A DNA stretch of 64,000 nt. Source: a virus. Taxonomy: Duplodnaviria; Caudoviricetes. The translations under genes were made by a program, and so were the position numbers. Below, one piece after another: positions 1 to 64,000 of the stretch. The notes beneath the pieces were generated by a model. It searched no databases, was not told the DNA's origin, and saw only the letters and a list, made by a program, of their open reading frames with translations. Location: IMG/VR virus record IMGVR_UViG_3300030708_002798, one strand, 5' to 3'. Positions within the stretch are counted from its first letter, which is position 1, and the number at the start of each line of letters is the position of its first letter.

Positions 1-1
1 C

Positions 2-238
2 CCATCCAATATATTTGATACCATTCTTATAAGAAACAATACCTTTATCTGCTAATTCACCAATTGGTATATCGAGTGATTCAAAGATTAAGGAACCAAT
101 ATGTGGAGTGGTTGATTCACCTACACTTAAGGGTTGTGTGTCTGGATCATAAAAAAACTCTACGTCATGATCATCCTTGATCAGACGCAGAGCAGTAATA
201 ATCGCAGATGTTCCTTTGCCTATAATTGCAACTTTCAT
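2..238 (-). CDS. Flavin-dependent (tryptophan) halogenase family protein, N-terminal part; runs off the window
   Basis: Hand translation, not in track: MKVAIIGKGTSAIITAL...PLSVGESTTPHI...SYKNGIKYIGW. Rossmann-like start plus the VGESTTP and K-x-GIK-x-x-GW motifs of PrnA-type halogenases. Confidence 0.75.
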   Translation of the reverse strand, partial: MKVAIIGKGTSAIITALRLIKDDHDVEFFYDPDTQPLSVGESTTPHIGSLIFESLDIPIGELADKGIVSYKNGIKYIGW

Positions 239-390
239 TCTATACGTTGGATAACTTCTAATTGATCTAAGTCAATATCATTCTTTTCTTCATACCTCTC
301 CAATGCTAACTCATGAAGAATATCTGCTGCTTCTTCATGAGTAACATTAGAGTACATCTTTTTTCCTTGGTAAAAGATGTCGAGATTCAT
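235..390 (-). CDS. Small hypothetical phage protein (51 aa)
   Basis: Hand translation MNLDIFYQGKKMYSNVTHEEAADILHELA...; start and stop overlap both neighbours. Confidence 0.65.
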   Translation of the reverse strand: MNLDIFYQGKKMYSNVTHEEAADILHELALERYEEKNDIDLDQLEVIQRIE

Positions 391-1163
391 CAGATTACCC
401 GAGTCTTCTCATGTCCTACACGAATACGAGGATCACACCAGATCTCGAATCCTTTCTCTTTTGCATCTAGACAGAAACTTACGTCCTCTCCACACATGTC
501 TTGTACTGCACCAGACTCAAAGACTTGCATCTTAGGAGCAAACCAGGGATACTCTAGATTCTCAAAGACACCCTTCTTGATTAGTACCCATCCAAAACCA
601 GTGTAGTCTACAGTGAATGGCTTCTTACGATTGGGTAGAGTCTCAATAGTTTCATGGTTCATTACACCACCGTTACTACGGAAATCATCCTCTTCCAACC
701 AGTGTGCAACAGAAGAAGTCTTACCATCTTCAGTTAGATACCAACCAGCAACTACTTCCTTCTCAGTACCATCTGCAGCAAGTGCATTGTCACAAAGTTG
801 CCAGAACTTCTCAGTGTTGAATACAATGTCACTATCAATCCATAGTTGGTAATCATACTCTAGTTTGCCGTCCCAAGGCTTCTGATTGGGACCTCGGAGT
901 ACATTAGCACCTAGTACCTTACAACGTGCAAAGTTGACCATGGAAGAGTAATCCTGACTGATCTGGATACTCATACCGTTCTGTACTAGATCAAAGCACA
1001 GTTGTACAAAGTTTTTGAGAAACGTAAATGAGCAACCACGTCCAGGTAGACAGAAGACAATCTTCTTGCCTTGCATACGTGCTTTGATTGCTTCAATGTC
1101 AAACTCAGGTCCTGCACTCTTCTTCTTTGGTGCATTTGCCTTAACAGTAAATCCTTTTGCCAT
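390..1163 (-). CDS. GT-A fold glycosyltransferase-like conserved cyanophage protein
   Basis: LWIDSD (DxD), TGFGWVLIK, GEDVSFC and VGHEK motifs typical of GT2-like folds. Confidence 0.7.
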   Translation of the reverse strand: MAKGFTVKANAPKKKSAGPEFDIEAIKARMQGKKIVFCLPGRGCSFTFLKNFVQLCFDLVQNGMSIQISQDYSSMVNFARCKVLGANVLRGPNQKPWDGKLEYDYQLWIDSDIVFNTEKFWQLCDNALAADGTEKEVVAGWYLTEDGKTSSVAHWLEEDDFRSNGGVMNHETIETLPNRKKPFTVDYTGFGWVLIKKGVFENLEYPWFAPKMQVFESGAVQDMCGEDVSFCLDAKEKGFEIWCDPRIRVGHEKTRVI

Positions 1164-1211
1164 AGTTTTGAATAACCTTCAGATCAATTCTATCAGTGTA
1201 TGTGTTGATTG

Positions 1212-1403
1212 TCAATATGATGCTTCTTGCATACTTTGACGATTTAAAGTGACCATCTCATATGAGAGATCATCTTCAGTATAGTCAGTCTGCATTAGTC
1301 CAACCATACCCTTTACAGTATTCCAAGTAACTGAGAAGTCCTCTTCTTTGATATTAGGAAAAAGACACTTATTACCTGCGTAGATATGATATAATTTTTC
1401 CAT
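1212..1403 (-). CDS. Hypothetical phage protein
   Basis: 63-aa ORF in operon orientation. Confidence 0.6.
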   Translation of the reverse strand: MEKLYHIYAGNKCLFPNIKEEDFSVTWNTVKGMVGLMQTDYTEDDLSYEMVTLNRQSMQEASY

Positions 1404-1618
1404 ATAGGACCAAATTTTTTCTGCGAAATTTTTTGACGGATTTTTGAACCCATCGACGAATTATATATGCGACTTCCTGAGGTCGGTTTATACCCTCGGA
1501 AATTTTTTTTAAAGTCTTTATAACGACCTCGAATTGTCACCTCTGTAGGTTAGGTTCCCATTGGTTTTTTATAACCCCACCCCATAATATCAACAACTGC
1601 CTAACACGAACGAATAAG

Positions 1619-1658
1619 AACTGTGCCCACCTACGAATAACTTAGTGGGCACACAGTT
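1619..1658. terminator. Stem-loop just downstream of the early-gene region
   Basis: Inverted repeat (aa)ctgtgcccac...gtgggcacacag(tt) immediately after the stop codon at 1667. Confidence 0.4.
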
Positions 1659-1666
1659 TGTGATAC

Positions 1667-1906
1667 TTAGACGATCTGGAAAGTGTTAAGATCGTTGCGA
1701 TTATCACAGGACTCCCAGGTATCATAGAACGAATTCCATGCCTTCTCGTTATCAACAAAGGTGTCAATATCGAGCATCTCACATACCCAATCGTATGCCA
1801 TATCTACGTCTGCATTTGTATCATTAACAAACGCAATCATCTGTCCCATGATGTCATCCCAGGAGGACTGCATTTCAGGAGAGAGGGAGAAGATCGGAGT
1901 TGCCAT
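1667..1906 (-). CDS. Hypothetical early protein (start revised to MATPIF)
   Basis: ATG at 1906 follows a TATAAT promoter and leader; the longer track start overlaps the upstream gene. Confidence 0.65.
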   Translation of the reverse strand: MATPIFSLSPEMQSSWDDIMGQMIAFVNDTNADVDMAYDWVCEMLDIDTFVDNEKAWNSFYDTWESCDNRNDLNTFQIV

Positions 1907-1998
1907 GAGTGGTGTGCTGTTGACTCTGTAATTATAGGGACCAGGAGACTGATTCAGAGTGCCACGGACTGATCCTGTAACACTCTGAAATAATAACA

Positions 1999-2340
1999 TC
2001 AAGCACCCACAACCATGCCAGACTTGAAAGGCACAACCTCCCAATCTTTCTGCACGTCATTGTACTGTTTGATGAACCAATCTCCTGCCTTTTGGAATAC
2101 TTTCTCACCCTCGATTGCGTGCTCTTGAAGAATAGCATTGAGACGTGATTTGGTGGTGTTTGTTTGCCATCCACCATCAAAAAGTTCAACACCATTCTCA
2201 TTAACAATTGCAATGAGATTGCCGTGCAGGTACACAGTGCTGCTGTTGTATTCCGCAGAGTAGTGAACAGAAGTGTTTGCAGATTGCCAGGTCTCGTTGT
2301 TGGAGATTGCCTGGTTCATCTGCTGTTCGATCTTACGCAT
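1999..2340 (-). CDS. Conserved cyanophage early hypothetical protein
   Basis: MRKIEQQM...GWQTNTTKSRLNAIL; preceded by a repeated early-promoter cassette. Confidence 0.7.
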   Translation of the reverse strand: MRKIEQQMNQAISNNETWQSANTSVHYSAEYNSSTVYLHGNLIAIVNENGVELFDGGWQTNTTKSRLNAILQEHAIEGEKVFQKAGDWFIKQYNDVQKDWEVVPFKSGMVVGA

Positions 2341-2421
2341 TGGAGGTGTGTTCCTTTGACCCTTATAGAATACACCATTTTGGATGCTGTGCCGTGTGCT
2401 TGTGCCAGTTCTATAAGTGGT
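2341..2421 (-). promoter_or_regulatory. Early promoter cassette copy
   Basis: Minus strand CCACTT-N4-AACTGGCACA ... TATTCT ... GTCAAAGGAACAC ... ATG. Confidence 0.7.
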
Positions 2422-2448
2422 TTTTAATTACACTTTCCTCCTCACAAT

Positions 2449-2616
2449 TCACCATAGTGCATCATACTTTGTGGAGAGATCTTCAACGTATGCTTCACAC
2501 TTTTCATCACCTTGCAGTTCAAATAACTTTTCCCAGTCAATCTGGTGTGGATTAAAGTCATCCATTGCTTCAATCTCTAGAGTGATGCGATACTTGGACT
2601 TCTGTGCGTAAGGCAT
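2449..2616 (-). CDS. Small hypothetical protein (55 aa)
   Basis: Hand translation MPYAQKSKYRITLEIEAMDDFNPHQIDWEKLFEL...; downstream of a consensus promoter. Confidence 0.65.
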   Translation of the reverse strand: MPYAQKSKYRITLEIEAMDDFNPHQIDWEKLFELQGDEKCEAYVEDLSTKYDALW

Positions 2617-2645
2617 TGTTCTGTCGGTGAATTGCGTGCTCAGTT

Positions 2646-2674
2646 ATTATAATTCATTCTGAGGATTACGTCAA
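2646..2674 (-). promoter_or_regulatory. Sigma70-type promoter
   Basis: TTGACG-N17-TATAAT on the minus strand. Confidence 0.75.
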
Positions 2675-2769
2675 GAATACCAACTAATGTTTACGATATT
2701 CTTATGTATAACTCTCAGAAAGATTCGGAGTATTTATGTCAGGGTTCTGGGATTTTTCTGATCTGGGTG

Positions 2770-2798
2770 TTGACTTTTTTGAGATCTGTCGGTATACT
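2770..2798 (+). promoter_or_regulatory. Sigma70-type promoter on the non-coding strand
   Basis: TTGACT-N17-TATACT on the plus strand; no credible ORF downstream. Confidence 0.65.
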
Positions 2799-2870
2799 GC
2801 ACGCCAAGATCACAAGAACTGGAGACATTTAAAAGGACAAAAAGATGCTCATAAGTTACTCTGAAGACCC

Positions 2871-2966
2871 TGTGGAGTTACTGTCAAGTTTCTCCACAGA
2901 CTTTTCCACAACCTGTTAGAAAACACTCACATATGTTTTTTAATACATTTTTAATTGATTTTTAAT
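2871..2966. other. Candidate replication origin: DnaA-box-like repeats plus AT-rich tract
   Basis: TTTTCCACA at 2902-2910, TTCTCCACA at 2890-2898, inverted TGTGGAGTT at 2871-2879, then a very AT-rich stretch at 2931-2966. Confidence 0.4.
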
Positions 2967-3132
2967 CGAAAAGTGGTACAATTTCACTGTTTTTGCATCC
3001 ATTCTCTAATACATGACGTTCCCAGAGCATAGCATCACGAATGTCAAAGAATACTGCTTTCTGTTGACTATAATACCCAGACTTATCCCTGGGTTGTTGA
3101 TACACTACACTGAACTTTTTGATCTGGTTCAT
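2962..3132 (-). CDS. Small hypothetical protein (56 aa)
   Basis: Hand translation MNQIKKFSVVYQQPRDK...AVFFDIRDAMLWERHV... Confidence 0.6.
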   Translation of the reverse strand: MNQIKKFSVVYQQPRDKSGYYSQQKAVFFDIRDAMLWERHVLENGCKNSEIVPLFD

Positions 3133-3301
3133 AATTAACGTTGTTCCAATGACGAGTTGCGTTTGCTACGATTGCGATGTTGGTTATCATATAAGAGAGA
3201 AAGATAACAGTCCTAATGATAGCAACCTTATCAGATTCACTATCACTATCAGTTGCTTTCTCTCCTAGTGCTTTACACCATAACCTCCAAACATTTTTCA
3301 T
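3083..3301 (-). CDS. Small membrane-associated hypothetical protein
   Basis: WRLWCKALGEKA...DKVAIIRT followed by a hydrophobic segment. Confidence 0.65.
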   Translation of the reverse strand: MKNVWRLWCKALGEKATDSDSESDKVAIIRTVIFLSYMITNIAIVANATRHWNNVNYEPDQKVQCSVSTTQG

Positions 3302-3807
3302 TATGCATACACTATATTCAACACCAATCTTAAATCTTTATCAGTACAATTAGTTCCTGCATGATAATATCGATTAGGAAAAAGTATAGCACGATTTGCT
3401 TTACTTTTGATCCTATGTTTCTTACCATTTTCATCTTTAATTGCTGTGTATCCATCATTGGTGTTAAGATGTAAGATCAACGAATTAAGGTGGGGGCACG
3501 ATTCAACATCAAGATGAAATGGTTTTTCTTTTACACTTTGTCCCTTGAATGTTCCATTAACTTTAATCCTTGCTAATGCTTCCAAATCATCAATCTCATT
3601 CAGAACATTATGGATCTTTGTATAATGAATTGATTCAGGACCAAATGATTGAATATCAAAGAAAGTATGAGATAATTGAGGATACTTATCATCTGAATAC
3701 ACAGACGTTGAATGATACTCCCATTGGAAACTTTGCGATTCAATTAGTTGAACAAAGTCCTCAAAAATGGGAGTTGGTAAGTAGTCATCAATCACTCGTA
3801 CTTTCAT
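3301..3807 (-). CDS. 2OG-Fe(II) oxygenase superfamily protein
   Basis: HxD (FHLDV), distal His (YYHAG) and C-terminal R-x-V-L-N. Confidence 0.75.
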   Translation of the reverse strand: MKVRVIDDYLPTPIFEDFVQLIESQSFQWEYHSTSVYSDDKYPQLSHTFFDIQSFGPESIHYTKIHNVLNEIDDLEALARIKVNGTFKGQSVKEKPFHLDVESCPHLNSLILHLNTNDGYTAIKDENGKKHRIKSKANRAILFPNRYYHAGTNCTDKDLRLVLNIVYA

Positions 3808-3977
3808 TTACTATCAGGCAATGTAATCTCGTGGAATGAGTGATTGTAAACGACCATATTTACTTCACGTTGTTGATCCCTTGACAAACCAATCGTGAAA
3901 GTAAGTGCTTGCTCAGAAGTGAACTTTACTGGTCCTTGGTGTCCTTTGTATTCAATGATTGTTCCTGTTGTATACAT
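3804..3977 (-). CDS. Small hypothetical protein (57 aa)
   Basis: Hand translation MYTTGTIIEYKGHQGPVKF...; coupled to the downstream gene. Confidence 0.55.
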   Translation of the reverse strand: MYTTGTIIEYKGHQGPVKFTSEQALTFTIGLSRDQQREVNMVVYNHSFHEITLPDSK

Positions 3978-4067
3978 TGAAGATAATGCAATTCAGATTC
4001 GATACTAATTAGACGTTGCGTAATGTTTGGATCCCAGTCAACACAATCACACAATGAATAGAGATGA

Positions 4068-4394
4068 TCAAGTGCTTCCGAATAACGCATTTTCCAATGG
4101 GTTGAGATTTAACTGCATTGAAGTATAGGGTCTGGTTGACATTATATCAACCTCATTTCCTATCTTCTTTGAATTGATTGGTGCGTAATACTTTCGGGTT
4201 TTGGGTTTGTAAAATCCCCAAATTGTCCTAGCACATTGATCACCATCAAGATACACATACCGAGCATGGTGTAATAACCAAATCGAAATAGTGCTAGCAT
4301 TGTGCTTTTGGACCTCGTAGGAATAACCTTCTGGTGGTGAATGAATGAAGTCTGATGGTAGTTCAGTTAAAATCATTTGCTGATAGATTACCAA
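4068..4394 (-). CDS. Conserved cyanophage hypothetical protein
   Basis: ELPSDFIHSPPEGYSY...TIWGFY...APIN...TRPYTSMQLNLNPLE; true start probably MILTEL. Confidence 0.65.
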   Translation of the reverse strand: MVIYQQMILTELPSDFIHSPPEGYSYEVQKHNASTISIWLLHHARYVYLDGDQCARTIWGFYKPKTRKYYAPINSKKIGNEVDIMSTRPYTSMQLNLNPLENALFGST

Positions 4395-5796
4395 TCAAAA
4401 GATCATGAATCTCACTGGTTTGTTCATAATGTTCCAATGCACGATCTTTACAATTTTTTGACTCAGATAACAGCATCTCATAGATGTGAATCGGTTCAAC
4501 CTTTCTCTCGATACATGCATTGAACCACTCTCGAAGTTCGTTCCTTAGATCTTCATTCATCATAGAAACTCCGCAATGTAATAATCAACAGTACACTCTA
4601 ATCGTTCTGCTTCCTTCTCACATTCATCAAACAGTTGCTCCAGTTCATCCACTTCGAGTTGATACAGTTTTTCAGTCTTCATGTCAATTAAAAGTTGAAA
4701 CTAGTTTGTTGAACAATGCTGGAACTCTTACACCGAATTGTTCTTCACAATCCTTCTGTTCCTCTAATGTCATCAACTGTAGTGCAGTCATCAGAACATT
4801 CAACTCATCATCTGTGAGTTTAACTTTTGCGAATGATACGGTCGAACTTTTCAATTTGGTAACCCTCTTTGAGTGCTTTGTTGATGATACCTTGGACTGA
4901 TAATCCTGTCAATGGGATGTATCGATGGACGAGAAAATCCTCACAATCTTCTGATAATGCCTCCAGTTGGTGTTCAGTGAGTCGGTCAAGATCAATCATA
5001 GATTGTGTGCTACTGTTCTAATTATACCATCATTCAATCACCCTCTTTCAAATCTTGCCATATATCTTCACCATACAGATCAAGAACTTCTTCCTTTAAA
5101 TCTTGCTCATCCCACATTTCCATGTTATGCATGAGAGTTTCAACGGCAAATGTCCACAGATCATCCATATCCATGCCATCTACAATGAGATTGGCATAGT
5201 TATCTTTTGCCTTTTCAAGTTGTTCAGGAGTCATGGATTTGGTCATTTCAATAGTCATAATCGGAAGCAAGATAGGTGTCGATGTTGAACTTGTTTTCTG
5301 GATCTTCCTCATCGAGGAATTGATTGATGTCCTCATCTGTGAGATCTAGAATCTCAGCAGGCAGATCAACATAATGATTCAAAATTCAACCTCCCAGTCT
5401 TTGTCGTTGTTGAGTGATACCCAGAAATGATTTTTGCCGTTGATCGATGTCAGAAATACTCGATCACCTTTGTCTTGTTCAATGATACACTCGGGATCAT
5501 TGTCCATCAGGTTAGAAAACCTGTTCTTTGCTTTCTTTGATCGTGGTGTTACAAATGCTGTCATGATTTTAGTGAGAAACTCCACAATGAATCACATCTT
5601 TGTACCTTTTGAAGATAGGATTTTGGACAATCTCCAGAAGGTGCTTAGCATCATCGACGAGGTAATCATCGGTGTTTGCTTCAATGTACTCCTCCAGAAT
5701 TGCTTGCAGTGTGATACGATCATCCATTCCCAGATTGTACCAATAGGGTTGATAGCAAAGGGAATTGATCTCTTCTTGGGTGAATGATGCAGTCAT
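4363..5796 (-). CDS. Run of short, tightly coupled acidic hypothetical early ORFs (4363-4563, three within 4560-5000, 5034-5336, 5379-5585, 5569-5796)
   Basis: Consecutive minus-strand ORFs with overlapping start/stop codons; no recognisable domains. Confidence 0.55.
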
Positions 5797-5798
5797 GA

Positions 5799-6077
5799 TC
5801 AGTTGAAGAAAGTGTTTGCTTTTTTGAACTTTGCAACTTGAACAGGATCAGTTGCATCGACAAGTACAGGTCGCAAAATAACATCGATGCTCTCGATGTT
5901 TGGATTGTGATCCTGCCACACTTTGAGACCACCACCACTCATCTTGAACCTTCTCTCAGAATCAATCCGTGCTTCAATAGTTTTGAACTCTGAAGCAGCA
6001 GATCCATCCTGAAAGTTGAACTTAGTTTCCTTTCGGAATGTGGTGCGGTGTGAACCGTGAATCGGAAGGAGTTGCAT
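5799..6077 (-). CDS. Hypothetical early protein
   Basis: First gene after a promoter cassette, with a GAGGAA leader. Confidence 0.65.
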   Translation of the reverse strand: MQLLPIHGSHRTTFRKETKFNFQDGSAASEFKTIEARIDSERRFKMSGGGLKVWQDHNPNIESIDVILRPVLVDATDPVQVAKFKKANTFFN

Positions 6078-6160
6078 GAGGTGTGTTCCTCTCGACTTCT
6101 ATAGAATACACGATCTTGGGTGCTGTGCCATGATCATGTGCCACTCCCTCAACTGTCCAG
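6078..6160 (-). promoter_or_regulatory. Early promoter cassette copy
   Basis: TGGACAGTT-N5-AGTGGCACA ... TGGCAC ... TATTCT-ATAGAAGTCGAGAGGAACAC ... ATG. Confidence 0.75.
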
Positions 6161-6709
6161 TTTAACCAGTTTGCAATTAAAAGCAATGACAATCTTTCTC
6201 TGGTTTGTATCATTAACTGGACTGCGATGATACTGTTGTGCAGGAAAGACTAATGTGTCTCCTACTTCTACATGAGGCACAAGTGGATTTAATTCCTCAG
6301 TTTGCATCCAAAATTCTGTTGGCACTGATTTATCAGGAACCTCCAAATAAAGGACATTTGCTAGATCTTCACCTGGATGATCGTGCCAGTCATGTTGATC
6401 TCCTGGTTCATAAACTTGATACCAAAGGTTGGTAAGATGCAATGCTGTATTTGGGAATCTCATTGCCACATAGTGAGCATATCCTCCCCAGTAACAATCA
6501 TAGAATAGTTTTACAAATTGGAAGTCACTCTCTTCATCTCTTGCTTCATCATGCCAGTTTGTTTTACTGACATCACAATACTGTCTTCCGTTGGTATCAT
6601 TCAGAACGAACTCTTTCAGAGGAGCAAGTTTTTCGGGTGGTGTATGAAATTGGAAGTAGATATGTAGATAATCTTCTTCCTCCTCACTTAATAGATCAAA
6701 TTCAATCAT
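6149..6709 (-). CDS. 2OG-Fe(II) oxygenase (TIGR02466-like)
   Basis: WYQVY...HDWHDH...VLYL...FPA...HRSP...RKIVIAFN. Confidence 0.75.
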   Translation of the reverse strand: MIEFDLLSEEEEDYLHIYFQFHTPPEKLAPLKEFVLNDTNGRQYCDVSKTNWHDEARDEESDFQFVKLFYDCYWGGYAHYVAMRFPNTALHLTNLWYQVYEPGDQHDWHDHPGEDLANVLYLEVPDKSVPTEFWMQTEELNPLVPHVEVGDTLVFPAQQYHRSPVNDTNQRKIVIAFNCKLVKLDS

Positions 6710-6711
6710 TG

Positions 6712-6984
6712 TTAGAGTTTGCCACCAACAATTCCATTATTCACGACTCTGGTGTAATCTTTCAGTGTTCCCTCTTGTTCACACTTAAGATGCCAACGTG
6801 TCATGCTAACAACGTCTTCCTTTTTCAGACCAGTCAACATTTTACGACCTTCTTTGGTCATTGTTGTGTGTAGTCCAAACCTAGTTTCCCAAACATAAAA
6901 TACATCATCAATGAGTTCAGCACCTTCTGGTACATTAACTGTTTTTTCTGCATTTTCATTTGTCGTGTTGGTGTCAGTGGTCAT
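6712..6984 (-). CDS. Conserved cyanophage hypothetical protein
   Basis: LIDDVFYV...TRWHLK...VGGKL C-terminus. Confidence 0.65.
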   Translation of the reverse strand: MTTDTNTTNENAEKTVNVPEGAELIDDVFYVWETRFGLHTTMTKEGRKMLTGLKKEDVVSMTRWHLKCEQEGTLKDYTRVVNNGIVGGKL

Positions 6985-7013
6985 ACAGGCATCCTCGTAG
7001 TGTTGTTTCTAAT

Positions 7014-8145
7014 TTATGTTGCATTTAGAGCATAACGATAGTCGATGGAGTTAATACACCATCCTGTCGCACATGTAATCTCCTCAATCAAATCATCTTC
7101 ATCATCTGCTTCCCAGGTTGTTGACATCGTTTCGTCAACTATTTCACGTTTGTAATCATCAGTGAGGAAATCATCCATTGTATCCCCATCACCAATGTCA
7201 TCAGTGAAATCAAACTCAATATCAGTGACTTGAAATTGCATCAGACTAACTCCTGCTGTTGTTGCATAAGTTGCTCTTCAGTTACTTCATCCACACACTC
7301 TTGAATGACTTGATAGATGTAATCAACATTGCCAACATCATTGAAGATTCTTTCACTCAATTCACGATCCATGTGTGCAGGATATTGTGGTTCACCATCA
7401 TTATCGTAGATGACACAATCTTCAGCAGTGTAAATCCATGCACCACAGTATGCATCTTCACCCTGTTGTTCAATCAGTCGATTGACACGTTCTTGGAGTT
7501 GTTTGAGAGTGTAGTTCATTGATCGAGGAGAGAAATGTCGTAGGAAGTAAAGTTAGGGTATTGTTTTTCTACCCATTTTGATAACTTATTATTCTGTGAT
7601 TTAATTCCCTTCTTTGTCTTTGGTCTGGTTGGCATCACTTTGAGAAACGATAGATGTCCCTCATCCGTTGTTACTTGGATCTTCCAAGTTGCCGAAGTTG
7701 TATTCATCGAAAGTCCTTACACATTTCATCATAAGATGCACCAACAGGCAACTGTTTGCACATCCGTGTCATTTTGTTGTCTTGCATCTTAGAAACTGCA
7801 TCGATAGCATTGACACCAATTACAGTGCCGAAGATGACAACAATGGAAGCAAGTGCGATTCTCATTTTGAAATAGATTGACGGTAGACTTGAGCAACTTC
7901 TTCCCAGTGATAATCTTTCAGATCACCACACATCGACTCCATGTAGTCATAAACTTCCAACCAAGATGCATTGGTTGATTTGATGTAACCAGGAAGAGTT
8001 TTGAGAGCAGAGTTGAACATTGAGTTTGAAATCATTTTGGTTGAACAATTTCGGCAGCATTATAGAGACCATCGGAAATGATCTGACGTGCTGAAGTGTT
8101 GGTCCAGAGAAGAATACCAACCCCACAAACTAACAAGAACTTCAT
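7014..8145 (-). CDS. Run of short hypothetical early ORFs (7014-7241, 7241-7519, 7516-7707 and three <60-aa ORFs up to ~8145)
   Basis: Coupled minus-strand ORFs, mostly acidic; no recognisable domain. Confidence 0.55.
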
Positions 8146-8198
8146 GTGAATCTCTCGGTGTTGTTTGAGTGAACGTGGTTTAGAAAGTGAAGCAAACA

Positions 8199-8372
8199 TC
8201 AGAGTTCTCCGTACTCCATGTAGGTGTGACCCAACCAGTCTTCCACAAATGCGTAAGCACCGTTGGATTCAACATGCATAGAATAGCACACATCTGCTGC
8301 TCTTTCAGAACCGTAAACGATTTCCCGTTCATCGAGAGCAGGGCAGGCAACGAGATAAGATCCAGTGGTCAT
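8199..8372 (-). CDS. Hypothetical early protein (start revised to MTTGSY)
   Basis: ATG directly after the cassette leader GTCAAAGGAACACCACTC. Confidence 0.6.
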   Translation of the reverse strand: MTTGSYLVACPALDEREIVYGSERAADVCYSMHVESNGAYAFVEDWLGHTYMEYGEL

Positions 8373-8453
8373 GAGTGGTGTTCCTTTGACTCTTCTAAGA
8401 TACACGATCTAGAGTGCCGTGCCAGTTTCCTGTGCCACTCTGTCAACCGTCCC
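8373..8453 (-). promoter_or_regulatory. Early promoter cassette copy
   Basis: GGGACGGTT-N5-AGTGGCACA ... TGGCAC ... TATCTT-AGAAGAGTCAAAGGAACAC. Confidence 0.75.
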
Positions 8454-8835
8454 AGTGTTCATAACTCCATTTGTTATTTGTCACAGAATAGTATACATCT
8501 TTGATGCCACAATCTCTGAGATATGCTTCACAAACTGGGCAAGGTCTTGCCATTCTTAATTCATCATGATTATGTCCACCCAAACGTGCAACAATTATCT
8601 TATCACCATCCTCTCTTGCTTTTACTAATGCAGACAATTCTGCATGTAGAAAGATCTTCTGAGGTCGTCCTACTTTCTTTGCCCAATGTGCTTGAATTGG
8701 ATGAGTTTTGGTCTCATTGTTAGTAGCACAGACAATGACTCGATTCTTTTTGAGTAAAACAGCACCCACTTTCTTCTTGGAAGGTGATGATGCTGCGATC
8801 TCAGTTGCAAGTTTGAATAGATTTTCCATCAGCAA
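8443..8835 (-). CDS. Cytidine/dCMP deaminase-family zinc protein
   Basis: VGAVL...N...HAE...PCPVC zinc-deaminase signature. Confidence 0.85.
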   Translation of the reverse strand: MLMENLFKLATEIAASSPSKKKVGAVLLKKNRVIVCATNNETKTHPIQAHWAKKVGRPQKIFLHAELSALVKAREDGDKIIVARLGGHNHDELRMARPCPVCEAYLRDCGIKDVYYSVTNNKWSYEHWDG

Positions 8836-9302
8836 TCGTACATCTTATTGCCCTGGTAAGACATATTGTTGGTCATATCTTCACTGATACCTTCCCAGAA
8901 ATCTTCCCAGTCTTTTTCGTCAGCATCAGTCACATTACCTGTGATGCGAACAGAATTAGCATTTTGCCAGTCTTTCACAATTTCCTCATATGCTTTCTGA
9001 GTCCAACCATCATTATATGGTGATTTTGCTTGTACCTTTGCATCAGTGATAAATGCTGGTTCTCGTTGTTTCTTTGGAGTAAGTAGATCATAATCAAAAA
9101 TCATTTCTTCATCATCAGATGTTTCGATCAAATCTAGAATTGAAGCACACTTTCTCTCATAGTCTGAAAAATAGATATGAGCACTGCGAACTTCTTTGAT
9201 AATATCTCGAACTAAATCTTTTGCGGTTGCACTCTCATCCGAGATGTAATCAAAGATTGCATCATTCAATCTTTCACGACGTTGTTCTGAATACTCTTTC
9301 AT
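8829..9302 (-). CDS. Hypothetical protein
   Basis: 157-aa ORF with SPYNDGWT motif, coupled to neighbours. Confidence 0.6.
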   Translation of the reverse strand: MKEYSEQRRERLNDAIFDYISDESATAKDLVRDIIKEVRSAHIYFSDYERKCASILDLIETSDDEEMIFDYDLLTPKKQREPAFITDAKVQAKSPYNDGWTQKAYEEIVKDWQNANSVRITGNVTDADEKDWEDFWEGISEDMTNNMSYQGNKMYDC

Positions 9303-9513
9303 TGGAAAACTCCGAATAGTTTGGTTGAAGAAATTGCGAGCAAAAATGTCAGCATGATAACAACATCCCAGGATTTGGTTCTAATGAAAAATGGAATCGA
9401 GATCATGTCTGCAATGAAGTGCATTACAACCCCGATTGTCACATTTACATGAAGAACAACGAAATAGGCAAGGATAACCAGAATTGATCCGATTATCCTG
9501 CCCACAGTGTCAA
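9299..9513 (-). CDS. Small membrane protein (start uncertain)
   Basis: Three hydrophobic segments in the C-terminal part of track ORF 9299..9688; the N-terminal part overlaps the next gene. Confidence 0.55.
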
Positions 9514-9944
9514 CAGGCAAGAGCACCTTCGGGAATAGTTTCCTGCTTTCCATAGTTATCATCCCAGGTACGAGTATTGTAGCAAGTCCATTCACCTTTG
9601 TGGTAAATGTAACCGTATTCTTCACCATTTTCGATGAATTGTGTGAGATTGCTGTCAATCCGAGGAGGGCAATCTTCATTCCTTCCACTGTAGTATTGTG
9701 GACCGTATTCTTCAGACTCTTTTTGCTCAGTCACATAAGGAGCAATTTGCTTACCAGTCCAACGATCTTTTGTCCAGATACATGAACAATCACCACCATC
9801 AATCAGTTCTGCAACTTTCTCTTTGGTGTTGTAATGTGTCTTCAAGATGCGACCAGTCCACTCAGGATAACCATCCCAGTGCTGATAGATGCTGAGAATA
9901 GAATCATCAGCAAGTTGAATACCAATGCGAGAACGTGTGCCCAT
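9510..9944 (-). CDS. Conserved phage hypothetical protein (MGTRSRIG...HWDGYP family)
   Basis: Recognisable TRSRIG / HWDGYP / EEYGYIY motifs. Confidence 0.7.
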   Translation of the reverse strand: MGTRSRIGIQLADDSILSIYQHWDGYPEWTGRILKTHYNTKEKVAELIDGGDCSCIWTKDRWTGKQIAPYVTEQKESEEYGPQYYSGRNEDCPPRIDSNLTQFIENGEEYGYIYHKGEWTCYNTRTWDDNYGKQETIPEGALAC

Positions 9945-9982
9945 GATGAGAAGAATGAGGTGAAAAATGAACGAGGTTGTTG

Positions 9983-10180
9983 TCAGTCCCAGTCGAAAGT
10001 TGGAATCTTTGCGAGTGCTTCACTCTGATACTTTTCAGAGTAGACACCAGCAATCCAAGCAGTTTCAACAGAGATAGGTGTCCCAGTTGCAGAATAGCAA
10101 CGTTGCTGGTCAGTTTGAACGTCACGACCAACCCACATGCGTTGACGAGTTTCGAGGCAGGTTGCTTGGGAAAAGATCAT
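9983..10180 (-). CDS. Hypothetical early protein
   Basis: First ORF after a promoter cassette. Confidence 0.6.
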   Translation of the reverse strand: MIFSQATCLETRQRMWVGRDVQTDQQRCYSATGTPISVETAWIAGVYSEKYQSEALAKIPTFDWD

Positions 10181-10261
10181 TGGTGTGTCCCTTTGACTTC
10201 TATAGAATACCTCACGGAGAGACCCCTACAAGGGTCTCTGTGCCACTTGTTTCACCGTCCA
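10181..10261 (-). promoter_or_regulatory. Early promoter cassette copy with internal stem-loop
   Basis: TGGACGGTG-N5-AGTGGCACA, hairpin GAGACCC...GGGTCTC, TATTCT-ATAGAAGTCAAAGGGACAC. Confidence 0.75.
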
Positions 10262-11136
10262 GGTGTATCCCATCGTTTTGGCATGTTGAAGTTATTCATG
10301 GAGAATACTTCCCGATCTACGAGTTTCAACGTGCGACCATCTTCCGAAGTGATAGTGAAACCTTCCTGCTTGATTTGCAGGTCTCCGATGTATGCTTTCG
10401 GACAATCTGTGATCTTGAAACTATCCATGAGATCCTCTTTCATCTCAATAACCATGAGATACAGACTCGCAAGATATTCATCATCAAGAATCAATGACAG
10501 CAATTCATGCGTCAGAGGTTTACCTTCACGGATGAAAGCATTGATGATTTTCTTACAAACTTCTGCACCACGTTTGTCCTGAAACTTGATAAGATCAACA
10601 TTCACATCTGGTGCCTGAGCACCACGCATCCAATCAACACATGGTTGCACCCATTTGACCTTTTGATTGTCAACAAAATGTTCTTTCAATGGATATGCAA
10701 TAGCATCCCGAAGATCACATGCAGCACAATACTCAGTGTGAGGTGCAACAATGAACTTTTGAGTTACAACTTCTGGAAACTCATAAGTGATAGTATTCTG
10801 GGTGAAGATAGTTCCTGCACCCCAACCCAAGAAATCACCTTGGAAGATTCTATCAGTGCGTGGAAGGAAGTTGTAAGCAAGATGCAGAATCTCTGCCATC
10901 TCGTCTTCATAATGCTCGTCAATCTCATCATGAGAGTGAGCAATACGAATCTTTTTCTTGTTGAATACTGCTTTGTTTCCAACAAAGAATTGTCCGTTGG
11001 CAGGATCTCTACCCCAAACAATAGCAATGCCATCCATCTTCACACTAGCATGTGTGAAATTGTAGAGAATATCGATGGCAGAAAGATCACCAGTCAGAAT
11101 GGTGTCTTCAGGATGTTCCTGGTGCTTGTTTTGCAT
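10252..11136 (-). CDS. ATP-dependent ligase / nucleotidyltransferase-fold protein (DUF6267-like)
   Basis: KMDG (KxDG motif I), FQGDF, QEGF (motif IV), KLVDRE (motif V). Confidence 0.65.
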   Translation of the reverse strand: MQNKHQEHPEDTILTGDLSAIDILYNFTHASVKMDGIAIVWGRDPANGQFFVGNKAVFNKKKIRIAHSHDEIDEHYEDEMAEILHLAYNFLPRTDRIFQGDFLGWGAGTIFTQNTITYEFPEVVTQKFIVAPHTEYCAACDLRDAIAYPLKEHFVDNQKVKWVQPCVDWMRGAQAPDVNVDLIKFQDKRGAEVCKKIINAFIREGKPLTHELLSLILDDEYLASLYLMVIEMKEDLMDSFKITDCPKAYIGDLQIKQEGFTITSEDGRTLKLVDREVFSMNNFNMPKRWDTPGR

Positions 11137-11138
11137 GA

Positions 11139-11306
11139 TCACCAAATCTCCGTGAATCGTTTGTGAGTTTTCTTGGTCATTCTACCTTCTGCGAGCATGT
11201 TGTCACATACTTTGCAGAAGACTTGAAACTTTTCTTCTCGGGTGAGAGTGTCTGCATACTCGCAATTTTTCATGATGCGGAGCATGTATGCCTTGGAAGT
11301 GATCAT
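11139..11306 (-). CDS. Small conserved early protein (55 aa)
   Basis: Hand translation MITSKAYMLRIMK...LTREEKFQVFCKVCDNMLAEGRMTK...W; follows a cassette leader. Confidence 0.65.
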   Translation of the reverse strand: MITSKAYMLRIMKNCEYADTLTREEKFQVFCKVCDNMLAEGRMTKKTHKRFTEIW

Positions 11307-11388
11307 GTGTCGTTCCTTTGACTCTTCTAAGATACCGAAGAACAGAGTCGATTCCCAAAACCCTGTGACACTTGTCCTGCTGGCACAC
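11307..11388 (-). promoter_or_regulatory. Early promoter cassette copy
   Basis: GTGCCAGCA-N5-AGTGTCACA ... TATCTT-AGAAGAGTCAAAGGAACGAC. Confidence 0.7.
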
Positions 11389-11806
11389 CCTTTCTATCAG
11401 TTAAGTACCAAACATATAGTCTTTCTTCTTCTTCCCGTGCCTCAATTTCATGAGGTTGATGCTCATAATCGTAATTTTCCACGGGTTCTTGTGAATAACA
11501 CAATTTTCCACTTTTTAATTTGAGGGAACCTCGCACCCACTGTGCCATGTGGGTCAATTCATGCAAAAGTGTCTTAATATAATCTTCCTTGCTCATATAG
11601 CACTGCAATTCAATCAAGAAGTGTCGTGGACGGTAAGTGCTACCTGCCACATCACAATATCCAACAACGTGCTCTCTTTTCAGACCTTTGTGAATAATAT
11701 CCACGTCAATTTTGTGACGTGGGAAGAACTCACTCAAAAACCAAGAGGTAACATCCTCACAGAGGATTTTAGAATAACCGTATCCGTGATGAGTGATGTA
11801 AGACAT
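11327..11806 (-). CDS. Zincin-like metallopeptidase domain protein
   Basis: TLLHELTHMAQW (HExxH) with downstream QPHEIEA. Confidence 0.75.
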   Translation of the reverse strand: MSYITHHGYGYSKILCEDVTSWFLSEFFPRHKIDVDIIHKGLKREHVVGYCDVAGSTYRPRHFLIELQCYMSKEDYIKTLLHELTHMAQWVRGSLKLKSGKLCYSQEPVENYDYEHQPHEIEAREEEERLYVWYLTDRKGVPAGQVSQGFGNRLCSSVS

Positions 11807-11864
11807 GTGCCCCAATGAAGAAACCAGATGAATGATGCAGTGAACAGAAGTTTTTCTTTAGATG

Positions 11865-12470
11865 TCATGAATAACTTTTGAAAAGCATAAACTGTGAGAT
11901 GCAGAACTTGCCATGCTTGCCAGGTGGGTGCTCTTGCATTTTAACAGGAGTCGATGCATGTGGCACCATGGATGGGAATATGATGACACGATTGTTAATA
12001 CATTCAATTTCTATGTCATAATCATCGAATCTAAGATCACCACCAGAAAATCGTTTGGGTTCTCTATAAAAATATGTCAGTGCAGTAAATCTTGTTGTGT
12101 CTACATGTGGTTGATATTCTTGCTCATCTTCATAGTATAGAATATGCGTCCAATGACAGTTAATCATTTTGGCATTATAGATCCAGTGGGGATGGTTGTT
12201 AATTATTTCCCCACTGTTTCCAAATATCTTTTCAGTAATCGTAAGGATACTAGAGTGTTCTCTCTTATTAAAAAATGGATCAAGATACTGGCATGGAACA
12301 TTTTTCAGTTCAATGCCAGCACTATTTCTACTATCTTCTCCTGCTGGTATCATTCTCCTAGGTTCTGTGAGATAGTCCAACTCGAACATCATCTCACTTC
12401 GTTCTTCTTCAGTATAGCAATCATCAATGATGATGTATGGTATCTCATCATTGATGTACTGTACGTTCAT
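11865..12470 (-). CDS. 2OG-Fe(II) oxygenase (prolyl-4-hydroxylase-like)
   Basis: YQPHVD, FSGGDL, IFPS..PHASTPV; start revised to MNVQY. Confidence 0.8.
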   Translation of the reverse strand: MNVQYINDEIPYIIIDDCYTEEERSEMMFELDYLTEPRRMIPAGEDSRNSAGIELKNVPCQYLDPFFNKREHSSILTITEKIFGNSGEIINNHPHWIYNAKMINCHWTHILYYEDEQEYQPHVDTTRFTALTYFYREPKRFSGGDLRFDDYDIEIECINNRVIIFPSMVPHASTPVKMQEHPPGKHGKFCISQFMLFKSYS

Positions 12471-12639
12471 CGGAAAATGTAAAGAAAGAACGGGAAAGTA
12501 AGTAGTCCTAGGATAGCACCAAATCCAACAGGTGCTGGTGCAAATGCTAACATCCAAAAGATGCCACTAATTGCAGGAATTACAAGAGCAACAGCACCAG
12601 CATACTTCAGTGCTTTCACAATTTGTCGTTTGGTCATGA

Positions 12640-12855
12640 TCACAAATCCAAATAAAGTTGTAGGTCAGTTTGAAACTCTTTGGGAACAAATACTACATCG
12701 ATCTCATCGTGTATGATCCATTCCCACCATTCTTCACACAATGGTTCAGATCTACTCTCATCATCTTCTCCATCTTCTTCCATAACTTGGTTGATTCTAT
12801 CCTTAAAATCAACCAGCAAAGTGTCAAGTTGGTCAGAGAGTTGCTTGTCCATCAT
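12640..12855 (-). CDS. Hypothetical acidic protein
   Basis: 71-aa ORF in operon. Confidence 0.55.
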   Translation of the reverse strand: MMDKQLSDQLDTLLVDFKDRINQVMEEDGEDDESRSEPLCEEWWEWIIHDEIDVVFVPKEFQTDLQLYLDL

Positions 12856-12857
12856 AA

Positions 12858-13409
12858 TCAGAAGTCCAGGTAAGTTTCGATTGCTTGGTCGATACTCTCG
12901 GAGAGAGATGTAGGAGGTTCGATAACATCAAACTCACCCAGATCACACTCGTAGTAGTCACCAAGTTTGAGTTCAATCATAGCACCGTCAGCACCATCTG
13001 TGTAAAGAGAACGTGCTTTCTCATCTTCAACAACAACCACACGACGAGCAGTAAGATCTACCACCAACATGTAGTCGAAAGTCTTCATCTGCTTGAAGTC
13101 TTCAACAGTCTTCTTCTCACTGAGAAAAGATTTGACCTTGAACTTTTTAGTGGCATGAATGTCCTTACGTTTGTAGAACAAATTCTTGCCCATCTTCATC
13201 TCGATCTTGTCATCACCATAGACAAAATCGTAACCAGTCTGATCTACACGGACGAGACCAGAATACTTAGCAAGTGCTTTCTCAACAGCAGTTGCACGGG
13301 CAAAGTTGTCAGCATTAGAACTGAAACCAGGATCGTTGTAGAGAGAATCAACTACACCGAAGACTTTGCTCCAGTTGACTTGAGATTCCAGGTGATCAAT
13401 CAGATGCAT
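12858..13409 (-). CDS. Putative PD-(D/E)XK (restriction-endonuclease-fold) nuclease
   Basis: E in a helix (AVEKAL), then GYDF...KIEMK, followed by FDYMLVVD. Confidence 0.5.
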   Translation of the reverse strand: MHLIDHLESQVNWSKVFGVVDSLYNDPGFSSNADNFARATAVEKALAKYSGLVRVDQTGYDFVYGDDKIEMKMGKNLFYKRKDIHATKKFKVKSFLSEKKTVEDFKQMKTFDYMLVVDLTARRVVVVEDEKARSLYTDGADGAMIELKLGDYYECDLGEFDVIEPPTSLSESIDQAIETYLDF

Positions 13410-13970
13410 TGTTTTGATTGGGAAGGGTTTTGTCGATGATCGACTGCATATCACTCAAGGATTGTAGTTCCTTGAGATGCCAGGAGGAAAGGTTAGCAAT
13501 GGCAAAATTCATGCAGTGCTGAAGAACCTCGACTCCATCATCATACTCACAGAGTTCGACAAAGGTGTCTGTGAACCACTGTTCGTAATCTTTCTTTACA
13601 TTATCAGGTGTCTTCATTTTTCACATAGGTTTCAGTGTACGCCAAGTCCCACAATTCTGTAAGAATTGCATCATACTGCTTGTAATCTGACCCATCTACG
13701 ATACTGTTCACCTGTTGTTTGCGAACAGCATCGAAGACAAGTTTCCACTGATGATGATCAAGATTCATAGTCAACATCTTCCCAGTTGGCAATAGAAACG
13801 TCATGAACCAAATTTGAATTATCCTTCATCCACCTGTTTAACTCCATCTTACTATGAAAGTAACGATGACCATAATGATTCGGTGTCAATTTTGGTTCTG
13901 GTTTTAGTCTAACCAGATAGATTGTCGGTTTTTTGATCATCACTTCATGTAAAGATAACCACCTGCCCAA
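13396..13970 (-). CDS. Three short hypothetical early ORFs (13396-13617, 13604-13804, 13758-13970)
   Basis: Overlapping coupled ORFs; exact starts uncertain. Confidence 0.55.
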
Positions 13971-14314
13971 TCAGCATTTTCCAACAACCACTCACGATCT
14001 TTGATCAGGAGCAGATTGTAACGAACATGCTTTGCGGGTGCATTGATGCTAGCAGGTTTGTAGACATCACCCGTTTTCTTATCAATGAAGGCATGGATGG
14101 AACGAGAACCACCACCAGTCTCCATCATGAGACGATGATACTTACGTCCACCTTCTTGAATGAAGAACTTGTAATCACTGGTGCCACCATTGTTGCGACG
14201 TTTGAAGTTATCCAGCAGAGCATCACACAGCATAAGAGTATACTTGCGGATGTTGAGTTGAATCTCATTCCGTGCATCTTGGGTGGCAACGAAATCAGCA
14301 AACTCGGTGGTCAT
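13940..14314 (-). CDS. Conserved phage early hypothetical protein
   Basis: GRKYHRL...SIHAFIDKKTGDVYKPAS..APAKHVRYNL...ADWAGGYLY; start revised to MTTEF. Confidence 0.7.
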   Translation of the reverse strand: MTTEFADFVATQDARNEIQLNIRKYTLMLCDALLDNFKRRNNGGTSDYKFFIQEGGRKYHRLMMETGGGSRSIHAFIDKKTGDVYKPASINAPAKHVRYNLLLIKDREWLLENADWAGGYLYMK

Positions 14315-14397
14315 GTGCTTTGTTTGAACTGAAGTCAGTATAAAGGTTGGGACATGCCCGTGCTCAGTCACCTGTGCCAGTCATTTTAGTGGCACAG
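14315..14397 (-). promoter_or_regulatory. Early promoter cassette copy
   Basis: TGTGCCACT-N6-ACTGGCACA ... TATACT ... ATG. Confidence 0.7.
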
Positions 14398-14960
14398 TGT
14401 ACGAACTTTGTCAGGGCAAATCTGTCAGTCTCCACAACTGGTGTGACCATATGTTTAACCCAACCAGGGAACATCACACATCGATTTGTTTTACTTTTGA
14501 TATAAAGATCGTGCTGTTCAAAGTAAAGATCTCCACCACCTCCAGTATCTTCCTGAAGTGTCCAGGAAACCAATACATTAACCCAACAATCTTGATGACT
14601 TAGATAGTCTTCTCCAGGTGCATATTTTCTTATCTTCGTATGATCTGAATCTGACCTTAATACTTGTTCCCAAAATTCATGATCTTTTGCTATTGATTCC
14701 CAAAATGGTAGAGTAAACAACCGTTTGGAACTGATTGATAAGATGTCTGAAACATTTCTATTGTTGTAAACATCATCTAAAGATAGACCAGTCGAATCGG
14801 ACAGATATGTCCCATCATCATTCTCTGCTCCACCATAAGATGAAGGATCACCAAACTTTGGGAGTAAGAAATTAAACTCCCTCATGATTAGTTCTAGTTC
14901 TTCATCACTGAAGTAATCATCGATGATGATATGTGGAAATGGAGTATCACTGATATTCAT
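14364..14960 (-). CDS. 2OG-Fe(II) oxygenase
   Basis: YLSHQD, GGGDL, FPGWVKHMVTPV, DRFALT. Confidence 0.8.
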   Translation of the reverse strand: MNISDTPFPHIIIDDYFSDEELELIMREFNFLLPKFGDPSSYGGAENDDGTYLSDSTGLSLDDVYNNRNVSDILSISSKRLFTLPFWESIAKDHEFWEQVLRSDSDHTKIRKYAPGEDYLSHQDCWVNVLVSWTLQEDTGGGGDLYFEQHDLYIKSKTNRCVMFPGWVKHMVTPVVETDRFALTKFVHCATKMTGTGD

Positions 14961-15156
14961 CGTCTTGCTGATTCATAATATCTTGAACGGTGTCCATAAA
15001 TTCATCTGCATCAGATAGATTATCCAGTGCGTGAATCATTTCACCTAATGATTTCACAATAAATGCTTTCTCGTTTCTTGCAGCAAATGCTAATGCTTCA
15101 CGAAGGTGAGTTTGTGCTGAATCAATCTCACCCATTACTTGTTCTGATAATGCCAT
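14947..15156 (-). CDS. Conserved cyanophage hypothetical protein
   Basis: MALSEQV...LREALAFAARNE motif. Confidence 0.65.
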   Translation of the reverse strand: MALSEQVMGEIDSAQTHLREALAFAARNEKAFIVKSLGEMIHALDNLSDADEFMDTVQDIMNQQDDEYQ

Positions 15157-15158
15157 GT

Positions 15159-16634
15159 TTATACTACCCAGGTAATCATACTGTATCTAGTTCCATCTGT
15201 AACAGGAAGAATTTCATGAGGATACATGAAATTAGATGGGAAGACTAAAACATCACCAACATCTAGTTCATGAACTAGTTCTCTTTGGAACATAGCAACT
15301 TCACCACCTTCATAAGCATTATTCATCGCGATGATGATAGTCAGTGCTCTAGGTTGCTCCTTAAATGAATCTGTATGCTCAATATAGAAGTCACCAACTT
15401 CATAACGTAGAAGTTCATATCCACTATCTTCACTAATTTCTAGTTCAAACTCAGGATGTTCTTTTACATATTCGTCAATAATATCTTTGACGATCTTGAA
15501 CATTTTATTATCAATTTCTCTACGGTAATCATTATTTTCATTGATACACCGTTGATCTGAGATAGTAATTACCTGACACTTTCTTGCTTCTTCATCAAGA
15601 CCAGATCCAGTAAATGTTTTCTCCCACAGTTCAGATCTTGCATACTCTTCCAGAATCTCATCACAAAAATCTGGATCAACAAACTCTTCTTTGACCATAA
15701 TAAAGTCTTTTAGAGACTTCTGTGACAAAGAACCAGTTTTTTCTTTTGCTTTATCTGATTCAACAGGTTTTGCATTTGATTTCTCTAGAAGAGAATTATA
15801 TTTCTTGTTAAAGATAACAGCATCATCTAAATCATAAAACTCTTCTTCATCATCTCTAGTCATAAATCCAGCACCATTATCACTTTCAAAATTGATAAAG
15901 TTTGTGCCAGTCTTTTCCTCAACGATGGTGAAATCATCTACATCATCTGCTTTTTTAATAGCATCATCAACTTGCTCTTCTACTTGTTCTCGCATCCAAC
16001 GTGGGAGAATAGTTTTTTCACTCATATCTTCAAAATTGATTCGTCTCATTTCATCATACTCCTTTTTGAGTTGTGGTATGTCATCTTCAAGATCTTTTAT
16101 TTTATCGAAAACTGCTTCACCATTCATACCACGACTTCTGACATAATGCAAGAAGAATTGGGTATAATTAGTTCCTTCAAAAGTATCCCTCCAATGTGGA
16201 GCAATACAACCTAAGTACATCATTGCATCACCAGGGTTAAGATTAACACATCTATCTTTTCCCTCGGATGTTGTAATCCAAATTGCCCATGGTTTATCAC
16301 CACCCAAATGTAAGGTCATTGAGATCTCACATGCTGGACGATCTGTATGCTTAATTAACTCATCACCCTTACGATAAATTCTAGAATAAACATATGTTGG
16401 TAATACTGTCTCTCCTACAATTTTACTTACTTCTGGTGTTTTATTAGCAAGTAATTCTAATGCGGGCAAATAGTTATATACTGATGAAGAATGAGGTGCC
16501 TGAGGATCCCCAGGAAACTCATACATTTCATCAGTAATATGAAACTCTCGTTCTAACCTTTTTGCTTCTTTAGGATCGATAAAATTAGGAATAACAAGAT
16601 AATGATTCTTTAGTAGTTCACCATTCACAATCAA
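15159..16634 (-). CDS. Two-domain 2OG-Fe(II) oxygenase with acidic linker
   Basis: N-domain KHTDRPACEIS...PHWR...FLHY; C-domain EHTD...GGEV...FPSNFMYPHEILPV..GTRYS. Confidence 0.85.
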   Translation of the reverse strand: MIVNGELLKNHYLVIPNFIDPKEAKRLEREFHITDEMYEFPGDPQAPHSSSVYNYLPALELLANKTPEVSKIVGETVLPTYVYSRIYRKGDELIKHTDRPACEISMTLHLGGDKPWAIWITTSEGKDRCVNLNPGDAMMYLGCIAPHWRDTFEGTNYTQFFLHYVRSRGMNGEAVFDKIKDLEDDIPQLKKEYDEMRRINFEDMSEKTILPRWMREQVEEQVDDAIKKADDVDDFTIVEEKTGTNFINFESDNGAGFMTRDDEEEFYDLDDAVIFNKKYNSLLEKSNAKPVESDKAKEKTGSLSQKSLKDFIMVKEEFVDPDFCDEILEEYARSELWEKTFTGSGLDEEARKCQVITISDQRCINENNDYRREIDNKMFKIVKDIIDEYVKEHPEFELEISEDSGYELLRYEVGDFYIEHTDSFKEQPRALTIIIAMNNAYEGGEVAMFQRELVHELDVGDVLVFPSNFMYPHEILPVTDGTRYSMITWVV

Positions 16635-16645
16635 TCACCTCTCAT

Positions 16646-17992
16646 TCACTTTTCCTTATCCAAGACTTCTTTAAGTGCAGCAAACCATTGAACTGCTTTA
16701 TCTACTGGGAATTGATTTTCTTCTCTTTCATCATCTGTCAGAGTAGTATAGAACTTCTCAGGATCAATATCAGTCATCATTTGAACAATATCATTGATAC
16801 TATGCTCAGTTTTAGATGTTTGTCTTTGATTAAAGAACTCAATGTCATCAACAGCCTGCTCGATAGAATCAGTTCTTATTTCAAGATCTTCCATCTTAGA
16901 TTGCTGCATTTGCCTATACTCTTCTTCAAAGATTTCAAGATTATCAGGTAGCATGAAGTCTGCTTCATCTTGAATATCTTTATCAAGTTCAGCAGCAACT
17001 AAATCTTGCTCAAGTGATTCTCTTGCTCTAGCAATTTCGTCAAGTTCTTGTTGCTTAATCAACTCAAACTCTTCACGTTCTGCCTCAAGTCTTGCCATGG
17101 TAGTATCACGTTCTTGACGGATTTCTGCAAGATCAAACTCCATCTCTTCAACAGTTGCTTCAAGATTTCTTGTTTGAATCTCCATCTCAAGACGAGTCTG
17201 TTGAATACTCTCTTTCTCAAGATCTTCCCATGCTTCAGCAACACGACGTGCTTCTTCACGTTCTTCATCTTCACGTTGAATCTGTGCCTGAACAGCATCA
17301 TATTCTGCTGAAATCTGATCTCTTTCTTTCTGTAGAAGTTCATTATACATCTTGCGTTCTTCCATGAACGCTTCCTTTTCCTTCTCAAATTCTAATAGAA
17401 GATCATCAAACTTCTTCTGCATATCCTTATTGATCTTTTGGATATACTCCTCAACCTTCATTACTTTAGCAGCAGTAAGTTCTTCCTCATACTCTAGTTG
17501 TTTACGTCTTTGTTCGATCTCTGAGGTTCTTTCTTGGAAATTTCGTTGCTCTAGTGCAGCAGCAAGTTCATCATTTAGAATATCATTCTGATCACGAATT
17601 TCTCTATTCTGCCTTTGAAGATCTTCAATGAAAGCAATCTGTGCTTCTTGTTCTACTTTATCAGCAACGAGTTCTTCTTGCTCTGATGCAATTCTTTCTT
17701 CTTCTTCGATTGCTTCTTCTAGTTGCTTTTGCTCAAAAGCAGTTAGAAACTCAGCATAAAAATCTAAGTAAGGTTGAACAATAGTATTGAATTCGTCTTC
17801 TCCGAAGATCTTATTGGGAACTGGTTTCTCACCAATTACATCTTCATACTCAAGTTCACCACGTCCATCTCTCCATTGAATAGCATGGATGTGACTGTCA
17901 TCAAATTCCCACCGAATATCATCATCATCGAGATCTACAGTTCTCTTATCAACAATAATTCGTTTGTCTTCTGGAATAATAGTTACTCTCAT
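16646..17992 (-). CDS. Putative fibre-assembly protein: small N-terminal domain fused to a long acidic coiled coil
   Basis: N-terminus MRVTIIPED...IHAIQW...GELEY; remainder is E/Q/D-rich with heptad character. Confidence 0.55.
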   Translation of the reverse strand: MRVTIIPEDKRIIVDKRTVDLDDDDIRWEFDDSHIHAIQWRDGRGELEYEDVIGEKPVPNKIFGEDEFNTIVQPYLDFYAEFLTAFEQKQLEEAIEEEERIASEQEELVADKVEQEAQIAFIEDLQRQNREIRDQNDILNDELAAALEQRNFQERTSEIEQRRKQLEYEEELTAAKVMKVEEYIQKINKDMQKKFDDLLLEFEKEKEAFMEERKMYNELLQKERDQISAEYDAVQAQIQREDEEREEARRVAEAWEDLEKESIQQTRLEMEIQTRNLEATVEEMEFDLAEIRQERDTTMARLEAEREEFELIKQQELDEIARARESLEQDLVAAELDKDIQDEADFMLPDNLEIFEEEYRQMQQSKMEDLEIRTDSIEQAVDDIEFFNQRQTSKTEHSINDIVQMMTDIDPEKFYTTLTDDEREENQFPVDKAVQWFAALKEVLDKEK

Positions 17993-18375
17993 TGTTGCTC
18001 CTCTTCAGACTTGGGTAGTAAATTTTCTTCTTCATTATCTATGCCTTCTAGAGGTTCAAAATACTCATCAACGTTGACACCTTGCGACTCACACATATCC
18101 AAATACATGTTACCAACTGCTTCTAACATATCTTGATTAGAAGTATGTGCCTTGATCATTTCATTTCGGAATGACTCAACAGCAGAACCAGTTTGACGTT
18201 GCTGTTGACTATTTTCAATCAAAAGTGTGGGCATCCATCCAATAGAACAACCAAAATGATCAATTTCTTGACCAGTGTTGGGATCTAATCCTGCGATATG
18301 AATGTACCAAGCACACTTATGCTCAACACAATCTTTTTTAATGAGTGGACACCACTTACCAGTTGCTTTTGCCAT
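17989..18375 (-). CDS. Cys-rich protein, putative fibre-associated chaperone
   Basis: CPL..KDC....CAW...GC...WMP.LLIENSQQQRQTG.AVESFRNEM; adjacent to the needle genes. Confidence 0.55.
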   Translation of the reverse strand: MAKATGKWCPLIKKDCVEHKCAWYIHIAGLDPNTGQEIDHFGCSIGWMPTLLIENSQQQRQTGSAVESFRNEMIKAHTSNQDMLEAVGNMYLDMCESQGVNVDEYFEPLEGIDNEEENLLPKSEEEQQ

Positions 18376-18394
18376 GAGACGAATTTCAATGATT

Positions 18395-18401
18395 TATTTA
18401 T
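18395..18401 (-). promoter_or_regulatory. T4-type late promoter
   Basis: ATAAATA in the intergenic region upstream of 18375. Confidence 0.55.
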
Positions 18402-18416
18402 TATATCAGTAGATGA

Positions 18417-19712
18417 TCAACCTGTAAACTCACACATGATAATATCAATGTATTGAATCCTAAGGTTGATTGGACTTGTAGTTGTGGAATACCCACCATC
18501 ATCTTGTAATAGATGATCATGAGATTGTCCTCCACCAATAGCAGATGATGCTGGTCCTTGAGTATTTGCACCTCTCATAGTACCACCAGGTGTCAATGTT
18601 CTCTGTGTTACCCTGACAGATGTTGTCTGTGGATAACGTTGAACAACACGATACTGACGTGGTTGTCTATAAGATGCAGTGACTCTTTGAGGTACAGCAA
18701 CTCTGAATGGAATTTGAGATCTAACATCTCTTCTCTGTCTTACAGAGTATCTTACTCTAAAGGAGAATGGTCTTCTACTTCTAAAGTCTCTCCTCTGTCT
18801 TCTAGGTTGCGGTGATCTACCACTTCTAGGTTGACGGAAAGATCTTCTCTGACGGAAAGAACGTGGTTGTCTTGCCTGTCTACGTTGTCTCCAACCTACA
18901 GGGTTTCTCCATGATCTTCTCTGTCTAAATGGGAATCTATCTCTTTGCCTTCTACGTCTTCTTCCCCATCTTCTCCTTCTTCTTCTTGGAGCTCTTCTAT
19001 CACCTCTATTACTACCTCTATTATCTCTTGGTTGTCTAAAAGGAATAGGTCTTCTCCACCTACCAATATCAGCACGGAAACTAATAGGTCTTCTAGATCT
19101 AACAGGTACTCTAAAGTTGAATGGAAGTCTTACATTAAATGGTCTTCTAGATCTTGCCTGCCTTCTTTGTCTAGCATTTCTAGGTTGTCTGACTCTAAAT
19201 GGGTTTCTAGATCTATTTGACTGACGATATGTTCGTGGTTGTCTAATTTGTCTGGGTTGTCTGAATTGAATCTGAACACGAATGTTCTGACCAACTCTTC
19301 GTGCTGCTCTAACAGCATATGATCTAGGTTGTCTATTTTCAGTACGGAATGGACTTGTACCAGCAGATGATCGAATTGTTTCTGCACTACCACCACCATG
19401 CGTATGTGATGGTAATTGTTGAACAGTTAATGTTGTTGGATCAACATTTACATCTGCAAATTCTCCTTGAGTTACATCAAATGTACCTGTAGTAGGGAAG
19501 ATACTACTAAATGTTCCATTTCCTCCAGTACCACCACCAGATCCAGTTACAACTCTCAGTGATTTATTAGTATGATCAACAACTTTTGTCCATCCGACAG
19601 GTGTTGTGTTCTGATAAAAGAACATCCTTCTATCTTCTGGAATAATACCAAATCTAGAATCTAAACTTGTATTATTACCAAAGTCAATGCCACTTGCGTT
19701 TAATCTTGACAT
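18417..19712 (-). CDS. Tail collar / HxH needle-type fibre protein with a ~250-aa arginine-rich insertion
   Basis: Paralogue of 19722..20249 at both ends (P.GWTK...LRVV.G.GGG; PTTLT.QQ.PSHTH; GGGQ.H.H; LR.QYID.I.C); residues ~121-372 are R/Q/P-rich. Confidence 0.75.
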   Translation of the reverse strand: MSRLNASGIDFGNNTSLDSRFGIIPEDRRMFFYQNTTPVGWTKVVDHTNKSLRVVTGSGGGTGGNGTFSSIFPTTGTFDVTQGEFADVNVDPTTLTVQQLPSHTHGGGSAETIRSSAGTSPFRTENRQPRSYAVRAARRVGQNIRVQIQFRQPRQIRQPRTYRQSNRSRNPFRVRQPRNARQRRQARSRRPFNVRLPFNFRVPVRSRRPISFRADIGRWRRPIPFRQPRDNRGSNRGDRRAPRRRRRRWGRRRRRQRDRFPFRQRRSWRNPVGWRQRRQARQPRSFRQRRSFRQPRSGRSPQPRRQRRDFRSRRPFSFRVRYSVRQRRDVRSQIPFRVAVPQRVTASYRQPRQYRVVQRYPQTTSVRVTQRTLTPGGTMRGANTQGPASSAIGGGQSHDHLLQDDGGYSTTTSPINLRIQYIDIIMCEFTG

Positions 19713-19721
19713 TTATCCTCC

Positions 19722-20249
19722 TCAATTAAAACTGCAAAGAATAACATCAATATATTGAACCCTAAGATCCAAACTTCCACTGTATGGTGCAGGTGAACCT
19801 GAAAATGGGTGAGTGTGACCTTGACCACCACCAGCAGGACCAGTTGCAGGTGCTTGAGTATTTACTCTTCTACCCTGAACACCAGGAGATCCTGGACTAA
19901 CTGTTACAGAAGAACCAGCATTATGTGTATGTGAAGGAATTTGTTGTGTAGTTAATGTTGTTGGACCAACAGTACCACTAGCAGTAAATGTACCACTGAA
20001 AGGTCTAGTAGTCATAATGGTTGTGAAAGGTGATCCTCCAGGACCAGCAGTTCCACCAGAACCAAAACCACCACCAGTGCCACTAACAACTCTCAGTGCT
20101 TTATTATCATGAGTAGTTACTTTAGTCCAAAAATTAGGAGCAGTTGTTTCATAAAAGACCATGACACTATTTTGAGGAATAATGTCATATCTAGAATTTA
20201 GTTCCGTACCATCACTAAAATCGATACCACTAGCATCTAACCTTGCCAT
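19722..20249 (-). CDS. Tail collar / HxH needle-type short fibre protein
   Basis: TTLTTQQIPSHTH...GGGQGHTH...LRVQYIDVILC, typical of phage collar/needle tip proteins. Confidence 0.75.
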   Translation of the reverse strand: MARLDASGIDFSDGTELNSRYDIIPQNSVMVFYETTAPNFWTKVTTHDNKALRVVSGTGGGFGSGGTAGPGGSPFTTIMTTRPFSGTFTASGTVGPTTLTTQQIPSHTHNAGSSVTVSPGSPGVQGRRVNTQAPATGPAGGGQGHTHPFSGSPAPYSGSLDLRVQYIDVILCSFN

Positions 20250-20270
20250 ATTGCTCTAATCATTTATGTG

Positions 20271-20277
20271 TATTTAT
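20271..20277 (-). promoter_or_regulatory. T4-type late promoter
   Basis: ATAAATA directly upstream of the two needle genes. Confidence 0.55.
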
Positions 20278-20940
20278 TTATCCGATATTAAATGCAATAG
20301 ATATTCTTTCTTGCTTACTAAAATGTGGAGTTACATAATGTGCCAAACATGAAGGCATCAAATAAACAGTTCCAACTTTAGGTCGTATAGAATACTCACA
20401 GTTCTCATCAATTTCTGCATAGGCAACATTATGATTCATTGGATCTTGCCTTAAAACAGTGAAAACACCTTCGTTTTCTTTCAGATTATCAGGAACAGCA
20501 GGATAATATAGACCAATTATAGCACATCCAGGATGAGTATGATATACATTATATCCCATACCTTCATTGATATTGATCCACCAACCAATACCACCATCAT
20601 GAGGTCTCCATTCTGACCCATTTTCTTCCATCATATGTGCAGTAAGATCTACAACATTTCGTGCAAGATTCTGAATATGTGGAGTTGTATAAGGTTTGAT
20701 CTCATCAAGTTCATATGGATAACTTTGCCAACCACCTCCATGATTTGATTTTGTCACACCTCTAGGATACATTCTCCTCAAGTCATGACATTCTTCTACA
20801 ATACTTTCATTGTCAATATCTAGATCAAATTCATACAAATAAGTTGGAAATATGTTATTTGCTTCTTTATTCTTGATAGGTATTTCAGTAAAAAAGTTAT
20901 CACCGAAGTTACCATGATCTACTAACTTGTGTTCAGTCAT
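20278..20940 (-). CDS. 2OG-Fe(II) oxygenase (TIGR02466-like)
   Basis: SN.GGWQS, WININ...NVYHTHP, HYVTP...ERISIAFN. Confidence 0.8.
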   Translation of the reverse strand: MTEHKLVDHGNFGDNFFTEIPIKNKEANNIFPTYLYEFDLDIDNESIVEECHDLRRMYPRGVTKSNHGGGWQSYPYELDEIKPYTTPHIQNLARNVVDLTAHMMEENGSEWRPHDGGIGWWININEGMGYNVYHTHPGCAIIGLYYPAVPDNLKENEGVFTVLRQDPMNHNVAYAEIDENCEYSIRPKVGTVYLMPSCLAHYVTPHFSKQERISIAFNIG

Positions 20941-21682
20941 CGTCTTCGCAATCTGGATTTACAAAAAAGAATACTTGATTGATTCTATATTCAGCATTAC
21001 TCCAATGCTCCGCAAAATAATTCTCACCAGTTAAGTTCATGCTATGGTAGTAGAAACTTCCTTCAAACATAACAAATCGATTAAATTTTGATCGGAATGA
21101 TGCAAAAATATCCCAATATCTTTTAGGAGTCCATGGAATACCATGCTCATCTCTTACACCACCATTCTCATCTAATGGCAAAATATCAGGATTGTCTGTG
21201 ATAAGTGGTTTATATAGATTCGTTCCAATTTCTTCATTCTTAGTAAGATAGCAAATACCATTATATCCACTATCATGATGTGGCCACCAATAATGTGTTT
21301 TATATGGATTTGTTTCTTGATCTTCAGAGAATCTAGTATAATTTGTGACAATATCATTATCTGTCGGTTCTTGTCCGCACAGATCTGCTAACTTATCTGT
21401 AACATCTTCCATGCCAGGATGTGACATCATATGTCTACGATCTTCAAAATATAATGTATTTTTTGAAGTCTTTCCTGGATCCCATTCAGGTCCAAACTTC
21501 CAAAGTGGTGGAGTAAATGAATTGATATATTCAAACACATCATCAGGATGTTTATAGAAATTGTCCATCCAATATAGATTTGATACTTTATCCCCGTCAT
21601 AAATTGGGATGACTTTCATGTTTGAAAAATCATTAGTTTCAAACAATTCATGTTCAGTTCTTGGGGTAGATTTCAATTTCAT
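20933..21682 (-). CDS. 2OG-Fe(II) oxygenase-like protein (DUF6445-like)
   Basis: DNFYKHPD, WPHHDS..NGICYL...GTNLY, KFNRFVMF...HSM...RINQVFF. Confidence 0.7.
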   Translation of the reverse strand: MKLKSTPRTEHELFETNDFSNMKVIPIYDGDKVSNLYWMDNFYKHPDDVFEYINSFTPPLWKFGPEWDPGKTSKNTLYFEDRRHMMSHPGMEDVTDKLADLCGQEPTDNDIVTNYTRFSEDQETNPYKTHYWWPHHDSGYNGICYLTKNEEIGTNLYKPLITDNPDILPLDENGGVRDEHGIPWTPKRYWDIFASFRSKFNRFVMFEGSFYYHSMNLTGENYFAEHWSNAEYRINQVFFFVNPDCEDDD

Positions 21683-22254
21683 AAAAACATTTCCTCTATT
21701 TTCTTATTGTCAAGGCAGAAACCAAATACCCACAAAATTCTTGGAGTATTGCCATATGTTGGAGTAACTTCATGATGAACTTCAGATACTTGATAAATCA
21801 AAAGATCTGTAGGATTTATATCATTATATTTTACACCACCAATAACAGTATGTCCACCCCTATCTGCCTGCTGCGTAATGGCATTGAAGTGAACAGTTTT
21901 TGTATTGGGATAGTATGTAGGATCAATATGATTATCTATTCTTCCACCATTATATCCAATTCCATTTACAATACCTTGACTGTATGATGGAGGATGATTG
22001 TAATCTTCTAAGTGAAAGTAATTGACAATTCTTTGTCTGACAATTTGTGCAGCATTAGGATAATCTATATGAGGAGCAACTGATTCGTTTGGAAATCGAG
22101 TTGTAAATCTAGTACCAGGATTATCTGGATCCATATTAGCATCCTCAAAGAAATCTCGATGACAATTATCGAGAGTCCATTTGTTTAGTTTATTAACATC
22201 TTTCTCAAACAAAAAATTTCTAAGAACAAGAACCTTAGACATCATTTGTTGCAT
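21679..22254 (-). CDS. 2OG-Fe(II) oxygenase
   Basis: NHID, GGHT, HHEVTP..G..PRILWVFGF. Confidence 0.75.
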   Translation of the reverse strand: MQQMMSKVLVLRNFLFEKDVNKLNKWTLDNCHRDFFEDANMDPDNPGTRFTTRFPNESVAPHIDYPNAAQIVRQRIVNYFHLEDYNHPPSYSQGIVNGIGYNGGRIDNHIDPTYYPNTKTVHFNAITQQADRGGHTVIGGVKYNDINPTDLLIYQVSEVHHEVTPTYGNTPRILWVFGFCLDNKKIEEMFL

Positions 22255-22912
22255 ACTCAGAGTATTCTGCGTCTATACTATTTTCTTCTTCAAAATTCAT
22301 AGCACCATATTCTGCTGCCATATTAAATGACAAAATCACTCGATCAACATTACTGGTATTTGGTGCAGTATAATGCAGAACATATGATGGGAAGATGATT
22401 AGTGATCCTTCTCTGATTCCAGGTGGAACAAAATTTGTAACCTGATCATCCGCAACATTAGGATTCATGAATACTGTGGGTGTATGATACTTGGGATCAA
22501 ACTGAATGAAACATACAGCACTGAAACCTTCTACACCATGATTATGAACAGAGTGCTGCTTTCCCTTTTTTGCTTTCTCAAACCATGTAGTAGAAACTTC
22601 AATGGCACATTCAAAAGTATCAGATAAAGTCTCTAGTTCTTCTCTAAAAATATCAGTGATTACATCACTATAATCAATATCATTGTCATAGTTGTAATGA
22701 TAATCAGTCTCTACATCATGACTCTCTTCTTTTCCACATGCAATCTTAAATTTATCACGTTGTTCTTTTCTGCTCTCATACATCAGAACAAGTTGTCGTT
22801 TTTTCTTTTCCCAATTATTCACTTTTAAGTGAAAAAGTGGAGTAGAAAACATTGGGATAAGATAGTCTTCACTACCTTCTGGTGGATCAACGTAAAGATC
22901 AAAGGTTGACAT
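22235..22912 (-). CDS. 2OG-Fe(II) oxygenase (TIGR02466-like)
   Basis: HSVHNHG..GFSAV, EGSLIIFPSYVLHY..PN...RVILSFN. Confidence 0.8.
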   Translation of the reverse strand: MSTFDLYVDPPEGSEDYLIPMFSTPLFHLKVNNWEKKKRQLVLMYESRKEQRDKFKIACGKEESHDVETDYHYNYDNDIDYSDVITDIFREELETLSDTFECAIEVSTTWFEKAKKGKQHSVHNHGVEGFSAVCFIQFDPKYHTPTVFMNPNVADDQVTNFVPPGIREGSLIIFPSYVLHYTAPNTSNVDRVILSFNMAAEYGAMNFEEENSIDAEYSEYATNDV

Positions 22913-22915
22913 AAC

Positions 22916-23143
22916 TTACTTTTTCAGTGATTTTTCGTACTTCTGTTGCAATTTTAACACTGCTTTTAGTGCGGTGTCAAATTTTCGGTAAATTTTACCT
23001 GATGGTTGTCCTTTAATGATTGTGGTATATTTTACTGCCTTTCCTGCCATAGGAATCACAACAAAGTTTCCATCATCAGAACAATACTGATCCCGATATT
23101 GATTAAGATCAAGAACGGATGAGTTAGTATATGTATACTTCAT
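22916..23143 (-). CDS. Hypothetical basic protein
   Basis: 75-aa ORF in operon. Confidence 0.6.
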   Translation of the reverse strand: MKYTYTNSSVLDLNQYRDQYCSDDGNFVVIPMAGKAVKYTTIIKGQPSGKIYRKFDTALKAVLKLQQKYEKSLKK

Positions 23144-23146
23144 AGA

Positions 23147-24388
23147 TCAACGTTTGATTACAGAAACAGCAGCATCACCTTGTTCAAACACAATGTCAAC
23201 AACATTCTGAATCTTTTGTGCAGTCTGGATACCCACTTTGTTGTAGGTAGGGATGCAAACCAGACCGAAAGATTTGGTGTACTGGTCAAGTTTACCAGGA
23301 ATAATGCTGCCATTGCGAAGACCAGCAGCATCATCTTTGTGCAGTCGAATCACACGTCCAATGGTCTGACTGATACCGATGTAGTCCATAGACCGCATGA
23401 AGATAACAGCATTAAGACCAGAGACATTGATACCTTCAGACAAGATGCTGTGGTGCAGAACAACAAACTTTTTGTCGTCATCCTTTCCCCAGTCACTCAG
23501 AGTCTGAAAGAAAACCTCACGATTGACCTTGCGACCATCAATCACAGCACCAGTCTTGGCAGTGATATACATGTAAGAATAACCGCGGATCTCCAGTTGG
23601 AAACAGAAGTCAGACTCACCAATCAGGTTGACAATGTTCTTAGTGGACTTGGAGCAGATCAGTGCTTTGTCTGCACCAGTCTCATCAATAGTTTTGATCA
23701 GGTGAGTAGAATCCCGTGCAGGAACATCAGCAAACATATCTGCATTGTCCAGTTCATTGACAACAACCTTGGGAGGAATGATGAATCCACCGTTGATAAG
23801 TTCAGGAGCAGGAACCTGACAGATCACATCACCATAGACCTCACGATCATTCATGCCAGGTTTCATCACCGTAGCAGAGTGTTTCGGAGTCGCAGTAAAG
23901 AAATAGCAACGATCAGCATCATGACTGAAAAACTCAGTAGGAGGAAAGAAGTTGCGGGTGACAGAGTTGTGAGATTCATCAAAGTAAATGGTATTGACTT
24001 CAATATCTGCCTGCTGAACTTTGTGCAGAGAGTGATAAGTGGTGAAGATAATGCAAGAGTCACCAGCAGTCCGTGCAACATTAGCAAAGAGGTGAATCTT
24101 TTCTGCTTTGGTGCTGCTGAAGTGCTGAGTCTCACCACTGTGAACGTGCATGATGTGGACGTTCTTGGTCTCGATCAGTTCCAGAAACTCAGAGCACAGT
24201 TGCTCTGCCAGTAGGATGCGAGGAGCAACCACTACAAGGGTCTGTGGTGCTTCTTCGAGACCTTGGATGGCATCTTGGATCATGCAGATGGTTTTGCCAC
24301 CACCAGTAGGGATGATGACCTGTCCCTTGCTGTTCTCAGACATTGCATCGACAGCACGTTGTTGATGAGGACGAAGAGTGATGGTCAA
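23147..24388 (-). CDS. SF2 DExH helicase (type III restriction Res-subunit-like)
   Basis: LRPHQ (Q motif), PTGGGKT (Walker A), FDESH (Walker B), TATP, LSEGIN, QTIGRVIR; TTG start. Confidence 0.9.
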   Translation of the reverse strand: MTITLRPHQQRAVDAMSENSKGQVIIPTGGGKTICMIQDAIQGLEEAPQTLVVVAPRILLAEQLCSEFLELIETKNVHIMHVHSGETQHFSSTKAEKIHLFANVARTAGDSCIIFTTYHSLHKVQQADIEVNTIYFDESHNSVTRNFFPPTEFFSHDADRCYFFTATPKHSATVMKPGMNDREVYGDVICQVPAPELINGGFIIPPKVVVNELDNADMFADVPARDSTHLIKTIDETGADKALICSKSTKNIVNLIGESDFCFQLEIRGYSYMYITAKTGAVIDGRKVNREVFFQTLSDWGKDDDKKFVVLHHSILSEGINVSGLNAVIFMRSMDYIGISQTIGRVIRLHKDDAAGLRNGSIIPGKLDQYTKSFGLVCIPTYNKVGIQTAQKIQNVVDIVFEQGDAAVSVIKR

Positions 24389-24469
24389 GTGATTTCCGTG
24401 TCGATGAACATAATATAAAGCACCCTGACCCGTAAGTCAAGGTGCATGTGACAATTCCCAAACTGGTTG
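24389..24469 (-). promoter_or_regulatory. Early promoter cassette copy with near-consensus -35/-10
   Basis: ACCAGTTT...AATTGTCACA ... TTGACT ... TATATT upstream of the helicase. Confidence 0.65.
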
Positions 24470-24472
24470 GGG

Positions 24473-24637
24473 TCAGATCATTTTAATCGTTTCTTGTTGT
24501 TTGAAATATAATTTAATATAAGTCTTTAGCATATTTTGGAGAACTTCGACATCATCAATCTTATCAACATCTCTTGACAACTTCTCATACTCAAAGGATT
24601 TTGAGGGGGTGGTCAATGATATTTTAGATGGGTCCAT
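24473..24637 (-). CDS. NblA-like small protein (54 aa), putative phycobilisome-degradation adaptor
   Basis: Hand translation MDPSKISLTTPSKSFEYEKLSRDVDKIDDVEVLQNMLKTYIKLYFKQQETIKMI; AGGAG RBS and own promoter; pattern LT...FE.E..SR.ID...D.E.L....K recalls marine Synechococcus NblA. Confidence 0.5.
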   Translation of the reverse strand: MDPSKISLTTPSKSFEYEKLSRDVDKIDDVEVLQNMLKTYIKLYFKQQETIKMI

Positions 24638-24665
24638 GAAAATACTCCTATGCTATTACATCAGA

Positions 24666-24694
24666 AGTATATAGATGAGTCTCACCTTTGTCAA
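24666..24694 (-). promoter_or_regulatory. Sigma70-type promoter for the NblA-like gene
   Basis: TTGACA-N17-TATACT. Confidence 0.8.
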
Positions 24695-26364
24695 CTAATT
24701 AGAATAAATGGAGCCGTTGTTACCTTTGCAAGTTTTGATTTGTTGTTATTTGATTTGAACTCCTTGACAAATGCCTCCTCAGTTAGTACACCTTTCTGTT
24801 TTGAATGGAAAACCTTGGATCCCTTCTTAGACATTAAACCATATAATGTTAAAGAAATCTGCTTTTTGAAGTATTTCTTAAGGTCTGCACCTTGTCTAGT
24901 ATACATCCAAAGTCCCTGAGCATGAACATAGTCATTCTGTAAGGTCTTGGGAACACCAGTAACCTTCATATTATCTTTATCAATGGTTCCCATAGCACCA
25001 TGAGGACTGGTCAAACTCTTGTTCTTACATAGTTTAGACACTGCTATTCTATACTCTTGGAAGGAATCTTTCGGATTTCCTGTAGCATTGTCATATTTCT
25101 TACAGAACTCCTTAATTATATTATTATCAGCAGCATCATAGAGCACTAATACGTCTTTATTCACCATATTCAATGCTTTTCTATACTCTGCGTTCAAAGT
25201 TTTGGGTACTTTCTTACTATCAACTGCGAAATCAAATCCTTTCTTTCTAAGACCTTTAACTTCACGAACCATCTGATTGTATCGTGGGTATCGTTTTAAG
25301 ATTGGTAGTGTAATTGCATAGGAAGCACCACCCACGAATCCCATTTGTCCCTGCTCAGCAGCATTAAATCCAGATCTACCAATCTGTAGATTTATCTTTG
25401 CAATTTTATCTGAGATGTCTACTGCTTTATAGTTGAATTTATAATTGACAGCAAAGACTGCTCTAGGTTCTGTAGGTAAAATCTCAACGACTTCTACCAT
25501 TTCATCGATAAGTTTATATAATTCTGCACGATTCTCAATCGTCTCAACTCTTGCAAGAAACTCTGTATATGGATCTAGATTTAACTGTAAGTCACCACTA
25601 GCACCAGCAATAGTACCTACAATCTTAAGATCTGCTTTTCTATTTGATGGAACTTTCTTCAACGAAATACCCATCATATCTTTATTACTGAAATGTTTAT
25701 TAGTCAGGGTTCTAAAAGTATTCTGACCAGTAGTACCATGAGCAAGATTATTAAGTATGTCCATATCAGATACATCATTACCAAAAATTTTATCTTCGTA
25801 TTCTTTAAGAATTGCATTTTGCTTTGACTTCTTAACTAGAATAATATCAATAGACGAAAGAATATCTGCACCAACACTCTTTGGTAGGTTCAATGCTTCC
25901 ATTGTACGTTTCAATGATTCATCTTTTACTGAAATCATAAACTGTGATGCTTGATCATGAACAACATATTGATTCAAACTACCAACTATTGAATTGGTTT
26001 TCAATGACTCAGCAGTAGAATACGCAGATTTAATCTCAGCATCTAATCTTGTAGGTCCACCCTCAGGTGTAGAATGTCCCTTACCATCAGGAAAATCTTC
26101 TTTGAATTTTTTTAGACTATAACTATCACCAGAACCACTCTTCTCTAATGCTTTTCTTTCATTAGCATATATGTCTTTGATTCTTTTCAGATCAAATCCT
26201 GGTGCTAAATTGCCTTTGAGTTTTGTAAGACCAGTCTCATCATTATTAAAGTAATATTCACGAATAATCTCACTAAATTCTACAATGTTTGCAGAACTTT
26301 GATTATTACAAAAGTAACTAATGGCAGCACAAGTTATTGCTTCCCTTGGAGTAGTCTGAGCCAT
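24691..26364 (-). CDS. Large basic protein with possible PD-(D/E)XK nuclease core
   Basis: N-terminal EA helix, SSIDIILV and GISLKK motifs seen in restriction-like phage nucleases. Confidence 0.45.
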   Translation of the reverse strand: MAQTTPREAITCAAISYFCNNQSSANIVEFSEIIREYYFNNDETGLTKLKGNLAPGFDLKRIKDIYANERKALEKSGSGDSYSLKKFKEDFPDGKGHSTPEGGPTRLDAEIKSAYSTAESLKTNSIVGSLNQYVVHDQASQFMISVKDESLKRTMEALNLPKSVGADILSSIDIILVKKSKQNAILKEYEDKIFGNDVSDMDILNNLAHGTTGQNTFRTLTNKHFSNKDMMGISLKKVPSNRKADLKIVGTIAGASGDLQLNLDPYTEFLARVETIENRAELYKLIDEMVEVVEILPTEPRAVFAVNYKFNYKAVDISDKIAKINLQIGRSGFNAAEQGQMGFVGGASYAITLPILKRYPRYNQMVREVKGLRKKGFDFAVDSKKVPKTLNAEYRKALNMVNKDVLVLYDAADNNIIKEFCKKYDNATGNPKDSFQEYRIAVSKLCKNKSLTSPHGAMGTIDKDNMKVTGVPKTLQNDYVHAQGLWMYTRQGADLKKYFKKQISLTLYGLMSKKGSKVFHSKQKGVLTEEAFVKEFKSNNNKSKLAKVTTAPFILIS

Positions 26365-26415
26365 TAGTTACTCTGTATACTTAGCTATATTTATCCTATC
26401 AACCCTAACAAAGGT

Positions 26416-26444
26416 AGTCTACTCAAATTATGAGATCTTGTCAA
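26416..26444 (-). promoter_or_regulatory. Sigma70-type promoter, plus a late ATAAATA near 26388-26394
   Basis: TTGACA-N17-TAGACT upstream of 26364. Confidence 0.6.
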
Positions 26445-29400
26445 GCATAGAATCCAGCATCGATCTCTACATTTACGATATTCAACACATCAACGTCATC
26501 TTCTTCACCAGTATCAACAGTTCCTGCTTCAAAGATTGTTGTCAATCCAAGAGTGCTGTTAAGGTTGATCAATAAGTTACTTATTTCTAGTTCAGATGGT
26601 AGTCCGTTGACACGCAGTGTACGATCTCTTCCAATTTCACCATCACCAGTGTCAGAAACATCAGTTGCAATAGCAATTCTTCCTGCGGATTGATCGTAGA
26701 AGACACCTGCATACTTATGAGTATTGACACCGACATCATAACGTGCTAAAAGAATACCAACGTCACCAGTATTACCTGCTGCTACGTTTGGTGGAATGAG
26801 TGATCCTTTAACCAGAGGATCCTCAATGTTACCCATTGTGATTAGGTTATCTCTAATATCCAAATCATGGACGTTTAGAGATCCACTAATACCATTTGCA
26901 AATAGACTGTTACATGTTAGATCACTAGTGATTCCAACATCACCAGTACCTTCAGACATCTTAATTGCGATGATACCGTCACCAGCACGCATAGTGCCAG
27001 TTCCAACTTGAATATCACCTGCAAATTCTGTATTACTGTCAGAATCTAAGGTAATGTTATCTTGTCCATCACTTGAACGAATGATATTACCATCTACTTG
27101 AATTGCACCAACAAATCTAGTAAAGTTGACATCATTCATGAAGATGTTAGTCGCACCAGTACCTGCTCTGATGTGATCTGTCTCAACTCTTAGAGCACCA
27201 GTAATACTTGTCTGCTCTTGATTATCTGACAAAGTAATAGCAACCTGTCCATCGGAAGACTGGATGTTATTACCTTTGGTCATTATGTCACCATAAAAAA
27301 TGGTCTTTGTATCATCGACCATTTCGATGTTGGTAATACCAAATCCAGTTAGAAGTTTCTTACCACCAACAATGAGTTCATTAGTTGTTTGTACATATGT
27401 TGATCCAGTACCAACTTCGATTGCAATTACATCATCATCTGAGGTGATTTGATTGTCTCTCAGACGTAAGATACCAGTTTCTGTAATTGTGTTTCTAAAT
27501 GTGATAACACCGACAGATTGACCACCAACAATAATATCTGTACCTTTTGTGAATAGGTCACATTGTTGTGATTGGTCTGCAATGTTGATTACATTAGAAT
27601 CTACCTGAATGTAAGTACCACCAATCTGAACATAACCAACAAACTCAGTTTTAATATCTTCATGTAGAGTTATGTTGGTTGAACCTGTAGATGCTTGAAT
27701 AAAGTCTTCAGACAGTTGTAGTCTCTTAACTTCAGTAACATTACTGCGTATGGTTGTCATACCAGTAGTGTTATCTTGACCAATATCAATAAACTCTGCA
27801 GAACTTGCAACGTTTAGATACCTGACACCATAGTTTACAAGGTCAAATCTGAGATCTGGATCATCCTCAGCAGCATTGATTGCAGTACCAAGAACATTCA
27901 GATTGTTGTGAACATATAGACTCGTGCTAAATGTGTCCAGATAGAAACCTGGGTTCACAAACATCTGTGCTCCGACAGTATTTTGAGTTATACTATCATT
28001 TGCCATTGCTGGATAGTAGAACTCAGGATCTATACTGTTAGTTTGATCCTGTCTTGTTACATCTACATTTTGTGCTCTTCTTGCTGTCGTAATATATGCT
28101 TCACTGATAACATCTTCCTCACCAATTACGATGAGTTGACCTCTAATAGTTGTAATACCAACAAAATTATTGCTTAATGCCTCAACATTAGATAAAATTG
28201 ATTTTCCTGGTTGGACAGTAAAATATACCTCTTCAGTATCTGTTCCACCACCAGCACCACCAACATCTAGATAACCAATGGTTGCTCCTAGACCAACGTC
28301 TAGGTTTATCATATTTACCTGACTATCAGTTCCAGTTGGACCAAAGTCAGCACTTCTAGCAAATATTGTAGCCCAACGTGAGTTCTCAGTACCAATTCCA
28401 TTTTCAACACCATCATTTTGTGGAATTAGTTGATCAATACGAGCATTACTTAATTGTAACTGCAATCCATTACCTTCACTGTCTCCCATAGAGACTTCTG
28501 TTCCAGTAAAATCTACATCTCCAAAGAATCTAGAAGTAACTCTCTGAGTCTTATGATCTAAATCTCTTAATTCTCCAGAACCAGGATCTAATTGTCCACC
28601 AACATAGATTGCTTCACCAACAGATAGTGCATATCCAACTCTTCCATATGCTTTTGCTTCGATACCACCATCAGTAAAGATAGCTGCTGCATATCCAGTG
28701 CTACCAATACCTACTGCTTCATCTGCTTCATTTTCTGCCTCAAGAACTTGTAACTGAACATTACCTGCGTTACCAGATCTTGATACAATTAAATTGCCAT
28801 AAATGTCCATCTCTTCTGTGAAGAGTGAACGTGTTGACACGACAAAATGTGGTGAAATTTGAGATTCTGGTTCACCAAAACCAGAGAAATGTGCTCTACC
28901 AACTGATACTAAAGCAATTTCATTAGTGCCACCTAATGTTCCAACACCTGCCCTTGTTGATTTTGGATTAGCATCAATAACTAATGCACCCTGAATAATA
29001 TCAGTAGTATCATCAAAGTATGATGTAGTTATACCACCAATACCATAGTTTTTAGGACGATAAGTGCCAATACCACCACGCAGAGATTGCATGGCATCAG
29101 CAGCAAACTCAACACTTACTGCTTCCATACCAGCATAGATCCTACCCATGCCAGTATCACGGGCAAGTGTTGTAACACCCGTGACAACTAGATCTCTTGT
29201 AGTTGTTAATCCACCAATATTTACTGGACCAGGGAATGTAGCACCAGTACCAGAGACTGAACCAGAAGAACCACCATCAACGTTCAAATCTCCATCAATT
29301 TGAACATCATCTAAGAAGAATGACTTATTATATACAATTAACGGGTCTTCAGCACCCCTAGTTTGTGCTTCTGATAGATAACCACTTACATCACTACCAA

Positions 29401-29515
29401 TGCCAACACCACCAGTCTCAAACACCATGGATGTTTGGAGACCAATATTTTGATTAGCATCCTTAATATCAATAAAAGACGCAAATTGAGATAGTTCTCT
29501 GCTATTCCTTGTCAT
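26441..29515 (-). CDS. Virion structural / tail-fibre-like protein with internal repeats
   Basis: Gly/Thr/Val-rich; repeated units of the type (N)IQSSDG..(A/N)ITL.....T.F.G.IQV; C-terminal IDAGFY. Confidence 0.65.
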   Translation of the reverse strand: MTRNSRELSQFASFIDIKDANQNIGLQTSMVFETGGVGIGSDVSGYLSEAQTRGAEDPLIVYNKSFFLDDVQIDGDLNVDGGSSGSVSGTGATFPGPVNIGGLTTTRDLVVTGVTTLARDTGMGRIYAGMEAVSVEFAADAMQSLRGGIGTYRPKNYGIGGITTSYFDDTTDIIQGALVIDANPKSTRAGVGTLGGTNEIALVSVGRAHFSGFGEPESQISPHFVVSTRSLFTEEMDIYGNLIVSRSGNAGNVQLQVLEAENEADEAVGIGSTGYAAAIFTDGGIEAKAYGRVGYALSVGEAIYVGGQLDPGSGELRDLDHKTQRVTSRFFGDVDFTGTEVSMGDSEGNGLQLQLSNARIDQLIPQNDGVENGIGTENSRWATIFARSADFGPTGTDSQVNMINLDVGLGATIGYLDVGGAGGGTDTEEVYFTVQPGKSILSNVEALSNNFVGITTIRGQLIVIGEEDVISEAYITTARRAQNVDVTRQDQTNSIDPEFYYPAMANDSITQNTVGAQMFVNPGFYLDTFSTSLYVHNNLNVLGTAINAAEDDPDLRFDLVNYGVRYLNVASSAEFIDIGQDNTTGMTTIRSNVTEVKRLQLSEDFIQASTGSTNITLHEDIKTEFVGYVQIGGTYIQVDSNVINIADQSQQCDLFTKGTDIIVGGQSVGVITFRNTITETGILRLRDNQITSDDDVIAIEVGTGSTYVQTTNELIVGGKKLLTGFGITNIEMVDDTKTIFYGDIMTKGNNIQSSDGQVAITLSDNQEQTSITGALRVETDHIRAGTGATNIFMNDVNFTRFVGAIQVDGNIIRSSDGQDNITLDSDSNTEFAGDIQVGTGTMRAGDGIIAIKMSEGTGDVGITSDLTCNSLFANGISGSLNVHDLDIRDNLITMGNIEDPLVKGSLIPPNVAAGNTGDVGILLARYDVGVNTHKYAGVFYDQSAGRIAIATDVSDTGDGEIGRDRTLRVNGLPSELEISNLLINLNSTLGLTTIFEAGTVDTGEEDDVDVLNIVNVEIDAGFYA

Positions 29516-29577
29516 CTATTATTCCCTAGCTAGGTGGATCTCTTAAGAGTATTTAGTTTCTCACAATCTCCTATTTA

Positions 29578-29793
29578 TTACCTAGGATACATTTGACCAG
29601 TCTGTGGTCTTCCTGGTGCGTTCCAACCTCGTTCAAGTGTAGTTAATCCAGATATACTGAAATCTTCAGATTCTAACTCCGAATCTGCAAAGATAGTATT
29701 GATTGTTCTATCTTCAGTACTAGCAACTTGAAAACCAGTAGAAAGACCAGAAGATACGACTGTTGTTAAATCAGAAAAAGCGTAATCTGCCAT
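29578..29793 (-). CDS. Small partner protein, cassette copy 2
   Basis: MADYAFSDLT...GRPQTGQMYPR; paralogue of 31504..31746. Confidence 0.7.
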   Translation of the reverse strand: MADYAFSDLTTVVSSGLSTGFQVASTEDRTINTIFADSELESEDFSISGLTTLERGWNAPGRPQTGQMYPR

Positions 29794-31487
29794 CAGACTC
29801 TCCTTGCACAGAATAGAATTCCAGCAGTTTCTCCGAATTGATTATATGAACCATGAATTACTTCATATACTTCAGATCCACTGATTGTAATTGTATCTCC
29901 CTGCTGAATATTTGTTTCAGAAGCTGAATACTTGAAGTCAATCATTACAAAATCATCAGGCATATAATATGGACATGGAATCATTTTAGAACAAACTGGA
30001 ATTCCTTTGATAACAGCATTGTATGCAACATCAGAAGATAATTCTGTACCACTATAAGATTGTGATTTATGACCACCAGATCTTCTTACAAATATTCTGT
30101 TTGCACTATCATTAGGTTGAATTTTGTTATAACCACCATCAAGTTGAGATGAGAAATCACTAGCTGCACTGGAAAACTCAGAACCAGTTGATTCATAACT
30201 ATCTACAATATGAACATTATCATTACCACTAACAGTTGTACTGAGATATTTTTGTGCATAACCAGCATGTGCTGTTCTCCAGCAGTTAGCATCTTGAATT
30301 GTATAATAAGATTGAGAATAACTATGCTCCCAGTTAGTCATTCCTCCTATGAATGTTTCAAAATTGAGTCTAGGAACTGATGCTCCAGTAGCATTACTAC
30401 ATTCTCTTCCTTTAATTAAGGTAAGACCACTTTGGAATACGTGATCATAATCCCACAATGAAGATGTATAATTATGCATAAAGAATGTCAGGAATGTATT
30501 ATCATCAATTCCCGTTCCAGATAGTGTTGGTTGAGTGAAAGAAAATACTGCAAATTTAGGATCAATAGATGATTGATACACTCTCAACTTTAGTTCATGA
30601 GTTGTTGGTGAATTTGCTGTTGCAAATCTAATTATAGATCCAGTATCATTAGAACCATCTGCAGCACCTGTCTGATTATTTGCAAGCGAACCTTGTGTTC
30701 CAGAACCAGCTTGTGCTTCAGCATTTTTCAGTCCATAATGTGCAAAATATTGTGAAGTTAATGGGTTATACTGATCGCTATTATAACCTGCAAGATCTAA
30801 ACCTCTTTGACCACAATATCTGTAACCATATCCCATAGCACCATCACTGGTGTCTCTATATGTTGAACTTCCACCATCTGCTGCTTCATCATTGTATAGG
30901 GGTGAATAAGGGTGGAAGTCACTGCCAACATTAAATGTAAGTTGATAATCAGACCAAACTTGAAATGCGCGGAAAGAATTTCCAAATTTCTTATTTGCTT
31001 CTATTTCGTGTCTTAATACACCAAATGGATAGTCAGTTCCTACACCGACATTCTTCACGAAGAATGTTGAGGTTGTTCCGTATGAAACTGTAGATACACC
31101 ACCGTGTACACTTACAGTCACACCAATAGCAACAGCACCATTTGCAGAACCACCAATATCTTCGGCACTAAGAGTTACATATTCACCTTCAGTATATCCA
31201 TAACCAGGACGATTAACATGAAAATCGTTAACATTACCATTAGTATCTCTCGTGACCCAGAAACTTAATCCAGTTCCAATTCCAGTTGTTGTTGAGGTAA
31301 ATACATCTTCATAAGTAGCAGAACCTGAAGTAGAACCACCACCGTCTCTTTCTTTTGCAAAAGTTACGATACCAGTTCTTGTAGCACCATGGAATTCTGC
31401 AATATCAAAAGCTTCTTCTAGTGCAAGAATGACATCAGATCTTGCCCATCCTACGGATTTTGTAATTGTGCTGATGGATACTGCCAT
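29793..31487 (-). CDS. Virion structural protein, cassette copy 2
   Basis: Shares NRPGYGYT.GE.VTLSAEDIGGS.NGA and C-terminal IKGIPV...PCPYY.PDDFV...GI.FCAR with 31746..33704. Confidence 0.7.
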   Translation of the reverse strand: MAVSISTITKSVGWARSDVILALEEAFDIAEFHGATRTGIVTFAKERDGGGSTSGSATYEDVFTSTTTGIGTGLSFWVTRDTNGNVNDFHVNRPGYGYTEGEYVTLSAEDIGGSANGAVAIGVTVSVHGGVSTVSYGTTSTFFVKNVGVGTDYPFGVLRHEIEANKKFGNSFRAFQVWSDYQLTFNVGSDFHPYSPLYNDEAADGGSSTYRDTSDGAMGYGYRYCGQRGLDLAGYNSDQYNPLTSQYFAHYGLKNAEAQAGSGTQGSLANNQTGAADGSNDTGSIIRFATANSPTTHELKLRVYQSSIDPKFAVFSFTQPTLSGTGIDDNTFLTFFMHNYTSSLWDYDHVFQSGLTLIKGRECSNATGASVPRLNFETFIGGMTNWEHSYSQSYYTIQDANCWRTAHAGYAQKYLSTTVSGNDNVHIVDSYESTGSEFSSAASDFSSQLDGGYNKIQPNDSANRIFVRRSGGHKSQSYSGTELSSDVAYNAVIKGIPVCSKMIPCPYYMPDDFVMIDFKYSASETNIQQGDTITISGSEVYEVIHGSYNQFGETAGILFCARRV

Positions 31488-31503
31488 TGGTTTTTATTTT
31501 TAG

Positions 31504-31746
31504 TTATTTATTAAATCTGGGATATAGTTGACCATTTGGTGGTCTATCCTGACTGCTATTAAAGACATTTCTGGTAGTAGAATGGTGGGAAAGGTGAAAT
31601 GCTCCTAAAGGAACCCCACCATTAGATACAGTCATATAAAAATCACTATTTCCTGATCTGATGTTATTGCCAGTGGTGAATCTGGCAGTATCATCAGAGT
31701 ACATGTCAGTTGCTGCAGTTAAATGAGAAAATGAGTAATCTGCCAT
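31504..31746 (-). CDS. Small partner protein, cassette copy 1
   Basis: MADYSFSHLT...DRPPNGQLYPR. Confidence 0.7.
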   Translation of the reverse strand: MADYSFSHLTAATDMYSDDTARFTTGNNIRSGNSDFYMTVSNGGVPLGAFHLSHHSTTRNVFNSSQDRPPNGQLYPRFNK

Positions 31747-33704
31747 TAGGTTGTCCTCGCACAGAATGCAATACCTGTTGTACCTGAACTTTGATAATAT
31801 GATGCAGTAATAATAGTATAAATTTCACTACCACTAATAGTAATCGTATCACCCTGATCAATGAATTGATTAGATCCTGAATAGAAGAAATCAATTAGTA
31901 CAAAATCATCTGGTAGATAATAAGGACAGGGTACTAGATTAGCATTAACAGGAATACCTTTGATAACTGGATTATAATCTATACCCACTACAGATTTATT
32001 ATTAGATTCATAAGAACCATTCTTTCTGGTCAATCCAGAAGCTGTTGATCTAAAATAAACATGAACATCATCTGAAGTAGAGTAAGAAGAAGATGATCTA
32101 CCAGGAACAATATGAGAATAATAACGACATGCTACGTAATTTGAACTTTCATTTTGATTATCAACAAAGTGATAACCATATTCACCAGATCGTTTTGATG
32201 CGTCCTCTCCACTTAATCGTCTATTTCCACCACCATACATTCTGAATTCGAGATATGGGTTAGCACTTTCATGACCACCTCTAACAATTTCGGTGAGACC
32301 AGAAGTAAAGCATTCATCTAAATCCCAAACATTTTGAGAGAAGTTATGGTAGAACCATACATCATAATTTCTGTCACTAATCTCTGTTGCAGATTTATAT
32401 GGTGCTTTATATGCAAAAACTGCAAAATCAGTATCTTCACCAGATCTATAAACATTTAGATCAAGTTGAGTAGTAGTCTGTCCACCATTAGCGGCAAAGA
32501 ACTGTTGACTATATGTATTATCTGATAAGGTAGTAGTAAATCTATTTTGAGTGTATTGAATACTACCATACATATCCAATCCAAAAGCACCAGCACCTCT
32601 CTTTGGATAACCCATACTTCCACTATGTTCACTTCCACCCCATCGATCTGATGGATTAAATCCACTATAAGCCCAATGAGTCATAAGACTATTGGAATTA
32701 TTCATACCTAGAATTCTATAAGTTGCACCAAACTTTTTATTTTCATCAAAACTTTGTCTCCACATTGCCCATGGATATGATGTATTAGTATAATCAACAA
32801 GATAATAACTATTTGTTGTACCAACACCAACACTAGAAATACCTGAAGTTGCTGCAGTTACGAGAACATCACCTTCTGGATAAGTTTCTTGTCTAAAGTC
32901 ACTATTATCTTCTCTAATATAATATTTTCCTGCTTGACCAGAAATTGGAGTAAATTGAGAATTTGTATTTTCTGGATCATTAGCATTGTTGAAAAATGTT
33001 CTATTTGGAACTCTATTTTTATTGGTATATTCATACAAAAGTGATGAGTCCGAATAATAATTTGGTGTATTTTGCCAACATAGTGCAAAGTTAAACGAAC
33101 CAGTATTATTATCAAACTTTAAAGTATCACCTTCTTGAATTGTTACGAATGTATCTGTGCAAGAACCAGAAACATAACCAGTTCTATCCCAACATTCGAC
33201 TAGAAGTTCTGGTGAAGACCATGTGTAAGTTGCAATATACGAATTTCCACCAGTAACGTCAGCATCAATGATGACTGGAATTGTCATATCAGTGGCACCA
33301 TTTGACGATCCACCAATATCTTCAGCAGAAAGAGTTACAACTTCTCCTCCAGTGTAACCATAACCAGGACGATTTGCATAAATTTCTGAAATTACTGTTG
33401 CACCACTATTTCCAACTTTCCAATATCTTTCAACACGGAAAGATGCTCCAGTTCCAATACCAGTTGTCGATACTGGGAATACATCATCATATATTTCTTC
33501 ATTAGTAATACCACTTGTTTCACCATTAACTCCAGTTCCACCACCAAAGTAAGTTTGAAGACCAATTACTTTACCAGTTTCTGAAGATCCATTCCCAGCA
33601 ATACTATGCCAACCTAACCATTCTAGAGCCTCACCCATCTGCTCTAGAACATTTACTCTTGTCCAAGTTCCTGCGATAGAAACTGTAGTTGTAGTAATTG
33701 CCAT
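31746..33704 (-). CDS. Virion structural protein, cassette copy 1
   Basis: Paralogue of 29793..31487 with a divergent, longer middle. Confidence 0.7.
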   Translation of the reverse strand: MAITTTTVSIAGTWTRVNVLEQMGEALEWLGWHSIAGNGSSETGKVIGLQTYFGGGTGVNGETSGITNEEIYDDVFPVSTTGIGTGASFRVERYWKVGNSGATVISEIYANRPGYGYTGGEVVTLSAEDIGGSSNGATDMTIPVIIDADVTGGNSYIATYTWSSPELLVECWDRTGYVSGSCTDTFVTIQEGDTLKFDNNTGSFNFALCWQNTPNYYSDSSLLYEYTNKNRVPNRTFFNNANDPENTNSQFTPISGQAGKYYIREDNSDFRQETYPEGDVLVTAATSGISSVGVGTTNSYYLVDYTNTSYPWAMWRQSFDENKKFGATYRILGMNNSNSLMTHWAYSGFNPSDRWGGSEHSGSMGYPKRGAGAFGLDMYGSIQYTQNRFTTTLSDNTYSQQFFAANGGQTTTQLDLNVYRSGEDTDFAVFAYKAPYKSATEISDRNYDVWFYHNFSQNVWDLDECFTSGLTEIVRGGHESANPYLEFRMYGGGNRRLSGEDASKRSGEYGYHFVDNQNESSNYVACRYYSHIVPGRSSSSYSTSDDVHVYFRSTASGLTRKNGSYESNNKSVVGIDYNPVIKGIPVNANLVPCPYYLPDDFVLIDFFYSGSNQFIDQGDTITISGSEIYTIITASYYQSSGTTGIAFCARTT

Positions 33705-33707
33705 TTA

Positions 33708-36107
33708 TTATGCCTCCAGTTGAAGAATGGTTAGGTTTGCTTCGATTGCTTGTGTTGATCCTGATAGATTAGTGATTGCCATATAGATTGTGGTATCAAC
33801 TGGATCGTCCATATTTCCACCCATTGTGAATGGTGAAATATTCTGTTGGGTTGAAATTCCTGTAGTTACAACTTCAGCAATAACACCACTTCCTGCTGCT
33901 GGATCTTCTCCAACACTTCTGCTTGCGTCAGCAGATCTTGATGCACTATCAGTATATATTCTCAACCAACCTGCGGTGGATAGACCAACTTTCATTAGTG
34001 CATAAGACTTAAATCCAGTAATGTCTGTATTTCCAATACCATTATTTGCAATAGATGTTGTAGTTCCAGAAACTCTTGTTCTTGTCTGTAGTGAACCACC
34101 AGATGCATTAATTGTTGCAATACCTGCATTTGAATCGTACTGAACGTCTAATCCAGTACCGAAATTAACAGTCTTTGCAGTACCAATGTTTGAATCATCA
34201 TCCTCAACAACAACACCTTCACCACTTGCATTAACATTAAGTAGTGCAGAACCATCAATAGCAGGTAGTGCTCCTGACAATTCTGAAGATTGTAGGTTAG
34301 TTAAACCAGCAGCAGAACCACCGAAGGATGCCGCAGTAACTCTTCCTGTTGATGGATTGTACTTGAATGAACCCGAATCAACCTGCATTACATGGCTTGC
34401 ATTAGCACCACCAGTACCATCGAGGAATACTACATCATAATCTTGGTTATCATCTTCAGACTCATCAACATATACAGATGCCGCAGCAACGTCTCTTAAG
34501 TTAGAACCGTCACCGTAGAATTCAGTTGCACTGACAATACCACTGGTTGCATTAAATGTAACAGCAGTACCGATCTTAGTTAGACCATCGATTGTTACAG
34601 CACCACCGATATCTAGAACATCAAATACTGATGTGCCAGTTGTGTTGATACCAGGAATATCTGCTGCATCTGCTGTAATTGTAACGACACCAGCAGAAAC
34701 AGCAGAAACACTTAATCTGGAACCAAAGTTAATTGTTGCTGCAGCACCAATAGCACTGTCATCATCCTTAACTTCAACACCAGAACCAACAGCAGATACA
34801 CCAGTTAGTGCAGAACCATCAAGTGCAGGTAATGCTCCTGTTAATTGACTGGAAAGAAGTGTTCCATAGAATGATGTTGCAGATACAACACCAGAAACTG
34901 TCAGCATTTCAGTTAGAACTGTGGTATTAATACCAACCTTTCCATCATCAGCAATATATTGTCTGATGTTTCCTTCATTATCTGAAATGACAACTCTATT
35001 TGATGCAGTTCTAATATCTAAATCATCAGTATTACCATCATAACCACCAATTACAACATTATATTGACCACTTGTAATTCGTTGTCCTGCTTTAATACCA
35101 AGACCAATGTTATATGAACCACCAGTTACACTATTAAGTGCTAATTCACCAATACCAATGTTTCTACCACTACCACTAGAGAGTGAACCTAGAACCTGAT
35201 CACCGATTGCTATGTTTCTATTACTACCAGATCCAGCAGCAAGGTTACCAAATCTTAGGTTAGCTGATGCAGGTGCTTGAATTCTACCGTCAGCAATAGT
35301 TGCAATACCAGTAATATTCAGAGTTGCTGCATCACATCTTCCACCACCTGTTAGGTTGATGGCATCTGTCATACTACCAGAAAAACTGGATGCAGTAACA
35401 ATACCGTTTGGAGCATAAATGCCCTCTTCGTTGATTAATGTATTATCAGATTCTGCCGCATTTGCACCAATAAGTGCTGTAGCTGCATTGATCTGACCAT
35501 CTGAAGAGACATTAAAATCTCCAGTAACAGTTACACCTGTACTGATAGTTTCAAGTTTTTTACTATCATTATAATAAAGTTCTAGAGCTCCCGCAGAAGT
35601 AGCTAAAAGTCTCTTTGATCCATTCTTATCAATTTTAACATTATCACCACGAAGGAACAATGTTTTACCAGAAGTCTGTTGGACAATTCCAACATCACCA
35701 GAAGTTTCGTATATTGCTAAATCGTTATCGTCACCAATATTTAAAGTAGTAGCATCACCAATATTTACGGTACTTCCGAATGTAGAAACACCAGATACAT
35801 TTAATGAGTTGGTATTTACATTCGTAGTACCTCCACCACCGATAGCATTGCCATCAGCTTGTACAAATGAAGTAGCACGGATTGTTCCATCAACATCAAT
35901 TGCTTGTTGTGGAAGAGTGCTACCAATACCTACAGAATAACCACTGCCAACAAGAACATTTGATTGAACTTTACCTCCAATCGTAACATCTGTACTAATC
36001 GCAACAGTGTTTGCGTCTAGATTAAGATTAGTGGGACTACTTAGTTTGGGGGTGCCAGATGAACCAATTAGTTCTATCTTCTTTACACCAAAATCCTTAT
36101 TGGCCAT
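33708..36107 (-). CDS. Tail fibre protein
   Basis: VGIGST/VGINT repeats, ELYYND.KKLET module, YadA-head-like NIAIG/NIGIG repeats, duplicated GALPA.DGSAL..V unit. Confidence 0.75.
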   Translation of the reverse strand: MANKDFGVKKIELIGSSGTPKLSSPTNLNLDANTVAISTDVTIGGKVQSNVLVGSGYSVGIGSTLPQQAIDVDGTIRATSFVQADGNAIGGGGTTNVNTNSLNVSGVSTFGSTVNIGDATTLNIGDDNDLAIYETSGDVGIVQQTSGKTLFLRGDNVKIDKNGSKRLLATSAGALELYYNDSKKLETISTGVTVTGDFNVSSDGQINAATALIGANAAESDNTLINEEGIYAPNGIVTASSFSGSMTDAINLTGGGRCDAATLNITGIATIADGRIQAPASANLRFGNLAAGSGSNRNIAIGDQVLGSLSSGSGRNIGIGELALNSVTGGSYNIGLGIKAGQRITSGQYNVVIGGYDGNTDDLDIRTASNRVVISDNEGNIRQYIADDGKVGINTTVLTEMLTVSGVVSATSFYGTLLSSQLTGALPALDGSALTGVSAVGSGVEVKDDDSAIGAAATINFGSRLSVSAVSAGVVTITADAADIPGINTTGTSVFDVLDIGGAVTIDGLTKIGTAVTFNATSGIVSATEFYGDGSNLRDVAAASVYVDESEDDNQDYDVVFLDGTGGANASHVMQVDSGSFKYNPSTGRVTAASFGGSAAGLTNLQSSELSGALPAIDGSALLNVNASGEGVVVEDDDSNIGTAKTVNFGTGLDVQYDSNAGIATINASGGSLQTRTRVSGTTTSIANNGIGNTDITGFKSYALMKVGLSTAGWLRIYTDSASRSADASRSVGEDPAAGSGVIAEVVTTGISTQQNISPFTMGGNMDDPVDTTIYMAITNLSGSTQAIEANLTILQLEA

Positions 36108-36124
36108 AAGTCTTTTCTAGTTAT

Positions 36125-37927
36125 TTATTCGTGTGAAAAATTGATTCCCTCAAGAGTTACACCTTCTACGAAAGGAATATCATTATTTGCATATGGGTTA
36201 TAAAGAATTCTTGGTTCTGAACCTCTCAATGAAAAAGAACTTCCCCAATAATTGGATTGAGTAAAATCTGGCTCAGTATCTCTCATTTCTGCTTTAACAG
36301 TTCCATGTTCTAATAACCAATTTCTGGCATCAACTCTGGTTGCATCTGGATTCAATTCAAGGAATAATGCTACAACACCAGTTACATTTGGTGCTGCCAT
36401 ACTTGTTCCTTGTAAGTATTGATTATGGAAATTTGTATCTCTTGGATCATCGTATCCACTATAGTATGGAGATAAAATTTCACCACCTGCAGCAAATACA
36501 TCAGTTCTTGGACCCCTATTAGTATAATCATCTGCGGTTTCTTGACCACTTACATAATATTCTGATAAAGATCCAACACTAATTACAGCATCTGGATTTC
36601 CTTCATGTCCAACTGCTGGTGTTCCACCTCGACACCAATAAGCATCATATCCAGAACTATAATAGAATGTACCAGATACAAACTCATTATCATAATCAGG
36701 ACCACCTATAGTATCTTGCTTGAATTTTGAATTACCAGCAGAACATATAAAAATTACATCTTGACAATCTGGATCATCTAGAAGTTCATCCATTGTAGTC
36801 TGACCACTTGTTCTTCTAGTAGTAAATTCAAAATAAGAACCATTTCTATCAAGATAATATATTGAATTATATGCTTCACCAAGATATTCATCTCCACCGT
36901 CAGTATAGGTGGTTCCTCTAAATGTTGCACTAGAAGATAAATCTTCTCTTACAAATTGTCTGTGACCCCAACTGCAATTTACGATTGTAGGATTCCTCTT
37001 TCCAGTTTCTGGATTGATTGGTTTATTTTTATGCCATACACGAATGTAGTCAAATCCATCAGATGGTTCTGCCCAACCAACGTCAGAACGGTCTACACAA
37101 GCAATAGACCAAATATTTGCTTCAAATGCTGCACCAAATTGATTGCCAGCAGCAGTTCCTCCAACGTGAGATCCATGGTATCTATTGGTAGGCATACTAG
37201 ATCCTAATACTCTTGAAGTAGTATAGTTTGTGTATGGAGATGATCCTGGAGGAGTTAATCCTTCATCTGCCCATGTAAATCCATATTCTTCTGGACCATG
37301 TAGCAAAATATCTCTAACTCTAGTGCTATTCTTATCAACAAAAGTATCCACACCAGGTTTTAAGAATTCTGGATGATCCCAACGGACTCCAGTATCCATA
37401 ATGACAACATCAACATTCTTACCAGTTAGTTTATACTTAACATCTTGAGTTTCATTTACCTCAGATCCAAATGGATCAACTCGGTAACCATGTCGATGTA
37501 AACCCCACTGAGTGAAGTTTAATGTTGCACCTGGACTACCAGAAGCTCTTAAATTATTTACATCATATTTAAATCTAAATGCATCAGAATGATTATCAAA
37601 TTCTTCATCAAGTTTTCTTTGCTCAAGGCAAGTTGGATTGTAGATAGAAGACTCTTCAACCCATGCAACTTTAGGATGCTGTTTTAAAACTTCTGCTTCT
37701 TCTACAGACATTTGATAAACAGATCTCTTCTCAGAGAATGGCATCTCTGCAGTACAATCTATTCTTCTATTTGGAATTCCATCAATCTCATTCTCGTTAA
37801 TAATATAATCATGTATCTCCTGCCAATATGCAGGATGTTTAACTGCTACAGTAAAAGCTTGGGGTTCGTTATTAGGAATATCACTAATAACTACTACCCT
37901 TCCAGATTCTGCTACTTCGGTATGCAT
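36125..37927 (-). CDS. Subtilisin-like S8 serine protease
   Basis: Intact catalytic motifs VVIMDTG, YHGSHVGGTAAG, SAGN, GTSMAAPNV; N-terminal propeptide-like region. Confidence 0.9.
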   Translation of the reverse strand: MHTEVAESGRVVVISDIPNNEPQAFTVAVKHPAYWQEIHDYIINENEIDGIPNRRIDCTAEMPFSEKRSVYQMSVEEAEVLKQHPKVAWVEESSIYNPTCLEQRKLDEEFDNHSDAFRFKYDVNNLRASGSPGATLNFTQWGLHRHGYRVDPFGSEVNETQDVKYKLTGKNVDVVIMDTGVRWDHPEFLKPGVDTFVDKNSTRVRDILLHGPEEYGFTWADEGLTPPGSSPYTNYTTSRVLGSSMPTNRYHGSHVGGTAAGNQFGAAFEANIWSIACVDRSDVGWAEPSDGFDYIRVWHKNKPINPETGKRNPTIVNCSWGHRQFVREDLSSSATFRGTTYTDGGDEYLGEAYNSIYYLDRNGSYFEFTTRRTSGQTTMDELLDDPDCQDVIFICSAGNSKFKQDTIGGPDYDNEFVSGTFYYSSGYDAYWCRGGTPAVGHEGNPDAVISVGSLSEYYVSGQETADDYTNRGPRTDVFAAGGEILSPYYSGYDDPRDTNFHNQYLQGTSMAAPNVTGVVALFLELNPDATRVDARNWLLEHGTVKAEMRDTEPDFTQSNYWGSSFSLRGSEPRILYNPYANNDIPFVEGVTLEGINFSHE

Positions 37928-40900
37928 TAGATCATTGTCTCCCTAGTGTATCTATAAGTAACAACTCCACTTACTCCAGTTTCTGGTGTCCACTCAAGTT
38001 CCACATTACCAGACTTAACTGTTGCACCTACAGAAACTAAAAGGTCATTACTAGACATAATTCCATATTCTTGTGCGTATGCAGTTGTTCCGTCATCCAT
38101 GACGAGAACTTTTTGTGACTGAATACCAGAAGAATGTTGGAAGAATAATGTATATTCTGCATTTACAAAGTCTGCAACAGCATAAGTGTTTGCTGTATAT
38201 GCAACACCAGCAGTAGCAGTGAATGTTCCAGATCCAGTCTCAATACCATATACATCATTAACTTGAACTGATGTAATTGGATTGGTTGTACCTAGACCAA
38301 CATGAGCTGCAGTGGTATGAATACCAGCATTTGTCTGCTCATTATTAAAGTATCCAGTACCAGTTCCACCTCCTCCACCACCTTGTGCAGCAGCAGGAGC
38401 CCAACTAGAACCATTCCAAGTTAGAACATCATTGTTACTTGGTGTATCTGTGGTTACATTGGTTAGTTCACTTAATTCTGATCCAGTATCTAATAACTGT
38501 ACCCAGTTACCTCCATGTGCAAAGAATCCATGACCTTCAGAATGAACGTGTGCAAATGCACCATGATAAGTTGAAGCACTTGGAAGATCACCAGTAGTAC
38601 TGAATAGTGCAGGTAAGAGGTTCCCTGTGCTAGCACCTCTAACTTGACCAACAAATGTGGTGATACCACCAACATTTAGATCATCAGTGATATCGATACT
38701 TGATTCTGCTTCAATATTATTAACAAAGGTAGAAACACCATTGATACGGAGACTACCTGTAATATTAATATTACCAGATCCGTTAATTGTTTTAGAATTC
38801 AGATCTAAATTACCACCAAGTTGTGGAGTTTCATCTTCAATAATATCGGAGTTAGATCCTGCAGTAATTGTACAAATACCACCAGAAAGTGCAGATACTG
38901 TTAGATTAGATCCAAAGTTGACAGTAGCAGCAGTACCAACAGCAGAATCATTATCTCTGACTTCAATACCAGATCCAACCGCAGTAATACCAGTTAGTCC
39001 AGAACCATCACCAACAAATGACGATGCAGTAACACTACCCGCAGAACGATCAAGTGTGATGTTGCTACCGACTACAAAGTTACCCTCATCAACTCTGACA
39101 GTACCACTTCCACCACCACCTTTTAGTGAGACACCTGAAGAAGAAGCAGAACCACCATCAATAGTCAGTCCATCACCATTTCCAAGGAAAATATTTGGTC
39201 GTGATGTTTGCTCACCACCACCAATGAGGTACATAGATCCCGCGAGAGAACTAAGTTTTCCAGTAGAAGAGAATGAGAATGCATCTTGAATATGAACTCT
39301 ACGATTAGTTGCTGCATCAATATCAACATCTTCACCAGAAGAACTGGTAATTAGTCCAACGTAAAGGGTAGTTGTAGTTGTAACACCAGAGACATCAAGT
39401 CCTCCAGTAATATCAACACCACTTATTACTGTTTCAAATTTCTTAGAATCATCATAATATAGTTCTACAGAACCATCACCATTGAAGACTGCCATGTCTT
39501 CATTGGTATATTTTTGAATCTTGACTGTTGGATTTGCTCTAATCTCAATACCACCATCTCCAACATCATCAATTCTACTTACTGATCCACTATGATAGAT
39601 GCGTAAATCATTACCTGCACCAAGTTGAATTTCATCACTATCACCAAGATTGATATTAGATTGGAAATTGACTTCTCCCTGATGTGTAGTTACACCAGAA
39701 ATAATCTGACCAGTCGCACTAATAATACCAACGTTTGATAGTTGACCAGTAGATGGATTATATTGTAACTTCTGTCCTAAATCGTATCTATTATAAGTAT
39801 GCCCACCTTGAGTTGGATCAAGGAACATTGCGATTGTATAATCGTCACTGTTACTTACACCAGCAGTATAAACTTTATGCTGACCTATTAGATCACCATC
39901 AAAACTAGTTGCAGTTACAACACCAGTAACATCAATACCTTCATTATCAATCGTTACTGCTGTTCCTACCTTAACTAGATCATTATCACCATCTAGTGTA
40001 ATGCTAGAGGAACCAACCGTCAGAATTCCAGTGATTCTTGCATCACCATTAACCCACAGTTGTGTACCAGCAGCACCTACAGCACCAATTTCTGTTTGGA
40101 ATCTTGGATTAGTTGTACCTAGACCAACTACAGTTGCTACTGTATGAATACCTGCAATAGATTGATCATCATTAAAGAAACCACCAGTACCACCTTGCTG
40201 ACCAGTGATTGTAGTAATACCACCAGAAGTTGTTAGGGTGATGAAATCACCTGCTTTAATAAGTGTGGTGATACCAGTTAGATTTCCACCATCACCTGCA
40301 AATTCTGTTGCAGTGACGACACCTGTTAGATTTATATTACCTGTGCCAAAAATATCATTACCTAAAACTTCTAAGTTGCCACCTAACTGTGGTGATGGGT
40401 CAGAGATAACGTCTGATAGACCACCAGAGTCGATGTGTACGGTAACTAGACCTGCTTTACCATCAAGAGTAACACCAAGACCAACAAAGTCAAAAATAGT
40501 TATTTGACTAGGAGTACCACTAGCAACACCTGCTTTTCTTGCTGTAATACCTGTAATACCAGTATTGCCAGTTCCTACAGTATTTTGACCATGAGCAATA
40601 ATTTCAATCTCTTCATCACCAAATGCTGCTGCAAATAATGTGATAGATCCACCACCAGTATCGATAGAATAATCACCTACTGTTTGCTTAACACCATCAA
40701 TGTAGACACTGGTGTTATCTTGAGATGAAAGTACGAAATCTGGGAAAGTACCTGATGCAGGAACTCTTGTCTGTGATGCTGCAAGTGAATATCTAACGAC
40801 TTGTCTAGCAACTGGAAAAGATTCCCATTCCCATCCATCACCAGTGGATTTTAAATATTGATTGGCAATACCACTGGTTCCAGCAATACCTGCATTAATT

Positions 40901-41055
40901 AGAGCACCACCAAGTTTAGAATCACCACGAACTTCTAATGGAAACTCTGGTTTGGCAGTATTAATACCAACTCGGTTAAGATTATCGTCTGCGTAAAGTA
41001 GCTCTTCTGCAACTTCAAGACCATTACGAACAACGAAATTCTTGTTAATACCCAT
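37927..41055 (-). CDS. Tail fibre protein
   Basis: KNFVVRNGL start, GLGTTNP repeats, two PQLGGNL units, ELYYDD.KKFET module. Confidence 0.75.
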   Translation of the reverse strand: MGINKNFVVRNGLEVAEELLYADDNLNRVGINTAKPEFPLEVRGDSKLGGALINAGIAGTSGIANQYLKSTGDGWEWESFPVARQVVRYSLAASQTRVPASGTFPDFVLSSQDNTSVYIDGVKQTVGDYSIDTGGGSITLFAAAFGDEEIEIIAHGQNTVGTGNTGITGITARKAGVASGTPSQITIFDFVGLGVTLDGKAGLVTVHIDSGGLSDVISDPSPQLGGNLEVLGNDIFGTGNINLTGVVTATEFAGDGGNLTGITTLIKAGDFITLTTSGGITTITGQQGGTGGFFNDDQSIAGIHTVATVVGLGTTNPRFQTEIGAVGAAGTQLWVNGDARITGILTVGSSSITLDGDNDLVKVGTAVTIDNEGIDVTGVVTATSFDGDLIGQHKVYTAGVSNSDDYTIAMFLDPTQGGHTYNRYDLGQKLQYNPSTGQLSNVGIISATGQIISGVTTHQGEVNFQSNINLGDSDEIQLGAGNDLRIYHSGSVSRIDDVGDGGIEIRANPTVKIQKYTNEDMAVFNGDGSVELYYDDSKKFETVISGVDITGGLDVSGVTTTTTLYVGLITSSSGEDVDIDAATNRRVHIQDAFSFSSTGKLSSLAGSMYLIGGGEQTSRPNIFLGNGDGLTIDGGSASSSGVSLKGGGGSGTVRVDEGNFVVGSNITLDRSAGSVTASSFVGDGSGLTGITAVGSGIEVRDNDSAVGTAATVNFGSNLTVSALSGGICTITAGSNSDIIEDETPQLGGNLDLNSKTINGSGNINITGSLRINGVSTFVNNIEAESSIDITDDLNVGGITTFVGQVRGASTGNLLPALFSTTGDLPSASTYHGAFAHVHSEGHGFFAHGGNWVQLLDTGSELSELTNVTTDTPSNNDVLTWNGSSWAPAAAQGGGGGGTGTGYFNNEQTNAGIHTTAAHVGLGTTNPITSVQVNDVYGIETGSGTFTATAGVAYTANTYAVADFVNAEYTLFFQHSSGIQSQKVLVMDDGTTAYAQEYGIMSSNDLLVSVGATVKSGNVELEWTPETGVSGVVTYRYTRETMI

Positions 41056-41099
41056 TTGTTCTCCTGAGGTTCACTATCCCCTCATATTTTTACTACCTA

Positions 41100-41106
41100 T
41101 ATTTAT
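41100..41106 (-). promoter_or_regulatory. T4-type late promoter
   Basis: ATAAATA upstream of 41055. Confidence 0.5.
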
Positions 41107-41117
41107 TCGGGTAAAAA

Positions 41118-44100
41118 TTAGAACTGATTTGGGAAATTATTACCGCAGTTATCTTTCAAGTTGTAATTTGATCTACTATGATCTCGATCGATCTTACTTC
41201 TCAAATTACTCAAGTTTGGATAATTGGATGGTTGATTTTTGAATAGATTATAATAATTTGTCATCTCATTACCTGTTGGTGGTCTACCTTTATATTGCCA
41301 GAATGCACCACCAATAGTATTAATTACGTCTCTCTTAGAAGGTGTTGGGTATGAAATAGTCCATTCAATCCTTGCTTTTCCATCAGCACCTCTACCCCCA
41401 GATTCACCGTCTTCACCACCAGATCCTCCACCACCATTAGCACTACCATCAGCACCAGATTGTCCACCTCTCTTGCAATTATTACCACTACATCCACCAC
41501 CTAGAGTAGATCCTTGACCTCTTCCTCCACTTTCACCACCACCACAATCACCACCGTTTTGACATTGACCACCAGTAACTCTTCCAGCACCACCACCATG
41601 GCCACCTTCATCTCTTCGACGACCTCCGCCGCCACCACCGTCTCCAGTTCTTAAACCACTTACACCAGAGCCACTACCGTCTCCGCCTCCACCACCTTCG
41701 GATTCATCACCTTTTTTACCACCAGATGCATCAACATTTTTGCCATGACCAGAAATTCTAGTTCTTCCTCCATCATCACCAGATCCACCCGATCCTCTAT
41801 CAGTATTAGATCCATTACCACCACGACCTACTGAAATTTCATATCTCTGACCAGCAGAACAAGAGAAATTACCCATAGCAGCACCTCCGCCGCCACCACC
41901 ACCAGCTCCACCATCAGGACCTCTTCTTCCTCTATTCTTACCAGCACCTCCGCCAGCACCAATTACTTTACCAGTAAATGAAGAAACACCACCAGGTACT
42001 GTCCATTCATGATTTCCTGCACTGAAAGTTTGACTATTTGATTGATTATTTCCTGATCTAGAAATTCTTCCAGATCCAGAATTAAATCTACGACAAAGCA
42101 TAGAATTTACACCATTACCAACACCTCTTCTCCTATCAATAGTACAACCATCTAGAGATAAAGTATTATTTTCAACAGTACAATTTAGAGTTCTTACTCT
42201 ACATGTATCTGATACTCTATTAGATCCACTACCAATACGTAATGAACCATCAACTGCAGTATTAAAATTACTAGATGCTCTGATTGTTATTCTTAAAGAA
42301 TTGCCACTAGTTCCGTTCTGAACAGTTTTACTTGTAGTTCCATCAGAGAAAGTAGAATTAACAGCAGTTGCAGTAACAGTTACTCCAGGTGACAGGCCAG
42401 TTAATCTAGTTGAATTACCCCATCTTGGTGTAGCATTATGCGTTGAGTTTCTATCAACACCAGTAATGTTATCAGGATTTAATGTAAAATTATCACATCT
42501 CACGTCATCAGTAGCAGTAACAGTGACACTAGAACTCCGAGTTATTCCTTCAGTATCTTCTACAGTAATACCATAAGTAGTTGATCCTCTTGCTGGAGTT
42601 ATTGTAGTACTTCCATTTAAATTATTTCTACCAACACTAAATCCAGAACCACTAGTTGATTTGACAAAGCTTGCAAAACTAGATTCCCACGTAAGAGTAA
42701 TTGATTGACCTGTAGTAATACTCGTTGAAGATGCTGTTAGTCTAATAAATGGATCTAGATTAATTGTATGAGTTGCTGATGCTGTCGCAGGATTTTGACC
42801 AGCACCAATAGCAGTTACAGTGAATGACTGATTATCAGTTTGTAAATTATTTACTCTAACACTACCATTTTGTTGGTTTCCTGTAGATAAATCATTTGAT
42901 TCTACACGAATAGCATTATTAGATTTGAAGAAGAATGTAACATTGTCTCCTTTTGCTTTTGATGTAGTGTTGGAACAAGTAGCAGTATTTGAAGTACACA
43001 ACGATACTGTTGGATTTGGTGGAGTACCTGTAATGACAGAAACTGTTCTCGTTACAGATCCTGTAGAATTACTGACAGTCATACTAAATTCCCGAGTACC
43101 TGTCTGTAAGTTTGAAACTACTTGAGATCCATTTCTTACACCACTGGTAAGAGTATTAACAGGAATTGTTGTGACACCAAAGTTTGTAGTAACGGAAGAC
43201 TGTGTTACATTATTATATTCATACCGCAATGTTGCAGTACCACCATCAGGGAAAACAAATGGTACATTTCTATTTGCAGCATCAAGAGTTAAAGTTGGTA
43301 GTGGTGGTGCCTTAGGACCCACTGTCCAATCAGCTTGTCTTGACGTATTATATGAAGATGATAATGTAACCGTTGTTGTTCTCGTTTGATCAAAATATGG
43401 AACAACCATTCTAACTTGAATTTCATCACCAATTTGAATATTACTTAGTGATGTCCCTTGATCATTTGTTCTTAGATTTTTTAGTGTTGAGTTTGCATTT
43501 GATGTACTACATGACATACCACAGTCAAAATCAAATCCTGTTGCAATAAATGTGGTTGTAGCAGTTACGCCAGGATTATAGTTACTTGCAGGATTAGTAT
43601 CTTTGGTTATATTTGTTAGTGAGAATGCTGTAATATTACAAAATCTTTGTGCAGAAGTTACGTTCCATGTATCAGAAGCAGAACCAGCAACTCCGTTAAG
43701 ATTGGATGAAGTATCTGTACCAGCAATGGTGAATGTTGCAGAAACTGCACCTAAAGAGTCTGCTGATGCTCTAAGTCTTAATTGTATTTGATCACCTAAT
43801 CTTACAAATCTAGATGCATTACCCCAATCATGAACTACACTTCCACCTCTTGTTACTTTGAATTCTGCATTTACACCAGATGCTGAAGAAATAGTTGCTT
43901 CACCTTCATCACCTTCACCAGTCATACCAGCAAGAGTAATTACATTACTGGTAATTATTGATTGACGTTGAATGCCCTGACCACTTTGATCGTTAAATGT
44001 AAAACCAGTTGGAATAGTATCAATTGGTCTAGGTCTATTTGTTACTGAATATGTGTCAGACTGGTTTGAAATCGTTACTAGTGCATTTACAGTAGATTCT

Positions 44101-45125
44101 TCTCCAGATACTAGAGCACCAGTTCGGGAATTTGCACCAGAATATGCTGAAGATGATGTTACTCGTATATCAATTTCATCACCGTTATTAACGAAACCAT
44201 TAGCACTAGTGAAGTCTTGAACTACACCACCACCCCTGGTAATTCTATACTCACCATTTGTAACACTAATTGGTAGTGGGTTGTTGCCTCCGACGTTATC
44301 ATCAGCACCACTAACAGTAATCTTATTACTGATATTTACTGAACTAGGTTCTACATTAGTTACATCCGTAAATGAGAATGCGTCAATAGTTGTATCTGCT
44401 AGTCGAGTTTTTACTTCCCAAGTAGCTTGGAATACACCCATTTGAACTATAGCAGTAACACTAGTATTGTAAAAATTACTTGTGCTAACTCTTAGTTGTA
44501 ATGTATCACCATCAAAAATCTTTCCTGTTGGCGCAAAAGGACCACCGTTGATGCTTAATTCACCAGCACCAACCATAAAAACATCAACACCAATAACATC
44601 GTCAATACCAGTGACTGTTTGAACATCACTGTTTGTTAAGGTGTTAATTTCTAAGTTTGTTAAATCGTTAAAATCAAATGGATCAGGATCATCATCAAGA
44701 AGTTGAGTTCTTACGAACCAACCAACAGCATCTCTTGTTCCAATTTTAATATCTGTCGGATAAGTTTTATTAAATGCTGAACGACCAATAACAGCTGCCG
44801 CATCAGTCGTGATCTCTAATTCAATCTTATCTTTATTTCTAATAAGAATTGGATTATTGGCATCATTTCCTGGCAAGAAATCACCAGGAGTTCCATAAGT
44901 ATCAGTATCTTCTTGATAAGGAGTAACCCTAACCGATGCTGCAGATCCTACAGCAGTTACAAGAGCTTTGTAGTTAATACCTGTAATTGTTGCTGGTGCA
45001 GATGTTGCAGCAACACCAGGAAAAACTTCAACAACTTCTGTGAAATTAAATTCATCTGGAAATTCGTCAAGATTGCCTCTCCAGGCAATCTGTGAACCAG
45101 GACCCTGAGCACCGATTAAAGGCAT
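41118..45125 (-). CDS. Large fibre/adhesin with Ig-like repeats and a C-terminal glycine-rich domain
   Basis: Repeated D..PD.F.F.D/T modules; WTVPGGV...GAGGG...GGGGG Gly-rich adhesin-like region near the C-terminus. Confidence 0.7.
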   Translation of the reverse strand: MPLIGAQGPGSQIAWRGNLDEFPDEFNFTEVVEVFPGVAATSAPATITGINYKALVTAVGSAASVRVTPYQEDTDTYGTPGDFLPGNDANNPILIRNKDKIELEITTDAAAVIGRSAFNKTYPTDIKIGTRDAVGWFVRTQLLDDDPDPFDFNDLTNLEINTLTNSDVQTVTGIDDVIGVDVFMVGAGELSINGGPFAPTGKIFDGDTLQLRVSTSNFYNTSVTAIVQMGVFQATWEVKTRLADTTIDAFSFTDVTNVEPSSVNISNKITVSGADDNVGGNNPLPISVTNGEYRITRGGGVVQDFTSANGFVNNGDEIDIRVTSSSAYSGANSRTGALVSGEESTVNALVTISNQSDTYSVTNRPRPIDTIPTGFTFNDQSGQGIQRQSIITSNVITLAGMTGEGDEGEATISSASGVNAEFKVTRGGSVVHDWGNASRFVRLGDQIQLRLRASADSLGAVSATFTIAGTDTSSNLNGVAGSASDTWNVTSAQRFCNITAFSLTNITKDTNPASNYNPGVTATTTFIATGFDFDCGMSCSTSNANSTLKNLRTNDQGTSLSNIQIGDEIQVRMVVPYFDQTRTTTVTLSSSYNTSRQADWTVGPKAPPLPTLTLDAANRNVPFVFPDGGTATLRYEYNNVTQSSVTTNFGVTTIPVNTLTSGVRNGSQVVSNLQTGTREFSMTVSNSTGSVTRTVSVITGTPPNPTVSLCTSNTATCSNTTSKAKGDNVTFFFKSNNAIRVESNDLSTGNQQNGSVRVNNLQTDNQSFTVTAIGAGQNPATASATHTINLDPFIRLTASSTSITTGQSITLTWESSFASFVKSTSGSGFSVGRNNLNGSTTITPARGSTTYGITVEDTEGITRSSSVTVTATDDVRCDNFTLNPDNITGVDRNSTHNATPRWGNSTRLTGLSPGVTVTATAVNSTFSDGTTSKTVQNGTSGNSLRITIRASSNFNTAVDGSLRIGSGSNRVSDTCRVRTLNCTVENNTLSLDGCTIDRRRGVGNGVNSMLCRRFNSGSGRISRSGNNQSNSQTFSAGNHEWTVPGGVSSFTGKVIGAGGGAGKNRGRRGPDGGAGGGGGGGAAMGNFSCSAGQRYEISVGRGGNGSNTDRGSGGSGDDGGRTRISGHGKNVDASGGKKGDESEGGGGGDGSGSGVSGLRTGDGGGGGGRRRDEGGHGGGAGRVTGGQCQNGGDCGGGESGGRGQGSTLGGGCSGNNCKRGGQSGADGSANGGGGSGGEDGESGGRGADGKARIEWTISYPTPSKRDVINTIGGAFWQYKGRPPTGNEMTNYYNLFKNQPSNYPNLSNLRSKIDRDHSRSNYNLKDNCGNNFPNQF

Positions 45126-45145
45126 TTATTAGTCTCCCCCAAATA

Positions 45146-48100
45146 TTATTGATACTGTGACTGAGAATATAGAACGTCGAAATCATCGATTGGATTTCCT
45201 GTGTCGTTCTTGCGGACTATAACATATGTATATAGATCCAAACTATTGGGATTTCCCTTATTTATAGTCAGAGAACCATAATATCTTGGAGAAACTCTCA
45301 CATCATCAATATAAACTTCATTGTTATAATAAGCAGTTGGACCTTGCTTAGTAGTGATTGCAACTGTGATTGATTCTGCCAGTGTTAAGAAGTCAGTTAA
45401 TGCAGTACCAACGTTTGCTCTCATATTAACTGCCCAGTTAGCAGAAGCATCCTGAGTATAATAGTAGATTGAAGAAGCATCAAGATCTAAGTTTGCCATT
45501 GTTGCACCAACACCACCAAGGTTAATAGTGCTATTGAGTGTGGTGTTTTCAATAATTTCAAACACCTTCATGGTTCCCATGATCTCTGCATTGCCCTGAA
45601 CATACATTGCAACGTCTGGTTTGGAACTATTGGTTGTACCGAAACCTACATTACGGGAAGTATGAATACCTGTTGCATCGATTGCCCAGATATCGGACAC
45701 ATCAGTTAGACCTGAACCATCACCAGTAAATGTACCAATGAAGTATCCATTAATTTCAAATACATCTTTCTTATTAGAGATTGCACCCCAAGGATACCAA
45801 TCGTTGTCGGTTGTATAGCACCAACCAGCATTCTGACCTTTGAATGGGTTACCGTTAAAGATAATGTCACCTGGGTTACCTGCACCCACACCTGTCAGTT
45901 CAATAGCAGATGTTGGTTGTGTAACACCTACAGTATACTTTCTAGATACAGTCTCTTCACCTTGTAGGAATAGATCAGGTGTCTCAACACCTTTATTAGA
46001 AGTAACAGTTAGTTTGTTGTTGAGAATAACTGGACCATCAAATTGTGAGATAGTTGTCTTATCTTCACCACCATCAACTCTAATAGCATCTGATAGATTA
46101 ATTTCGGATGCCTTGACTACATTGAAACCAAGTTTTGTATTTGGTACAGACTTGGATTCTCCTCTATATCTTGGACGTGGAGTGGAGAATACTTCTTCTT
46201 CACCTGCAGTAGTGATAACTCTCTTGTTAGAGATATAGAAATCACCATCACTATTCATGCCAGTGTAAACAACAAATCCACCTTCTTCCTGGAATGACTG
46301 AGATAGAACTTCTTCTGCTGCACTAATTTGACGATCTTGACGATCGGGGAATGCAGATGAGTAGTTACCAGGTCCATAACCTAGATATTCAAATGTATGT
46401 CCAGATGCACGGATAATGGAGTGTCTTCTGAATTCAATTGGTTTAGCAATGATTCTTCTGAAGACTGTATTGATTAGGTGAGATGATGCTTCTGTTCCTA
46501 GGAGACCACGATAAACAATAACTGGATTACCAGTTACAGTTTGTTTAACTCTCATAATCTCATCATCAACTACGATATAATCACCAATAGTTAGATCTAG
46601 ATCATCTAGATCAGTGATGTTAATCTGATCATCGGTTTTAGTAACTGCCGAAGCAAGTTCACCTTGAAGATTGCCGTATTGATAAGAAATTCTGCTGCTA
46701 AAGCTTTCATCACCTGTAGTAATGTCTCCACCTTTTGCGGAGAGACCAGACTGATAAACATAAGGTGAACCACCTGCAAGAATGTCCTCAGTAGCAACAC
46801 CAACATTAACAGTTAGTTGATCTAGGTTATTGGCATCAACTTTAGTAACTAGATATCCACCATTGAATACGGAACTTACTCCAGTATAACCACCTATGAA
46901 TACTTTCTCATTTACCTGCAATCCGTGTCTAGAACTTAATGTTAGTGTACTAATACCAGTAGCAGGTGTAAAGTTAGTAGCATTAATCAACCAGGTCTGA
47001 CCATCGACAGTGGCATGTGCAAGATCAGCATTTCTAATGCCAATACCAATTTCAGTAGATCCTAATCCAACTGGTGCTGATGATACAACATCAAATTGTT
47101 TTGTTTGTCCTACATTAATATCAGTAATTCTATAGGTTTGATTATATTCTTTATAAAGATCACTAACTCTATCAATACTAACAGCATCACCTAGGTTACT
47201 ATAAACTTTAGTAACTCTGACTGTACCAGCAACATGACCAGAGGAAGAAGTGGCAATACCAACAACAGATAGAGTATTACCTACACCATAAGCAGAACCA
47301 CCGTCAATGATTTCAACACTAACCATAGTTCCTGCAGAAGAAACTTGAACTCTTGCAGTTGCATGATCACCAGTTGTGGAATTTGCATATCCAACCAATT
47401 CTGCATTGTATAGGTTTTCAGTAACACCAATACCAGAACCATAGTTTACACCAGGATCTGTAATTTCAACTTCAACAATTCTATTGAGACCATGATCTTC
47501 GTCTGTGAAGATTGTATGTCTTTCATTATTAACATCATCAGTTAGGATATCAGTAACACCAAAACCTACACCATGATCAATTTGGTTTGCAATAATAGTC
47601 TCTTTTGTAAGACTCTTCTCTGGATCATTAATTACAACCTTACCAATAGGATCTGCAACAGCATAAGATCTTGCAGCATCTGGGTCAGAGTTTGGATTAT
47701 CTCTGTCATATTCAGGATAGAGATTATCTAGTGGTTGTAGTAGTTTTACGTTTGTGAATGGTGAAACTGATGGTTTGTTGGAAGAATTGATAACAGTAAC
47801 ATGATAAACACCATCTTGCTCGTTCTGAACATATGGTTGAATTTCATCAGATTTGTATACAACAAATGTTCCACCATGCTTTTTCTTCTTAAGTTTTGGT
47901 AGATCCTGATTACGAGTATCAGTATCACTAGTAAAGTCACCAGGATTTGACTTAATATCAACTTTAAATTCTTTTCTACTTACAATAGAATCGACGGTAA
48001 ATGTGCCATTGAAACCTCTATTTGCCGTGCCTGTAGTATTGAGTCCACTATAAACATCAGTAATTTCGACTTGAGAACCAACAGTTAGACTGTGTGGTAG

Positions 48101-50716
48101 TTCTGTTCTAAAAGTTGCCTGTTCAGAAACACTATCCCAATCAGCATTAGCAATAAACTTAAAGTTTCTAAATTCAGAAGAATTAGAAAGGCTTTCACTA
48201 TCAAAACTTAAGAATCTGCTAACTTCTTCATTAGAAGCACCATCGACATTATTAGATTCTTGTAGAACGAATCCATCAACTGGAGGTCTACCTAGAGTTG
48301 GAGAGTCTTTAGGAAGTACATATCTTAGTTTATAGAGACTTGCTTCAACATTTCTATCAGTTGGTTTCCTGAGAACAAATGTTCTTGGAGTTGTTTCACC
48401 AAGTTCTGCAACACCTCTCATCCATAATTGCTTATAGATGCTTAGTTCTTCACCATCGGAGTGAGTTGAAACATTGATATACCACTGAGATTTTGTTTCA
48501 TCCCATTGAACTGGATGTCCTAAATCACCAGCAGACTTATCAGATACTCTACTAACAACATTTAAAATTCCACCAGTATTGTTGAGAGTAATTGGTACGT
48601 CATTATTTGCATCATTAAGAGTTGCAGCAAGTTTTAACTGCTTTGCAGTTAGTGCTGGATTTGGTGCAATTGCTGTGGTAATCGCATAATATACTTGCTC
48701 TTCAGTAATACCATCAGGTAGACCACCATTTTCACTAATAATTCTAACAGTCTCACCGTTTAGGAAAGTATGATTCTCTTCTAAGTTGATAGTATTAGAA
48801 GCAATATTATTAACGTTGCTGATCTGCTGAACTTTATGAACTTTCTCTGAGATCTTTTCATCTGTAGTGCCCTCAGTATTGGGCATAATCACCTTAGAGT
48901 GATATGTTTCAATCTCGTTACCAGAAGCAAGAAGAACCTTCAGTGCTTCGTTCTTGGCAGAACCAATTCTGTATCCGTCAATAACAGTTGCAGGTGGAAT
49001 ATCGAAGTTATCTTCACCATATAGGAAGAGTTTACTGGTTGTTGCAATACCAACAGAAGTAGTAACACCTACATCAATACCTAAGAATTCAACACCAGCA
49101 CTTTCAGATTCAATTTCTTTTGGTGTTACGACATGAGTAACATAACCAATATCATCTCTTGGGAATGCATCAGGTCTGAAACCTCTTGATACTAGAGCTT
49201 TAGCACCGAAGTTGGAGTTAGAGTTGGTGATAGATGCGTCACCACCAGTTTCTAGTAAGAAGTGATTGTTGAAACCAATTGCGAAGACCGAAACGATCTG
49301 TAGTAGTGCATTGTTGCTACACTTAATATGATGGTTCTCATATTCTGGTTTGAATCTTGCACGGGAATCTGTATGGATGTTCTCGTTTCCTGCAGCAAGA
49401 GTGCCTTCATATAGACCAGTTGTGCTATTATACTTTACAAAAGCATTGTCGTCCTTCTGAAGACCGATACCAGTATACTGTGCAAGCACCATGGACTTGA
49501 ATCCAGTTGCCTTACTGCCATCAGCATGGAGACCACACATACCAAAAACAGATCTCAGAGAGATGTTAAAGATATATGGTGATGCGGATGTAACAGTATC
49601 AACAGAAATGTTTAGTGTTGCACCAGAAGTAGTTGCTGGTAGTGGTTGAACTGGTGGTGTAGAAACCTGATATTTAATCTCAGTATCAGATAGAACTTCA
49701 AATACTGCAAACTGACCATCATAACCTGCGTCAGCAATACCTTCAATACGAATAGGTGTATTTACATCTAGACCATCTACTTTATTTTCTAGTGTAACTG
49801 TAATTTCTGTCGAAGAAATATTACCATCACCTGCTTTAATGCTAGTAATTCCTACTTCAACACCAGTAGAACCAACAATACGATATTCATCAACCTTTGG
49901 TTCAATGTCTAGGGTATCGGTAGGATAGTCTGGGGAAATGTCTCTACCAGAAGGTGTACCATATGCGAAACCAACCTTTTGATAGTACATCTCAAGGTCA
50001 GTATTTGTATCACTATAAGTTAGGAATTCATCATCAATATTGACTGCATTAACACCATCAGCATATTCAAATACTGTTAGTTTATGGTGGGAGAAGTTAG
50101 GAACAAATGAATTTGTTGTGTAGTCTTTATATACAGTACCAGTTTGATCACCATCAAAAATGGAGAACTGCCACATGTAACAGGCACCTGTTAGACGGAA
50201 GATGGCAGATCTTTCAATATTATCATTTTCTGGATTAGGAACATACTTAGGAATAATCTTAGTCTTTCTAAGGTCAAGACCTACAAGAGATGTACCTCTA
50301 GGAATAATAACACCACCGTAAATACTGTTAAGTTTGTAGAGTGCGTTATTGGGGCTATCTAAGTCAAAGTTACTATTAACGTCTAGTGGTGGGAAATCGT
50401 CCGAGGTAGTACCACTTCTAAGACGATAAGTATTTTCTACCTGATCGTGAATTGGTATCCATCCTGGTCTATTATCTACGACGTGCTCACCAGGATAGAG
50501 TAGAATGGTAGTTTTACCAAATCTATCGTTGTTTTCTCCTGCTTGGTAGGAGAATCGGGCTGCTTCTAGCAGTGCCCTTTGAATGGTTTTAAACGGTCTT
50601 GCTAAAGAGTTACCTTTATTCTCGATACTGTCTGTAGAATCCAGACTTGAAGGATCTACATAAAGAATCTCACCTTTGGTGCTCTTTAGAAAATTATCCA
50701 GACGACTAAGACCCAT
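45146..50716 (-). CDS. Very large conserved cyanophage virion structural protein (baseplate/fibre)
   Basis: MGLSRLDNFLK...LYVDP...GNSLARPFKTIQRAL; beta-helix-like region; IIRASGHTFEYLGYGPGNYS. Confidence 0.75.
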   Translation of the reverse strand: MGLSRLDNFLKSTKGEILYVDPSSLDSTDSIENKGNSLARPFKTIQRALLEAARFSYQAGENNDRFGKTTILLYPGEHVVDNRPGWIPIHDQVENTYRLRSGTTSDDFPPLDVNSNFDLDSPNNALYKLNSIYGGVIIPRGTSLVGLDLRKTKIIPKYVPNPENDNIERSAIFRLTGACYMWQFSIFDGDQTGTVYKDYTTNSFVPNFSHHKLTVFEYADGVNAVNIDDEFLTYSDTNTDLEMYYQKVGFAYGTPSGRDISPDYPTDTLDIEPKVDEYRIVGSTGVEVGITSIKAGDGNISSTEITVTLENKVDGLDVNTPIRIEGIADAGYDGQFAVFEVLSDTEIKYQVSTPPVQPLPATTSGATLNISVDTVTSASPYIFNISLRSVFGMCGLHADGSKATGFKSMVLAQYTGIGLQKDDNAFVKYNSTTGLYEGTLAAGNENIHTDSRARFKPEYENHHIKCSNNALLQIVSVFAIGFNNHFLLETGGDASITNSNSNFGAKALVSRGFRPDAFPRDDIGYVTHVVTPKEIESESAGVEFLGIDVGVTTSVGIATTSKLFLYGEDNFDIPPATVIDGYRIGSAKNEALKVLLASGNEIETYHSKVIMPNTEGTTDEKISEKVHKVQQISNVNNIASNTINLEENHTFLNGETVRIISENGGLPDGITEEQVYYAITTAIAPNPALTAKQLKLAATLNDANNDVPITLNNTGGILNVVSRVSDKSAGDLGHPVQWDETKSQWYINVSTHSDGEELSIYKQLWMRGVAELGETTPRTFVLRKPTDRNVEASLYKLRYVLPKDSPTLGRPPVDGFVLQESNNVDGASNEEVSRFLSFDSESLSNSSEFRNFKFIANADWDSVSEQATFRTELPHSLTVGSQVEITDVYSGLNTTGTANRGFNGTFTVDSIVSRKEFKVDIKSNPGDFTSDTDTRNQDLPKLKKKKHGGTFVVYKSDEIQPYVQNEQDGVYHVTVINSSNKPSVSPFTNVKLLQPLDNLYPEYDRDNPNSDPDAARSYAVADPIGKVVINDPEKSLTKETIIANQIDHGVGFGVTDILTDDVNNERHTIFTDEDHGLNRIVEVEITDPGVNYGSGIGVTENLYNAELVGYANSTTGDHATARVQVSSAGTMVSVEIIDGGSAYGVGNTLSVVGIATSSSGHVAGTVRVTKVYSNLGDAVSIDRVSDLYKEYNQTYRITDINVGQTKQFDVVSSAPVGLGSTEIGIGIRNADLAHATVDGQTWLINATNFTPATGISTLTLSSRHGLQVNEKVFIGGYTGVSSVFNGGYLVTKVDANNLDQLTVNVGVATEDILAGGSPYVYQSGLSAKGGDITTGDESFSSRISYQYGNLQGELASAVTKTDDQINITDLDDLDLTIGDYIVVDDEIMRVKQTVTGNPVIVYRGLLGTEASSHLINTVFRRIIAKPIEFRRHSIIRASGHTFEYLGYGPGNYSSAFPDRQDRQISAAEEVLSQSFQEEGGFVVYTGMNSDGDFYISNKRVITTAGEEEVFSTPRPRYRGESKSVPNTKLGFNVVKASEINLSDAIRVDGGEDKTTISQFDGPVILNNKLTVTSNKGVETPDLFLQGEETVSRKYTVGVTQPTSAIELTGVGAGNPGDIIFNGNPFKGQNAGWCYTTDNDWYPWGAISNKKDVFEINGYFIGTFTGDGSGLTDVSDIWAIDATGIHTSRNVGFGTTNSSKPDVAMYVQGNAEIMGTMKVFEIIENTTLNSTINLGGVGATMANLDLDASSIYYYTQDASANWAVNMRANVGTALTDFLTLAESITVAITTKQGPTAYYNNEVYIDDVRVSPRYYGSLTINKGNPNSLDLYTYVIVRKNDTGNPIDDFDVLYSQSQYQ

Positions 50717-50744
50717 CTTATTAAGCGTTAAATTCCTATAGGTC

Positions 50745-50751
50745 TATTTAG
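50745..50751 (-). promoter_or_regulatory. T4-type late promoter
   Basis: CTAAATA ~30 nt upstream of the 1856-aa gene. Confidence 0.5.
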
Positions 50752-50763
50752 TCATCTATTTCA

Positions 50764-50848
50764 TAGGAGTAGAGAGACTTGAACTCTCACGGGCATAATG
50801 CCCAACAGATTTTAAGTCTGGTGCGTCTACCGATTCCGCCATACTCCC
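50764..50848 (-). tRNA. trnL: tRNA-Leu (anticodon TAA); no intron, CCA not encoded
   Basis: GGGAGTA acceptor stem, D-arm GGCGGAATCGGTAGACGC, anticodon arm CAGA-CTTAAAA-TCTG, long variable arm GGGCA-TTA-TGCCC, T-arm GAGAG-TTCAAGT-CTCTC. Confidence 0.95.
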
Positions 50849-50857
50849 AAGGGAGGA

Positions 50858-51016
50858 TTACTCCTCAGTTTTCCAAGTCGGTGGATGAAAAGCACAATAC
50901 TCATTGAATGTGATTTTCATCTCCTTGTTAGTAAGATTAGCATGTTTTGCTGCTTTAGGCAAGTTCCACTTAGCAGTGAACAGCATTTCCATTGATTTTC
51001 GTGTTTCAGGTCTCAT
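50858..51016 (-). CDS. Small conserved cyanophage protein (52 aa)
   Basis: Hand translation MRPETRKSMEMLFTAKWNLPKAAKHANLTNKEMKITFNEYC... Confidence 0.7.
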   Translation of the reverse strand: MRPETRKSMEMLFTAKWNLPKAAKHANLTNKEMKITFNEYCAFHPPTWKTEE

Positions 51017-51459
51017 TCTTTTTCAAATTCATACATTGTTAGTGAACCCCATTCAAGATTGCCATCTTTCCAACCTTGATCCATACTCTTGTAAATTTGT
51101 CCATTAAACTCAACAAAACTTTTAAGAGATGTACCTCGTATCATTGGATCTGCATACATTAGTCCACCTTTATAGAATCCATCAATAGGTGCGAATCCCA
51201 TGTCAAATGCTGGACTACGATTCCAATCATCTCCCCAGTTCTCTACGATGATAATGTCATCTTTCTCTACTATTTTATGATAACGAAAACGATATGGACT
51301 GCTTTGTCCTTCATGATCATACCATTGACAGATGGACATTTTGTTGTTGCCAAGATTTTCCCAAACTACATGAACATAAGAGTGGTCTCTTGGACTAGAT
51401 GCTGCTTGCTTCCAGTTGTTATATGTTCCCTGTAGTTTGGAAATAAACTCTTCAATCAT
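51013..51459 (-). CDS. cpeT: CpeT/CpcT-family phycobiliprotein lyase
   Basis: G.YNN.KQA...P, QWY...PYRFR.H, SMDQGW.....WGS...YEF motifs of T-type lyases. Confidence 0.8.
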   Translation of the reverse strand: MIEEFISKLQGTYNNWKQAASSPRDHSYVHVVWENLGNNKMSICQWYDHEGQSSPYRFRYHKIVEKDDIIIVENWGDDWNRSPAFDMGFAPIDGFYKGGLMYADPMIRGTSLKSFVEFNGQIYKSMDQGWKDGNLEWGSLTMYEFEKE

Positions 51460-51644
51460 GCTGCTACAAGTGGTTTGGTATAGAAAATTTGTTCTTCGTC
51501 GATACGATCAGTGATGAGTTGATAGACTGCCATGAACTCATCATAGGTGTCGCAGTCAACAACTTTCTCATCACCCTCACTAGAGAACAGTTTGATCTCT
51601 CGTCGTGCTAGGTTGATCAGAACTGAATCGACGTACTCTTCCAT
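51456..51644 (-). CDS. Conserved cyanophage hypothetical protein
   Basis: LFSSEGDEKVVDC....FM.V pattern; GAGGA RBS. Confidence 0.65.
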   Translation of the reverse strand: MEEYVDSVLINLARREIKLFSSEGDEKVVDCDTYDEFMAVYQLITDRIDEEQIFYTKPLVAA

Positions 51645-51667
51645 GGTCCTCTGTGCTTGACTTGCTT

Positions 51668-51696
51668 AGTATAGCAGGGCACAGGGTCTGCGTCAA
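51668..51696 (-). promoter_or_regulatory. Sigma70-type promoter for the cpeT/tRNA island
   Basis: TTGACG-N17-TATACT. Confidence 0.75.
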
Positions 51697-52322
51697 TAGT
51701 CGAAACCTGAAATCGAGAACTGATCCTTGCTGCCTGGGTACTCTGCTGGTGTCTCACCCTCATACTCAACGATCAACTCCTCACCGTCGATGCGAGAACC
51801 TTGAATCGTGTAAAAACAATCAATCTTTGCTGCATTACCAGACTTGACTTTGACTTGAGATCCCCATTGAACTGCTTCCACCATGAGATCTTGAGAGTAT
51901 CCAATTTGAGTCAATGAAACAGTGATAGATTCTGGATCTACAAGTCCTTTCCAATACTCTGGAAGTGTAATGATATTATTATCGGTCAGTCTACCTCTAA
52001 TATAAACACCTGCTTCTGGTCCTTCTAGGCAGATATGACGTAGACGATGCCCTTCTTTATTTGGGTGCTTAATATCAAAGCCTTTCCAAGATTGAACATT
52101 AATATTGCCTTGGAATGTTGATGCAGTTACTGTGTTAGTAACTTGAAGATCATCAAACTTACCTTTCACTTGTAGGTAAATGGGACATTGATTTTGATCT
52201 GCATATTCATCACTATCTCCAGAAGTAGATCTCCGAAGATAATCAAAACTAGGATGCGGTGTTCCTGTTACTGGAGCATCACAATCTCTACTACTGTGAC
52301 TACCTGGTACAAATTCTGACAT
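51693..52322 (-). CDS. Spike/fibre-associated protein with C-terminal chaperone-like domain (paralogue A)
   Basis: KGFDIKHP..EGHRLRHICLEGPEAGVYIRGR...LPEYWK.LVD.ESITVSLT. Confidence 0.6.
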   Translation of the reverse strand: MSEFVPGSHSSRDCDAPVTGTPHPSFDYLRRSTSGDSDEYADQNQCPIYLQVKGKFDDLQVTNTVTASTFQGNINVQSWKGFDIKHPNKEGHRLRHICLEGPEAGVYIRGRLTDNNIITLPEYWKGLVDPESITVSLTQIGYSQDLMVEAVQWGSQVKVKSGNAAKIDCFYTIQGSRIDGEELIVEYEGETPAEYPGSKDQFSISGFDY

Positions 52323-52333
52323 AATAAATCTCC

Positions 52334-53110
52334 TTATCGAACGTCGTAATTATATCCAGCAATAGAGTAACCACTATTATCACCTGGGTAATCTGCTGGG
52401 GATTGACCTTGGTATTCCGCAATTAGACGTTCTCCGTCCTTACGTTCTGCATAAATGTGGTAAAAACAATCGATGGGCATTCCACCTTTTGCTTGTAAGT
52501 AAATCTTTTCTTCATCAATTCGTTTAACAATAACATCTTGATGAGCACCAATAGGTGTAAGACTAACAGTGATTGATCTTACATCAACAAAGTCTTTCCA
52601 ATAAGATGGAAGGACAATTTCTTTCTTGTTTGTCACCCTACCTCTAACATAGACATCATTATATGGTGCTTCTGGACAAGTATGTCTCAGTCTCCAACCT
52701 TCTAATGATGGGTGAGGAATATCAAAGTTCTTCTTAATTTGTAGGAGGTGACCACCACAACTACCAAGAACCAAACCTTGAACCTTCAAGTTACCACCAA
52801 CAGTAACATCACCAGCAGTTTCTAAGTTGCCTAGAACTGCATGAGAACCGATTACTGCTAGGGAGAATGGATTGCTAGGTGGTCCATAGCAGAAACCACC
52901 TGGAATGAATGGTGTAGGAGCATCTGGATTGAGTAGTGGACCAACATTCACTGCACCCATATTGATTGCAAAGGGTGTTCCTACGTTCAGTGGTCCTTCA
53001 ATCCAAGCAGCACCACGAACTCTGGCAGGACCCAAACCAAAGAATGGGACTACACCAGCACCAATATAAAGTTGATGTTGAATTGTTAGATCATCGAAAG
53101 ATAATGACAT
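52334..53110 (-). CDS. Spike/fibre-associated protein with C-terminal chaperone-like domain (paralogue B)
   Basis: KNFDIPHP..EGWRLRHTCPEAP..DVYVRGR...LPSYWK.FVD..SITVSLT. Confidence 0.6.
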   Translation of the reverse strand: MSLSFDDLTIQHQLYIGAGVVPFFGLGPARVRGAAWIEGPLNVGTPFAINMGAVNVGPLLNPDAPTPFIPGGFCYGPPSNPFSLAVIGSHAVLGNLETAGDVTVGGNLKVQGLVLGSCGGHLLQIKKNFDIPHPSLEGWRLRHTCPEAPYNDVYVRGRVTNKKEIVLPSYWKDFVDVRSITVSLTPIGAHQDVIVKRIDEEKIYLQAKGGMPIDCFYHIYAERKDGERLIAEYQGQSPADYPGDNSGYSIAGYNYDVR

Positions 53111-53113
53111 AAT

Positions 53114-53695
53114 TTATGCGTATTGGTTTAGAGCTAAAAATTCAGATATATTTGCTGGATCAGTTTTACCAGCAAGACTTGCAGATGCACAAGTCAATCC
53201 TTTAATAAAGTTTGAAGTTATAAACATTTCGGTATTACCGATCAACTTTGCTACACTAGGAGTATACAATCTATAACCAGTTTGTGCAATAAGATCGAAC
53301 GCACCTTCTGCTTTTAATTTGATATCTTGGTTTGCTTCAATTTTAACATGACCTCGTTTATTATCGGGTCCATTTGCCATGATATCAATATCTAAAGCAC
53401 TTAAGATAATTCTACCATTAGTTGCTGTTAGATTAATGTTACCATTTAAACATTCAATGTCAATACCAGTATCTTCTGGATTTACAGTATCACCACATTT
53501 AATTTCAAATACACCAGGATTCCTCATTAGAGTCCATCCTTCACGGTTTCCCGTTGCATCTAGATGAATATAGTGTAGTGAGTTTCTTCCCTGTAAACCA
53601 ATACCAGTGATAACTTTATCTAAACATTCGTTACCAATCTGAAGTTCACCAAACGGATGACTTCGTTTATATTGTACGTGTTCTAGTTCAGCCAT
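53114..53695 (-). CDS. gp5 C-terminal beta-helix-like spike segment
   Basis: Repeating short beta strands (GNINLTA.NGRIILSA.DIDIMA...HVKIEANQDIKLKA); directly after the gp5-like gene. Confidence 0.5.
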   Translation of the reverse strand: MAELEHVQYKRSHPFGELQIGNECLDKVITGIGLQGRNSLHYIHLDATGNREGWTLMRNPGVFEIKCGDTVNPEDTGIDIECLNGNINLTATNGRIILSALDIDIMANGPDNKRGHVKIEANQDIKLKAEGAFDLIAQTGYRLYTPSVAKLIGNTEMFITSNFIKGLTCASASLAGKTDPANISEFLALNQYA

Positions 53696-56153
53696 CGATC
53701 ATTCCTAAACTTTCTTCTGGTGTATCATATATGTATTGACGTTTCGTAGTGGATCCTTTTTTACCTACGACCTTTCTACCCTGATACTTGTGATATTGAC
53801 CATAGTATGGTTGACCATTTACATATCCAATAACCAATCTACCAATACACTGATCAACAGAGATAATCTTGTCACCCTGTAGTTTCTTGGCATTCGCATC
53901 AGGATCTTCGTCAGTTCTGACTTTGAATATTGGTAGAATATCTGCATTAACACCAAAGTCAGATTTCAGTCTGATTCTTGGGAATCTATTAAATGTTTGA
54001 CCAGGTTCTCTAATGTTGACATCAATTAGGGTTCCAATTTCATTAAAGATTGGATCAATAATTGCACCACCATCATTAGGTTCAATTACAATCGTATCAC
54101 CTTGCTGATAATTTGCACCTCCATCATTAATGATAACTCCATCCAGTATTATATCACGTTCTTCCCCATCTACGGTAGATCCACCACCATCAGTGCTCGT
54201 ATCCGTACCATCAGTGCCTGTGTCTGAACCCTCAGGTGTAGTGAATGTAATATCTGTTGGGAATCTGATTGGAATACCTACTGTTAAACCTTCACCATTA
54301 ATAACATCTATTTGATTACCATTAGGATCGAAAATTTGAACAGTGCTACCAGATGGTAAGAATGCTTGAGGATTACTCTCTTCGGTAATATTAGAAGGTA
54401 AAGTTACAGTTTCTCCTGGATCGTAAGTTGTAATATTTCCATCATTATCTCGTATAATAGTAATATTAGGATCTCCAGGTCTTAATGAAGTTGATCCATC
54501 AGGAGTCTGTAAATATCCATTACCAGGATCCCTTATAACTGCTCCAGTAATTCTAATATCATCTCCTCTTTTTGGAGCAGTAGATGGTGTATCGTTTGGA
54601 TCACTAGCATCAAAACTCAATAGTTGAATACTAGCACCACCACCCATACTAGGTCCACCGCAAGCATTACTAATGGAAAGTAGTGGTGTTGATGTATATC
54701 CTCCACCAAAACTACTAAAGTCTACACCCATGATTTGTCCAGCAGCACCGATGATAGCAGATCCTGATAGACCAGATCCACCTCCACCACTGAAGTTAAG
54801 TTGTGGTGGACCACATGGTAGTTGATCAGTATTACATGGCGCATATGGTGCTGCATCTCCTCCAATACCAGCAGCATCTGCAAGCATTGATCCAATACCC
54901 GAACTAACTTGCTGAGCAAGACTGCTACCATCCCAGAAACTCCATCTATCTGGATAGTTGCAGTTTGGTGTCTCATCACATTTGAGGAAATTTAGAAGAC
55001 CAGCAATGGTGTCAAGAACACTGAATGCTTGACCCATAATACTGCCAGCAGCACCAACGATTCCACTTATTGCACCTAATACTCCATTAATTGCACCAGT
55101 AATTTCCCCAAGAATGTTTCCGATCATATCACCGATCATTCTCTCAGCAGCACACAATGGAGCACTGATATATTGATCAACGATCTGCTCGAACAGACCT
55201 TTTGCCATATTAAAAAGACCACCCATGATCTTTTGGAATACGCAACTCATAGTATCAAGACCTTGAGTTGACCCTGTGGCAAATACCTGTCTTAATGTTG
55301 GTGGTAATAATTGAGCAGCATCTTTTATTGCTAGATTGAGTTTGTTAAGAACAAATCCTCTCATCTTGCCGACGATGAGTTTGAATAAAGAGGCAACTCC
55401 AGATGAAACACTTTGAACAATACTTTGAATATTTCCTACGGCATCTGATACTGCACCATAGAAACTATTACCAGCATCTTTAATACGTTGAATAATTGCT
55501 AATGCTTTTTGGATGAATCCTTGGACACCCGTCATGGGTCCACCACCACCCTCACATTCAATATTTTTCTTTCTTACACCTACTTCTTGACCATCTTTTA
55601 TTTGGTCAGTATTTCTTACATCATTGACTGAACCATCAGAAGTTGTAGATTCTTTCTCTGCGATAGAACCTGGTTGCATGTGCAAATCTTTTGTTGCAAC
55701 CTGCTTATTGCCAGTCAGTCCTCTAAATCCACTTCTAGGAATAAATCCTTCTTCAGGATCACTTCCAAGTAATCTCGTTTGTGCATTATTTGGTAAAGTA
55801 CCAAAAATAATCGGTTGTCTTCCCTCTTCCCCATCAAGATAGAATCCTACAACATAGGATCCTTGTGCTAAGACAACCGTTTCACCATACCCACCATGAC
55901 CAGAACCAGAAGTGACAGGAGCGATAACTTCTGCCATATCCAGCATTTGATCTGGGATTACTTTAACCTCAGAATCTCTGCTGAATATTCTAACACGATA
56001 ACGTTTTCCCCAACCACTACTATCATCCCTTTCATGATTGGGACGAACTTCATTACCAATCCAAGCAGACTCGTCAACAACTTGACCAAGCCACCAGTAC
56101 ATAATGTTTTTTGTTACCGCACCTCTGTTGTATGCTGGTCCTAGATTTTGCAT
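53688..56153 (-). CDS. Baseplate hub / central spike protein, T4 gp5-like
   Basis: N-terminal OB-fold motif WWLGQVVD...RYRVRIF...VVGFYLDG...QPIIFG; no lysozyme motif seen. Confidence 0.7.
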   Translation of the reverse strand: MQNLGPAYNRGAVTKNIMYWWLGQVVDESAWIGNEVRPNHERDDSSGWGKRYRVRIFSRDSEVKVIPDQMLDMAEVIAPVTSGSGHGGYGETVVLAQGSYVVGFYLDGEEGRQPIIFGTLPNNAQTRLLGSDPEEGFIPRSGFRGLTGNKQVATKDLHMQPGSIAEKESTTSDGSVNDVRNTDQIKDGQEVGVRKKNIECEGGGGPMTGVQGFIQKALAIIQRIKDAGNSFYGAVSDAVGNIQSIVQSVSSGVASLFKLIVGKMRGFVLNKLNLAIKDAAQLLPPTLRQVFATGSTQGLDTMSCVFQKIMGGLFNMAKGLFEQIVDQYISAPLCAAERMIGDMIGNILGEITGAINGVLGAISGIVGAAGSIMGQAFSVLDTIAGLLNFLKCDETPNCNYPDRWSFWDGSSLAQQVSSGIGSMLADAAGIGGDAAPYAPCNTDQLPCGPPQLNFSGGGGSGLSGSAIIGAAGQIMGVDFSSFGGGYTSTPLLSISNACGGPSMGGGASIQLLSFDASDPNDTPSTAPKRGDDIRITGAVIRDPGNGYLQTPDGSTSLRPGDPNITIIRDNDGNITTYDPGETVTLPSNITEESNPQAFLPSGSTVQIFDPNGNQIDVINGEGLTVGIPIRFPTDITFTTPEGSDTGTDGTDTSTDGGGSTVDGEERDIILDGVIINDGGANYQQGDTIVIEPNDGGAIIDPIFNEIGTLIDVNIREPGQTFNRFPRIRLKSDFGVNADILPIFKVRTDEDPDANAKKLQGDKIISVDQCIGRLVIGYVNGQPYYGQYHKYQGRKVVGKKGSTTKRQYIYDTPEESLGMIDG

Positions 56154-56161
56154 ATGTATTA

Positions 56162-56389
56162 TCAGTTATCGTGAGTTTTGCACTCAGGTGCTCCTGGTTC
56201 CATTTCGCAGTAAAGTTCGAGTGCAGTAGGATCGTGGTGATCACCAGCAGCAATCTCTTCCTTGTGGTTTTCTGCGTAAACTTCTAATTCGTGCAACTCT
56301 TCTTCGATATGACGACGTTGTTGCGGAGAGGTCATTGGATTCTGAAGAATCTCTTTGTCCTTCGCAATATGGGTTTCGATGTTTTCCAT
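56162..56389 (-). CDS. cp12: CP12 Calvin-cycle inhibitor (auxiliary metabolic gene)
   Basis: RRH.EEEL..LE.Y...H...DPTALELYCEMEPGAPECK.HD, the C-terminal Cys pair of CP12. Confidence 0.9.
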   Translation of the reverse strand: MENIETHIAKDKEILQNPMTSPQQRRHIEEELHELEVYAENHKEEIAAGDHHDPTALELYCEMEPGAPECKTHDN

Positions 56390-56393
56390 TTTG

Positions 56394-57692
56394 CTATTCT
56401 GCAATAGAATCTCTAACGATATTTAGCTTAGTAAAACAGTGTTCTGCATTTATAAGGTGTGCAACGTCTGTAACTAAGTATTTTCCTGACTTTTTCTTAG
56501 ATGGAGCAAGTCTCAAATCCTTTGAAGAAACCTCTGGAAAAACGCACTCAATAGTATCACCTGGGAAGATAGTAAAGTCACCATAAATCTTGATAGTTGC
56601 TTTAAATAATACTGATTGACGGAATCTAGACATAGATTTCCTTACAATTTCATCAATATTGAAGGTTGTTTCCTTTGCAGTTTCGAGTTGTGTATCTAAT
56701 GTAGACCCTGGTGGTCTAATTCCAGTATTGTAAATTTGATTTATAATCCTAGAGGAATTCTCTGATAATCCCATAAATGTACCAAACTTTGGAGGTACAC
56801 TCATTGCATTATTAGACTCATTATATGTATCTTCACCACTGTAAACATTAGTAACGTATTGGTTTGTGTATGGGTCAAATGTTCTTATTTTTGTCTGAGA
56901 TAATGATCCCATTCTCAAATTCTCAATAAGACTTAAATTATTTGAAAATGCAGCATCTAAAATCTTATTTGTATATGATGGAGGAAGATATTGAGATTGA
57001 TTATAAATCATTTTTCTTTTCGGATTTTGTGCGAAAAGAGTGTCAATAGATTTGAATTTATAACCTTGATAATCTTGCCAGAAAAAATATCCTGCTAATT
57101 GATCTGATGATTCAGGAACTGCTTTAGTTGCAAGTAGAGTGCAAATGTCTAAAGGTTTTTCATTCTTTCCACTAATTGGCAAAGTATTTAATGTGGGATC
57201 AGCATAACATTCTTTTTCGGTCCCTAAATTTTCCTTTAGAAGTTTACTAACAATATCACTTATCTTTCCTTCGTAGCATTGAACTACGTAACTTGACTCT
57301 AATTCATTTTTAATTACATCTGGATGACACAGATGTAAGTTTTCCAACTCCACCATTGTGGTTGATGAATTAGAAGAAGCATACTCTAGACATAATTCAT
57401 TTGCACCTTCAAATGCCAATTCTTGTTTGTTTGGAGTATTATCGTTTACTACTAATTCTACCTTTTCGCCAGTTGTTAAGTTAAGGTCATCTTGTTCTTC
57501 TAAACTAGCACCTCGACTTCCAGTATCTGCTACCTGTGCAGATACTCTTATACTATCATCAAATATACTTTGATAAATTATAACCTGATTAAATGCTCTG
57601 TTACCAGTAAAACTTAAAGTACTACCTTCGTTTGAGTGAATGGTAAACTTTTTAATGTTATGTGGTTGTAATTCCTGCTTATTATATGGCAT
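56394..57692 (-). CDS. Baseplate hub protein, T4 gp27-like
   Basis: YEGKISDIV..LL, GYFFWQD..GYKFKSIDTL, GD.IE..FP...SGKYLV..VAH...T.L...RDS. Confidence 0.65.
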   Translation of the reverse strand: MPYNKQELQPHNIKKFTIHSNEGSTLSFTGNRAFNQVIIYQSIFDDSIRVSAQVADTGSRGASLEEQDDLNLTTGEKVELVVNDNTPNKQELAFEGANELCLEYASSNSSTTMVELENLHLCHPDVIKNELESSYVVQCYEGKISDIVSKLLKENLGTEKECYADPTLNTLPISGKNEKPLDICTLLATKAVPESSDQLAGYFFWQDYQGYKFKSIDTLFAQNPKRKMIYNQSQYLPPSYTNKILDAAFSNNLSLIENLRMGSLSQTKIRTFDPYTNQYVTNVYSGEDTYNESNNAMSVPPKFGTFMGLSENSSRIINQIYNTGIRPPGSTLDTQLETAKETTFNIDEIVRKSMSRFRQSVLFKATIKIYGDFTIFPGDTIECVFPEVSSKDLRLAPSKKKSGKYLVTDVAHLINAEHCFTKLNIVRDSIAE

Positions 57693-60385
57693 TACGTATA
57701 CAGACTTGGGAACGATAATCTTTCCTGAGGTGTCTCAGATTCTTTAAGTATATGAATCGGTTGCAGCAGAGTGATTACTTGAAGACCTTCTTTTTCGTAA
57801 TCTGCTTGAGCCATTAACGCATCACTATTTAGTTTACTCTTTTGAGTTCCTAGGTTCGACATTAATTCTGCATCAGGTTTTAAAGCAGGTTCTTTAGATA
57901 CTGGTTTTTGAGCAGGATCTTGTGGAATTGAAATAGATCCACTCTTAGCACTTCTCATATCTCCATGACCAGTTTTTGAAATAATATTTCCTGCAGCATC
58001 AGTAACAGTTACAGAAGCACCCCAACCACCACCAGTTCCATAATTAACTCTACCACCTCGAACTGTTGGAGTTAAGATATTAACACCTTCTGCACTCTTA
58101 TCTCGTCTACCCTTACCAATATGTGGAACATAATAATCAATACTATGGAAGTCTGCGTGCATAGAATGACTATGTGCAGCAAAAACACGTTGCATTAGTT
58201 TTTGCTTTTCTGTCATAGATGCATCTGGATTGTAAATAATTCCCGCAACTGCATCATTAGAAAACTCAATCTCTCTTCCTCTCTTACGATATCCTAAAGC
58301 AAGTTCATCCATCATACCAACTATTTGTGACATGGATAAACCTTTATGGAATTTAGTGTCAATATGATATTCAGTACCAACACCAATTCTACCTGCAGGA
58401 CCAGTTCTTAATTCAGTATCCAATACATTTCCAGTCACCATGGTTGGATTTATCGGAGGTCCACTATATGTTGTGGTATTTGATGCTGGGATTAGAGGAT
58501 CTTGAGGTCCAGGTAAAGGTCTATTTGCTGCATCTGCTGCCCTTCTTCTTAGTTCTCTTTGCTGTTCTTCTGCTTTTCTTTGTGCCTCAAATTCTTCTTT
58601 AAAAATATTGTTTACTTGAGTTTGTGATATTTCAAGTGCTATACCTCTTTCTGTGGCAATTTCAATAATTCTTCTAATTGTACCTTTCATCATCTTCATC
58701 TTATACTCACTCATAGTCGATCTAGACATGAAAGAAGTTATTCTATCAAGTTGAAACATTGGTGACTCTTGATATGCTCTTTCCTTTTCAATTAATTCAA
58801 TTTGTCCCTTGATATATTTTCTCCTATTCTCTTCAGTTAAGTCAAAGTAATTCATAGCATAACCATTCATCGATGCTCGATCACCAGCACTAAGAGCCTC
58901 TTCTAATAAAACCTCAGCTAACACACCTACTCCTAGGTTCATTAGTCCTGTTGCAGCACCTTTCAACGTTCCTCCTATGCCAGGACCTTTTTTGAGCATA
59001 GCAGGTTTTTGTGCCGTTCTGTTCTTAAATAACTGACTTAATCTAATCTGCCTATTTAAAATATTTCTATATTGTCTATAACCTTTTAATTGACTTTGAA
59101 TAGCACCCAACATGTCATCACCAATAATGACATCTGGATCTGTAATACCTTTATATCCAGTAACAATAATAAAGTCCTTAATATCTTTGAGATTTTTTAG
59201 ACCATATCCTCTCTTCGCAAGTTCTTTATTATTCTGCAAGAATTTCATAAAATCATCATTATATTGTTTATTCATTAAAATCTTACCAGCTAATACTGGA
59301 TCAGATACACCCTTAATTTTGGGTAGAAATGGACTTGCTGCAGTACCTGGAGGTACTTTTGTTGCTGTACCTCTTTCAAGAGTCTCCTCTAATGCTTTAC
59401 GTGCCGCCTCTGTTCCTGTTGGTTTTGTGGGTTTTTGTCCACCACCACCTGCTGTTACTGGAGTCTTGACTGGAGTTTGAACTTTTGGTTTAACTGGTGC
59501 TTTAGTTGGAGCTTTAGTAGGTGCTTTGACTGGTGCCTTTGCTTTTGGTTTGACTGTTGGTTTTGGTGGTTTCGGTGGTTTTGGTGGATTTTTAGGAATG
59601 TTTCCTTTTGGATTCAATCTTGTGGCAAGTGCCATGATTGCAATAGAAAGACTTGCTACTTCAGCAAATCTGCTAGTAAACTTATCATAGATTGCTTTTA
59701 AATTTTCACCACCAATATCTTCAATCTTTTCTCTCACCCATTCATTAATATTATAAGCACCATCAATTATTGATACAATACCATCAAATGCTGCTCCAGC
59801 CGCCTTTGTAAGGAAATCAAATGCTCCTCCAAGAAAACCTAAGACCTTTTCAATAGTTTCGTAGTTATCAATCAAAAATAATACTAACTTCCCAAGCAAA
59901 ATATTGAAAATAAAATCTCCAATAGAACTTTGGATCTTTTTAAGACCTAATTTGCCTGCTAATATACCACCAAGTTTACCTTTTTTCTTTTCACGTTTCT
60001 TTTCTCTGTCTGCTCTTTTTTGTTTTTCGAGCATCCTCATCTTAGTTTTTTTATATTTCTTATCAGATATCAAAGATTTCTTTAGGATCTTTTCAATAGA
60101 TCTCAACTCTTTTATAATTGTAATATAAGGATTTTGATTTCTAGAAGCAGATGCCTTTTTTGCTCCTGTATCAGAAGCAAAATTACTAGCTGTTATTGCA
60201 GATCCTCTTTGAGTAACAGGAACTATTGCAGAGGATTTATTACCTCCAGAACGTTTGCCCTTACCCTGACCTTCTTTCTTTCCTTTTTTACCAAGAATCT
60301 TTTTTGCTACAATTTTCTTCCCTTGAGACTTGACTATTTGTCCACCTATTCCTTTAGCTGCACTTAATAATAGAGGTATTGCCAT
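57692..60385 (-). CDS. Large baseplate-hub / tape-measure-like protein with Pro/Lys/Ala linker and His-rich C-terminal peptidase-like domain
   Basis: Basic coiled coil, hydrophobic helices, KAP repeats; C-terminal YHID...HSH...SIDYY...GGGWG..V.V......TGHG. Confidence 0.5.
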   Translation of the reverse strand: MAIPLLLSAAKGIGGQIVKSQGKKIVAKKILGKKGKKEGQGKGKRSGGNKSSAIVPVTQRGSAITASNFASDTGAKKASASRNQNPYITIIKELRSIEKILKKSLISDKKYKKTKMRMLEKQKRADREKKREKKKGKLGGILAGKLGLKKIQSSIGDFIFNILLGKLVLFLIDNYETIEKVLGFLGGAFDFLTKAAGAAFDGIVSIIDGAYNINEWVREKIEDIGGENLKAIYDKFTSRFAEVASLSIAIMALATRLNPKGNIPKNPPKPPKPPKPTVKPKAKAPVKAPTKAPTKAPVKPKVQTPVKTPVTAGGGGQKPTKPTGTEAARKALEETLERGTATKVPPGTAASPFLPKIKGVSDPVLAGKILMNKQYNDDFMKFLQNNKELAKRGYGLKNLKDIKDFIIVTGYKGITDPDVIIGDDMLGAIQSQLKGYRQYRNILNRQIRLSQLFKNRTAQKPAMLKKGPGIGGTLKGAATGLMNLGVGVLAEVLLEEALSAGDRASMNGYAMNYFDLTEENRRKYIKGQIELIEKERAYQESPMFQLDRITSFMSRSTMSEYKMKMMKGTIRRIIEIATERGIALEISQTQVNNIFKEEFEAQRKAEEQQRELRRRAADAANRPLPGPQDPLIPASNTTTYSGPPINPTMVTGNVLDTELRTGPAGRIGVGTEYHIDTKFHKGLSMSQIVGMMDELALGYRKRGREIEFSNDAVAGIIYNPDASMTEKQKLMQRVFAAHSHSMHADFHSIDYYVPHIGKGRRDKSAEGVNILTPTVRGGRVNYGTGGGWGASVTVTDAAGNIISKTGHGDMRSAKSGSISIPQDPAQKPVSKEPALKPDAELMSNLGTQKSKLNSDALMAQADYEKEGLQVITLLQPIHILKESETPQERLSFPSLYT
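59460..59600 (-). repeat. Degenerate 9- and 12-bp tandem repeats encoding PPK / KAPT / KAPV
   Basis: Plus strand ggtgctttagtt ggagctttagta ggtgctttgact ggtgcctttgct and ggtggtttc/ggtggtttt. Confidence 0.6.
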
Positions 60386-62757
60386 TATGTTAGATCTCCA
60401 CTATATGTTGCAACTTTTCTTCCACGAACTTCTGATGATAGAGGTGCTATCACAGGGAAGTCTGGATCTGATGGAGGTGCTTGTGCCACATTACCAGATC
60501 CCTCAAGTTGAGTCATTGCTGGTAATGTAATCGTTCCTCCTCTCATTGCTACCGCAGGAGGATCAATCGATGCTTTTGGAATGTTAGGCACCCACATCTT
60601 CATGTGAGCATCCCACTTCTTATTTGTTCCCAAACGTTCGGTATTTCCTGCAGCATCACTTCCAGGTCTTGGTCTGTAACCAGGACCTGCTTCAGCAATA
60701 AGAGTAGTAAGATTGCTTACATTTAAATTGGATGATTGATTTCCTTCATTTTTATCTCTCTTCTGAAGAATTTTGACATTATGTATCACATCACCAATAA
60801 ATTTAATTGGATTCATGATGAAATCAAATAAACTACCACTTCTTAGTTTTGAATCTGGAGAAGACATTTTTGGTTTCTTTGGTTTCGTCTCTTTTTTCTT
60901 TTTCTCTGCTTTTGGTTCTTCCTTAACCTGAGTTAGATCTAAAGGACCCGATAGGAATAATTTTCTCTCTGCTGCTATTCTTGCAGCACTAGGTCCACCT
61001 CTCTGAAGTTCTTTAGCAGCAGTTTCCATATCACCAGCATTAATTGCCTTAGTATACTTTGGATATTCTCCATATGCATATGGTGCATTCCATGCCACAA
61101 CTAACATACCTGCCTTTTGATCATCAGACATTTTACTCCAGTGTGGAACACGTTTTGCATAATTATCATGAATACCCTTAATGTTTGATTTTATAATTTT
61201 ATCTGCTTCTGCCTTGGTAATCGGTTTATCATATCTTCCCACTGGTTTGTTTCCAGAGAAAATATCATCATAGTAAGTAGATCCCCATCCAATAGTTATG
61301 TTGCCATCTCCATCATCATATGGATAGATCATAGTATCATTGGAGATAGAACTCCATGGTGTATTGCTAACAACACTTCTTCCACCAGGTTTAACATAAT
61401 CATTAACACCTTTTGTTAATGAAGATAATGCTTCATCTTTTTTCAATTCTGATAATGCTTTTGCTACAGGTCCACCACCAGCTGCAAACATTACACCACT
61501 TCTTTCTTTTGGTTTATTTGTTCCCCCACCAGCAGCATTTATTGCTGCCATAGTATCTACACCAAATTTATCAACAGCACCTTTACTCATTACAAATTCA
61601 CCTGGAGATAACATTGCAGGAACCGTATCAGTTCCTAGAGGTGCAAGACCACCACCAGCGTATTGACTAAAGATACCACCAAATGGTTCAGTAAATCCTG
61701 CTCCTCCACCATATTCACTAGCTTCTTCCCGAGCAGATTTGTCTGGATCATCTGGGTCTTTTACTACTGCTGTTCCATCCTGAGAAAGCCACCACGCACC
61801 AACACCCAAAGCAGTTAATCCAAGTGCTGCTGCTGCAAATGGATTTGCCATGAGTCTTGGTAATAGTTTCAATAATTGGACAGTAAGTCCAGTAATCATT
61901 CTAGTAACAGTTGCAATGAATCCACCAAGAGGTGTTGCAAATAGTACAAATGCTGCTGTTAATGCTGGCCACCAATCACCCAAGAATTTACCCAGAGTGT
62001 CTAATTTCTTCTGGTTTTCTGAATCACTCATCCATTCCAACATTCCAACAATTGCTTTGCCAAGAATTATATTCTTCAAGAAATTGAAAATGCTATCAAG
62101 TAGTCCCATCTTAGGAGCAGACTTTTTCAGTTTCTTCATGAAACCAGTTGCCTTTTTCTTTTCCTCAGACTTATCTTCTTTAGATTTTCGTTTTTGATTC
62201 TCTAAATTTTTTCTTTCAGCATCTCTAATACTCTTATTAACTTCTAGTTGCTCTTCGAGAATAGAACGAATAGAAGTAACTAGACCAATAATTGTAGTCA
62301 GTTTATTATCAGTATCTACCTTCTTTTTTCTCTTTTCTTCTTCCTCACCTTCAGGAAGAATATTTTGCTGTTTTGCTGGAGATAATAATTTATTAGAGTT
62401 TATAGGTTTAGATGGTGCTCTGAGATTATCCGAATCTATTTTTATTTTTTTCTTCTTAATAGTAAACCTACCAACTTTTCTCTTAACTCTTTTAAATTCG
62501 TCGGTAAGTAACTCTGCCTCTTCTGTAGGCAACTCTTGCTTTGCCATTCTGGCAGCAGCCATCTTCTCCTTTAATAAGGAGAGGTATGTGGCATAGTCAA
62601 TATCAAATGTATCTTCTAATCCTAAAAGCCTTAGTATCCTTTCATCTACTTCTTCATCAACTAGATCATCTTGACGAGTTCCTTCATACAAAGTAAGAGC
62701 ACTTTCTCTCTTTGCTTCATCTCTTATACTTTGTAGTAACTCGTCTAGATCACCCAT
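60385..62757 (-). CDS. Tape-measure / hub-like protein with phage (GH24-like) lysozyme domain
   Basis: GTDTVPAMLSPGEFV motif common in tape-measure proteins; E...YDDGDGNITIGWG...ITKAEAD...ERKLF lysozyme-like segment. Confidence 0.65.
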   Translation of the reverse strand: MGDLDELLQSIRDEAKRESALTLYEGTRQDDLVDEEVDERILRLLGLEDTFDIDYATYLSLLKEKMAAARMAKQELPTEEAELLTDEFKRVKRKVGRFTIKKKKIKIDSDNLRAPSKPINSNKLLSPAKQQNILPEGEEEEKRKKKVDTDNKLTTIIGLVTSIRSILEEQLEVNKSIRDAERKNLENQKRKSKEDKSEEKKKATGFMKKLKKSAPKMGLLDSIFNFLKNIILGKAIVGMLEWMSDSENQKKLDTLGKFLGDWWPALTAAFVLFATPLGGFIATVTRMITGLTVQLLKLLPRLMANPFAAAALGLTALGVGAWWLSQDGTAVVKDPDDPDKSAREEASEYGGGAGFTEPFGGIFSQYAGGGLAPLGTDTVPAMLSPGEFVMSKGAVDKFGVDTMAAINAAGGGTNKPKERSGVMFAAGGGPVAKALSELKKDEALSSLTKGVNDYVKPGGRSVVSNTPWSSISNDTMIYPYDDGDGNITIGWGSTYYDDIFSGNKPVGRYDKPITKAEADKIIKSNIKGIHDNYAKRVPHWSKMSDDQKAGMLVVAWNAPYAYGEYPKYTKAINAGDMETAAKELQRGGPSAARIAAERKLFLSGPLDLTQVKEEPKAEKKKKETKPKKPKMSSPDSKLRSGSLFDFIMNPIKFIGDVIHNVKILQKRDKNEGNQSSNLNVSNLTTLIAEAGPGYRPRPGSDAAGNTERLGTNKKWDAHMKMWVPNIPKASIDPPAVAMRGGTITLPAMTQLEGSGNVAQAPPSDPDFPVIAPLSSEVRGRKVATYSGDLT

Positions 62758-62917
62758 TTGCCGTTTGCTGTTTTAACTTCTCTTCTTCAAGATGTTGTTG
62801 AAGTAGCATGACATAGATATCACGTTCAATAGGGATCATATTTTCAATCTCTGTTAATGAGTATTTATGGTACTGCATCAAGGCAAAATTGAGACGAAAA
62901 TAGTTCTCCAGATCCAT
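62750..62917 (-). CDS. gp51: Baseplate hub assembly catalyst, T4 gp51-like (55 aa)
   Basis: Hand translation MDLENYFRLNFALMQYHKYSLTEIENMIPIERDIYVMLLQQHLEEE; directly downstream of gp26. Confidence 0.8.
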   Translation of the reverse strand: MDLENYFRLNFALMQYHKYSLTEIENMIPIERDIYVMLLQQHLEEEKLKQQTANG

Positions 62918-62928
62918 GTGGATCAAGG

Positions 62929-63645
62929 CTATGCGAAAAAAGATGCTAACCCTTCCAGAACAACTTCACTTTCTACACCAGTATTTGGATTGGTAACTTT
63001 CACTGTATGCGATAGTTTAGGCATAGTAGTGAAGAATTCTTCAATCTTCTTAAATTGTGCAGAGTTCATCTGCTCAACAAAACCAAGAAGTTCTTTCTTC
63101 GTACAGTTAGATGCTTCCCAAACTTCTTCTTCAGTATACACCTTATCAATACATGAAACAATGAGATCAAACGATCTATCAGAAGTATTCTCAACATCAT
63201 CAAAGTTTTCTTTGATGAATTCACTAAGTGAAGGATACTTCATCTCAATCATAATCTCATCATTTACTTTGATTTGTGTGGTATGCTTATCATCCTTTTC
63301 AACTTGAATATCACCTACATCAATTTGAACAGGAACCTGAGTTTCACCGTCGTCAGGGCAAATCAAATTTACTTCAATTTCTTCACCAACTGACTTTCCA
63401 CGAATATTCAAAAATAGATATTCGATATCAAATGTTGGTAGTGATTCGACCTTAATACCTTTAGTCTTAATACAACTCTTAATTACAGTTTTCACTGCAT
63501 TTGTAATTTGCTTTTGATTTTCCGTTTCTAGAGCATATAGTAGAACTTTTTCTTCTTTTACTAGAAATGGACGGTATTCTACAGGTTTTCCAGTTGATGG
63601 CAATTCCAACTCAAATGTTGGTGTAGCAATTGTTGGTAAAGGCAT
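62929..63645 (-). CDS. gp26: Baseplate hub subunit, T4 gp26
   Basis: MPLP....P.FEL.LPS....YRPFLVKEEK.LL, FDIEYLFLNIRGKSVGE, LEGLASFF. Confidence 0.9.
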   Translation of the reverse strand: MPLPTIATPTFELELPSTGKPVEYRPFLVKEEKVLLYALETENQKQITNAVKTVIKSCIKTKGIKVESLPTFDIEYLFLNIRGKSVGEEIEVNLICPDDGETQVPVQIDVGDIQVEKDDKHTTQIKVNDEIMIEMKYPSLSEFIKENFDDVENTSDRSFDLIVSCIDKVYTEEEVWEASNCTKKELLGFVEQMNSAQFKKIEEFFTTMPKLSHTVKVTNPNTGVESEVVLEGLASFFA

Positions 63646-63672
63646 AATGACTTATAATAAGTTCAGTGTGTT

Positions 63673-63679
63673 TATTTAG
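63673..63679 (-). promoter_or_regulatory. T4-type late promoter
   Basis: CTAAATA upstream of gp26. Confidence 0.55.
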
Positions 63680-63680
63680 T

Positions 63681-64000
63681 CTATAAGAGTGACCTTGCAT
63701 AGTCTGCTAGTCCATCATCAGGAGCAACAATTTCAGCTGCTCTACTTAATAAAGAGTTAGGATCTGCGAAGGATCCATATCCGTTATTACTATCAGCATT
63801 CGTCAATGGTAAAGCACCTGAAGAATCTGCTCTAATCATCTCTTGATAATATCTTGAATATGACATTCTAACAGTAACACTAAGCATTTCTGATCCATTA
63901 TATGAAACAGGAACACTATTCAATCCTATTGGGAAAGCATTCAGAAATGTGTACTGCAATGCAGGTCCAACATCAGTAGCAGGAGCACCTGGTGTACCTC
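63681..64000 (-). CDS. Tail-tube-fold baseplate protein (gp19/gp54-like), C-terminal part; starts outside the window
   Basis: Y.F.NAFP.....VSY......VTV..SY.RY motif. Confidence 0.6.
   Translation of the reverse strand, partial: GTPGAPATDVGPALQYTFLNAFPIGLNSVPVSYNGSEMLSVTVRMSYSRYYQEMIRADSSGALPLTNADSNNGYGSFADPNSLLSRAAEIVAPDDGLADYARSLL

Follow-up and report, generated by a model that had tools for sequence, protein, structure and literature searches.

Marine cyanomyoviruses rank among the main causes of death in Synechococcus and Prochlorococcus, and the cells that a phage can infect are set by its receptor-binding tips. Tips of the HxH type, as found in T4 gp37 and gp12, are trimeric and hold metal on the threefold axis (PMC3004832, PMC10579305). 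In gp12, Zn is coordinated through the HxH histidines, and the triple β-helix of this protein, which has about six residues per turn and a hydrophobic interior, requires a chaperone (PMC3004832). The gp37 tip has a collar-needle-head arrangement in which the chain goes out to a distal head and returns (PMC10579305). The distal element of these T4 tips is a globular head or a His/metal needle, and neither contains an arginine-rich repeat. By sequence, the closest solved relatives of the tip domain considered here are the Photorhabdus PVC fibre (9QGO) and the tail fibre of Pseudomonas phage Pa223 (9NXK). Among cultured phages, S-SCSM1 carries ORF245 (QFG06509.1), annotated as a "short tail fiber protein"; its authors reported HHpred values of 99.2-99.5%, with 99.2% to T4 gp12, and their paper makes no mention of an arginine-rich insert (PMC9602691).

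ORF245 is orthologous to a 431-aa tip protein encoded in the window, by which we mean the whole 64,000-nt stretch of viral DNA that was analysed (Caudoviricetes; IMG/VR record IMGVR_UViG_3300030708_002798). The two proteins share 59% identity, the same insert and register, and the same six-gene module (ORF244, ORF246 and ORF247 in S-SCSM1), but differ in length, ORF245 having 421 aa, and at the apex, which reads RRRGGRRRR in ORF245 and RRRRRRWGRRRRR in the window protein (residues 243-255, with W249-G250 at nt 18963-18968). A first-pass annotation of the window had proposed that the long protein and its short neighbour are paralogues alignable at both ends, and their termini do align at 52% identity. 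The HxH motifs stand at residues 103-105 and 398-400 of the long form and 107-109 and 145-147 of the short form, exactly where that annotation had placed them. Unlike the T4 tips, the window protein has no long N-terminal shaft. The features of the locus are collected in Table 1.

Table 1. Features of the long-tip locus, numbered from the first nucleotide of the window.
Feature	Position	Strand	Basis or remark
Long tip paralogue P0001, 431 aa	18417..19712	(-)	Fibre-tip domain split by Arg-rich insert
N-terminal half of tip domain, residues 1-120, with APxGWTK and LRVVxGxGGG	19353..19712	(-)	Alignment to short paralogue family
HxH motif 1, H103-T-H105	19398..19406	(-)	Aligns with Zn-binding H445/H447 segment of T4 gp12
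Arg-rich, Lys-free hexad-repeat insert, residues 121-372	18597..19352	(-)	Composition, periodicity, invariant Arg
Outgoing arm, predicted β-strand, residues 139-215	19068..19298	(-)	AlphaFold2 pLDDT ~70-83; dN/dS ~0.30
Variable centre/apex, residues 216-280	18873..19067	(-)	Family indels; dN/dS 0.83-3.5; low AlphaFold2 confidence
Poly-Arg core RRRRRR-WG-RRRRR, residues 243-255	18948..18986	(-)	Within ~2 residues of HxH midpoint
Returning arm, predicted β-strand, residues 281-357	18642..18872	(-)	AlphaFold2; dN/dS 0-0.44
HxH motif 2, H398-D-H400, inside GGGQSHDH	18513..18521	(-)	Aligns with short paralogue, 9qgo, 9nxk
C-terminal half of tip domain, residues 373-431 and stop, with conserved LRIQYIDIIMC strand at end	18417..18596	(-)	Alignment
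GAGGAGG ribosome-binding site of long gene	19717..19723	(-)	4 nt before ATG; overlaps short-gene stop codon
Short tip paralogue P0002, 175 aa	19722..20249	(-)	S-SCSM1 orthologue ORF244 flagged as virion protein
ATAAATAAATA, T4-late-promoter-like motif	20271..20281	(-)	28-32 nt upstream of short tip gene; position kept in 12 related loci
128-aa Cys-containing protein	17989..18375	(-)	Also encoded by unrelated phages that have this tip domain
448-aa acidic helical protein, net -72	16646..17992	(-)	Length and charge co-vary with Arg-rich insert
2OG-Fe(II) oxygenase, PF13759	20278..20940	(-)	Directly upstream of tip genes in every examined long-form locus
491-aa 2OG-Fe(II) oxygenase, one PF13640 domain (C-terminal)	15159..16634	(-)	Directly downstream of acidic protein in all examined loci

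Sequence comparisons support the assignment of the protein to the fibre-tip domains of the T4 gp12/gp37/gp10 HxH type. A profile of the short family retrieved 9qgo_A (E 8e-8, residues 244-420) and 9nxk_A (E 4e-4) from the PDB, and in both cases the two HxH motifs line up, as do the APxGW and GGGQxHxH blocks, although in these two proteins the domain ends longer fibres and the segment between the HxH motifs is only ~50-60 residues long and not basic. This profile also recognises the long form, which aligns to it as two separate segments (E 1.2e-49). All 34 aligned long forms keep H103, H105, H398 and H400, and all 41 short forms keep the equivalent residues. When alignment A3 was compared with single T4 sequences by hhalign, gp12 scored E 0.29, with only its H445/H447 segment aligned, and gp10 scored E 0.72, neither of them significant. 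The same tip domain is also found at the C-terminal end of fibres of up to 1087 aa and of a 914-aa protein encoded where the T7-like phage CRP-361 has its tail fibre. Neighbours in the ESM Atlas belong to tail-fibre, Gp10_C and Collar clusters and serve as leads only. A Pfam search with both paralogues gave no match at E<=1, so that they fall outside the thresholds of Gp10_C (PF21939) and Collar (PF07484); Gp10_C was picked up in 7 of 41 short-family members, at a best E of only 0.018, and PHROGs returned a single weak "tail protein" match (E 0.007). Monomer AlphaFold2 models of the terminal domains are of low confidence, that of the short paralogue being poor throughout (pLDDT 58), and Foldseek found no usable PDB match for the monomer models of either form, as expected for monomers of obligate oligomers.

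The reading frame of the long tip gene is open over its full length and is not a wrong-frame artefact: within the insert, frame +1 contains 5-7 stops and frame +2 contains 32-40, each reverse-strand frame over the gene contains 15-43, and arm substitutions among close relatives are skewed towards synonymous sites. Misassembly, for which the first-pass annotation had proposed a check, is excluded because the same 431-aa gene recurs at 78-93% identity in independent ENA, JGI, Tara and Logan assemblies, and because the wider long-form family, at 33-59% identity, is found in independent assemblies and in one cultured phage, S-SCSM1. At least 34 metagenomic clusters (412-498 aa) carry the same insert, and more distant long-form members of 411-516 aa lie beyond them.

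Hand counts of about 87 Arg, no Lys and about 7 acidic residues between residues ~121 and 372 proved accurate, with 87 R, 0 K, 6 D and 1 E in the translation. The insert is therefore 34.5% Arg and free of Lys over 252 residues, a composition far from chance given that the other long ORFs of the window average 4.0% Arg and 5.0% Lys. RQPR occurs eight times in it, RQRR six times and RSRRP three times. A DNA-level tandem repeat can be ruled out as the origin of these motifs, as it had been in the first-pass annotation, since Tandem Repeats Finder returned for the gene only a 39-nt period-3 run, corresponding to the poly-Arg core, and a 27-nt period-9 run. The Arg codons, however, are less evenly mixed than had been thought (67 AGA, 12 CGT, 6 AGG and 2 CGA), with AGA accounting for 77% of them in the insert compared with 62% in the window background.

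The repeat unit of the insert is a hexad, R-(Q/V)-(P/R)-(R/x)-(S/N)-(F/Y), in which position 1 is Arg in 84-95% and position 6 is F/Y/V in about 50-75%; the Arg autocorrelation has maxima at 6, 12, 18 and 24 residues, where it reaches 1.55-1.71 times the expected value. Together, the inserts of 34 clusters contain 2602 R and 6 K in 9917 residues. The genome uses Lys more than Arg, and a single transition converts AGA to AAA. The near-total exclusion of Lys over thousands of positions shows that the chemistry of the guanidinium group, and not charge alone, is under selection. Eighteen Arg positions are the same in all 34 long-form sequences, and the arms are free of indels in nearly all relatives, down to 33% identity. 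Family indels are confined to the central residues 215-266, with the two sides in balance; this balance extends to relatives 42-78 residues longer, and in the longer relatives P0032 and P0035 the extra residues are split 21:21 and 23:22 about the centre. Values of dN/dS are 0-0.44 in the arms, 0.53-0.70 in the termini and 0.83-3.5 in the centre. Relaxed selection is thus confined to the centre, while the arms are under purifying selection that is stronger than in the folded termini, as expected of a structured shaft with a host-facing apex.

The apex itself is less uniform. The core of the window protein does lie within about two residues of the HxH midpoint, as had been noticed from the sequence, and where a poly-Arg core is clear in relatives it lies 1-8.5 residues from that midpoint (inserts of 275-367 aa); some family members have no such core. 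The symmetry anticipated for homologues holds for the indels but not for the P0038/P0172 lineage, in which the GG lies ~37 residues off-centre. The proposed WG turn did not survive comparison, since GG takes its place in most relatives and some others lack WG and GG alike.

AlphaFold2, run with the family alignment, predicts a long β-hairpin in which residues 139-215 pair with residues 281-357 and the apex falls near residue 248; pLDDT is 70-83 in the arms and poor elsewhere (mean 51), and such programs tend to draw hairpins from repeats. The single-sequence ESM Atlas model of the long form is unstructured (pLDDT 0.37). Under the register i+j=496, the arms place 12 hydrophobic pairs but only 5 R-R pairs opposite each other, and a β-type period-2/6 signal is found in the insert. 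The out-and-back hairpin first suggested from the sequence is thus supported, though not proven, by the AlphaFold2 strands, the balanced central indels, the period-2/6 signal and the register, and we consider that the ~280-residue repeat probably forms a long out-and-back projection. The original dimensions of ~145 residues per arm and 45-50 nm are to be read as an upper bound, because only 77 residues per arm, or ~25 nm, are confidently strand. The hexad parallels the turn of the gp12 β-helix, including the one inward hydrophobic residue per six; the monomer prediction is a two-stranded hairpin.

Were the insert instead a disordered polycationic tether, a flexible charged linker or bristle with no stable fold, its R/Q/P/S/N-rich composition, typical of disorder, and the low confidence of both the Atlas model and the AlphaFold2 centre would be accounted for. 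The strict hexad register, the invariant Arg positions, arms that stay free of indels and under stronger purifying selection than the folded termini, and length growth balanced about the centre all speak against this possibility, and we regard it as quite improbable. The conserved C-terminal half of the tip and the indel-free arms likewise argue against a precursor from which Pro/Arg-rich peptides are released.

Length and charge of the insert co-vary with those of the acidic helical protein encoded two genes downstream, a relationship that emerged from the present analysis. The acidic protein measures 432-493 aa in 26 insert-bearing loci and 145-316 aa in 28 of 29 loci without an insert. Over 11 clusters, insert length correlates with acidic-protein length (rho 0.78, p 0.004), and net positive charge of the fibre with net negative charge of the acidic protein (r 0.73, p 0.01), in lineages that are related and may represent only two or three independent length changes. 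The acidic protein is not exclusive to Arg-rich loci: homologues with net charges of -14 to -64, among them proteins of 409 aa (L011) and 573 aa, occur in short-tip-only loci with no Arg-rich fibre, so that the insert alone does not explain the acidity, and the co-variation stands regardless. No Pfam family matched the acidic protein, and a coiled coil is not established because its heptad signal is weak; a charged single helix is equally possible. Acidic helical proteins such as the T4 chaperone gp57A and the coiled-coil whisker fibritin aid fibre trimerisation or attachment (PMC3004832) and provide functional analogies. Unlike them, the acidic neighbour, which shows no detectable homology to either and ranges from 145 to 573 aa, scales in length with the fibre insert.

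One elaboration, which we consider somewhat unlikely, would join the two proteins in a charge-neutralised composite fibre, with one or three Arg-only hairpins lying along an acidic ER/K-type helix. Arms of ~125-145 residues would project from the metal-clamped HxH tip beside an acidic helix of ~290 residues, matched in length (~43 nm each) and in charge (+75/-72 per chain pair). Such a fibre might be a new virion appendage, or its acidic partner might be shed on host contact to unmask the polycationic rod, and its Arg/Pro residues may be modified by the two 2OG-Fe(II) oxygenases encoded on either side of the module.

The order short tip(s) - long tip - Cys protein - acidic protein is kept even at 33% identity. 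The conserved ATAAATA motif upstream of the first tip gene suggests that the tip genes are expressed late, and the short and long genes are translationally coupled, the ribosome-binding site of the second lying over the stop codon of the first. The small Cys protein encoded between the long tip and the acidic protein is a probable tip-specific assembly helper.

This arrangement bears on the oligomeric state of the tip. T4 gp10, gp11, gp12 and gp37 are homotrimers, and by analogy the long form could build a homotrimeric needle of three hairpins. A heterotrimer is a live alternative, in which the long form would combine with one or more short paralogues in a pseudo-threefold tip bearing one (or two) Arg hairpins, each approximately 1:1 with the acidic protein. 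Single chains of ~580 aa (for example P0183, P0185 and P0192) carry three complete copies of the same tip domain fused together, with no Arg-rich insert, which indicates that one tip unit comprises three domains. Nearly all of ~80 loci have two or three tandem tip paralogues, two having instead one 274-aa tip protein, and L007 encodes two short forms and one long form. The fused chains and the tandem genes make heterotrimers plausible, suggesting that tandem paralogues may co-assemble, and both the translational coupling and the near 1:1 charge balance per chain of long fibre and acidic protein (+75/-72 in the window and +65/-62, +64/-65 and +47/-47 elsewhere) would fit. The homotrimeric state of the T4 proteins weighs on the other side, as does the finding that long-form termini evolve faster than short-form termini and do not cluster with their cognate short form; a tree of the long and short termini was poorly resolved and gave no support for within-genome concerted evolution. 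We therefore treat mixed trimers as possible but on balance doubtful.

The two oxygenase genes raise the further possibility, compatible with the other readings, that the Arg/Pro repeat is heavily hydroxylated to yield its functional surface. Genes of the PF13759 and PF13640 families flank the module in every examined long-form locus despite differing wider context, and the superfamily includes Arg- and Pro-hydroxylating members. The PF13640 gene is not specific to the insert, however, because it is also present at L011, the one short-tip-only locus whose flanks were read, and cyanomyoviruses carry many such genes with no known role. We judge a substrate relationship to be unlikely.

Taken as a whole, we favour, with confidence a little better than even, a model in which a late cyanomyovirus HxH tip bears an Arg hairpin projection that is served by an acidic partner and contacts a polyanionic host surface; the reality and family of the gene, its composition, repeat and conservation pattern, the synteny of the module and the co-variation are demonstrated, whereas the oligomeric state, the location in the virion, the binding of the partner and the target are inferred. 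The distal tip loop of ~35 residues between two axial metal-binding HxH motifs would have been replaced by the ~280-residue Lys-free hexad repeat, which would run outward and back as a β-hairpin of at least ~25 nm. Each hexad would offer an aromatic residue for a narrow hydrophobic seam, with Arg covering the surface, and the distal end would be a fast-evolving oligo-Arg/Gly-Gly apex (Trp-Gly here). The projection may be made and/or neutralised together with the acidic helical protein. Once exposed, the polycationic rod would most likely make avid, guanidinium-specific contact with polyanionic polymers of the host surface at adsorption, and we infer in this sense that the tip could bind or penetrate that surface. 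The anionic target is not obvious, because the lipopolysaccharide of marine Synechococcus is reportedly poor in phosphate.

Two other functions of the same chemistry have to be weighed against contact with host surface polymers. A membrane-active needle, in which the Arg/aromatic-rich hairpin inserts into or disorders the host outer membrane instead of acting as an adhesin, would draw on the strict preference for Arg over Lys, a known pattern of membrane-translocating oligo-arginines, as well as on the regular F/Y/W residues, the Pro/Arg motifs and the predicted distal, axial position. Yet the protein lacks both an amphipathic face and a hydrophobic apex and carries a net charge of +75 per chain, the tail tube of T4-like phages already bears a puncturing device, and dN/dS near or above 1 at the apex better fits recognition of a variable target than lipid insertion, making such a needle very unlikely.

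We consider it just as improbable that the insert is a protamine-like binder of DNA, RNA or polyphosphate, acting in the cell or in the virion interior on a tip scaffold that only trimerises. Protamines, Arg-rich cell-penetrating peptides and Pro/Arg-rich antimicrobial peptides share with the insert its Arg-only charge, oligo-Arg around GG and Pro/Arg/aromatic motifs, the Lys-free oligo-Arg-GG-oligo-Arg core recalling fish protamines in particular, and the computed charge density of a trimer, if one forms, would be of the same order as that of DNA with opposite sign. The long form also goes unflagged in the S-SCSM1 virion proteome, a point that counts against the favoured model as well: the GenBank record carries a "virion protein" note on ORF244 and none on ORF245 or ORF247, with about equal numbers of usable tryptic peptides for ORF245 (6) and ORF244 (5). 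Those cationic peptides, however, are short and free or are small scaffold-less proteins with no homology to the insert, whereas the basic part here is a strictly periodic insert of 250-370 residues inside a conserved folded tip domain. Moreover, the flanking domain is a receptor-binding tip that is C-terminal in bona fide fibres, the gene belongs to a late module of fibre type that also encodes a putative tip helper, and a dedicated acidic partner suggests masking of charge from cellular polyanions.

The first-pass annotation knew of no described fibre of this kind, and a search of the literature for an arginine-rich fibre found nothing relevant, although the gene itself had already been deposited as ORF245. 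The module is widespread in ocean metagenomes (Tara, JGI and ENA), and because a phage and its host are both in culture (S-SCSM1 and Synechococcus WH7803), the question is open to direct experiment. Model phages show no counterpart to this structural solution, in which a long, periodic and strictly Arg-based projection extends the tip distally and an acidic partner co-evolves with it, and selection on guanidinium chemistry narrows the possible target or partner. If the hairpin/composite-fibre model is true, the insert would represent a new building block of phage fibre architecture and a natural, very long arginine-coated β-ribbon.

The long tip gene (Table) is preceded by a GAGGAGG ribosome-binding site, four bases 5' of its ATG, that overlaps the stop codon of the short paralogue. 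HxH motifs lie at residues 103-105 and 398-400 of the long tip versus 107-109 and 145-147 of the short tip. Of residues 121-372 in the long form, 87 are Arg, 7 are acidic and none is Lys, and the poly-Arg core falls about 2 residues from the HxH-to-HxH midpoint; our recount reproduced the figures of the first-pass annotation for all of these. The composition is extreme, as long ORFs elsewhere in the window contain 4.0% Arg and 5.0% Lys. Tandem Repeats Finder returns only two trivial short arrays, so the first-pass annotation was right that the insert is no DNA repeat, but the Arg codons are less mixed than it described, with AGA comprising 77% of those in the insert versus 62% in the background. 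No tRNA-Arg(TCT) is found in the window, although the insert has 67 AGA codons; the sole tRNA gene is tRNA-Leu(TAA).

Table. Coordinates of the fibre module and associated features (window positions unless a locus is named).
Feature	Position	Strand	Remarks
Oxygenase-type genes	14364-16634 and 20278-22912	-	six predicted 2OG-Fe(II) type, bracketing the fibre module
Acidic helical protein	16646-17992	-	
Cys-containing protein, 128 aa	17989-18375	-	CPLIKKDCVEHKCAW...ENSQQQR...AVESFRNEM; also loci L012 2979-3290 and L013 2977-3288
Long tip ORF	18417..19712	-	unbroken frame, 431 codons
Poly-Arg core, RRRRRRWGRRRRR	18963-18968 for its W249-G250		long-tip residues 243-255
Short tip paralogue, 175 aa	19722..20249	-	upstream of long tip; SPGSPGVQG of the inter-HxH loop at residues about 117-126
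(G/T)ATAAATA(A) motif	20271-20281	-	conserved; equivalent sites in 11 other loci
tRNA-Leu(TAA)	50763-50849	-	
Arg-rich gene of JGI contig L010	6523-8019 (L010)		498 aa

The long tip gene, insert included, is real. The window derives from a T4-like cyanomyovirus related to the cultured Synechococcus phage S-SCSM1 (Kyanoviridae), in which both genes recur in the same setting as ORF244 (178 aa) and ORF245 (421 aa, annotated "short tail fiber protein"), and the long tip aligns collinearly with ORF245 across the entire insert at 59% identity. Searching 5.8 billion proteins identified 34 long-form clusters of 412-498 aa in assemblies of independent origin (ENA, JGI, Tara and Logan), and further, more distant split forms (411-516 aa) emerged from an exhaustive profile search. 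Between close relatives, alternative reading frames are closed and substitutions in the two arms of the insert (residues 139-215, outgoing, and 281-357, returning) favour synonymous sites (dN/dS 0.30-0.44); together with the independent assemblies and the cultured-phage gene, this excludes a misassembly or wrong frame. The family is probably under-counted in protein databases, as the recorded gene call of one JGI contig (L010) misses its Arg-rich gene and lists a 72-aa fragment instead.

By sequence comparison, the scaffold is an HxH fibre-tip domain. It is related to Gp10_C and Collar, two curated families in which its membership is not demonstrable. This assignment follows from matches of the short-family profile to two solved fibres, 9QGO (Photorhabdus PVC fibre, E 8e-8) and 9NXK (tail fibre of Pseudomonas phage Pa223, E 4e-4), each with both HxH blocks aligned, from placement at fibre ends, and from the HHpred probabilities of 99.2-99.5% to gp12, gp37 and gp10 reported by the S-SCSM1 authors (PMC9602691). 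Pfam gave no match over threshold for the tip proteins, and direct comparison with T4 gp12 and gp10 was not significant, the lone gp12 segment aligned being the Zn-binding H445/H447 motif. With 5427 representatives at 50% clustering, the superfamily is very large; it comprises stand-alone proteins of ~170 aa, C-terminal tips of fibres of up to 1087 aa, including that of the T7-like Roseobacter phage CRP-361, which ends a protein of 914 aa in the tail-fibre position, and ~580-aa chains with three complete tandem tip domains (P0183, P0185 and P0192). These last represent single-chain pseudo-trimers of a normally trimeric tip. Given such chains and the 2-3 tandem tip genes in nearly all of ~80 loci, short and long forms may build heterotrimers with one or two hairpins rather than a needle of three hairpins. 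Branching in a tree of their terminal domains was poorly resolved.

The insert is a hexad repeat, with Arg autocorrelation maxima at lags 6, 12, 18 and 24. Across the aligned family, Arg occupies position 1 in 84-95% of hexads, positions 2-6 are Q/V, P/R, often R, S/N/P and F/Y, and 18 Arg positions are invariant among 34 sequences. The family inserts contain 2602 Arg and 6 Lys among 9917 residues, despite a genome that prefers Lys and a single transition that turns AGA into AAA, which indicates that Lys is actively selected against and, therefore, that plain positive charge is not the whole function. Membrane perturbation, or binding of nucleic acid or polyphosphate, would be rival roles for this Arg-rich segment.

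Five lines of evidence support an out-and-back course of the insert. AlphaFold2, using a 34-sequence alignment, predicts the two arms as one long antiparallel hairpin (pLDDT 70-83) with its apex around residue 248; modelling is poor for the centre and for the terminal domains, which are obligate oligomers, and a disordered tether is the competing description. In register i+j=496, 12 hydrophobic pairs and only 5 Arg-Arg pairs face each other, a pattern that returns every six registers. All family indels fall between residues 215 and 266, leaving the arms free of indels in relatives down to about 43% identity, and the inserts of relatives P0032 and P0035, longer by 42-45 residues, show balanced gains of 21+21 and 23+22. 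Where a clear poly-Arg core is present, it lies 1-8.5 residues off the HxH midpoint in inserts of 275-367 residues; exceptions to this symmetry are a lineage whose GG is displaced by about 37 residues from the centre and members that have no core. Finally, dN/dS is 0.83-3.5 in the centre versus 0.30-0.44 in the arms, as would be expected of a host-facing apex on a constrained shaft. The hairpin proposed earlier is supported, but its WG is not conserved, being GG in most relatives, and its 45-50 nm is an upper bound, since the confident strand spans only 77 residues per arm (about 25 nm). The hexad resembles the T4 gp12 beta-helix, which completes a turn in about six residues, encloses a hydrophobic interior and requires a chaperone (PMC3004832), making a narrow trimeric rod with an aromatic core and an Arg coat a reasonable but unproven quaternary model.

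Gene order (PF13759 oxygenase, short tip(s), long tip, ~120-134-aa Cys protein, acidic helical protein, PF13640 oxygenase) is the same in all long-form loci read and persists where identity falls to 33% and the surrounding genes otherwise differ. The Cys protein, without a Pfam model, also lies directly 3' of the tip domain in CRP-361 (gp39 then gp40), has homologues in a Ralstonia phage, P-SSM2/P-SSM5 and the S-B05 group, and probably represents a tip-specific assembly helper or chaperone family. Four of the six bracketing oxygenase-type genes have Pfam matches (PF13759 x2, PF13640 x2) and two have none; the locus L011, which lacks the Arg-rich form, likewise has the PF13640 gene 3' of its acidic protein. 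The insert could alternatively be a scaffold for hydroxylation by these flanking enzymes. The short paralogue carries a collagen-like X-Pro-Gly run, SPGSPGVQG, between its HxH motifs, and the PF13640 oxygenase of the same module is P4H-like.

Across 80 IMG/VR loci and the other loci compared here, the acidic protein measures 432-493 aa in 26 loci with the Arg-rich form and 145-316 aa in 28 of 29 short-tip-only loci, with two exceptions, a protein of 573 aa and that of L011, which has 409 aa. Where inserts have 278-299 residues, the acidic protein has 432-449 aa; where they have 359-368, it has 480-493 aa (rho 0.78, 11 clusters, p 0.004, related lineages). Fibre positive and partner negative net charge also correlate (r 0.73, 11 clusters, p 0.01, related lineages), with pairs of +75/-72 in the window, +65/-62, +64/-65 and +47/-47. 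This is co-variation and not proof of binding, because the lineages are related and acidic homologues also occur in loci without any Arg-rich fibre. The N- and C-terminal domains of the acidic protein, each some 60-95 aa long, are conserved; the charged helix between them ranges from none in proteins of 145-170 aa to about 330 residues and so behaves like an insert paralleling that of the fibre. With its weak heptad signal, the protein could form a charged single helix instead of a coiled coil.

The conserved ATAAATA motif, which overlaps the end of the upstream oxygenase gene and precedes the first tip gene by 26-43 nt, resembles a T4-type late promoter, and S-SCSM1 ORF244 is a virion protein; both fit a structural role. 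ORF245 was not flagged in the S-SCSM1 virion proteome, though its usable tryptic peptides are about as many as those of ORF244, and this is the main evidence against virion location. Most likely, we infer, the insert-bearing tip is an adsorption appendage, whose polycationic, guanidinium-specific surface and variable apex would touch anionic host surface polymers, while the acidic partner would serve as assembly chaperone, sheath or structural mate. The earlier statement that no such fibre is described holds for the Arg-rich structural element, absent from the S-SCSM1 paper (PMC9602691) and from full-text literature searches, but not for the gene, already deposited and generically annotated in S-SCSM1. 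What is new here is a known fibre-tip scaffold with an undescribed Arg-rich element and a co-varying acidic partner.
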